Assembly (NCBI GenBank): GCA_964057225.1
Contig: OZ059898.1
Coordinates: forward strand, 6,200,001-6,264,000
Source of the DNA: Auanema rhodensis
Taxonomy: Eukaryota; Animalia; Nematoda
DNA: 64,000 bases
Direction: 5' to 3'
The notes beneath the pieces were generated by a model. The model did not search any database, was not told the origin of the DNA, and saw nothing but the letters and a program-made list of their open reading frames with translations. The position numbers were made by a program, and so were the translations under genes. How positions within the stretch are numbered: position 1 is the first letter of the stretch; each line of letters begins with the position of its first letter. Below are positions 1 to 64,000 of the stretch, piece by piece.

Positions 1-3000
1 CATTCTATCCAAAACAGTGACTTTTACTTCAACTGTTGTACTCTGTGGAGGCGTGCCTAAATTATTACAAAATTCAATTCGACACAAATATCATGATATC
101 GTACCTTGATCCGTTGCTGTTACGGTGAATTGATAAACATCCGTTGTGATCAATTGAGAAGCTACAGTAATCTGTCCATTCTGCTTGTCCAGCTTGAAAA
201 TAGTTGGAATGTTCGAACTAGAATAGGTGATGACAGCATTATCACCTATAAGACTTCATATTTAACAAAAAATTGAAATTAGAATAAAACTACCATAATC
301 ATCATCGACTGCTTTTACAGTTAAAATAGAGTGGTCAATTTTCATGTTTGTGCTGGTGACTACGTCGTATGGTTGTGACAAAAAGCGTGGAACACAATCA
401 TTTTCATCAAGAACTTTTATATCAACTACACATTGGGTATACACAGGAGGGATCGAATGAGCATGAACCTAAATCAATTATTCAATTTAACTAAACAAAA
501 AATTACCCACCTGAACCAATATATGTACTGAACTTATAATTTCGCGATCAAGTGGAGGCCCTGCCAACATAATGTGTCCTGTTCTCGAATTAATAGCGAA
601 TAAGTCGTTATGATTCAAAATAGTGTATGTTAACGGAGCATCGTTAGGTGCATTATCCACATAAATATAAGCAACACTCTGCATTGTAGCAAACACTCTA
701 TTCTCGGGTAGACTCAGAGACAAATTGTTGGAAAAGCAACGGAACGAATCATCAGTTGGTACAGCTTCAATTTGAACATTCAGTGTACAGGAATCAGAAA
801 ACATGCCATCTGTCACTACCAGTTCAGTCTAAAATGTAATTTTTAGAGTGAAATACTTTAAAATCATTGATAATGACCGTGAAACTCTTTTCATATATTG
901 TGTGAACCGCGGGCCCTGTTTTTATTATGCCTGTATACTTTTCAACATCAAAGAATTTCGTAAGCGCTTGATCCTAAAGTTCATAATTTGCTTTAAAAAT
1001 TATAAAAGATTTTGCAACCTTGAGGAAATATCGGAGTTTTCCAGTGGTATCTTTGTCTGTTGCAGTGATTTGATTTAAAATAACATTGCTAGTTGTGGGA
1101 AGTTTCAACACCAGATCATAGGATTTAGCTGAGAACTCAGGTTTCTCATCATTAGCATCCAACACTTTTATATTAATTTCAGCTGGTAAAGCGGATGTAC
1201 GCATTGGATGACCCATATCACTAAAATACAACATTCGATTCAATTAAGTATTTAATGGCATACCTGGCTTGGACGAAAAATGTTATTTCCTTGGTAACTT
1301 CAAAGTCAATCGAAGATCGAGATTTAACAGCTCCCGTTGCAAAATCGACAGTGAAAAACTCTTCTTGGTTCAATGTACGGTAGGTGACAAGTCCACTTGG
1401 CCCATAATCTTTATCACTAGCTGTAATTACCAAAGGTGATCCATCCTTTGATACAACTGCTGTTCCAGCAGGGCTATTTTCAATTATAAACCCTTCGTAA
1501 ACTAACTGACGGAAGATCGGTGCATATTTGTTGGTATTTACCAAGCGAGCAGATATCTGAAAACGGTTTCTCTAAGAAATAAAAAACGTATCATTCAAAA
1601 ACCTTAGATGTCGCAGTTCCTGAGGAATGTTCGTATAATATGAAGCATTCTAAAACTTTAGCTCTTTCCTGTGAAAACCACTTTCTGCTGGATATAACAC
1701 CAGTTATCTATAAATAAAAAAAGTTCGAAGAAGCGTCTATATTGCTTACGGGATGTATAGTGAAGTGAGGACAAGGCTTTTGTAAACGATATTTTCCACA
1801 ACACCGAGATGTTGAAACACTAACAAGAGGACTTCCAATGAAAATATCGTCTTTGATGGAAAGTTGGTAAACAGATCTGAAACATAGAAAATAACAGTAC
1901 GTTCCTCATGGTTGATAATACTTCATAAATTTAACAGAATTCTTGGTATTTCCATCAACTTCAACTCTCAATAGAGCGGAGTCAGTTAAACCCAACCGAT
2001 CACCATCAGTAGCTCTGATTGTTAAAACAGATTCGCGCAGTTCATCAGCTAATGGCTTAGCAATTCGAACAATGCCTGATATTTCACCCAATGAGAATAA
2101 TTGCTCTTCATTGCCACTGATAATTGCATAACGAAGTGATTTTTTTTGAGTAACATCTCTATCATGAGCAAGCAATTTTTGAACAACGTATCCAGTAGGC
2201 GCACTAAAAGGTAATTTCAATTATTTAGTAAACAAGTATCTCATACTTGAATGGTATTCTAGCTACAAATTCTCTTTGTAAAAATCGAGGTGGATTATCA
2301 TTGGCATCCAATAGATCTACAGAAAGAAATGCGAATCCGGTAGAAGAACCTCTTTGAGCAGCAACTATCATACGGATCTTTTTAGTGACTTCAAAATCCA
2401 AAGGTTCAACAACGACCAGATTTCCACTACTAAATATGATTTTAAGTCGGTAAACTTCTTCAAATATAAACTTACTTTGGTTCAATCCTAAATTTGTTCA
2501 ACATAAACTCATCCTCGCACGAATATAGAGAATAAGTTATTTTAGAATCGCCTCTAGCATTCAGAACTTTCAAATTATATACAGTAGAGCCAACTGGTGT
2601 TTTTTCTGATATTTCAGTGTGATATGTTAGAGCAGAAAATTTGGGCCGTTCAACTGTATTTCTATTTATATTAACGGTAATCTGGAAAAAAGAGCATAAG
2701 CACCAAAAGCAACAAAAAAAAAACCTTTGAAGAAATACTAGAGTCACCATCGGACACGGTTAAAGTTAATGTGATTGATGTCGCACCAATAGGTAGCACA
2801 GAAATTGGCTTCGCCAGTATAAGAGCACCCGTATTTGTTTCCGTGTCAGAACGCATAGAAAAAACTTCTTCCACATTCCCTTGTTCGATGGACCACCAAA
2901 GAATTTCAGAATCATCATCAGATGCTTCTAAGGTTATGATAGTAACGCCAACCTGAAAGATGAAGAAGCAAAACTAATTATAAATTTTCAGTGAAAGCAT

Positions 3001-6000
3001 ACTTGATCAGAATCAGTTGCAGTTACATTAGGAAAACTGTTTTTGAAAGCTGGCTTCTTATTTTTCCTTTTCTTTGGTTGGGTATTACCGGTTCCAGTGA
3101 TAACTACTCTTGTTTGAGCTAGTTGAGCTGGTAATCCTCGATCTGTAGCATGAACGCTAATGTGAAATACCTGACAATTATTTCGTAAAGTAGATATAAG
3201 AGAAAATAGCAACCTCATCATTTCCTAAAGGTGTATTTGTGGAAATATATCCATGTTCATTTATGGAAAAACGAGGATCTCCTTGAGTAATATTGTAATA
3301 CAGCTGCCCATTAGCACCAGAATCAGCATCATATGCAAATATTCTAAGTACAATATAGTATCAAATGATTAAGTTAATTGAAATACCTGCACAGAGCGCC
3401 ACTTTCACCAGCTTTGACATTGTAATGATGTATTGCTTGTGAAAACATAGGAGGGTTATCATTTACATCCTCAATACTGATCACAACTAAAACCGTAGAA
3501 CAAAGCTGTGGTTCACCATTATCACAAATAGATACTGACAATTCATGCTCGCTTTGCGTTTCTCTATCCAACTTCCGAGAACCCGATGTTGTTATATAAC
3601 CTATATACTACTATAGTATTGAAACATAATTAACTATACCAGTAACAGGGTCAATACGGAAGAAGCTTTGAGGATCTCCCTTCACGATAGAATAAGCTAG
3701 AGAACTTTGCGAACCTGGAAGCTCATCTCCGTCAGATGCCTCTAGTTTTACAACAACGGTATTCTTAAAGTATTGATATTTGTGTGAAAAAATTAAAATT
3801 ACTACTTGTGGTGAGTTCTCCTTTACACTGGCGAAAAAAATTGGACTATTGGGAAAAGGTCTGTGATCATTCTTATCCAGAATTCTTACAAATACGTGAA
3901 CTACAGCATATCGTATATTTCTTGTAGCATGAGACACTTCTATCGTAAGCCAATAACTCGACTGTTCTTCTCTGTCAAAAACAACCAAAGTTCTTATAGT
4001 CCCTGAAAAATTTGCTTAAAACCCTGACTATAGATAAAGAATAATTTCAGTAGAATTTGTTTCTATTTCAATCCAAGTTCATACAAATCCTCTTGGTGGG
4101 GTCGAAAATCGCTAGAGGCTAATACTTGATAGGCAATATGAGTCACAATTATTCACATATTATTGACAGATATTTGCATTTACATGTTCCCTAAGGAGAA
4201 CCAAAGCAGATGTTGAAGACAGAGGGATTGACATATAAGAACCTATGAAAACCTTCACTCACCATCGTTCACAGAGAAATATCCTAATCCGTTCCCGTCA
4301 ATAGGAGAAAACAGGTATTCCTTGTTGACTTTGCTATGCTGCATCAGAGGTTGTAGCGTAAAAACTTCAGTTCCGATAGGCATGTTTTCTTAACATTTAC
4401 TGTTCAAGCACACCAAATTCTTTAACTTACCATAAACACTAGCTTCATGAGCAACATCCTCAAATAATGGCCCAGAAGTATTTTCAAAAACCTCAATAAG
4501 GTTTACAACAAAGTGACAAGTGGTGCTCAATATTGATTCCCCATTATCAGATATCTACATATTTCTTGTTAGAATGAATTTAGATTCAATATTAAGTTTA
4601 CCTCAATTGAAATATTATATACAGACTTGGCCCGATAATCTAAAGGATTCTTCGAGTTAACAAAAACACAACCGGTTATAGGATCCAGAAAAAAGGGTAA
4701 GTTATTTCCCTCATTCTCTATTGAATATCGTAACCTAGCATTTATACCAATATCACGATCAACAGCTGATAAACACCCTATTAAAGCAGTGTCAGGAAAA
4801 TCTTCTGATATGGAGACCTAAAGAATATAATATTATTAAACTGATCCAAATTGAAACTTCAAACATACAGTTGTGACAGGCTCTAGACACACGGGTGGAT
4901 TATCATTAATATCTTCAACTACGATAGTTAAATTAATAAAAGAAAACAATTGGGGAGTTCCATGGTCAAAAGCAACCACAGTATATCTGAATAAGAACAA
5001 AAATTGAATACATAACAAAAGTTCATCAAACCTCAAAATATCTTGAAATTCCCTATCTAATGGCTTAGAAATAGTTATTTCTCCACTCTCTTCATTAATT
5101 TGCACATAACTCTCGTTTTGTGTCACCAAACGATATCCTACTCTGTAATGAATAGGAAATTAAAATTCTTATCCCTGTTTCAATCTTCAAACCTTCCTGC
5201 CTCTCCGTGGTCTTGATCGGTAGCGCTAACAATGAGTATCTTTTTGCCCACAACACTACTTTCTTGCACTTGAGTTCGATACCATGGCTGTAAGAAGCTT
5301 ATTATGTTGACACCATAAGCCGGGCAACTAATGCACAAGAAATAATATAGTCTTAATAGCAATCTGCAGATGAATATCTCTCGGTGTACGAGATGCTTTT
5401 CAATGTGCAGTTAAAGCTATTGCATCCTCTCAGCGTATTCCATTAGCTAATTATATATCATGCTTGCTCTTATTTGTAGGGTCAGGATATAACCAGCCCT
5501 ATGCCTAACAGAGTCAAATTTCAAGCTCCCCAAGAGGTGCTATGAAAACATATTGAATTTTGATTCATTTTAAGACTAAATATTGAGATTTGAGACCCGC
5601 GAAACAAAAGAAACCATCCATGCAAGAAATGCTTAAGAAATAATAACATACCTGGTCAAATTGAGGAATATAATTGTTGACGTCTTTGATTACTATACGG
5701 ATAGTGCCTGTTGTGTTTTTTCTAGGAATGCCGAGGTCAGAGGCCAGAATAGATAGTTCATGCTCGATGCTTTCGGAGCCTTAATTATAAATATACAAAA
5801 TTTTGCATTACAGAATAACTACCAGGGGATAAAAGAGATTGTAGATTGCGAGCAATAGTCACATCCCCATTGTTTCTATCAACCATAAAATATTCATCTA
5901 CAGAAGAATACTGCACAATCCCGTTGTAACCAGAATCACCATCTATTGCTTTTACTTTTGTAACCACCTGGAAAACGATTACATTAATCTTTTCAAGGAC

Positions 6001-8791
6001 TTGTCATATGGATCTATCTGTATGTCTTATGAGGAGAGTAAATTCATTACACTTGCATAACTGCTCACCAATCGTCATCTTTGAGTTAACCATTAAAAGC
6101 TCATACTCTAGCTCTGTATCTTTGTTCATGTATTCAGTTATTCATAAAGAAGACGATCGATGAGCGCACTTGACCCCGTGCTTTGTGGCACTCTTTCTCG
6201 ACAAAGGCACATAATGCTATTTTACAAAGCTGTCATCTGCTTACTCCTACTGTTCCCCCAATAATTAATTTCATGTAAGAAGAGTATTATTATGCTCAAA
6301 TGATAGATCTAGAAAATTAGCAAAACGTACAGTTCCTAGTTTCGCATCCTCAAAAATGGACAATGTCTTTGGAAGATTAGCGAACGAAGGAGATAATAAG
6401 TTAGCAGATGGTATTCCGAAAACAGGTCTTGGTTTACCAGGAACCTGAATTAAAACATGTAAACAATTACTTAATAACATTGTTCCTCACTTTAGTTCCA
6501 TTCCTATAGAAAATGAGGTTTAAAGATGACGACCGTGGTAACGGGTGACCCCCATCTACAGCCCAAAGAGTGGCTTTCCACACATTTTCATCTTTGGGTA
6601 AACTTCGAATCAGATTAATCTGTACATATAAATATGCGAAAAGCAAACTATTTTTAAACATACTTCACCGGTTGAATGATTGACATCGAAAGGGATCGGT
6701 TTTCCAGACAAAAGCTTATAAGCCAACTTTCCGTTCTCGTTGCTATCATGATCGATTGCATCAATCTATAAAATAAAGACAAGGGAATATTTTTAGTTAA
6801 TAAGACAATTCTACCTTCAATAGCACAGAATTTAATTTGGCACGCTCTGGTACAGCTATTGGACCCTGTCGTCCCCACTTAACAGCAAATACAGGGAAAT
6901 GATCGTTGGAATCCAGGACATTAGCTTCCACTTGAATAGATATGGGTTTCAGTTCAACATGCCCGAAGAGCTGAACACAACATGTTCGATTATGCTTACA
7001 AAGCAAACAAACTTTTGCCTCTACATTGAAGTGGTAGAATTTTTTAGATTCAAAATCTAATTGTTGAACTACACGAATAGCTCCGGTTAATTTATCGATA
7101 TGAAAAGGTAACGAAGTATCATTTCCAGATTGAATTTCAAATCTGTAAAAAGGATTAAAAAAATTCAAAATAAAACAGAAAAATGTACCTAACTAAGCTT
7201 TGGTCTTCAACAAAAAGGGTATTCACATATACTTTACCTATAATATAGTTTAACGGAACATCTTCTTCAACTTCAAAAAGCAATTTAGACTCCGAGAAGG
7301 ATATATTATATTGTCGAGCAACATCGATCTAATAGGAAAATTTCATATTTATATAACTATTAACATAAACATACGATAATAGTCGCAGTTGTATTGCTTT
7401 CTCTTGAAAAACCATTCCCTACACTAAGTGTAACATTAGTTCCTTCCTTTATAGCATGTCCCTTATTCTGAAACAACAAAGTAAACAAAACTAATCATGA
7501 AATACTAAACCGTATATAAGGTCCACACATCCCCACTCTTATTGACATGAAACCAATGCCTCAGATCATCATCTACCAAAGTTACATCAGAATGATTTGT
7601 TCCGCCTTCAACCCTGATAAAACCAGCGATCTAAAGGGGAAGATTAAACGATATTTCAATCTTACATTGGTTAAGTTGAAAAAAAAAATAAACCTGTTCG
7701 ACATAAATTTTATGAGAAAGCACGGTCCTCTTTTCTATTAATAACTTAGGATTTACTTTCTTCTTTTCCGTAACAATTATCTTAATGATATTGTTATTTA
7801 TTAACATAGGTATTGAAAAAAACCTGGACATTTGATGTCCAACTAGGCTGTTTCTGCTCTTCATCATAATTAAAAATACGAGATGCTCGATCTTCTGCTC
7901 TAACTTGGAAACTATATGTTCCTGCCTGAAGTTGTCTCAAAGATCGAACCCAACCTGCACGATAAAGACGTATATATTCAAATTCAACAAGTAAAACCTG
8001 ATATTGGATCAACAGTAAAATCAGAAGAGCGATTTACTAAAGAATAATAAATTTCTCCATTTATTCCTATATCAGCGTCAGACGCTTCCACTTTCAAAAT
8101 TTCAGTGAACGGTGGGACCTAAAGTAAAAAATGACTTTAAATCCATGTGCAAATTTGCAACATCATCAGTAACAGCTCCTTCATACTGATCGGTAAGTAA
8201 TGTAAACATTGGGCTCGCATCATTACGATCCAGCACTCTCAAGCGCACTATAGCAGTTGTTTCAACATTACCGCTGTTCTTTTGTTTACTAGTAGCCTTA
8301 ACCACCAGCTGATATAAATCCTAAACAGACTCATTACTTTATTAGAAATATAGAAAACCAGTTACCTTTAATTCTCTATTCAAAGGAGTATCATTCTTAT
8401 CTTTTTGCCTAATGCGCAAGAACACGAAATCACCCACTTGTTTAGAGTAAGCTTTAAACTGGTGGTTCTTATCCCCCTATTAAACAAAAATAAAAAAATA
8501 TAAGCATATAGAAATCAAACTTCAACTATTTTAAATTTAACAACTGAGTTGGAATGAGGCAGGGGGACTCCCATTTTAACGGTATCATCGCTTGAAGCAA
8601 ATTGATTCCCCCTTTAAGAAAAATAATAATAAAACAAAACTAAATTAATCAAACCTAGCATTTTCTTCTAAAGATATATTATACACAGGAGCAGTAAATG
8701 AGAAAAGAATTTCATTAGACCTGCTAGCTGAACACTGATTTCCATACAAAAATATAAAAAGAATAAACAGCAGAAATTCAAGTCTCCTCAT
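1..8791 (-). CDS. cdh-4: Fat-like giant cadherin, 5' portion (multi-exon; continues past the window start)
   Basis: ATG at 8791 starts a signal peptide (MRRLEFLLFILFIFLYGNQCSA). Many cadherin repeats follow, with DxNDNxP, LDRE/LDFE and AxDxD motifs, across dozens of short GT-AG introns. The number of tandem repeats points to Fat/CDH-4; orthology is by recognition. Confidence 0.85.
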
Positions 8792-9558
8792 TTCGAAAGT
8801 ATCATGTCAGTTTCTAAATGATGAATATATTATTTATTTTGAAAGATAAAAATAAAATACAGTATGTCTTTAAAGAGTAAATAAACAACAATAATTCATA
8901 GAATATAACCTAAAATGGACCAAAAGGGAGAGAGAAATAATCTAACGCAGCGGGAGAACAGCTAACAGCTTCATGGAGAATAGCAAATGAAAAGGTTTTG
9001 AGAAAACTCTGGGAATTTTCGCCGTTTTTGTTTTCATGCTTAAGTACTATGGATAGGCGTATGGATCAGCGCATTCCGGGACCTATGGTCAGCAACGCTG
9101 CAATGACCTCACACGCATGGGCGGGGCTATTGGTTGCTCACCATAAATGGCAAACACTAGGCGACATAGGCTAAACTATAAGCCATATGGCTGGAGCTAG
9201 ATGAAGAGAACCAGATGCCAACTTCCTAACACTATTAATGTCAAAAACAATAATCAAACCTGATGGTAGAAGACCAAAGCGAGCTGACGATTGCAGTTAA
9301 CGCTGAGCCACGCCTACGTCTTAAACCCAACTAGTCAAATTAACATGCTCAATTTTTCCCGCGTTTGGAGCTAGAGCACACTTACTACATATTTTGATCT
9401 AATGCATTCTTCCAAGTCTTTGTCCATTTATGCAAGTGCTCCAGAACCCGTTCATCTCTCTTTACTTAGATACTTAATTAGGATTACTTTGTTGTAACTA
9501 GTCCTCCGCTGGAAGCACTAGCAACGACGTCTAAATTGACTAAGGCCGAGCAGAATTA

Positions 9559-10030
9559 ATGCGTCGGATTGTGAGTGAAGAAGAAGAGGAAGAAGGGACT
9601 TCCCAACAGCATTGATGAAGTCTATGAACCGGATGACAGAGATAACAAAAAGATGTTGATGTTGATGACGATGGTACGAATCATCTTAGTCCAATGTGTA
9701 AGAGGTATGTAAGAGCGCCAAGAGGTCTATTTCAAATGTCAATGTGCGGCCAAAAAACCTTCACCAGATAGACAAAAACTATCAAAAAAACGAGTATTAG
9801 ATGTTGAAAAAACTATGAAGAAGACGGTGTCTCCAAAGCAGTAGTATAGGGTCAACTTATCTTACACAAACTCTACAAAGTTAGTGAACCTTGACTTAGA
9901 AGAGTAATATGGAGACAGCGGAAGAAGTAGAAAGAGAGGAGGTTATGGAAACAGAAAGGGAGGTGGTTGTGGAAGGATAAAGAGAAACGGACGCTGGACC
10001 TTTTGCGCTAGATTGGACAAAGGCTCTAGC
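9559..10030 (+). pseudogene. Decayed acidic ORF fragment (pseudogene or transposon relic)
   Basis: Coding-like pieces lie in shifting frames with stops: MRRIVSEEEEEEGTSQQH*, SIDEVYEPDDRDNKK, KDVDVDDDGTNHLSPMCKR, METAEEVEREEVMETEREVVVEG*. GC is higher than in typical introns here. Confidence 0.35.
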
Positions 10031-13000
10031 GATTCATTACTCATATATTCGCTTGACTGCTTTCTAAGATATAAAATTAAGGTTTTCATATGCTCAGAAT
10101 TTAGGGCTTTCCAGACCACACAACAGATAACTTGTGCTGTTAGTAACTAGTTTGGCTTATCGTTCAATATTTTGTAAGAAACAATTCATAAAAGGAATTT
10201 GATAAATGTATGGTCTTTTGACCCACCCTTCCCCTCCTTTCCGTCCGCTATTGAAGCTAATTCGGTCAGATGATGGAGCGGGAAAAGTTAGACATATGCA
10301 GATTCACATTATAGGAAACGGAATTCCGCAGAAGCTTCAAAAAGAAAGAAAAGTTTTGTTAAGCTCTTTTTGTTCCGTCGAAATAGAATGACAAATTTTT
10401 AAGAGGAAACATGAAAATTTTAAAAAAAATTTAAGAAGTGGGTAAAATATAGAAGAAGTAAAATTCAAACAATGCATCTAACAACCTAAGTATAAAAGTA
10501 GTTTTGCCTTAATTAATTTATTAAGCTGTCATCTACACACACAGAAAATTCGTCTGACCTTTAGTTAGCGTTCAGCTATGATTTAACTAACCGAAAATCT
10601 GATCTGTTCCCACGCTGGGTTGGTCTGCATGATATATAGCAAAATATAAGCAGGTCTCGTCAACTAACAAAGGATGTGGTCAACTTCATTTCCACTCATG
10701 ATATAAAGTCTTTGTTAGATGACACCCCAGTGACTACAGCGTCGAGAGACAACATCTGGAGTTAACCACGAAGAAATATATACGTCTTCTCGGTTCTGTA
10801 TTAAAAATCAGAGGAAAACATATCATGCAAAGTGCGTGGCTATAAAAGACCTTGTGTTCGATTTTTCCATAAGATCAATCCTGTTCACATTCCGAATGTG
10901 GATGATACTTTGGTTAAATAAATCGAAAGTTGTGAAATATATGTATAAGAAAAGGAGGATATGAACAGCGGCTATTAACTTTGCAAATAATGGAAGATAA
11001 CTAGCTTGTGAACACGAACGCTATGACGATGGTAGTTGGCGTATAGAAAAAATAAAAAAAATTTAAAAAGAAGAAAAAATACGTTTTGCGCCAGGGAGCA
11101 GATAAAATAAAATAATAAAGTTAATAGCTGTCAAAAAAAGCTGCAGTGTCGTGTCGAGAAAGCAGACTATCTTTAGTTCAGTAATTGTGTTAGAGTCTCA
11201 AACACTCAACAGCCCACACAGCAGACTGGGACCAAATAAGGAGAAAGGCCATTCAACTGAATAATAAAGCAATATCTAATAGAAGCAGTAGCTTTCTTCT
11301 AAAAATTGTATACGTTGAAGTATAAATATGGCATATAATCAACAACAAAAAAATCAAATAATCATACCGTAAAAATGACATTTACAGTCTTTCAAAGCGA
11401 GAGCATCTGACCGAAGAGGGATAGCAAATAAGGAAAAGAGGGCATGCAGAAAATAAAGAGATGAAAGAGAGCGAATATAAATTCAAACGCCAACCGGCAG
11501 AATTTGAACAAACGATGAGTGAATCATATCTGCCAAGTGACCTGCACTCTTTTAACCCCTGTGATGTTATTTTCGGTTCATGATTTGAAACTATTAGATA
11601 CAGCTTTCTTTCTTATCTAAAAAAATTCTTGAAGATCTTATAACAATCGACATGCAAAAAAAAATTCGATACTAGATATATGCCAAATGCAACTTCTTGG
11701 GGATTAACTTTCTTTCATTTTCCGAGGATCTTCGAACAAATGATAGCAAAGACACATGGTATTAATTCCAGATGTAGTCAATGAGAGTGCGACTATTTTT
11801 GATGAGTCATGATGAAAATAAAGATGAATGATGAAGAAAAAAGGATATCTAATGAGGGTAAATCACATTAATCATCCAATATTCATTCTCAAGGATTTTT
11901 ATCTTACGAAATGAAAAAAAAAAACATAAAAAATCAGATAGAGAATAATGAAACAATCAAAATTTGAAATTAATATTTTTCTTACATACAACACAAACAT
12001 AAGACGCTTTTTTAAAAACGTGAAAACGATGGATAAAGCGGTAACATCTGCACCAATAGATTTCCCAACAAAAAGCTACATCTGGTCTTTCCACCACGAA
12101 AGAATATATTACAGATTTCAATATTTTTACTTAATTGAAGATATTCTATCCAAATTCACAAATAATTAAAGTACTATCAAATCCAAAACAAAATAATATA
12201 CACTATCATCATGCACAGAAGATAGTATTGATTTGAACTGGTAAAGTTCGTACTATGAATTAAACATATGAATAATTCCTAAACAATTGTGACCTATTGA
12301 TGAGCTAACTTGTCATTTATATCAATCTTGCTCATCATTCTTTTTAAATATTTCACAATTATTTTTTTCAAATGTGTACAATCATATTATTCATTAGCTT
12401 CAGAAATAGCTCCCTTACGTAGCAAATACCTTGTTTTGGGAAAACTAAATTTTTTAAATTGGTATTAAACGAAAGGATATAAAAGGAAATTATAACAACA
12501 CTGCTCTTCTTTACATTCCTTTGACTTATTAGAACATGCCGTGTTTCATCGAAATATATGCTACCACGATAGTGAGGGTAAATATACAAAATGAATCAGA
12601 ATTTCACAAATCGAACGTTTTACACGTCAATAGTTGACTGGCGTAAACTCACGTGAAATAAAGGTGTTTAGTTTATATATGTTTGAACATATTTTAATTT
12701 AATTATCGGCCTTGATTGATTTTTTTTGAAGTATATATTCCACAAATGCAAATGGAGTTTTAATGCGAATGTATAATATACGTTTTTATGTATGAAATTC
12801 AAATTTGTTGAAGATGTATAGTTAACAAATTGTATAATTTTTATTATGAGATTTTCACAATTCATGTTTTGAAAAGGTTGAGCAATATCGCCTTTGATCG
12901 AAATGCAATTGTAAACCTTGATGATATAAAAGGTTGCCTTTGTAATGTTTAGTTTATTTATGCATAGTTATGTTCCTTTCGTTGTCTAATTTACAATAAA

Positions 13001-13269
13001 ATCAAACTCTTTCGTGAAATTGAATTTCAATAAGTGTCAAGTCGTCAGATTTTAGTGTTAACAAAAACTTGTAAAGAACAAGAACAATTTTTTTCAGTTT
13101 ATAATAATTAAAGAAGAACAGCCTTTAGCAAGTATAATGTTGAAAGATATATTATGTAATATTGACAAAATTCTTAATTTCGTCTATTTTTGCTTAATCT
13201 TACCCTTATAATTATTAATTTCAGGAAAGCTCATAATTGAATATAATCTGAAGGTGGAAATTTGTGTAG

Positions 13270-16261
13270 ATGAGGTTCGAAGATATCATAATTCCTAGTG
13301 TAAGTAAAATAAATACCAGAACCTAATTGGATCCCATTATTAAAAAACTGGGCTCTATCGATTTTGGAGTGGCATGGGCGTAAGGGGGGAATGTTTTACG
13401 TATTGGCTACTTTCTTCTTGAGCTTTTAGCGTTTTCTGCCTATATTTCGATAAAAGCAATTCTAAATATCTTTGAATATTTATTTTATTTCAAAAACTTA
13501 TTGTAAATTGTTAATTTTATACCTGGATATGGTTAAAATTCACTTATAATACTTATAAGTGTATATAAATTGATGATAATACTTTATAATAAGCATAACA
13601 TTTATTAGCATAATGACTAAAAAGGTATACGTTGTTTATATTTTTTGTTTATTCTTCTTTACATTCATTATTTAGGTGGAAAAAGTTCAGTTGGTAGATT
13701 GTTTAAGTAATGATGCCAATGTTACTGGTTCTTTGCATATAACTCCTTCTCATATTATATTCCGTTCTGATAGCGGATCTAGAGAAATTTGGGCATGTTT
13801 AAATTTCTTAAACAATTTTTAGTTAGATTATTATAGATTTCTACTGGTTTGATTGGGCTAGTAGAAAGAGGCTCTATTTCAGTAGCAGGATGTGCCTTAA
13901 CTATACGTTGCAAGCACTTCAGGGTTATTAAATTAAACATTTTTATCTTACTCTATGCTTTAGGTAATTAATCTTCTTATTCCAAGAGACAAAGCATGCC
14001 AAGATCTCTATGAAACATTAAAAAAAATTTCGGAAGTTGGTATGTAACATTGTTGTTATTGAGTGACAATATGTTATTTTTATATATTATAGTAAATGTA
14101 AAAGACTTACCTGCTTTCGATATACGCCAACCTCAAGTTAATAGTACAGGGTGGTCTAGACTCGATTTTGGAATTGAATTCTCTAGACAAGGGATAAGTG
14201 AAGAATGGAACGAAACTGATATTAACGAGAATTATGCAGTAAGTCTATATTATTGACGAAGAATTTTAATTTGCATACTAGATCTGTGATACTTATCCAA
14301 ACCGTCTTTGGATTCCTACTTTGGCAACCAAGAATATTCTTGAAGGCTCGAGTAAATTTCGATCAAGAGGAAGACTTCCAGTTCTAACTTACTTTTATAA
14401 ATCGTCAGGATCAGCTTTATGCCGGTAGCATACTATATCAATGTTTAATATAGCATATTGTTTATAGGTGTGCTCAACCACTTGCCGGATTTTCTGCTAG
14501 ATGTCTAGAAGATGAGAAATTAATGAATTTAGTTGGGAAAGCCAATTTAACAAATAACAACATTTGCTTAGTTGATACACGACCTCTGGTATGTGTTTTT
14601 AGTCAATAATATATGCAGTATAACAAAGTTCAGATGAATTCTTTTGTCAACAAAGTCCAAGGAAAAGGTTACGAAGATGTAAGAAATTACAATAATATGC
14701 AATTCAAATCGTTTGATATTGAAAATATACATGTCATGAGAAATAGTCAGCAAAAGCTATTAGACGGTAATATCTAATTCTGACTCCACTCTAAGTTAAA
14801 TATTTCAGCATGTTCTTCATCCAGAACATTGACCGAATATTTGAAAGGAATTGAATCGTCTGGTTGGCTAAAACATCTTAAAGCTATAGTTGATTGTTCC
14901 ATGTTTATTGCTCAGTCAATGCAGAGAGGTAAATACATATCTTAGATTCATTCGTATTTATGAAACACTGTTTACAGGCATTTCTTGTGTTGTACATTGC
15001 TCTGATGGTTGGGATCGCACAGCTCAAACGGTAGCTATGGCTCAGATTCTGCTTGATCCATTTTTCCGTACTATCCATGGCTTTCAAGTATATAAATTTA
15101 GAATTTATGCTTATTATCACTTCACACCCTTTAGGTTTTGATAGAGAAGGATTGGCTTGCCTTTGGACATAAGTTTGATGATAGATGTGGTCACGTTGGC
15201 GCTTTAAACGATGAAGCACCAAAAGAAGTTTCACCAATATTCACTCAATTTTTGGATTGTGTGTATCAAATAATGACGCAAAGGCCGAGAGCTTTCCAGG
15301 TTTTATATATGGTTCAAACTTATATTATATGTAATATCTAGTTTAACGAGAGATACCTCATTGTCATACACGAACATGTATATTCGTGTCAATACGGAAC
15401 ATTTCTTGGAAATTGTGAAAGTGATAGAAAGGTTAACTTAGCAAAAGTTCAAGTCTATGTAACTTTTATATTTAGGATCTTGGATTATCTAAAAGAACTA
15501 ATTCGCTTTGGACTGAGCTTGATACTAGACAAGACGATTTCTTAAATCCTTTCTATGAGGTTTCCCTTTATTGCTCTATTGTTTGTATATTTTGTTTTTC
15601 AGCCTTTTTCATTCACTGAACTAACAGATTTAGATACACGACCAGCAAACTTTTCAGTTTGGTCCTCCTTATATAATAGATTCGACCTTGCTGCTCAACC
15701 TAGAGAATGTTTTGCTGATTCTGTTTTAAATTCGATGGAACATGTAGGTGTATTGGAAAGCCATATAGCTGCTTTACGAATGGTTTCTTATCTAAATTTG
15801 TTCAGACATAATTCCCGCTATTTCAGAGAATAGCTGAGCTTAAAGGTCTGGGAACATCAATGATAGATAGTGGACTTAGTAGTAGTGAAGGAGCCGATGA
15901 CAAAGTTATACTGGAGAGCCCGTCCTCTAGAGAAAGCTTTTTCTCTGAGTTAGAGTTTGAATTACCAGTTTGGAGAATATTTTTCATACATTATTAATGC
16001 ATTTTTTAAGGAAGAGAGTCTTACTCATAGAGCTGTGCGTTGGCAACGCCTCAATGACGTACATAATTGCAATTCAGACCGTTGCCGCTCAGAGTTTTCT
16101 TCTTTTGTGGAGCGAAAGATTCATTGCCATAGATGTGGAAAGGTAGAAAATAGAACTATAAGGCTGAATCAAAATTTAAAATTCAGATATTTTGCCGACG
16201 TTGTGTTCAAATAACTCCTGATAGTCGTGAAAGAGTATGCCAGATCTGTTTGAAATCATAA
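13270..16261 (+). CDS. mtm-6: Myotubularin-related PI3P phosphatase (MTMR6/7/8 class) with C-terminal FYVE-like domain
   Basis: Spliced N-terminus [10 protein letters not shown]|VEKVQLVD, catalytic motif [23 protein letters not shown]-terminal [16 protein letters not shown]...RVCQIC, stop TAA at 16259-16261. Confidence 0.93.
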
Positions 16262-16760
16262 CTGTGTGTAGGCTGTAATATGAATATGACGGGTTTACGA
16301 ACTTACATTCTTGAATCTTACTTAAATAATACTTTTGCTTGTGGGGTCGCTAACTTATAAAATTAGTTTTTACGTGTTTTTTTTCCAATTTTTTTACTTG
16401 TACGTTTAATTTTTATATTTCTTTGTATTACAATATTAACAATTTGCTTGCGGTCAAATATGTTTGATTCTGAAACATAAACTTAATTTATTTTTCTATG
16501 ATTATTATACATCTGCTTTTCACCGAATGTATCAGAATGAAAAATGGGGGACACTCAACAGTAATATGTACAGAATGTTTGGAAAAGTGATCATAAAAAT
16601 TTGGAAAAATGAAAGCAATAAAGGGATGGTGAGGATGAATGCGAAGAAGTGAGAACAAAGGAATTTATGTTTCTAATAAGAATCAATCCTGATATGTATG
16701 AAGTAGATCCTAGGTCGAGCCCATAAGCGACAGTGAAAATATTAAAACCTTATAATGACA

Positions 16761-19700
16761 TCAACTGGATCGAGCTGAGTTTAATATGTATAAATGATTT
16801 TTCGAATCAACTAGACGATCATCTATCTGTAAAAATTAAATATAATCATTGCTAAGTGAATGGCTCAGTTTGATTACTATTATATAACTATTACTTACGT
16901 CTTTAACATCTCTAACAATATTGATCAATTTATCTTTATAACCTAACCAAGCTCTGTATTCTTCATCAGTTAGTATGCGAACCTAAAAGAAATATTATTA
17001 TTTCGCAGGGTTGGAACATGAGAATAACATAATTAATTATAAGAATGTCTCATACCAGCGCATAATCCATATCCCGTTCTCGACGATCGTAGATGTTACG
17101 TAAAACATTAGCGTCCTTCAAACGTCGACGCAGATGCGTTTCTTCCAGCAGGGCATCGGACTACAAAGGTTTTAGATGAAAGGGAGAAGGTGAGTAGAAG
17201 GTAATAATGAGAAACAAAGAAAGAAAGGATAAGAAACAGTGAAACAGGAGAAAATAACGAAGACTACTCACCTGGTCTGATGTTGCCGTACGCAGATGGT
17301 TGACGACCTTCTCCATCTGATATGCTAATTTCGTTTCCATTCGCACCAGCTCGACATTGTTTTCCAAATAGCGTCGTAACTGAAAATATAAGAAATGCAT
17401 GATTTGAAAATTGGAAAACAGAAATTTTGTGATAATACTTGCCTTGTTAGCTAATATTGGATCTTTACGCTCAATGGCTGCCAGAATTCGTTTACCCAGC
17501 TGGTCGTTTATCTCACGTTCTTCTTCAATTTCCTCTTTCGTTTCTTTGAATGTAGTAATTCGTCGTGAAACTTGTGATATGGACTTAAAAAATAAAAATA
17601 TATATATATACGATAAAGAAATTTTAAAAATATTAAAAAAAATTGTAAATGAATATAACCTGCAATACCTCTTGACGACGTTCTTCCAATTTTTGCATTT
17701 CTTGACAATTATCATGCGGAATTTTTTCGTATGCTTCTTGTAGTGATATAAGTGATGGAGATCCTATTAAATTCGATAAGAAAGCAGACGACGAAGTATT
17801 CGGAAAGGAAGATAAAGAGGACAGAGAAGTTGAACTGAAACAAAAATAGCATTTATATGACTTGGTTAAATGGAAATTAATATTAATTAGGTAACCATAG
17901 AACTGTTAAGAAATATGATAAAAACGCTCACCGGTTTAAATGATCGACAAGAAGACCTTTAGGTTTTGCGGGAACAACAGGCTTTTCTTTCCGAATTGGA
18001 GGTAGGTCTTCTTTGGATGAAGATCGTTCATCTGCTGGCATTGGATGAACCTACATACGGAATAAGTACAATTTTATTGAAATAGTCAACTTGTTTGAAA
18101 TAACGTATCGATAAAATGTTTAACTTGTGTCTTGTTTTTCTTAGAAGGAAAGTGTGAAAAATGGGATTAAAACTCAAAAACGATCGATCATATAAGCCTC
18201 TGATAAGTCATGAACAAATAGAAAATGAAATATCGAGGAAATAGTATGAGAGCTTTATAAGTTTGAATAAAATGCTTACTTGAACCGTAGGTTTAGTATG
18301 ACATTGGGAAGATAACGTAGAAGAGCTGGAAGAAGTAGAACATGACATTTCTAGAGAACTCATAGAGGAAGAAATCGATGTTCGAAGTCTGAAAAAAAGT
18401 TGAACAAATGACAATACAATAGATGAAATAACCACATTCATGAAAATTTAATGTTTCATATAATGAATCAACAAATAACAATGTTTTCAATGGCAAGTTA
18501 GTATTCTCTCGTCATCGCTTTTCAAATTTTCACTTCTTGCATGAATAAGATAAGAGAACACAGCGAACTTCAATAATTTTTTTAAAAAGATAAATGTTTC
18601 TTGCAAAAAAAATTGGAAATGTGAAGGGAATATGTGATATATACCTGGGTTGTGGTGGCTGAATATCAGGAAGTATAGATTGGTAAGCTCCAGAATCTAT
18701 TAAAGATCTGTAGGTGGACTCGTCAGACTGCATGCACGGCACTGGGGAATTGAAAGATTCCGATGGAGATACAGATGTACTAGATGAAGGTGGATTGGTG
18801 ATAGGTCGAGATGCTCCACTAAAATACATATTAGTAAAAACGAACAGGAAACAACGTAAAGAAAGTAAAAGAATGACTGCAGATCATAAAAGGGAAGCCA
18901 CAATTTGTTTGACCATAGTCTGTTTGCTATTCAAGAATCTTAAACAACTAACTTCTCATCTCTTCGTTGACGGATTTTTCGTTTCGCTCCGGATGGACTG
19001 CGATGAAGCATGACAGGCAGTTCAGAGATGAACTGCGGACGGAACGTCTGGAAAATAGGAAATGAATCGAAAAACTTAAAAAATGCTCTCTAGTTAAAAT
19101 ATGCTAAATAAAACGAAATGTATGATACATTACTCAAGAATGTTTTAGGGTATTAAAGATTTAAAAGATAAAATAATAAAGCACTGATTTAGCTTTAGAT
19201 TTAATTTTTTTGAAAACAAAAGCTTAAAACGATGATGTTTCTACTCAATCAATACATCTTCGATATTATAAAAAACGTGAATTTAATTGAAGTTTTGTAC
19301 TAATTTTTAAAAATTTTAAAGTTTATATAATTTGAACTAAAGCAATTGTGGAATAGAATTATATTAAAATCCATATTTCCTGGACATACAAAGAATTTAT
19401 GATGGGAAAGATCAATGTTAATGACAGCATACCATGAAAGTGTTATCATGATTTTCATCAGCTATCAGGATAACCTAATAGAATATGACAAGCTGTAGCT
19501 TTTTAATAAATAGAAATAATCATAATAAAATAAAAGCTTATAACATTTTTATCGTGAAACCGAAAATTCGATTGAAAACAGGGTGGGTACCAGAAAAAAA
19601 TTTAAAAAATGAAATTTTCAGAGTGAACGAGATAACAAGGAAAATATTATTTCACATATTGAAAGAATGAGACAAAGAAGGTCTCCTGGTTTTGTGACTC

Positions 19701-21718
19701 ATCGTTTCCTTTGAACAGAGGACAACAGTCAGCAGCCGACGCAGTCATGTATACACTATCTAAGGCCAGTTCAATCGATAATGCTCCAGTAGATTAATAG
19801 CTGTTCGTATGTAAGAAAAGATACAAAAATGAAAGAAATAGTCAGGATCACAACGAGCATTTTGGCTAGGTTTTCAAAACTTGTCTTAATGTTTCACTGC
19901 AAGTTGCTGAAAAACGATTTTTTTTCATATGGACGGTTCCAGCACCGTAATGAGTTTCAAATCATGGGAAACGATAGACTTAGAGGAAATATTCGAAATG
20001 AATTCCAATTGAAATCTCTTGTTAAAATTTTGAAATAGGCACTCGTATGAAACGATCCGATTCCAAAAAAAGTTGAATATAGCTTCTTGCGTATATCTCT
20101 GTGTCAATTCAAATACCTATGGTGACAGAACATACACGGTCATCCTGCTGACCAGAAGAAGAGACAGGTCCCAACCCAAAAAAAAAGAAAATAGAAATGA
20201 AAGAGAATCATCTCCAATTGAATTCAAAAAAATTTTAAAAATCTAAATAAAGGGAAGACCAGAATAGAGTGCTAACAGGCTGATATGCTCAACTTATTTT
20301 GAACAAAAATATAATATTTTCATGAAAGTAATAAGTAGAATGACAGTACTACTATGAAATATATATTAATAATGAAACAAAGTATTTTCAAATAATGAAA
20401 AATATGAATATGCTGTGAGAGGTTGAACGTAATTAAGAGAAAGGCATAAGGGTAAAAGGGTGTCACCTAAACTAAAAGAAGGGAGAAATGAGGGAATTGA
20501 GAAAGGTTAGAGGTACGAGGTATACAAAGAGAGAGAGAAAGAGAGAGGAAAAGAGGGTATGAGAGAAAGAGAGTAGATGTAGATAGACAGGTGGAGATTG
20601 TTTGTGGCTGGGTGGATAGATGACCATGAACAACATTCCATACAGACGCAAATACATACATTACGAAGACCAAATTCAAAGCAGGAGAGGCAGAGAGAGG
20701 AAGAGAAAAGGACAACCTAGAAAACACGAGGCAAGGAATGAGAGAACGACTTAATTGCCCTCTTCTTTCTTACTGACCGAAAAGAGAAAATTCTCATCTA
20801 TCGAAGATGGTATGATTTGCACTTGCTTTATTCCATAACAGTCGGATTTTATCTCCGTACCTCGTTCCTCTTGGAATTTTTCGTTGATATTAATCGTCAA
20901 TACCATTTATAATATGATAATCTTCTAGTCTACTCCCACTGAAGTATGTTAACTTTAGAGATATTATAACAGAAATAATTAAAACGTAAAAATATGACCT
21001 TTAGTTCAGTGCTCTGTAGGGATATTAAAAAGGATGAACGTAATCCATACTACTTTTCTGTTTTGTTGAAACAATTTTCTAACTAAATTTGTCCAATTGT
21101 AAGTTTGTATTAAGTTTTAAGGTGCGGAACAAGTGCTATCCGATATACAATATGTAGAGGACATTGTAATGACTATGGGAATTGACCTTCAGAAGTTCAT
21201 AAAAAATCTATCAGAGACATGATAATAATAGTCAAGCTTTCTCTCCGAATGCTCATATTTTATAAAGCCTTCTTCGGTAAAAAAATATCTCCTGGCTAGG
21301 AAACCTAAGAGGCTCTGAAGCTAAGAAAAGATGGGGATGATAATGTTGGCAGATCAAATAGGAATATAAGATCGATAAGGACACTAGACAGACATATAGT
21401 TGAGTTTGAGGTCAAACCGTTCGCATCTTATGCATCAGTGCATGGCTGTTTGACTGAATATAACAGGATTAGGTTAATGAAAAATAAAAGAAATTCATAG
21501 AAATATTAGAAAAGAAGGTAAAAATTAATTAATGAATTAGATGAATGAGTTTTCAATAAATTGAAGAAAGAAGATACACCTGAACAAGAATTCGAAGAAC
21601 AATTGAAGCTTACCGAAGTAGTGGTCATCAACTGGTTGTAGAACTTCTGACTGGCAGCTCTATTGTATTTAGCAGATAGAAGAGTGTCAGTGTCATAGTC
21701 CATGTCAGATGAGGACAT
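16761..21718 (-). CDS. Shroom-like protein with C-terminal ASD2/SD2 coiled-coil domain
   Basis: In-frame exons run from ATG 21718 (after TTTTCAG) through Ser/Pro-rich exons (PVVPAKP) to EEREINDQLGKRILAAI...RRLKDANVLRNIYDRRERDMDYAL|VRILTDEEYRAW...IDDRL. This matches the ASD2 pattern (EDAKELKENLDRRER...LSEEQL). Stop TGA at 16761-16763. Confidence 0.75.
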
Positions 21719-23820
21719 GCTGAAAAAAATAGCTAATATCTCCAAAATAGTCTTGAGAAAACAGCGATGAAACTACTTTTTTTAATTTCCTGTTTAAATC
21801 AAAACAGGTAAGTAAAAGTCTCTACATGAAAAAATTATGAGCACTGAGGGCGTACACTCATAAACAAATAGAATAATAATCAGGAAACAATAACAACGTT
21901 ACATATATGATGTGTAATATCAATTTGTTAATAGTCTTGGATTATTACCACTACGGATGGATAAGAGAAAAGAATACACTGATTGTTTTAGATATTAACA
22001 AACCTTTTCGTTAGATATGACTATGACCTAATAAGATGTATTGATTTAATAATTATTATCAACGACAGATGCATATATAAATGTTTAAACGTTATTGGTA
22101 TTAAGGCCAAAAAAGGTTACAAAAGGATTATAGTGTCAGACAACAGACTAATTTTAGTGTGTTTCTCTATAAATAAGGATTATTTCATAAGTGACCAGTT
22201 GGTTTAAAAACTGTAAAAAAAAATTATGAAGCGTATTCTTAGCCTAAAATGGGAACATCAACACAAGATGAAAAATTTGGGGGAATATGAGGAGAAAAGA
22301 AGTCAAATTGAAGAATAAGAAAAGAAAAGATAACCAGTATAGCTACCGAAGTGACCGGCATAGCACATCATAAAGGAAGAGAGAGGAAAAATGAAATAAT
22401 GAGATGAAGTGAGTGGGTGAGAGAGACAGGGAGAGAGAAGGGAAAGAAGTGAAAGTAGGTGGAGGGAGATTGGAGAGAAAGAATAACAAGAGGAGATGGG
22501 TAGTAGGATGAAGCATTGTGTTATTGTGCTCCGATTCGTTATGCCCTCTTCTCTACTTTCGACTATGTACTGTTCGGTTACGAACTAGCAATACAGATAG
22601 AAATAACAAAAAATACAGAGTGAGATAAAGAGAGAGAGAACTAGGGAGAGCTAGATAGGTGGAACGAGAGTGAGTAATGAAGAGAGAGAAATGTATAGTG
22701 ACTATCTTGCTTTCCTTCATATACATCTTCTTGTCCTCTCTATCATTGGAAACTCTTTGTGTCTCAACCTAGTCAACATTCTCTCATTGCACATCGCCGG
22801 CTACAATATTTGCGGTCAGCTGAACGAACCGGACTCTTCTTTTCACAATTTATGCTGTTCAGCTCTTCGACTACCAGGAAACTGATGAATAAAAAGATTA
22901 TAGGCAATGGGTGGTTTTCTCAATGAACAATACACATCCGAGTGAACATTGGAGAATCTCGAAAACCGAAAATCATAATGAAGAAGCTCAATCTTTAAAA
23001 ACTTTTCTCAATGAATATGCCATGCTTATGCAACTATGAAAACGAAAAAAAAAGAATTCTACAAGAAAAAGAATGCACTGCCGCAACGTCTCAAAACACG
23101 GAAAAAAATGAGGTAATGATAGGGAATTCTCGAAAAACATATGTTCATTGAGAAGCAACCCATAAAATATTTTTCTTAATTGTTACATCTTATACGAAAC
23201 ATTGAAGTTAAAGTTGTTCTGGATCAGTAAGTATTTAACTACTTATTTGGTGAGATTATGGTTTCACGACTTCTATTAAGTAGGAAGGATTACAGTATAA
23301 ATTGTTTGAATCGTGTTCTCATTTTCATATTATTAGTTGTCCTTATCTCCTTTTTTTAATAATTTATTTTTTGAGCGATAATATTTTACTGAATGTATCT
23401 TCCATACAATAACAATAATTTCTGAGCTAAATATTAATAATTTTCTAATAATAATTACTCTATGTATTTGAATTCAATTTGGCTTAGTTTACGCGTTCGT
23501 CTACTTCCATTGACTTACTTGTTCGACTTAACCAGATTGCCATAGCACTCCCATCTGTTCCGCGCTCTAACTCTACCGCTCATCCAATACTAACGAGCTT
23601 TTCCAGTCAATAGCCATTAGCTGACTAGTAACCTTATTTACTTGTCCGCATTCATTTATTTTCTTACTTAAATAATAATTTATCACAAAATAATAATACT
23701 CATTAGTTTATGTATTACATGCTTTCTTTGCTTTGTTCTCCTATTCAATACATTGGTGCAATATAACACTAAGAATCAATACTAACTTGTTCCAGGGCGA
23801 CACTTATTGATGGGTTTGTA

Positions 23821-26234
23821 ATGCTTGCTATTAGATTATTTCAGCCAAAACTTTTATTTAAATCTTTTATTGCTAAAGCGAAACCTGTTTCATTTTCAAG
23901 TCAAAGGTGAGATAAAATTAATTATTCTGTTTACAAGCTCGTTAAGCAGAAGTACATTAGCTGTAACATTCGCAGCAACTACATATGGTTTCTTAAAAAC
24001 TAGAAAAGCATTCTGCAATAGCTCTAACAATCCGTGGCTACTTGTTCCAGTTGTATTTTTTTTTCTCATTTCAATATATTTATTCTTTGATATTTTAGGT
24101 TCCAAATATATCGGAGTCTCAAACATGTGCTCGATTTTTGTTTAGCTCCCCTGTACATATATTTCATCGTTTAATTGGAGTAGTGCGAATGTTTATGAGG
24201 TTTATTTCATTTCTCATTTATATTATTTTATTTTATTAAGATGTACAGCTTTGATTCTACTATATGCACCAGTCGTATTAACATATCCTCTTGCCATATT
24301 TGTGCCTGGAATTGATAATGTTTGGTGGTCTTTCTTACTCTTTGCATTACGGGTTTGCTTTTTTTGCTTTGTTCTCATATGCTTTAACTTTTAGACAAGT
24401 GGCCCAACATTTTTGAAGCTTGGTCAATGGGCTAGCACTAGGAGAGATATTTTTACAAAGGAGTTCTGTGATAGAGTAAAATTTTCGTTTTTTAAATTGA
24501 TAATAGTTTACTTTAGCTATCTGTTTTACATACTAAATCAAAAAAACAACGATTATTCCGAGAAAAAGAAAGAGTTTTTGATCAATTGTTTGGAAAGGGA
24601 TTCTTTAATAAACATGGCAAGCGTGTTATTACTCACGTTGAACCTTATTCAGTCGGATCAGGCTGTATTGCCCAAGTAAAAACTTATTTAAATAAAAAAC
24701 AAATTTCACGTATGGTTATAGGTTTTCAAAGCTACTATTGATTTAGAAGAATTAACTAAATGCACAGGAACAGAAATTCCTGAGTTGAAACATAAGAAGT
24801 TTGTAGATATAGCTATAAAGGTAGGTTCTATATTTCGAGTTTTATATATTATTCATGTGTTATATATTATTCAAAATTTGTATTTTTTTTTCAGGTTGCA
24901 GATCCGTCTACTGACTCTCTAATAGAATTAGATTTATCAATATTAAAAACTATTGCACGAACTACACAAATGGTTTGCTCTTATTATTTTTAACATCACA
25001 ATTCATAAACTATTTCAGTTAATGCCTTCATTAGAGTATGTTGATCCCGTTGGAGCATTGCAACAATTTGAAATGGTTCTAAGAAAGCAAGTTGATTTAA
25101 GAAATGAAGCAAAAGCTTTGATTGTTAGTCTAAGAATAATTTGCAAATAATTTTTACTATTTTTATAGAAATTCGCATCGAATTTTGATCATGAGAAAAC
25201 TGGTATTCGGTTTCCTGTTGTAATAGCTTATAATAAGGACATCATAGCTGAATCGTTTGAAGAAGGAATGTATATTAACCGATTGGTGGCCGAAGAAAGT
25301 GATCCTGGGGTTTTGAATTATAGCTATGATATATTAAGTTTATTGAATCTTTTAGTTGCAATCGAAACAATCTAATGCTGTTCGCCGTAGAATAGCTCAA
25401 CTAGGAGCTAGAGCTCTTTTAAAAATGATTTTTGTAGATAATTTTGTGCATGGAGATTTACATCCCGGTAATATTCTTATTAGGTATTTGTATTTATTTG
25501 AACATCTTGTATATATATATATATATATGTTTATAGGTTTAATGATCAAGAAGAAACTTTACCAGGAGTTCATATTGCTCCACCATCAGACAGTCCATTA
25601 AAGCGTTTGTTTGATTACTTGCGTAATACTGTTGGATGGCGTGCTGCTGCTAAAGTGAAGTTCACAGATTCGCCTTATGTTCAAGATGAGCCAACTCTAG
25701 TTCTATTAGATACAGGCAGGGATGAATTATGAATTACAGTAATATTATATTGATTTAGGAATTGCAATATCAGAGACGGAAGAAATGCTTCATAATTTAA
25801 AAACACTGTTTCGTGCTATCGTAGAAAAGAGGGTACAATTTATTAATTATATTTTCAATAATAATTGTTTATACACTTAAGGGCTACGAAGCAGGACATA
25901 TGCTATTAAGCAGGTCTCATAAGCAATCCTGTAAAGACCCAGATAGGTTTTGTAAAGAAGTTGAAGTTTTAGTAAACAAGGCTATGAGTGAACGTTCGTT
26001 AAGAAAGGTTTGTTATAAATTCAGATAAATAATAACAGTTTTTTATAGTTGAATATATCGGCTGTTTTATCAGAAATGTTTTCTATTGTGGCTGAACATA
26101 AAGTTGCTCTCGACGCCTCTTTCACAACGGTTATTCTTTCTGTTATGGTTCTAGAAGGATTTGGAAGATCATTGGATCCTGATCTAGATTTATTCCAGTG
26201 TGCTAGGCCTTATTTGCTCAATGTGATATTTTAA
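23821..26234 (+). CDS. AarF/UbiB (ABC1) atypical kinase, ADCK2-like, with mitochondrial-type presequence
   Basis: Motifs GPTFLKLGQWASTRRDIF, VGSGCIAQV, IAIKV, QVDLRNEA, NFVHGDLHPGNIL, LLDTG and VLEGFGRSLDPDLDL. Basic amphipathic N-terminus MLAIRLFQPKLLFKSF. Confidence 0.88.
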
Positions 26235-26501
26235 ATTACAAAAAAAGACATTATATTATCTTATTTGTTGACAATTTACGGTTGATATTCCTTAATTATC
26301 TGATACGAGCATGAATGTTGTAGAGCTTATGAATATATGTATCAGCTTTGTGGTGACCATGTGTACACTCTCACACTTCTCTTTTTTTGTACTTTTGGAT
26401 ATGTGAGAATAGTCAGACTATGTTGTTTAGTTGCATGAGTGTGGTTTGGTGCGTTTTCATATTTGTAGATAAATAATCGTTCGTTTATTTAGATTTAGAA
26501 A

Positions 26502-27611
26502 ATGTCTTTTCATCCGCCTGTCAGACCAGCTCCTCCGAAGGTTCAAGTAACGAAAACTTGGTATGAGGAATTACTAGAAAAGGTTTTCCAATGTCATTTA
26601 TTTTATGTTTACATCGTTCTTTTTAAGGACGAATTACTTTTATATGTTACCGCTTTTTTGGGTGTCATTCTGCCTGGTTTCGTGTATTTCATTTACCAGA
26701 AAGTTCACAATGTTTATTTGAAATATGCAGAGGTTTGTTTAATGAGATTTTGTTCAATAACAATGTTCTTTACTAGAAAAAAATGGAAGAAAAACGATTA
26801 GAACGAAATGCGAAGAATAAGGTTGGAAAATTAATATAATTAATGTATTTGCTTATATATTTTTTTCAGATAGCAATTATTACTCTATTGACTGAAGATA
26901 GTGAACTTAATGATTTTAAAGGACAGTTAGCTGAATGCTTTCAAACACAAACTGAACTTGAGTTAGTTGTTTGGGATGTTGCTAGCTTAAAAGCTAGTCA
27001 AGTAGCTGCATTCAAGGTAATATTTGCTCTGCTGTTCTCTCTTTTTCAATGCCTATTGTAGGGTATTGGAATATTCCTTGTAGAATCTATCGACGGAGAA
27101 CCCTCTGAGGAGTCACAATGGTTTCTCGAATGGCTGGAAGATGTTGCAGCTGACAAAAAACTTAAGAAAAATGCCAACTTCGAGTCAATTCGTTTTTCCG
27201 TAGCTGGTTTTGGAAGTTCTCTAGAAAAAATTAAAATATTTAATAAGGTTGTTCACTAAATTGGTTTTATTGAACGAATTTGGTTTAGGCCGCGAAAACT
27301 CTTCAAAAGAGGTTAAAAATTCTTGGATCAACACAGATGATGCCATTAAAATTGTTTGATACTGCTAAAGGTATATTACGAAGATTATAACTATCAAAAA
27401 ACTCTCTTCTATAGGAGACTGCACAGAAGCGAATCAGGAACTTTTCAATAATTGGTTGAATGATTTATTCCAAGCACTTGAACATCATATGGATCTTGGT
27501 AGCGATGCAGAAATAGATTCTCAATGGGAACAAAGTGAGGAGGAAGATGAAGTATCAGTTGATGATGAAGAACAACCTGAAAATGCTAATAATACCAAGA
27601 AGATCAAATAA
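26502..27611 (+). CDS. Membrane-anchored flavodoxin-like protein resembling the N-terminal domain of TYW1
   Basis: TM helix LLLYVTAFLGVILPGFVYFIY, then GIFLVESIDGEPSEESQWFLEWLED...IRFSVAGFGSS...FNKAAKTLQKRLKILGS and an acidic tail. Stop TAA at 27609-27611. Confidence 0.75.
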
Positions 27612-28028
27612 TTTAGGGGAAGGGGGATGTTATGCTACTTTTATTACTTTTGTTTATATGTTTTATCTAATTTCTCATGTATATCTTTACTTTTTTAAAT
27701 AAGAATATTGTTTTTTTTAACCAATTTTTCCATGAGAGCTAGGTAATTGGCTTTATTTTCACTTCGTCCAACAAACTTTTTCATTGGCACAAAATTTAAT
27801 CAATCAAGCTCAACAAACTAATACATTCAAGAAGAAAATTGTTTCGTTTTCAATATGAGTCTCCTGAGACTCGCGTTGACAAGATGGTAATTTAAGAAGA
27901 GAAATGACTTAACAAGAAAAGGGGGAGGTCGTCTGGATAGCATGGGTGGTAGAAACTAGTCCAGTTGACAACAATTTTCTATTTCATAACTACTCGTTCC
28001 TTCTGTTAAATTGCAAACGATCTGAGAG

Positions 28029-29152
28029 ATGATTTTTGGAATTCTGTTGTTTCTGAATGTTGCCATCCCTAGGTATGTAGTAAATAAAATGAATTCATTT
28101 ACAATTTGTTATTAAAGTATTTTTTCTACTTGCACCAATCTTTATTGTCCATTGACGCCAAATCTGCCTTCTATCCCTTGCGATCAATGTTCTCGATGTA
28201 GTCAGCAATCCATGAAGTAAAATTAGCAACTGATATGTAAATTCTCTTAGTTATTTAGACTTTGTCAAAGTTCGAATCATACTTGTTCATGCGTTCCATC
28301 AGTAAATGTTAAGTGTTCAACAACTGCCGGAGAAGGATTAGAGTTCATGAAAGTTTGCAAATTTCGCGGTTGTTTTCAGAATTATTAAATCATAACTAAG
28401 CTTTACAATACAGATGATCGAAAAATACCATCTCCAATTATAAGCGGTAGAGGTTCAACAGCTGTTTCTGTTGTTGTTCCTCGTTTTTTTTCCGAACCTG
28501 AATTCAGTGGTTCTCATCTGTCTGAACTTCACCTTATTATTCAATTTCACACAAAAGCAAGTTTTCAAATCAGAATTAACAGGCAACTTAATATTTGAGG
28601 ATAAAACTATTTGCAAAGACTTTTTCTCTATCAAAGCTTACAAACTAGGCACAAATGACTGCTTAATGAGGATGAGGATACCGATGCCTGGATTCGATCA
28701 TAAAACCGATAATGTATGTAACTACACTTTGAGTTGAACGAGTCACCTTTTAAGCATTATTATTACGATGATGGATCTGAGTTAGAAACAGAATTTCCAA
28801 TGGATATGTTCGAAGATGCAGAGCAACTTCAACTATATTTAGAAGTACTGATTGGAAGCGAGAATATTGTAAGCTATTTTCTATTTCAAAATATTAAATT
28901 GTTAGCACTACAATTAGGAGATAAAAAGGTCAAATAAAATATTCATAAGCTTGCTGTGAAAAAATATTATGAACATTAAGATATCTGATGGCTCCATTAT
29001 ACTCTCTGCTCATGGTCGATCACCTCCAGTCATTCATAAAATTTGTGAGTGATCTCATATGTGATACTACTAAAGGTTTAGTTTAGATCATCAACAAGTG
29101 AATAAAACATCAACAACTATTACGCCGACTGCTTCCGAACCTAAGAAATAAA
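28029..29152 (+). CDS. Uncharacterised secreted protein with Cys-rich N-terminus (3' exon structure uncertain)
   Basis: Signal peptide MIFGILLFLNVAIPSIFS, then CTNLYC...CDQCSRC...CSC...C. Exons join in frame through ~41-46 nt introns. The last exons are ambiguous, with a stop at ~29102 or 29152. Confidence 0.55.
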
Positions 29153-29378
29153 ACTAATAATAGCCCCCTATAGCAAAAAATAGCAGAGCAATCTTTTATG
29201 ACACTCATGAGAGTGCAGTTTAATGTCACAAGGTGGAACCACAGGTTACAAGCTACGTTCTAGAGTGAAAAGATTTAAAATCTATTTTTCTTCAATTTTT
29301 TGTTCTATTAAACATTTTCTCTTCATATTGTACCTTTATTAAATATATGAATAAATATATTGTCCAGATATTTTTCTT

Positions 29379-30659
29379 ATGCCAAACAACGATTGCATTC
29401 TTACTCCCAGACAAAAATGTGGAAAAACTTCGCTGGTATTTCAAATAACTCTAAATTAAATAATTATATTTAATTACTCGTTCAGAAATCACTTAATCTT
29501 TTGAATTTACCATACGGAAATCTAAAGCAAATATTGAGCAGCGTAAGAATAATTCAAAATTCAATAATCAATTAGAACTTTTTAGCTGTATGCTCCTTCC
29601 TTTTATCGTCTAGCTAAAACCAATACGCTATTCGCAGATATGGTTATCAACAAAGTTGTTCAACCACGCGTTTCTTTAATTTCATCATGGCACTATTATT
29701 TACCTGTCGAAGAAGATCTCCCATATATAAGTAAATATGTATGTTCATACCATAAATATTTTTTAAATGACTTCTATTAAGCCTGTACTTGTTAGATATA
29801 CAGATGTCCCTATGTCGAAAACTGATTTTTTTGATAGTGGACTTCCAGATTTCCTGCACAACTCTGTTACTGATCGTCTTCACGTGGTAATAATTTACTC
29901 GTGCAAGTAAAATTCGAAATTAATTATTTAGTTTACTGACCATAAAAAACAAGAAAAAGAGTTAGTCGAAAGACTAGAATATTATAATGTAAGATCAATA
30001 GGATTATGCGTAAGTTTATAATTATATTAATTTTTTTACTTAATGATTTCAGACACAACTTCATTCTATAAATGTTTTGAAAGCCATATCAGTGATTAAG
30101 TGTTCTTATTTACGGCTGACTCAAGGAGAGGAAGCATTAATAAATAGCAAATTCATAGAGAATCTAGAACAGTTCTCATTAGATGGAATTTGGATTGAAT
30201 CTGCTATGAGTGTTAACACAATCATTAATATTTTAAAGGTTATTCTTCACTCTTTAAAAATTAAATTAAGAAAAGATTTACTGAATTATATTTTTTTTCA
30301 GAATTGGAAAAAGGGTATATTAGATCTTCCAAAAACTTCTTGTTTCACTATTGTACTCCTCAAGTCACCTGTTGAATTAGAGAACTGTTTGGCTGGAAGA
30401 CTGTATCCAAATGTAAGTTTTTATTTACACGAACATTACAACAAAACTTCAATTATTTCAGAAGGATCTTAATTTTAGTCACTGCTTTGAAACAGTAAAT
30501 AATAAAGGATGCAGGGCTTTAGTTAAACTGAATACAAATACTTATGACATAAAAGTTGGAAAGGCGGTCCGAAGTGTTCAAGTATTTTTTGGATTAGGAA
30601 CTGATGAAGCAATTGAAGAAAATTATCAAACTTGTATTTATTATACACAATTAACATAA
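29379..30659 (+). CDS. F-box-like protein
   Basis: Spliced MPNNDCILTPRQKCGKTSL|KSLNLLNLPYGNLKQILSS|LYAPSFYRLAKTNTLFADMV has the F-box pattern (LLxLP..L..I...L). Downstream exons end at TAA 30657-30659. Confidence 0.6.
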
Positions 30660-30969
30660 CTACCATTAAGTAATCATATGTTACCTTCTAAGTGATCTTT
30701 TAAATAAACTCAATTATTCATTCCGTATTAATGTATCAACATCAACAAGAGCATTTCAAAATACACAGCATCTAATAAGGTAATTTTAAAAGTATCAAAA
30801 TGGTAAAAGTAACGTTTTTCGAAATTATAATTTAAAGAACTAATAAAACATAATTATTATACGAAATAGAGCTTCCAGCTCATAATGATTTTTTTCACAT
30901 CAAATAACTCAATACCTTCGAAATAAGATAACTACAAATTTTTCCATTTTTTAAAAACCATTGTTAGTT

Positions 30970-32561
30970 TTAAATCCTCTTCTTCTTAGAAGCATAGAAA
31001 TCATCCAATATAATTCTTGGTTGGCAAATCTGAATCGTACGAAAAAAAATTTAACTCAATTGAGTAAATAAACATACCTCATACTTTCTCTTGCGGAAAT
31101 AGTCTGCTATACAATTAGAGAATGTCGCATTGTTTTTAATTATTCCCATATTTGGAAGCTAGAACGGAACAAAAACTACTAATTGATCCCGTTTCATACC
31201 TTTGCTAGACATTTAGATATAGATTTTGACCTTTCTTCGAAACAATCATGGAGCTTAAGATAAGTTTCCAATGTGGGAACATAACAGACTTTTTCTATTA
31301 TTCCCATTTCATGTAAAGTTTTCAGTAATGATAAAAGAGTTTTAATCTTTCCCTTGGCCTTAATATTCATTATTAGAGAAAATAAATAAAGAATTTGAAA
31401 CTTGTTTTGACATAGTAGTTGTCGGCCTTATAAGGATTTTCAATTTCTTAAACAAAATAACACTTCAATTTTAGCAAAGAAGGAAATACCTGTTGAAGTT
31501 TATTTACTTTTTGATAAGTTTCATACTCCAACTGTTTTGTGCGAATAGCAGACTGAATGATTGCCAACTGAATCATTTTAGTCATTACAAAAAAACCCAG
31601 CAAAAAACAACCTCGTATTCAGCAAATGGATTTGTTATATCAAATGTCATGATATAATCAATGGTTCTATGGAAATTCTGAAATAATTCACATTTAACTG
31701 ATCCATAAAAGTCAAATGGAAAATTTTCTTTACAACTTTATAGAACTAAACATTTGGAAGTGTTTTTCAAATGTAGAATAGAAAAAAGGTTTTTAAGAGT
31801 TCTCTTTAACTAAAACGTGCATAGCTTACTGACCGTTAAAAGTTTTTCTCCTTTTAGCAGTGATTTGTTTTCTGAAATATTGAAATGTAAAAGCAAATAA
31901 ATTATAGCAAACCTTTAACATTTTTAATGTCTTTTTTTAAGATGTCTTCCTTTTTTAAAACAACTACATTCCTTGGCTTGATTAGAAAACTTTTAAAGAT
32001 TGTTCTAATTAGATTTCGACAAACCTTATAATCCGTTCTGGTAGAAGCTGAGTCTGTCAACCCAAATGGTCTCACCCCTTCATCTAAAAATGTCATCATT
32101 TCTAATCTGTAGAAATATCTGTACCAGATAGTTGTTCCGTTGTTAAAGACATGGTACCCTGTACAAAGAAAAAAATAAGCAATCATAATTACTGAGAATA
32201 CCTTAGACTCCTTCACTATTTCTGAGTCCTTATCATGTAAGCTGGACCCCTCCAAACAAGGAAATGTAGGTAGAAAACTGTTAGACGAATAGTCAAAGAA
32301 AGTGTCATCACAGTTCTGAAAAAAATATAAAGAACTAAAATTAGATGTAGTATTACCTGGGAATAACATTCGATTGTTGTTTCAACATCAATATCATCTG
32401 CTTGGACACAGATGTGTCCATTGATAATAATATATCCATCAGTCTAAATATAAGAAATAAGATGATTTAGCTTCAGGCGCGATTCCAAAATATCTCCTCA
32501 ACGGGTGACAATTCCAGGAAAAACTCACATTCTTATAATAATTTTTTCGTATTAAAGGCAT
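30970..32561 (-). CDS. Uncharacterised multi-exon protein
   Basis: Exons join in frame: MPLIRKNYYKN|TDGYIIINGHICVQADD...|NCDDTFFDY... The last exon ends ICQPRIILDDFYASKKKRI*. No family recognised. Confidence 0.55.
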
Positions 32562-33469
32562 GGTTTTAGAGCAAAGTTTCAATAATAACAAATTAAAAAT
32601 TAAAAAATATTCATAAAAATGGGAAGACCACGCGTAGTGGCGCACGTAATCAATATTTGTTTTTCAAATCCACTTAAGTTCGTTTGTATCGCTTATCTAT
32701 TAATTTATGTTATATTGTTTACAGCTGCTCGTATTCAATTATGTGCATTCGTAAGTAATCTAAGATAAAATAAATTAAAAGCAAAAAAAATATGATTAAA
32801 ATGATAATGAATAACAGTAATTTTGCTGATGGTAATCACGCTGAATTGCGAATTTATAATTATGCTAATATTCTGTCCTTCATACTATTTTGAGAGGAAT
32901 GGACTTATACAGCTTTATACGCAATAAATAATCTGTATAACTATACATGGTAACACATTTTTACGACTGAGAATGCTTTTTCTTACAAATATGTTTTCTC
33001 TATATACTAAACAACAGACTTACTCTGATCGTGGATCAATTGTAGATCTCATTGAACAAATTATAAGATCATTTAGGTAACATGTATAAAATAATAAAGT
33101 GGTTTTTCAACGAAATCCTATTGTGGCTGAAGGTCAGCTGAAATGTCCTAATTAGATGTTCTTCATTCCACTTTTCTTTCACATCCACTAGTCGTATGGA
33201 ATTATTTTGTATGTTCATTTCTCGATAATTATATTTTGTACATGTATACAGTTTATTAGTTACGAGTAGAGAGAAGATAATTATTTAAAACTTTTTAACT
33301 GTACTATAATATTTTGAAATAACTGTAGAAATTACATAAAAATCATTACCTAGCTGAGAAAACGCCCTTGAACTTAGAAAAAATATTTCAAATCGACTTA
33401 CTGCTGTACTTTTTGTTTGCTTTGTGGACATATATATGTTTATTGTTGTAATTATTTGTATTTAGTGAA

Positions 33470-36400
33470 ATGTTGAGAACATACGTTCTACTTGTCTTAT
33501 TGCCACTTGTTTATGGACAGTTTGAAGATCATGTTGATCGTCAAATCATTTTAACAGCTCATGGTATGAGCATGGATGATGAGGCCAATAGAGTAGTTAT
33601 GAATTGTGAGTATATTATATTATGAATATTTGAAATTATGAGTTGTTTTCTTTTCAAGTAATATTCTTTCTATTTTCGGATTATTTCACCAAAACCTCCC
33701 AGAAATAATAACTAGTTGTATCTCACAACAGGCTTATGTTTGCATTACCTCAATAAGAGTAACTTAACCATTGAAAATCGTTGCATTTTGATCGTATTTG
33801 AAAAAAGAATGTAAGTTCATTGGTACAATTATACTATTAGAGCTCTTAACAAGTACGGTCAAAAAAGTACAAATTAGTTTTTATTCTGAAAAAAATACTT
33901 CATCAAGAATTTCTTTCACGAAAACAATGTTATAGTAAGCAGTGATCGTATTCCACCTTTACCATGTTTGATGGCCAATGCCGGAAGACATGAACATGGT
34001 GAAACATTTACAAAGGACAATTTCCACTATGAATGTCGTAATGGTACTGCCGAAGTCGTTGGTCAGTCAATTATATGATCAATTTGGCCTCATTAAAAAG
34101 TTTTTCAGCTTGTATTGCTGACGATCAGTCAGTCATTCAATTAGGGCGCGTCTTCGAAAAGAATGGACTTCGTCATAAATGTACTGTTATCGGAGAAACA
34201 GTGTCTTATGAACAAGGTATTTCAAAGAAGTTAACGATTAAATTTTGAAAATAAATTCTGTTTCAGAGTCCATGTGCTATGAAAATGGTATCAGTTATAA
34301 CATTGGGGAATCTTTCCGCAATGGATCATTTAAATTAGTTTGTGGTAGAGAAGGGATCTCAGTTGAAGGTTTTAGTAATTATGAATATGATTCATAAATA
34401 TATCTAAACAGGATGCTATTTACAACATACTTTTGATGGATATTTAATGAGTGGAGAATCCCGAGTAATTGGGGAGCACAGACATGAGTGTCAGCGAATG
34501 CCTGATGGACGAGTCCGATATACTGTTAAAGGTTATTAAAATTAATTTATCGTATTTATCTTTGACAAAATTAGAAAGTCTGCGAAAATTGATTCAACCG
34601 TACTTTTTTTTAAATTGAGCTGAAATAAACATTAATGAAGGCCACATGCCTATTCACGTGAAAACAAATAAATCTATTTTTATTTTTCAGTAATGGGTTG
34701 CACTCATCAAGGATCTCACTTTAACATTGGACAAATTTGGACTGAAAGTCATATTCGGTACAAGTGTCAAGACGATGGAACATTATCTGTTTTAGGTACT
34801 ATTTAACAAGTATTAATATTAATTACTAGCCCAACTACATAGAATCATTGACAGGAAATTACACATCATCTTCCTGTACTAGTATTAGAACATTAAATAT
34901 ACTTAAAGTAGAGTATGGTTATGAAATAATAATTTAACATTACATAGATCAATAATATATAATTAGATCTTGTCTGACATTTTTATCGTTAAAGTTCACT
35001 GGACTTTTTATTTTAAATTCAAGATATTCTATATAATAGAAATTCTGTGAAATATTACCTTTTATATGAAAAATATTTACTAACTGAAAATTCTGAAATC
35101 GGACATTTTTTATGAGAAATATAGCATCTTAATGATATTTCATACCCTTTGCTTTCTAATTTTGTCATTCTACGTGAAACACGTGCCACTATCTCGTGAG
35201 CTCTTAGATGTGACATTTTAGTCTTCACAAAATCTATTCTATCAACGAACGAATAGAAAGAAAGAAAAATTTTCAAAATATTTGTTTAGAAACGTAAAGT
35301 AAATATGAAGTTAGTTCTGAATCTTGAACTCTATATTTAAGAAAAGTTCCATAAAGTAAAAGAGAAATTTGAATATTTTTTATCTTATCATTTCATATAT
35401 TGATATGAATTACTTTTTAATTTTTTAAGAAATTTTTGTAACATCTGGAACGTTTACGATCAAAACCAATTACTTGCTCAGAAGAGACGTGAAGCTATCA
35501 AATCCAATAATTGTGTTTTGAAAGTCAAAGTTCGTCCATCTTTCATATGCACATATATATTCTTTGCAAGCGTTTGCAAAGTATAACTAGATTCTTGTTT
35601 TATGATATTCTATCATGTTTTTCTAATATCATGAATTGATGAATAAGGCAAATAGTAGCATATGTCTGTTTTAGCGACATTTGATTTCTAATTTATCCCA
35701 TATATAAATTAGTAAAATCATTAAGTGAATAACAATGAAGAATTGATATTTGGTATTTTAATTAATCGATTTATATTCTATATTTAGGATGTGTCGATGA
35801 GTTAATGTATGTCGACTTGGGTCGGGATATGTTGATTGACGGGCATGTTCATCGTTGTTATCAAGTGGATAACACAGCATTTTATCATAAGTAAGTTGAT
35901 CTTTTTCATTTTTAAAATTTTTATGGCGAAGCTACATATGACGCTTTGAACAAAAAAAAAGACGAAGAAGAAAACTTCAAGACCACGTGAACCAATGATA
36001 AATGAATAGAACCTTCTGTATTGGCACGGGAGCGATGAAATAGTCACTTTGAATTAATCGAAGAAGACCATGTGAATGATAGGCACGTATATTTCTTTTC
36101 GGATTTAGTTCTCAAATGCTACTAATTTTTCAATTTGATTATTTGCCCTTTGTATATCTTGTGAATCCTAGGCATACATAGTTTAACTCCATACACGACA
36201 TAGAACTATGTGACCAGTTAGAGGAATAAGAATACGTTCTCACGATAGGACAGGACAGAAAGAAGTTTTCGTGTTCGAGAGTGCCTACCCTGAGCTGAAA
36301 AACTAGTTGTATTCTTATATTCTGATCTTTCTACTTAAATGAAAGTTCAGAGATTTCGATATTGAATTGGGGAGAGTGCAGTATAGTACAGTGACGTAAT

Positions 36401-36610
36401 GAGAAAATAGACCGTTGTCGCACTGAATATACATAGTTTTGACGATGAGATCATTTGTTGGATAAGCTTGACTAATTTGATTGAAATTCATGAAATTAAT
36501 ACTTTGAACTGATTAAATTTAGATTTGCCTGTCCTGATGGTAGTAGCCTTCAAGACTGTATTGCTGCCAATCCAGCTATGGCTCGAGCACGCCGTGTCCG
36601 CCGCATGTAA
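33470..36610 (+). CDS. Secreted MIG-18-like protein with fibronectin-type-I-like Cys repeats
   Basis: Signal peptide MLRTYVLLVLLPLVYG. Repeats such as C...HEHGETFTKDNFHYECRNG...ACIADD and GCTHQGSHFNIGQIWTESHIRYKCQDDG. Stop TAA at 36608-36610. Confidence 0.7.
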
Positions 36611-37274
36611 ATTTTACAACAATAGGTCTCGCCATTACCAGATTTTTAATAAATGCCCGGGTACCTTATGTGTTTAAAATATAAAAAAACTCTCTGAGAA
36701 AACTGGTTTTATTATCGACTGAATAAATATAATTTGAGAAAAAAAATGTTAAGTAATAAAATAACAAGTATAACAACAAAATCATACAGATGTAAAAGCA
36801 ATGTGTAAGTATATAGTTAAGAGTAGTAATTTATAAAAATGTAAATAAAATGATAAGGATAACAGAGTTTATTAACAGAGAAATCGTTTATTTACTTAGT
36901 CGTTAGGAAACCGTATTGAAGTATAATATGAGATAAAATCGGAAAGTGATGAAACACCGGGTTTCGAAATATGAACATCTAATCTACGAATTAAACATTT
37001 CATGCTTGTTGAATGTGTTTATCAAAGTAAGATGAGAATTATATTCTCTGATATCTAAATCTGATTCAGAATCCAGGCGCAGTCCCAGTTAAACAACGTC
37101 ATCGTAATCTTTTACCAAAGTCGCATGACACAGATGGTGTAATAGAGAACTGCGACCGTTTTGTTGAGATATGTTAGGCTACCATGCCGGAGGTAACTAT
37201 AACTATTGTGTATCCATGTTCTTCAGAAGAACATTGATTGGGCGTCGTCATCCTTATTGCTGATGATGTCATGC

Positions 37275-38277
37275 TCAAGCTCGTGTTCGATGAGACAAGG
37301 CAGTCGGTAGTCTTACGGGCCGGGCTACGCCATGTTTTAGCGTCGTCGGTAATACGAAACCTTTGTGGTTACGGTAATATTCAACGAGATCAAGAAGATT
37401 TCTGAAAAAAAGAACAGTTTGAAAGGGCAATTGTCATGATGACATTTCACTAATTTTTTGATATTTGATCGAATAAATATAAAATTTTTAACATTCATTT
37501 GACAAGAAATTGATAAGATAATCAAGTAGTAACTTACTTGAAGCTTTGATTAATTTCTAAATTCCAACGTGGAGTTCCATTTTTCATCCTTAGCATTATC
37601 CGGAGATGAACAAATTTTCCGTTATGAAGAACACAAATTTGATATAATTGGCCAATGCAGTAAACCAAAAAAGATCTGACAGAAATTGAAATGAGAAGGG
37701 ACACAAAAAGTTTCTTTGCTTACCCTTCTTGGAATCCCGCATCCATAAGCAAACGTTCAGCTTTCCTACTATCAACGTTACGATAAAACCACTTCTGAGA
37801 ATCATGAAGGTCAGATACATGATCTAAAAAAAAAATAATAATTTCTTTATCTTGAAAAATTAATTAGACTCACATTGTCGAAGATCTTCATCGCTTCCAC
37901 TATGCATTATTTTTCTAGCAGAAGATCTTGACTGGCTAAGTAATTTAGGAGCGGATTCTTTACAGAAATGCATAGGGACACGGTCAATATCATCAAAATT
38001 AGGATCAAGTTTGCTCTAAAACAGTAAAATAAGGAAAACGAACAATTTCATAGAAACATACAGTTGTAGGTGCATGAGTAAATTGCATTTCCATATAGTC
38101 AGAATTTTCAGAATTAATAGAAGGAGAAGTAGTAGAACTTGAATCGGCCAGGTCTCCAGTAGAGAGACTTCTGAAGCCGTTGGAGCTGTTTCGTTTAGTC
38201 AGACGATTGAACAGCGTTCGGATCAAATCTGATGCAACATCAGATGGTCGCCGACGGTGGGAAGAAATAAGACGCAT
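37275..38277 (-). CDS. Small adaptor with C-terminal Grb7/10/14-like SH2 domain
   Basis: HDSQKWFYRNVDSRKAERLLMDAGFQEGSFLVY...NLLDLVEYYRNHKGFVLPTTLKHGV. The N-terminal region is Ser-rich with a YMEM motif. The ATG follows TTTTTCAG; further upstream exons are possible. Confidence 0.72.
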
Positions 38278-41200
38278 CACTGAAAAATAAATATGATCTT
38301 TTACAATATGATAAAGTTGAAAGATTTATAAGAAGAACTTGATCAGTGACAAATTGAGAAAATGGAAAAAAAGTACGTGGATCTATAGAAAACTATTAGA
38401 AGGACACATTTAAAGCGTAAAATGAACATAGAGAAAAAAGAATTCGTAATGATTTATAAAAGTTTCGAAACAGATGGATACGAATATATAGAAATGATTT
38501 CCTTTTATTCTTCTATCTTAGACTTTTTCTCTCTATCTCTCTGCTTCTCTCAACTTGTTCGGGAGCTAAGAAATGGAGAATGAAATTGGTACTGTTAATG
38601 GAGCTAAGAAAAAATCTTCACATGAGAATGGAGAGGACAGAGTATGGAAGTGACGAAAAGCGAAACAGAGAGAGGGTAAGATAAAGAGAGTGCAAAAGAT
38701 GTGAAAGACAGGTTCTCTGTAAGAACCAATCAGAGAGATGCTAACCAATTAGGCCAGTCATGAAGAGAGCGAAAAAGGGAAATATGATGAGAAATAAAAG
38801 TAGTGAAATGTAAAATGGAGAAGTATGGGTGGTAAGCAGGAAAGTAAACGAACAGTACTACGCTGATGAGCGTGCGTGTTTCCGTTAGACATTTAACGCC
38901 ACTAGTAGAAATGTAGGAGGAGACAACTTCAACATTAACGATGAGAGGTAATGAGAAGTCCAGAGATCAGTAAAAGCCACACCTGTTTCCATACAGCAAG
39001 AAGGTGGGAGGGGACATCTAATACTTGCTTTTTCTCTATCGTAAATACTATTTTTAAATCCGATTGCACATATTGCAACATTAATAATTTTAAAAAGAAC
39101 TATTCATAAGCCTTAATTGATACAGTGAAAATATAATAAATCATTGGAACTTGAACATTGTGTAGCCTTCATCGTCAACTGTCCGACAAAACATTAATTT
39201 CACGGCGAAGTTTCTCGAAACATGATAAGACAAGTGATTCTAAGTATTCTTGCTCATAAATAGAAGTAGCGAAAGTAAACATCTTCAAGATGTATACACA
39301 GACATGTACAAGCCAGAAATGTAAAAGAGAAGCTTACAATCATCCAATTTCTAACTACACCAGAAAAAAAAAGTTTTTTTCATCCTTATACCAGAATTCT
39401 TTTGCAGGAAAAAACAAATTTACTCAGATAATGATAAAGATCATCGGCCAAAGAAGAGAAATTAAATATAGTCGAGGAAAAAACAAGTTTTCCGGCTGAT
39501 CGCGTTTCACAGTCAGAAAATCATGGAACGTTGCCAAAAACGTCATCAGCATTTTGTAATAAGTATTCTAGACATATAACATCAATTTACAGCAATTTTA
39601 AACAGTTAGTTTATGCATAGAGAGAGAAATCTTCGAAAGATGTTCAAGGTTTTTCTTCCCCTTGAATGCTTCATTATAATATAAATATGTAATAATATGA
39701 ATAAGTGCAAGTTCATAACATAGGAAGACATCGAAAAAACATTAAATATTTCAGCGTTGATACAAGAAATTCCGTTTCCCATTGCTTAAATAAGAAAAAA
39801 AAAGTAAAAGTGAGTTCATAGAGCAATGTCCTACGAAACTTTAAAGACTTCTTATCAATTGATATTGAATAAGCCGTCGAAATAATGGTCAGTTTGATTA
39901 AAGAAGCAGAGAACAGGAGAATAACTCTTTCGAGCTAACAGACCATCTTCCGATTAGGAACTTTTCCTACTTGAAATACCGAATATTCGGAAGTATTTCG
40001 AAATCGACTCTTTAGGTCTTCGTTCTCTCTTTCTCTCCCTCTCAATCTCACACACAAACTTCCTTCCCATACACTCTTTACTCTTTTTATCTTTCTCTCT
40101 ATTTCCCATCGTCTTCGTCTCTTTCAATCTTTTATCCACCTTTTCTTTCATTCTGTTCCCTTTTGCTCCCACTTTTCCTATCCATTGTCTATCTTGAAGC
40201 TACAGAAAATGTATGATAAGTTGTTCTCTCTTAGTCAACTGTGGGGTTGTCAATGACAAAGAACCGCCAGAGGGAAAGAGACATTGCCGGAAGAGATAAA
40301 GCGAGAAGATGACGTCACCTTTTCTTTTCATCTTACGCTAGAGAATGACATAAATGGACATTTCTCAGCGAATGCATCTGTCGATTTGGGTGGCAAAAGA
40401 AAAAGCCATATCAGGAAAAAGAGTGATTAATTAATATAGTCAAAAAAAAACACAGAAGATAGACTATGAGGCACTATGTGATACATTGAAAACAATAGAA
40501 AAGAAGCAGATTTTTTTGAGTATAAAATGAGTTCGAGATCAGCAATTGAGCTTGAAAAATAAAAGTTCAATAAACATGTATTAATGTTAGGTGAAGAAGG
40601 AAGATTAATGCAAAGCCTGTTTTCACGTCATTAAGTCTAGATTAGTAGCTTAGGGTCATCAATGGAACTAGTCTCTTTCATTCTTCATTTTCACTGTCCC
40701 AACTGCCAAAGCATTCCGAATCATTGAAACAAATATTGTGTAATGAGAGATGATAATGATGACGATGCATAAGTAAACTACAATCAGAAATAATGATCAG
40801 GAGTCAAGGTGACGCCAAATAATGAAAGCTTTCTTGATACCGCGAACATACTTAGCTTTTGAGAGGGGACACAACTCTCTTAATCTTTCACACGTTATCA
40901 TTTTGAACGTTCTGTGATGTGTATCTGATAAAATTATCATTGAATCCAAAATTAAGTTCGACATTTTAAGATAATAAAACAACGTATTGGTGGATTCGGG
41001 GTTAGAATCAATTCACGTTATCACATTCATTCGATGATTGGCATGTTTCATGTACATACTTCCGTATCAAAAGTGGACAATCTCTCATCACACTAATTGA
41101 AAACACACTTCAATATGAAAAATGATTAAAGAAAAAAAATTACAGCTGTTGGAAGTCTTCCAACGCCAAAAAACGTGCAACCGGTCATTGAGACGATTAT

Positions 41201-43163
41201 TAGCTTCGTTGACCAGAAATGGATCGAAAGTAAGATTCTATTCTTATCAAACCATTAGCTAGACATACATATTTATAATCGTAGCGCATGAAAATGGACA
41301 CGAATTTTCAGTAGTGTTTGACCAATTGGTCAGATTAGTCATCATTTGATCTGATATAACACATACAGATATGAACAAAAATCAACGAATGAAGAAATTA
41401 GAAGCTTCAAAGAAATATCTACAATAACGTAAAATGAAAAGTCTTGACACTAAAAATCATATAATGAAAAAAGCGGTCGTCTTTCTTGTTATGTGAAAGA
41501 AAAGATGGTGGCTTTGAAATGATATGGCAAATTGAACATTGGGGTCAAAGAATATATTTCACAGCTATAATCTTCGGTTCATCATCGAAAGGCAATTGTA
41601 TTGAGCAATGAAGTTAAATTTATATCTTCAATATTTGATGGATTACAGGAAACGCATGCTGTTCTACAATGAACAGGCAGAAACACATAGAATATTAAAT
41701 GTAAATAGGATGAACATTTGCTGTGAAGCATAATCAAACTGTTATAACGAATTAAAAATGCTGCATGTACTTGGCACACCAAATATTCATGACTTCACAA
41801 GTATCTGCAAAATATACTTGAATTTAAAGTATTTCAAGAATATATAGTCAGATTTGCGAGTTAACATGAGTTGATTCAAAGAAAATTAGATATACTCATA
41901 AATAGCAAGCACAACTATGGGCAAGATATCCAAAGGAAATGAAGCTACTTGTCTACATTACGTGCATAAAATGAAATGCGCATATATGTATAAGATATGA
42001 AGAAATAGAAATAGAAGGCACATGAACCTAAGTTGGGGAATCAGAGAATCACAAAAAAACCAAAACGATTTCGTCAGCGGCTGAATATCCAATAATCTAT
42101 TTTCATTTTCAAAGCATTCCCGATAGACGTAAATGATATGTCATATATTATCAAGGTGTTCTCTGATAAGAAAGTGTGAAAGTAAACTAGTCAATTTTCT
42201 AGAAAATATGCTGATAAACCATGTGGCCAAACAGCCCTGAATGATAATAAAGAACATTTGGAATTTGTTTCGTACTTTTAATTTTAACAAGTTAAAAAAC
42301 AATATATAAAGATAAATAAAAAATGTAAACAATTACAAATCTAGACAAACACAAAACCTTCTAGATATGCAAAAAATATTTGCGTTCAACGAAGAAAACG
42401 ATTGTCAAGTCTAGGTACAACTGAGAAGGAGCAAAAGTCAAAAGTAAATACTAAAGATAGTATGTTGAAGTTCGGAATTTTATTAACTGAGCGCATGACA
42501 AGTGGAACTATTTTGACAGAATAGAAATCATGAACTACTTACAGATTTCATTACTTACACAAAAAAAGAAAAGAAAAGTTCAAAAGTTAAATTCTTTAGT
42601 ATGTAATCTTTTGTTTTTATGTCTATAATATTACGATAAAATTAAAATTCAAATCGAAAAAAATGCTGTTTCAGTTTTCTTTTCTATTGCCACAAAATTT
42701 CAATTACAAGAAGCATGCTAATAAGCATGAAAGAGGATATGCTGCCAAATGACATGTTATATGTCCATTTGAATCCTCTAATTAATTCAGAAGAGGTATA
42801 TCTGTGTATAGAAAAGATTCATTCGAAATATTTAAGCTCATGACTGACATGAATCGAAGACTCAAAGATAATGAAGAGAAAGAAGTGTTTTAAAAGCAAC
42901 AGAATCTAATAATAAATATGGAACTAATAAAATCAGCATAACATAGTCATTGTAATAATCAAATAAATGAACCATGTTTCTTAGTGTTTAAAAACTTCAT
43001 ATAGGGGCACAAATATAAATAAAAAAAACTCATGACATATAACAATTTTGATACATTGAGATCGATTAAAAAATGAATAAAAAGATTGGTGCATGGGAAT
43101 GGAAATGCATAAGGTAGAACTACATATATGTATATATATATTTATATTTATATATACATATAC

Positions 43164-43211
<48 letters not shown>
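43164..43211. repeat. Compound (TA)n(GA)n microsatellite
   Basis: About 11 TA units directly followed by 12 GA units, with degenerate TA repeats from ~43123. Confidence 0.95.
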
Positions 43212-44404
43212 TAGGTTAATACGCCTACTTATGCTATGTATAAATAGAAACAACCGATCTGAATGAAGTTAAGAATTAAATAAAAATACAAAAAACGATT
43301 AATAAACAAGCGATGAACAAAATACATTTAAAAATTTTAAAATGATGACATATATGTGTATATAAGACGACAAGGCATTCTCATAAGTCAAAAATAGCAA
43401 ACTAGTTGATTCGAACACATCCGCCTGAACTGTTTCAGTAAAACGTAACCAAGATAAGGGTTAAACCTTTATACGGTCAATGGTGACCTCAAGAGCCGTT
43501 TTCAATCAAGAGAAAATAAGTTCGTCCTTCAATATCTGTACCATTTTTCAACGTAAAACTGTATAGACGTCATCAATTACTAGTCAAAGAATTAAAATGC
43601 TTTCATGTTAATTGCATACAAGTAATTTAAAACTATGAAACAATGAGGTCAAGAAAAAGATTACAAGTATGTGATGGCCTCAATGAAAAAGTAGAAATAT
43701 TCTATCAATCAAATAGGTAAAATAGCTACACTACTATATTACCCTGAAAAAAATAAATGTCTTCCTTATTCCCACACCTTCTAAGGAAAATGTGTCAAAC
43801 TAATAATTTTTTCACACGTTAAAAGTATACATAGATCATACATAATTCAAATATGTTCACATTTTCCTAAGATTATCGATTAACTATAAATATTTTTAGG
43901 TAAATAAATTAATAGGAATATTTGATTACATCAAATGTTTCTATTAAAATCAGCAAGTCATATATAATTAGAATAATAATAAATGAAACAAATATAATTA
44001 ATTTTAATTCGTTATATAGGATCAAAGGTATAGCAGTTTTTGCGAAGAGAGTTGACATGTAATTTTATCAAACTAGTAAATCGTTGATCTCTACTGCTTA
44101 AATATGCGAATTTTAAGATCATATTGCTGGTTAAATTATATCTTGACCCTTATAAATACAAGTTTTTTATATTCTTTGTTATATAGTCTCTTAATATCTT
44201 TCCTTAATTCTCAACAAACTTATGTAATAAGTCTTTAGTTTAACCATAGCAAAAATTTGAATTGTTTTTTTGAACATTCAACAAAAAACAAAATATTTCA
44301 AATTTTTATTCTTATACTCATTTCTAAAATATAAAAAATATATAAATTTTATTATTATATTACAGTTTTAAAAGTATTCTGAATGTTTTTATTATTTAAA
44401 ATTC

Positions 44405-45237
44405 TCATTGAATTCCATGTTTCTTCACTCGAAGATATGTCATTAAGAAAAGAATTCCAGTGATCAAGGATACAACCTAAGAATAATATGTGTACACATA
44501 ACTACTTAGGAAATACTTACTGATACGATAATAATTTTCCTCATCCAACCATCTTTTCCGATTGTTCTAGGTGGAGCTCTACTATGATGACTAGTTTGAT
44601 TATTTTTCATTGCAAACCAATCCCATGTTAGAATAGCAATAGCTATAAAACACAACACAGAGGCAATTATGTTCCATAACTTCTCCTGTAATAGACATTT
44701 GAATAATTCTCCTTCATTTCCAAGTTTATACATATACTATTTTAGAAAAGTAAGGTTTTCTGCAATGGTCAGATTTGTTTATTTGTCAGTTGTGCTCAGC
44801 TGCCCAATGAACATGTGGTGAACAGAGTTTACTACCCGAACCACAATCGATTTGATCGAAGATAAAGAAAACAAATGTGAGCATAAGTTTTGAAAATGAA
44901 GCATGTTTTGAATAAATTGAGCATTATGCAGTAAATATATATAAAGAAATGAAAGATTACCACAGTTAACCATGGGATTCCTTTCGAAGATTTGGGTACT
45001 TCGAAATAGTGAAGAACTAGTAGAATGAAATCAGTAATAGCGAATAAGAATGCTCCAACGAAAATAATATTATAAAATTTCCACTGTTCGCGACCATCCA
45101 AGAAAAACACGATAATTAAAAGAAGTGACACCTAAAAAAATATTTAAGTTATGTTGTTTATATATAAGGATAAGCACAATCTGTGACAGTTTGAGAACTG
45201 GAAGTGGTGACAGAAGCCATCCAAGAGAATGAGCCAT
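44405..45237 (-). CDS. Small four-TM MARVEL-like membrane protein; probable third gene of the rps-22 operon
   Basis: MAHSLGWLLSPLPVLKLSQI|VSLLLIIVFF...IPWLTV|EKLWNIIASVLCFIAIAILTW...|VVSLITGILFLMTYLRVKKHGIQ*. Four hydrophobic segments. Confidence 0.7.
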
Positions 45238-45439
45238 CGCTGATGATATTTGTGTCCAAGGAATAAAGACCTGGGATTCGCCTAACAGCTCAAAGAAGTC
45301 AGCTGTGGTACCGCCCATAGAATAAAGAAACATAAAAGAAAAAGAAGGATTGGTTGTAAAACTTTATTTAATACAACGAGTAAGATATGTATATTACAGA
45401 GATCATCAAAAATCAAAAACATGCATCAAAACTTCACTA

Positions 45440-48634
<3,195 letters not shown>

Positions 48635-49181
48635 CTTCCCAAAGTTTGCTGCAAATTTATGAATCTCGAATTTATATACATATTTTTTAAAAACATTTCA
48701 AGATAATCGACATAGTATAACAAAAATACATTAAAAATATTATTTGTGATAGACATAGAAGAATACAACTAATCCCAAAAAATATGAATGCTCTCTGTTT
48801 AGGTCTTTAGGTATTGGTTGAAATGGACTTGACAACTATTTGGCTGAGAACAGTGAAACGTCAAATACTCAGTTTTGCATTAGAGCGCACTTCAAGCTAT
48901 GTTAATATTGGTCAACGAAAATGCTTAATTCATTATTGTGTTGTACTTTTCTGTTTCTTTCTTTACATATTTTTCTTTTAATTTAAATGGTGTTAATAAT
49001 GTTTTTAATACTATTCAGTTATAGTGAAAGTTATGAGGAGAGATTTTTTATAATTTTGAGTTTGTTATGTATGTCTTTGTTAGATAATTACCATAGCTAC
49101 CAATATATGTTATTTTCTGACATTGATAAAAAGAAACTCGTATTTAAATAATTTTTTCTTTTATATAAATATTTCTTGTAG

Positions 49182-50785
<1,604 letters not shown>

Positions 50786-51248
50786 AATGAACTGTCTCCA
50801 TGCTTAGTGGAGGTCCACATGACAAGGCTGTATTTCTTGTACAATATTATTTGCTTTTTCTATTCCAATTTATCATTTTCACATATCTTTGCTGATCTTT
50901 TGGTGATTCCGGAATTCTTTGTGATTTTTCAAGACCGTGTGACTTTATATTTTTTGCAACTGTAGGTTTTTAGTTTAGGCTGAAAAAAATCGATTTTTTT
51001 ATAGTTGGAATAGATAGCTTTAATCGACTTAATTTGAACCATGACATGTAAATCCATCATAATCTGCAATTAACGTAATAAGAAAAATCGAATGTTTTTT
51101 ATTCCGTACTTCACGGCTGTTTAAGATAGTGATTTAATAAATTTTAGATTTTTATAATGTTTTATAATTATTTTCAATTGGTTAATAGTCTTAATAATAT
51201 GAAAGCCTTATCGTTGAAACGAAGTGGAGGTTCGTTCGCTCGCCATAT

Positions 51249-51284
51249 TTTCCCGCGCTTTGTCGTATCTTAAATTTTGGCGCG
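51249..51284 (+). promoter_or_regulatory. Paired E2F-type sites upstream of mcm-5
   Basis: TTTCCCGCG (51249-51257) and TTTTGGCGCG (51275-51284) match the E2F consensus TTTSSCGC, ~240-270 bp before the ATG of an MCM gene. Confidence 0.7.
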
Positions 51285-51520
51285 TGAAACACTAATTCAA
51301 TTCTAAAATGAAACTCATGAATGCATCTTATTACAGTGTAATATTATGCGTTTGTTATTTTCTTATGAAATGTTGTTTTGTTACTGAGTACTATTTGATC
51401 TAGGATACTATTAAGTACGGTGTACTTCCAAGTATATATGTCAAGTTTTCGTTTTGAAATATTTTCTTTATTTTTCTTAATTGTTTTCACTGAACATCAA
51501 GCTTTCAGAACTAAGTAACC

Positions 51521-54387
<2,867 letters not shown>

Positions 54388-54593
54388 CCCAATTGTGCTG
54401 ATTCATTCATTAACCAACTTGTATCTTATGCTGGATCTCAATTCACACCTATCCTATAGATATTCACAATTTTTTTATCAAGTTTTATGCAGGACAACTT
54501 GAACATAGAGAATAAACCGTATTTCAATCAAACATTACTGGCTAGATGCAATAACACAGCTAAATTGAACTAATATGTACAATCCATTTAACA

Positions 54594-57500
54594 TTATTGG
54601 AAGGGATTTGTTGAGCCAGGAGCTTGAGAAGGTTGCTGTGGTTGTGCAGGTTGGAAGTTCGGTTGTGCAGGTTGGAAGTTTGGTTGTCCGGGGAAAGGCT
54701 GCGACATTGGGAACTGGCCATACTGCCCGGCGAAAGCTCCAGGGAAGGTCATGTATGGGTTACCATAATTTGGCTGGTATTGAGGCTGATAAAAAGGTTG
54801 TGGCTGACCTAAAGAATTCATTAATATTTTATGTATATTGCTATGGAAAACACATATGTTAGGCAACACAAACCGTATGGGAAATGCTGCTGAAAATATG
54901 GTGGCTGTTGTGGCATAGGTGGCATTACTGTGTTAGGTTGTGCTGGTACAGCAGGACTCGATACTACGCCTAAGTTAATTTTTTCTTCTAACTTTATATA
55001 TATTTATAGTTAAGTATAAGGACGACGTGACAACATTTATGTAACTAACCTTGCAAACTTTGCTCACGTGGGGGAGCTACAGGACCAGATGATTCAGAAG
55101 CCTTTGGTGGAGGTGGTCTAGGAGGTGGAACAACTCCTGATGAATCTAAATAAAAATTGAATAAATTTAAGACTTAGACAACATACTAGCACCGGATACT
55201 ATGTTTTGTTGAACTTGCTTCATTAAATCTTCCTTTTCCGTTTGTCTTGCAAACACAAAATCAGTAACTTTTTGTTGAAGTCGCATAAGAATTGGAGTTA
55301 AGTCATTATAAAACTGAAGAACACAATAACGATAATGAAATTTCGTACAATACACGTACCTTAGTTCCTTCCTCCAAATTCGATTTTAATTCATTAAAAG
55401 CATCAAATGCGGTAGCCAGTTGTTTGAGGATCAACTCACGTTCCGCACCATTCGCACTACCACTTTTTTCAGAACTTAGCTTATTATTCCATGTCTTAAG
55501 ATAAAACATGGTTCATTTCAGTTTCAACTCCATCCAACTAGAGACGTACCTCAACTTCTGCTAAAACGTGCTCTTGTTCCTTGATACTGCTATTTACACG
55601 CTCTTTGATAGGTCCAAAAATTTGAGAGATTTTTTCTTTTGATATCGCCTCCTCACTTAATAACTGACTATCATTTAGTGCTTTTAGGAAGTCGCTAGCT
55701 ATGTTGCAATCAGTTGATTTAAGGTCCTGAAACCATACATTGATATAATGGTTTTTGATATTTGTTAACCTTTTCAATGCTTTCACGATCGTTTTTGATT
55801 TTTTGTACTTGTTCCATAAGATTACGTAATTGTTTAACAGCTTCGGATGAAGCATGCTTATTACCAGAGTCTTGTCCAGGGATAGAAGCCTTGAGTTCCG
55901 GCTAAAATTTAATTTTATTAAATTTATGCTAAGATCTTAACTTACCTCATTTTTACTCAACATTTCGATAGCATTTTTGTTAAGATTGAATTTCTCTCTT
56001 ACTATCGCATCAGCATTAGAAGCAGTGTGCATGATACCTCGGTATTTCCCAACTTCCTAATATGTATTTACTTTATTGGAATTTGACTATAAGGCAAACC
56101 TGTATCAAAGGAGCAGTTAGTTGATCACTGCTCATTCGAGACCATTTTGTTCCGAATTGGCGACGAAGATTATCGTCGCTTTCTTTTTCTTCCGTGAGCA
56201 ATCTACTAGTCTAAAATTTATGTAAGATAACACAAACGTTGAAGAACCAACTTCATCCAAAATTTCTTGATTACGTTTATATGATAAAGGCAACTCATTG
56301 AACAACCGAAGCAATTCTTCGTGACCTCCAGATAATTTGACCTAAACAAAACTCTTTAAATTTTTTCCTCATTATAATTACCGACCTTGCTAGATTTCTG
56401 CTTGATTGATTCAGGAAGAGTTTCGGAACTAATCATATCATCAAGAGCAGCGGGAAGATTCAAAGAAGCAAGGATGCTAAACAAGTTTAGTTCAAACAAT
56501 GATTCATACAAAAACAAAAGTACCCATTCATAATTTGTGTATGCTCACGTAACCGTCCTGATTCCATATTTACAACTTCCCCTTTCCTTCCTTGATAGGA
56601 TTGCAATGCATTCAGAACTTGAACGGGAACAAGGTTTGCAAACATATCTAGGAATAAAAAGTTTAAGTAAATTAGTTTAAAGTAGAAACTAACCTTTGAA
56701 ACGAGGGTACAAAGGATGTGTTACGGATAAAGCTTTAGCTAATGCGGCTTTTGAAACCGCGGGCAACATTTTAAAATCGACCACTTTATCATGGTACTAG
56801 AAAAAACAAATTTCGAAAATAAAGTCAAAAAAATCTCACAATAAGATCATTGTCCTTTTTGGCAGCATCTAACGTTTTTTGTACATTATTCAAAATGCCT
56901 TCAATAAATTCAGAAAGTATATACCTGCAAGAAAACTGCATAATTCAAATTTAGGTTTATAGTAATTACTTTTTTGCTGTTTGAATCAATCTTGTAGCTT
57001 CGGAAAGTCTGGATATTTGAGTTCCAATTTTATTTTCTTCTCTATCAACAGCGCTCTGATGATATTGGGCAATGGCTTGATACGCGATAGATTTACCATT
57101 AGCTATTTGAGTCCAGTCCTTAATTTAAAATAAGATCATGATAAAATATGTAAAATACCTTCTCCCACATTCCTCGAACAGCATCCTTAGACAAAGCCTT
57201 ATAGGCATCACTGTACAATTCACCAGTTTGAGCGGCAATTTTGGCTAAAGCTCCTGGCTTCATATTATCTGAAGATTACAAGCCAAGTTATAGAATATTA
57301 TGCTTATTATACCTTTATATGCTTTAATATAAATACATTCTTGAGCTTGAGCAACGAGTAATGGAATGAAACAAGTAAGAGCCTCAGGGCAAAGATCAGG
57401 AGTAGGATCTTGCTGTACCAAACTGAATATAGTATCACGTAGATGTGTGAAAACTCCTAAAAATAGCGAAGAATGAATTATATTTTTCTAGTTCATGCCT

Positions 57501-58130
57501 GCTCCTTGTTGAAACAATTTCGCAGCTGTTTTCATTTCTTCATCGGAATTCATTGGTTGATCAGAAGCAACTTGTGAATAGAGAGCTCCGCAATTAAATA
57601 GAACACAGCCACGTTCGAAAGCACCGTCAGCTATGGATAGAGAAGCCTATAAGATCAAACAAAAAGATATAAGCTTTTTTTGAACAAATTAGTAAACCTA
57701 CCCCTTTACTAAATAATCCACTTTTACTGAAAGCATCTCTCCATTTGAAGACCACTGGATTTTGGGTAGGGTTGATAATAATTTTATTTTCAATGGCAAC
57801 AAGCTGATCATAATATCTTAAAAATGAAATTTCAAAAAAAATGTTATGATATGAAAATACCTAGTTATTATATCTAAGCCAGATTGATGTCTGTCCAAGG
57901 CTTGACATACTGCGCGAGTTCGGAGTTTGTTCAATTCCTGCAACACAATAAAAGAAACTTGACATTTTACTTACTTAATTATGTTAAAATACCTGTACAG
58001 CTTCAGCAATTTCGGGTTTGTTGTCATCGTTAGTGTTATATACAGAATCGATGTATGAAGTCAAAGGTTGCACAAGGTCAACTTCATTTGTAGTTTTTAA
58101 CGGTATTGCAAGAAAATTGAATTTAGACAT
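54594..58130 (-). CDS. alx-1: ALIX/Bro1 ESCRT-associated protein
   Basis: MSKFNFLAIPLKTTNEVDL, Bro1 motifs (FKWRDAF, FERGCVLFN, KKDNDLIYH), V domain (LEEGTKFYNDLT), Pro/Gln-rich tail ending STNPFQ*. Confidence 0.93.
54640..54687 (-). repeat. Coding tandem repeat (21 bp unit, QPNFQPA) in the alx-1 tail
   Basis: GGTTGTGCAGGTTGGAAGTT occurs twice in tandem, followed by a partial copy. Confidence 0.85.
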
Positions 58131-59016
58131 ATCTGAAATATCTAATACTACTATATCTATAGCAAAATTAAAATAAAATATTTAAAAAAATGAAACATAG
58201 GAATGCAAAGTTCAAGAAAATTTGATATGCTTTCAGATACAGGTTGAAAAAGAAATGAATCATAGCCAATACCAAACCCCGCCCATAAAACCATGCGCCT
58301 TTACGCTACTCTAGGTCCCCAACGTGGAAGGTCATAGTTATTTACAGTTAGAAGATTATTCGGCACTGATTAATTGAATCCGGCTAACCTCCGTCGTTTT
58401 ACTATTTATAAACAAAAGTTATGATTTATTGATATGTTTATCATATAATTGCTATGGTAGTAGATATTTCCTACTTTAACCTCATTCTTGAATATTGAAT
58501 TCAGATTTTTCGACTGAACGATAAAATAATTTAATATTTGATTATATTAATAAATACAGTTCTTTTTATTATAAAATATTATGAAACTTCTAAAAAAAAT
58601 GAATGAACGGGAATTAATGAAATGAATGTTTTATAATATGTCAGTTTACGTCATTTATCTTATCACTCTTTGTTTAAATGTTTTCTACAATATGCTGAGT
58701 CAACTGAACTTGAGTCATTTTGTAAACGTCGTCTTTTATATTAGGGTAGTTAGAATATTATTTTAAAAATAAGAATCTACTCGAGGCATTCTTGCATATT
58801 TTGGCTAAATGAAACCGGTTGGTAGTTATGTATTTTCAATGTTTCGATGAGTCAATATTTCACTTCACGTTATAAATCGAACAACCTCGTATCGATCAAC
58901 CAAGTTCTGATTTTGTTTTTCTCAAAAAAATCTTTATCATTCTTTCTTTTACTTCTCCAAATAAATTTATTGGTTATTGATTAATTTTTAATTTTTTTCA
59001 ACGAGGAAATTCTTAT

Positions 59017-62000
59017 TTAATACATTTCTGAAGTTGTTGTAGCATTTTTAAATCCTGAATGATGATATGGCTCTAAATACTCAGCATCAGGCACCTGCAA
59101 CAAGTAAAATACTATGAAAATATCTTTGTTTAGTCGATCTCACCACTGTACTAAGCAATACAGGTAAAAATATAAGACCATGTAATATTCCTATTATTAC
59201 GACAAAGAATACCGTGTAAACAAATGTGCGAATAATATAAGAGGGAACTAGAGCCAAGCATGACACACCAACAACTGTTGAAAACGCTGATTGAAGAATT
59301 GGATCAGTCATAACAATCAAACATTTCTAGAAATACATGAAGTTTAGACTAATCTAAGCTGTTAACCTCTAATCGTTTTTCTTTCTGAGTCACGAAGTGG
59401 AATGTTGTATGAGTTACGTAGTCTACTAAAAACATTTGAATTATTTATCAAACTCCAAAAGTTCAAACCTGAAAAACCTATACTCATAACTATTGTTATC
59501 ATTGATATAATATCTAAACGAGTTGCAGCAGCCGACAAAGCTCCAACAACACCGATGTTAATAGACAATATGGAAACAGCAATACATATTGCTGATATTG
59601 GACGAGGAACCTAAAACTAGCAAATAGCGGAAGTTATAAGAATTCTTTCTTTTACCATTAAAATACAAATACAGAGCATGGATGCAATTGCAGTTATAAC
59701 ATTCGTTATAACATTATAAACTGTTATATATTGTTGATCAACTAATAGTAAGCTTGTATCATAGATATATCCAGTATATTGACTAGCTTTCAATACACCT
59801 CTAAGGAATGTCGCTCGGGGCTACAATGATAAATTATTGTTTATAAAAATATAATAATAAATATTACCCAATCATTAGCCGAACCAAGTTTACGAACTCT
59901 CATTAGAAACTTTGTTGCCACAATAGAATGAGAACCAAATCTTAAAATTACTTAGTTAGATAACTAATTTTAATTTAATATTTACTTGATATCAGTTTGA
60001 TATTTTTTATTATGAGGTTGAGCTAAAAATGTATGAAGATGTGATAAAAATTCATCGAGACGATAGTCTTTTCCTTGATGTTGAACTTCGAAGTCTTCTA
60101 ACCAAAATTCCCCTTTTGATGCATATTCAGAACTGAATTGAGATAGTTTTTCTAAGATCATAAGAAATTATTCTGTCACCTAGAAATGTCATTATAGAGA
60201 TTAGTGAGATCTAGTCTAGCATCACTTTTCCACAGAGTTAAGTTTTCTGTTTTAATTACAGTAAAACAAAATTGGCCATAATCATTGAATAATTCTTCTT
60301 GCAATCGTAGTTCTGCCGCCACGTATGAATTATCTGGAGCCAAAAGTTTCAAGTCCAGTCCAAGCGGTAATGCCAAAGCATAATAAATTGAAGTTAGTAG
60401 ATATATGAAATATAGTATGGCTACAATAATTTTGAACAACAATTTTTGAGCATAAAATGATAGCAAGCATCCTAGAGGTATAAAAGGTAAAGACCTGGAA
60501 GCAAAAGCTGCTTCATCGAACAAATCTGGAAAGAAAGCGTAGAAAAACAAGTTATATGTATATGAACGTTACTTTGTTTCTCATATTTATAACAACAAAA
60601 CAGAGAATGCCTACGAGATACTTCACGACGACAGCATAATACCATTAAAGCATTGAAGAAAGTAATTTGAAAGAAAAACATGAAAAGAATAGCCATAGCA
60701 CAATATGTACAAAATATTCCTGTAATAGTTTTAGAAATTATTACAATTGAAAAACGATTACATACGAACTGCAAAGAAATCCGATATACTTCCAATTGAA
60801 AATGATAATCCATCAGTCAATGAAGTGAGAAACAAGGAAGTTGACGTTTCTGTTAAAGCCGTAATGAAACTATAATAAAACTTAATTGAATGAAATGAAT
60901 AATGATAATCAATTAAAGTGACAAAATTATATAAAAACTACATATACCGTTTTTCAACATCAGGTTCACCTTGCTCCAGTCTCCAGCTTTTTAACATCAG
61001 AAACATATTATCTGTGCCGATAGCTTCAAATATATTATTTGTAACATTTTAATTTATTATTTACTTACATATTACTAAAAATGGCATAATAAACACCATT
61101 GGAAGAAAAGGAAAACCAATATAAATCAGAAAAGACGTACTGGCTATGGTTGCAATTGTTGCATTAAGTAAAGCAAAAAATCCAATCCATGGTTGAGATC
61201 TTAATAAGTATTTTAAAAGAAAAAATATTTGTGATATTACCTAATAGGATTTGTTGAAGAACATATAAGCATACAGAAGGCTATTAAGACAACGACAGTC
61301 CATGGCATATATGGGAATAAAAGCTTCAAATAGATTGGAAATATTATATAAAATGTTATAAAAACTATTATTACTTCACTATTTCTTTCCATTTCTTTGG
61401 CGAGACTTTGAGATGTTGAGTAATACAAAGAGTAATTTGTTTTAAAATTTTTTATTTCGTGAATAAAAGAAGATAGCCACCTTAATTAAATAAAATTATT
61501 CAAATTGATAGATGATAATGCTTACTCTGAACCTTGGGGACCAATATCAAGCATATATGGTAAGCGAATAGCTTTTGCTTGAACTATTTTTGCATTTCCA
61601 TGTGCATCTGTACTCTAAAATATGGCTTTCAGATCATGAAACATCTATTTTCATACTTGATTTGATAATGTTACTCCTCCAAATATAACTACATTATCTA
61701 TTGAAACATCCCCAAATTTTAGCACAGGATAACGGAGCAAGAATTGCGTTGATAGATACTTGAAATCAAATAATTCGATTAATCATTGTGATCATAAAGT
61801 AAAATTACAGCCATATCGTCTTCTAAAGCAAATAGAAAGGGGTGAAGTATACAGGCTGATTCAAAGTCCTCTTTACCGCAAACAGTTCCAAACGTTTTTC
61901 CGTCAGAAGTCTATTCAATTCAGTTATATTGTAAATAAAACTATACATTATATTACCTTAATATCTAAAATATATTTATGTAATTTTGATAATTCAGATA

Positions 62001-62513
62001 TTCCGTTCATGGATAGCATATTTCCATTTTCATTTTCATTGTCAACTAACTCAACGAAAGCAAAATTAGCTCCAAACATGCTGTAGCTATCACGTTGAGG
62101 ATCATGTGGAGGAAATGTTTTTAACAACTAGAAAATAGTTATAAAAATTTTAAAACTTTGTGATGTAAAAGTAAATTAACATCTTTAAGATCGGTTAAGC
62201 TTTCCATTTGATCCGGTAGAAAAACTTGTAATGTTTCATTTGTTGTAACTATATGAAAATCTAAGGCTGTTATTGTAACTAAAAATAAAAAAAAAGATTA
62301 TAAAGAATGTTTTAATAAACTCTAATTACCAAAAGAAATTGTAATTAAAGGTGGAATAATCAGAAAAGGAAGCGGCCATCGTACAACTATTGATGTTTGC
62401 CACTAAAATACCAATCAAAATAATAATAGTTCGAAGTTCATTAACTTATTGATAATGATGATTAAATAAAAACTTACTTGGAAAAATTGAGAAACAATAG
62501 ATTGAAAACTCAT
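59017..62513 (-). CDS. Patched-related (PTR) sterol-sensing-domain membrane protein
   Basis: PFLVI|[73 protein letters not shown]. Spliced end [10 protein letters not shown]...EMY*. Confidence 0.9.
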
Positions 62514-62876
62514 GGTATACAGAAGTCTGAGAGAAGGCTACTAGATGAAAACCTGAGTATAAGATGAGGTCGATCCAATTATATCTCGAGGTCGAGATGC
62601 ATTTCATTCATTTTAGTTCATGATTCTAAAGAACAATAAGTAAAAGTAGGACATATTCTGCAGGATATTCTTTTTAGAAAAAGATCTCAAGGAAAGTACT
62701 TATGGAAAAAGGAAAGGAGAAGCACAAACGAATAAATGAGAATATATATAGAGTTAAAGTAAAATTCTTAAAATATTTATTTTTCAAAATAGAAATAAAT
62801 AAAAAACAATAGTTTCCTTTTTTTAACCATATATACAACAATATTCTAACAGTATTAAGAATAATAAATATTCCTG

Positions 62877-64000
62877 TTAGATTGATTCATCTTTAGGAAT
62901 ACGACGACGTTCAAATCGATGCGTATCATTTAACTAGAAATATAATTATTAAATCAAATAGTTTAAATAATTCAAATCTTACATGGACAACAAATTCAGT
63001 TAGTAACTGATTTGATAAACCTGTATGAAAAACTTTAACATGAGTTTCTCCTTCCGGTAATGCAATGAATGTAGTTGTATCAGCTGAAACTCTCATAGCT
63101 GGATATCCACCGTCATTTAATACAAGTGTCTTATCACCAGATTCAAAATGTAATCCTGTTGATCTGGTTTGGGGAAAACAAAGACTTTATGTAAATTATT
63201 TTAAAAACCGTTACCTCAACTTTAATGTTTCTATAATACTTCGACGATTCTCAGCATAAGCTAATTCAACATTAATATCTTCATAACAACAAGCCATTAA
63301 AACTAATAATCCATTTAGTTGACGAACAAAAACATCTTTACTGTTTTGAATGAATGAACTCCATTGAAGTTGTTTAACTAATAAACCATTTGTGCCTATT
63401 AATATGATTGAATATGTATATATAATCTTATTATATTTTAGTTAATTACCTCTTCGTGATAATAGATTGTATCCCGCACAAACATCAGTACTGTGTAATC
63501 CCATAGATGGGTGAACCATTTGGTATCGACGCATCAACGTCTCTGCCATTCCATTATTTTGTTGTAAATATCGAAGCTAATATAAAGATAAGTTGCAAAA
63601 GAATAAAGAAAAAACGATAAATTAATACTTTAACTCCACCTGTTCCAAACATCATCACAAAATCAAAACGAAATAGCTTATGTAATTGATATATATTAGC
63701 TTCTTCTGTAGATACATTGAGATATTCATCACAATTATGTTTCTATAAAATCCAAAAAATAATTAATATAAAGTATAATTTAATAAATAAAATGATATAT
63801 ATTATTAGTATTATTATACCTCTAGCTGTTTGGTAGGCATCATAAATAATATTGTTGAATGTGATAGCAATTCTTTAATTTCATTATCAGATTCATTACA
63901 AATATCCTCCATTAGTGTATAAAAAAATTCATCAACACGCTGAAATTCTTTAGTTAAAGTCTATTTTTTTATAATTTTTCTATGAATATGAAGTTGGTAA
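62877..64000 (-). CDS. 3' part of an uncharacterised multi-exon gene (continues past the window end)
   Basis: Short-intron exons in frame, e.g. MVHPSMGLHSTDVCAGYNLLSRR and LNDGGYPAMRVSADTTTF, ending RRRIPKDESI* (TAA at 62877-62879). Confidence 0.6.

Follow-up and report, generated by a model that had tools for sequence, protein, structure and literature searches.

A minimal Shroom-family protein with a C-terminal ASD2/SD2 domain in the nematode Auanema rhodensis

In flies and vertebrates, changes in epithelial shape depend centrally on the Shroom-Rock module. Shroom proteins are 850-2000 aa long, and most members, but not all, carry an N-terminal PDZ and/or ASD1 domain besides the C-terminal ASD2 domain. 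The vertebrate proteins SHROOM1/APX and SHROOM4, reportedly described by Hagens et al. in 2006, are said to be members in which PDZ or ASD1 is missing. ASD2 is thus the sole domain found family-wide, and therefore a protein with ASD2 alone can be a family member. Rock binding by the ASD2/SD2 domain involves the surface patch SC3 (1878-LKENLDRR-1885 in mouse Shroom3), and a mutant of this patch abolishes Rock binding (PMC3364177). For C. elegans, a structural paper from 2013 stated that there is no discernible Shroom homologue and that the LYKTQ motif is not conserved in its ROCK (PMC3857177).

We analysed a window of 64,000 nucleotides from Auanema rhodensis (contig OZ059898.1, positions 6,200,001 to 6,264,000). 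A gene on the minus strand (21718-16761) consists of 11 exons, which join in frame to 423 codons, with the ATG at 21718 and the stop codon at 16763-16761; a frame check on the joined exons gave GT/GC..AG at all exon borders (Table 1). The coiled-coil peptides on which a first-pass annotation of this DNA had based a Shroom-like gene are the minus-strand translations of exons 7-10. The encoded protein is a minimal member of the Shroom family, composed of a Ser/Pro-rich N-terminal half, predicted to be disordered, and a C-terminal four-helix ASD2/SD2 domain of 180 residues. With 376-423 aa it is smaller than the Shrooms (850-2000 aa), and nematode-specific linear motifs take the place of PDZ and ASD1. 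Neither of these two domains was found in any exon of the window, in the Auanema orthologue proteins P0001 and P0039 or in the 25 nematode orthologues (25/25), as the first-pass annotation had proposed. This sets the nematode protein apart from SHROOM1/APX and SHROOM4, each of which retains one N-terminal domain (PDZ or ASD1).

Table 1. Features of the ASD2 gene, with positions counted from the first letter of the window.
Feature	Position	Strand	Evidence and remarks
Exon 1, 5' coding, alternative, long (423-aa) isoform	21614..21718	-	ATG 21718-21716; in frame with exon 2
Intron 1, 2.6 kb	19048..21613	-	GT..AG; zero RNA depth
Exon 2	18953..19047	-	Acceptor 19047 doubles as SL1 trans-splice site
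Exon 3, Ser/Pro-rich and YRSLIDSGxYQSILPD	18645..18818	-	RNA joints 18818/18953 and 18388/18645; alignment
Exon 4, Ser-rich and first half of KPTVxVHPMP	18280..18388	-	RNA joints; alignment
Exon 5, VHPMP and KEKPxVPAKPK	17932..18050	-	RNA joints; invariant residues
Exon 6, N-terminal less structured ASD2 part and start of helix A	17669..17834	-	Pfam match on orthologue
Exon 7, ASD2 helix A	17443..17583	-	Pfam ASD2, PDB match; followed by GC-AG intron 17380-17442
Exon 8, ASD2 helix B	17272..17379	-	RNA; METKLAYQM region aligned to Shroom LLSL/SLSGRLA patch
Exon 9, ASD2 helix C	17056..17160	-	LRNIYDRR aligned to Rock-binding patch SC3 (LKENLDRR) of 5F5P/3THF
Exon 10, ASD2 helix D, first part	16899..16982	-	RNA; alignment; predicted fold
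Exon 11, end of helix D and stop codon 16763-16761	16761..16826	-	Frame; RNA
3' UTR, end approximate	16455..16760	-	Contigs reach 154-245 nt past 16700

By sequence comparison the gene is the single-copy orthologue, in a rhabditid nematode, of C. elegans B0353.1. The closest database orthologue comes from Auanema sp. JU1783, whose proteins CAI4228060.1 (376 aa) and CAI4228061.1 (423 aa) have the same exon order and the two isoform lengths found here; both are unnamed, unstudied proteins of another species. Identity to the window is 81% exon by exon and 86% over the ASD2 exons, and the exon matches to P0001 and P0039 are all collinear within one locus. The C. elegans protein B0353.1 ("ASD2 domain-containing protein", isoforms of 387, 408 and 435 aa) shares the motifs and the architecture, and its short isoform likewise begins with MLHRSPSG; its identity to the Auanema orthologue is about 40%. 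The occurrence of ASD2 proteins in nematodes is already recorded, since UniProt and NCBI automatically annotate such sequences from many nematodes, the uncharacterised B0353.1 included, as "ASD2 domain-containing". In a literature search B0353.1 appeared only as a neighbour of gtf-2H5, and searches on Y55B1AL.1 and on Shroom together with ASD2 in C. elegans found nothing.

Expression was assessed using spliced transcript-like contigs of 1383-1484 nt from four public runs of one study. Eight of the nine joints between exons 2 and 11 were reproduced exactly, including the one across the GC-AG intron 17380-17442, whose CT..GC joint was present in 4/4 runs; the ninth (17583/17669) is evident from record positions that adjoin beside a skipped repeat. 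RNA cover was 16-45 over exons versus 0-3 over introns. The first-pass annotation had assumed that the exons are joined, and for exons 2-11 the contigs confirm it: the gene is real and expressed. It could still be argued that the exons do not form one functional gene, as a mis-joined model or a pseudogene, and the missing RNA cover of exon 1 would fit such an explanation. It is nevertheless extremely improbable, as single spliced contigs from all four runs span exons 2-11 with zero differences from the genome, the frame is open and conservation of the gene extends to both Rhabditina and Spirurina.

In the four runs RNA cover was absent over 19094-21800, exon 1 included, and because of this exon 1 is unconfirmed by the contigs. 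The acceptor of exon 2 is where all four contigs end, and the X3 contig carries 9 extra letters at this position, the reverse complement of which is CCAAGTTTG; CCAAGTTTG plus AG, aligned at the acceptor, corresponds to the final 11 bases of SL1, the nematode spliced leader. These end bases of SL1 imply a short isoform of 376 aa, with its ATG at 19011-19009 in exon 2 (MLHRSPSG...) followed by a basic KRKIRQRR cluster. Two mRNA forms can thus be described: one SL1 trans-spliced from exon 2, which was seen in RNA, and a longer one with exon 1 (423 aa), which we infer from conservation. Compared with the N-termini of the Necator and C. briggsae orthologues, exon 1 shows 56-66% identity, and the value for residues 1-36 of P0039, the long Auanema isoform, is 83%; such similarity is far above chance level. 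The start at exon 1 given by the first-pass annotation, an exon conserved in other nematodes, differs from that of the transcript in the RNA, which begins at exon 2 with SL1. Intron 1 is without a conserved ORF and contains a low-complexity GA-rich stretch at about 20460-20720.

The assignment of the tail to ASD2/SD2, already proposed from the letters alone, was examined by running the full-domain Pfam and fold tests on the Auanema orthologue and scanning the window protein exon by exon. Using Pfam ASD2 (PF08687, curated cut-off 26.4 bits), both P0001 and P0039 scored 42.6 bits (E 7.6e-11, profile positions 64-287 of 289), with the match beginning at residue 153. The C-terminal ASD2 thus lies above the cut-off on the orthologues, while exon 7 of the window taken alone stays below it (14.6 bits, E 0.027). 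Against the PDB, the sole match of exon 7 was Drosophila Shroom (3THF), and exon 9 alone gave nothing but a weak stathmin match. A profile of the 25 nematode orthologues matched 3THF (1.5e-13), 5F5P (2.5e-11) and 5F4Y (1e-10), that is, only Shroom SD2 chains and over the full SD2 length; the next match had an E of 0.45. The AF2 model of P0001 comprises residues 1-168, which are predicted to be disordered, and helices at 197-249, 251-287, 293-330 and 333-372 with a pLDDT above 90. These correspond to the SD2 fold of four long helices A-D in two antiparallel coiled-coil segments. The best six Foldseek matches of the model were all Shroom2 SD2 (TMt 0.78-0.81, rmsd 2.8-3.6 A), and the next match followed at E >= 0.06. 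The orthologue Pfam score, the family profile and the predicted fold, with a TM of about 0.8 to human Shroom2 SD2, support the C-terminal tail as a true Shroom ASD2/SD2 domain. For Drosophila Shroom and human SHROOM2 (5F4Y, and 5F5P with ROCK1), homology accordingly covers the entire SD2 (E 1e-10 to 1.5e-13), and they share the four-helix arrangement of the predicted orthologue model, at an identity of just 20-23% to the nematode ASD2.

A chance resemblance of a generic coiled-coil protein without kinship to Shroom would be in line with the weak matches of single exons, with the failure of the diverged B0353.1 to match Pfam ASD2 and with the fact that only 10/25 orthologues reached an E below 0.01. 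It is very improbable in view of the family profile, which matches SD2 chains only, over their full length and 12 orders of magnitude before the next match, and of the specific fold match; furthermore, the Auanema and filarial members score above the curated cut-off. A six-frame search of the whole genome for the ASD2 family returned zero candidates, a result that carries no information, given that a direct scan of exon 7 does give an ASD2 score. An L27 domain (PF02828) on exon 6, with 26.4 bits at a cut-off of 22, was judged spurious. The orthologues score 19.4-19.7 bits and 1/25 members match; half of the stretch, which falls within the ASD2 match, is Ser-rich, and its only helices are two short ones (4 and 12 residues) with a pLDDT of about 70.

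The N-terminal half contains four short, highly conserved linear motifs: the basic N-terminus, YRSLIDSGxYQSILPD, KPTVxVHPMP and KEKPxVPAKPK. Among the 25 orthologues, the Met of the short isoform and the following 8 residues are nearly invariant. The exon 3 motif, which includes DSGxxxS, is invariant, as are K137, P138, V140, P141, K143 and P144 of exon 5. The Pro-rich motif named by the first-pass annotation is found in KEKPxVPAKPK, where PxxPxK has the pattern of class II SH3 ligands. Conservation is stronger in these motifs than in the helices of ASD2, and therefore the main function may reside in them.

Of the two known Rock-binding patches of Shroom, one is kept in the nematode protein and the other is not. 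The SC3 position reads LRNIYDRR in the window, and the four residues changed in the SC3 mutant are kept as L/R/R/R, three of which (L312, R313 and R319) are invariant in the 25 orthologues. E271 on helix B (exon 8) is invariant in the family as well. The SC2/HD1 patch (1832-LLSLSGRLA-1840, which includes R1838) is aligned to ETKLAYQME; two Leu positions alone are kept, and Q takes the position of R1838. The same genome holds a ROCK gene, in which the region corresponding to the Shroom-binding coiled coil is split over three exons. After splicing it reads LRQQL, 8 residues and LY, the same spacing as 842-LQDQL-846 and 855-LYKTQ-859 in human ROCK1, and in place of the KTQ required for Shroom binding in human ROCK1 it has EDE. 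None of the three exons matched the ROCK1 Shroom-binding-domain structures in the PDB, and a six-frame genome-wide search for the ROCK Rho-binding domain gave zero candidates and was uninformative. The residue evidence on Rho-kinase recruitment is mixed.

We assign a probability of about 0.45 to the reading that this minimal Shroom, the orthologue of B0353.1, docks through its ASD2 on ROCK/LET-502 and brings about local actomyosin contraction. The linear motifs would position the protein at junctions or the cell cortex, or regulate it there. The helix B/C face of ASD2, with the L-R...R-R patch kept, would dock on the coiled coil of a myosin-activating kinase, most likely ROCK/LET-502 with an interface diverged on both sides, and local contraction of actomyosin would be the outcome. 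The SC3 residues and the spacing retained in ROCK speak for this reading. The unconserved SC2/HD1 patch, the EDE in place of KTQ, the reported lack of LYKTQ in C. elegans ROCK (PMC3857177), the missing structure match of the ROCK exons, the lack of ASD1 and PDZ and the stronger conservation of the N-terminal motifs count against it, as does the use of the orthologue for the Pfam and fold tests.

Several of these points speak for a true ASD2 protein that has lost Rho-kinase binding in nematodes, an explanation to which we give serious weight at somewhat less than even odds. Its partner might then be MRCK-1, another coiled-coil protein or a polarity scaffold, or ASD2 might serve the conserved N-terminal motifs only as a dimerisation or structural unit. 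Besides the unconserved SC2/HD1 patch, the EDE in ROCK, where the motif is reported lost in C. elegans too (PMC3857177), and the stronger constraint on the N-terminal motifs argue for it, and ASD2 is able to bind other partners, e.g. the WRAAR box of SCRIB via helices A and D (PMC10626209). Against a loss of binding stand the invariant in-domain residues, which lie on helices B/C at the patch most critical for Rock binding, and the Leu heptad positions and the Tyr that ROCK retains at the same spacing. For docking on a kinase, a more specific version is that the stripped-down nematode Shroom, consisting of motifs and ASD2, still recruits or activates LET-502/ROCK or MRCK-1 via an interface rewired on both partners; we regard it as tentative, with the odds against it. 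Such an interface is possibly charge-swapped, judging from the exchange of KTQ for EDE in ROCK and the basic residues gained on ASD2 helix B.

With the ASD2 label already in the databases, the gene itself does not count as new. Across nematodes a genuine ASD2 protein is conserved and expressed, contrary to the 2013 statement on C. elegans (PMC3857177), and the Auanema-like and filarial sequences link the diverged B0353.1 to Shroom. If the interface is indeed rewired on both partners, C. elegans would have a Shroom-Rock module after all, which overturns the published view, and worm morphogenesis would gain a missing upstream regulator. With the link of B0353.1 to Shroom, a possible role together with LET-502 or MRCK-1 in elongation, gastrulation or tube formation can now be addressed genetically.

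The reading frame of the Shroom-like gene was assembled from 11 open segments on the minus strand, whose in-frame join comprises 1272 bases corresponding to 423 codons. The segment borders are GT..AG throughout with the exception of one GC..AG, the G+C content of the window is 33%, and the peptides quoted in the first-pass annotation are exact translations of exons 7, 8, 9 and 10. Pfam and PDB searches of the window were performed with single exons, and the tests on the level of the joined protein with two proteins from Auanema sp. JU1783. Using the open frame of exon 7, intron 7 and exon 8 as query, an exhaustive protein search identified P0001 (CAI4228060.1, 376 aa), to which the window exons show 81% identity overall and 86% across exons 6-11. 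Ten collinear exon pieces of its 423-aa counterpart P0039 (CAI4228061.1) were matched in the A. rhodensis genome, every one at this locus, and the gene is therefore single copy. Due to the high exon identity and this collinear single-copy match both proteins were used as stand-ins for the protein of the window. The neighboring genes are included in the table; the 3' end of the convergent downstream neighbor is located a few hundred bases or less from the 3' UTR of the ASD2 gene.

Positions of the described features (window coordinates, or genome locus where indicated)
Feature	Position	Strand	Remarks
ASD2 gene	21718-16761	-	11 exons
Downstream neighbor	13676-16211	+	myotubularin-related phosphatase with C-terminal FYVE finger (Myotub-related E 1e-21; FYVE E 7e-7)
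Upstream neighbor	24395-25730	+	ABC1/ADCK atypical kinase-like domain (E 3e-8)
GA/AG-rich low-complexity stretch	20460-20720		within the 2.6-kb first intron of the ASD2 gene; no RNA cover
Region with no RNA cover	19094-21800		four runs of one study
Exon-2 acceptor	19047		end point of the contig in 4/4 runs
First ATG of the SL1-form mRNA	19011-19009		
Exon 6	17669-17833	-	
Ninth joint	17583/17669		adjoins a skipped repeat
GC-AG intron	17380-17442	-	plus-strand ends CT..GC; donor GCAAGT
Search query (exon 7, intron 7, exon 8)	17272-17583	-	
L003, ROCK/LET-502 orthologue	G000:C3:18482000-18491999, about 2300-7170	+	
L004, second GRGAFGEV kinase	G000:C8:10343000-10352999	+	from the kinase-motif pattern search; looks like an NDR/SAX-1-type kinase

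Exon 7 alone gave a weak Pfam match to ASD2 (E 0.027, profile positions 120-157), and its sole match in the PDB was Drosophila Shroom 3THF. With P0001 and P0039 the ASD2 match spanned profile positions 64-287 of 289 and reached 42.6 bits (E about 8e-11; curated cut-off 26.4 bits). A profile of 25 nematode orthologues (A1) searched against the whole PDB found just three sequences with E <0.4, all of them Shroom SD2 domains (3THF, 1.5e-13; 5F5P, 2.5e-11; 5F4Y, 1e-10), and each match covers almost the entire chain. In the AlphaFold model calculated from A1 the N-terminal half is disordered (pLDDT <50 over most of residues 1-168) and four long helices are predicted with pLDDT >90 (residues 197-249, 251-287, 293-330 and 333-372). 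The top six Foldseek matches of this model in the PDB are human Shroom2 SD2 (TM 0.78-0.81 by target, rmsd 2.8-3.6 Å); at the next match E rises to 0.06 and the superposition is poor. Taken together, the Pfam, profile and model comparisons agree and support the earlier assignment of an ASD2 domain to the predicted protein. None of the exons, isoforms or orthologues gave a PDZ or ASD1 match, in line with the statement of the first-pass annotation for the gene. Exon 6 alone matched the Pfam L27 domain with 26.4 bits (threshold 22). This candidate was rejected: the match lies inside the ASD2 match, is sub-threshold in the orthologues, occurs in 1 of 25 members and corresponds to no L27-like fold in the model. 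The L27 match seems to be spurious, produced by a Ser-rich stretch with a short helix behind it.

RNA data were available from four runs of one study, in which about 20% of the sampled words of the window were present, about equal to its exon share. Each run yielded a single contig of 1383-1484 nt which, aligned to the window, omits all predicted introns from exon 2 to exon 11. At eight of the nine joints, that of the unusual GC-AG intron included, the predicted bases are reproduced without sequence differences, and the ninth is supported by adjacent record positions. The GC-AG intron is used in all four runs. RNA depth was 16-45 in exons and 2-3 in introns, where it is due to stray contigs alone; these look like traces of unspliced precursor. 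Frame and RNA contigs thus confirm the compact minus-strand gene, with exons 2-11 joined as proposed.

The contig of run X3 contains nine further letters past the exon-2 acceptor, which mismatch the genome and read CCAAGTTTG on the gene strand. Together with the aligned AG they form the 11-base 3' end of the nematode SL1 spliced leader, and the observed mRNA is therefore SL1 trans-spliced at exon 2. The first ATG of this form starts a 376-aa protein with the N-terminal sequence MLHRSPSG; a 376-aa isoform is also annotated in Auanema sp. JU1783, and a 387-aa isoform with the identical start in C. elegans. Exon 1 is likely real, judged by its identity to the N-terminus of orthologues at the matching position (56% in Necator, 66% in C. 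briggsae) and to residues 1-36 of the annotated 423-aa JU1783 isoform (83%). In our reading, two isoforms share the exon-2 acceptor, which is reached either by cis-splicing from exon 1 or by SL1 trans-splicing.

Comparison among the nematode sequences shows stronger conservation in four short N-terminal motifs (mean top-residue frequency 0.80-0.87) than in the ASD2 helices (0.47-0.60). These are MLHRSPSGAKRKIRQ at the protein start, YRSLIDSGxYQSILPD, KPTVxVHPMP and KEKPxVPAKPK. The second includes a DSGxxxS pattern, which we read as a putative pattern of the phosphodegron kind; the fourth contains the PxxPxKP motif noticed previously, and its PxxPxK conforms to the pattern of class II SH3 ligands. 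Localisation and regulation are likely encoded in these motifs.

Mutants of the Shroom SD2 revealed two patches required for Rock binding, SC3 (LKENLDRR) and SC2/HD1 (LLSLSGRLA), of which SC3 is more critical (PMC3364177). According to the HMM alignment, the SC3 counterpart in the window is LRNIYDRR. The four residues altered in the SC3 mutant are retained as L, R, R and R, and three of them (L312, R313 and R319) belong to just four invariant positions in the entire domain. The SC2/HD1 patch is not retained, with just two Leu left and Q at the position of R1838. Helices B and C of Shroom2 are the segment that binds ROCK1 (PMC10626209), and the invariant positions of the nematode domain are located on helices B and C.

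On the side of the kinase, C. elegans ROCK is reported to be without the conserved 855-LYKTQ-859, and a discernible Shroom homologue to be absent from this species (PMC3857177). A kinase-motif pattern search identified the ROCK/LET-502 orthologue of A. rhodensis, L003, whose kinase exon has its best match to ROCK1 (4e-14), with ROCK2, DMPK and MRCK at lower ranks. The coiled-coil exons of L003 gave no match to the ROCK1 Shroom-binding domain in the PDB, and the Pfam Rho_Binding model found nothing at this locus. Across a GT..AG junction the coiled coil reads LRQQL, 8 residues, LYEDE. The spacing is identical to human ROCK1 (842-LQDQL-846, 8 residues, 855-LYKTQ-859) and Leu and Tyr are retained, whereas KTQ is replaced by the acidic EDE. 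As the SD2 patches and the ROCK motif are each partly retained, the interface is partly kept and partly altered on both partners, a pattern that would fit co-evolution as well as loss of binding. Recruitment of Rho-kinase by the ASD2 protein is a reasonable hypothesis, to which we assign slightly less than even odds.

Orthologues from Necator, Ancylostoma, Haemonchus, many Caenorhabditis, Pristionchus, Mesorhabditis and filariae already carry the label 'ASD2 domain-containing protein' in UniProt and NCBI. The gene adds a member to this nematode branch of the Shroom family, which is known and auto-annotated but unstudied. A strongylid-like metaclust entry (P0002, 413 aa) contains the helix A-C segment two to three times, probably through an error of assembly or gene prediction. 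The C. elegans orthologue is B0353.1, described as "uncharacterized"; in the searchable literature it is named just as a neighbor of gtf-2H5, and no paper ties it to Shroom. Its protein entries (P0014, P0034 and P0035) gave no match to Pfam ASD2 even at E 10, which is probably the reason for the 2013 statement (PMC3857177) that C. elegans is without a discernible Shroom homologue. The Auanema and Wuchereria orthologues score above the curated cut-off, and the Auanema-like (42.6 bits) and filarial (45.1 bits) sequences form the bridge from B0353.1 to the Shroom family. B0353.1 is thus a gene of a model organism that is tied to its family solely via less diverged relatives.
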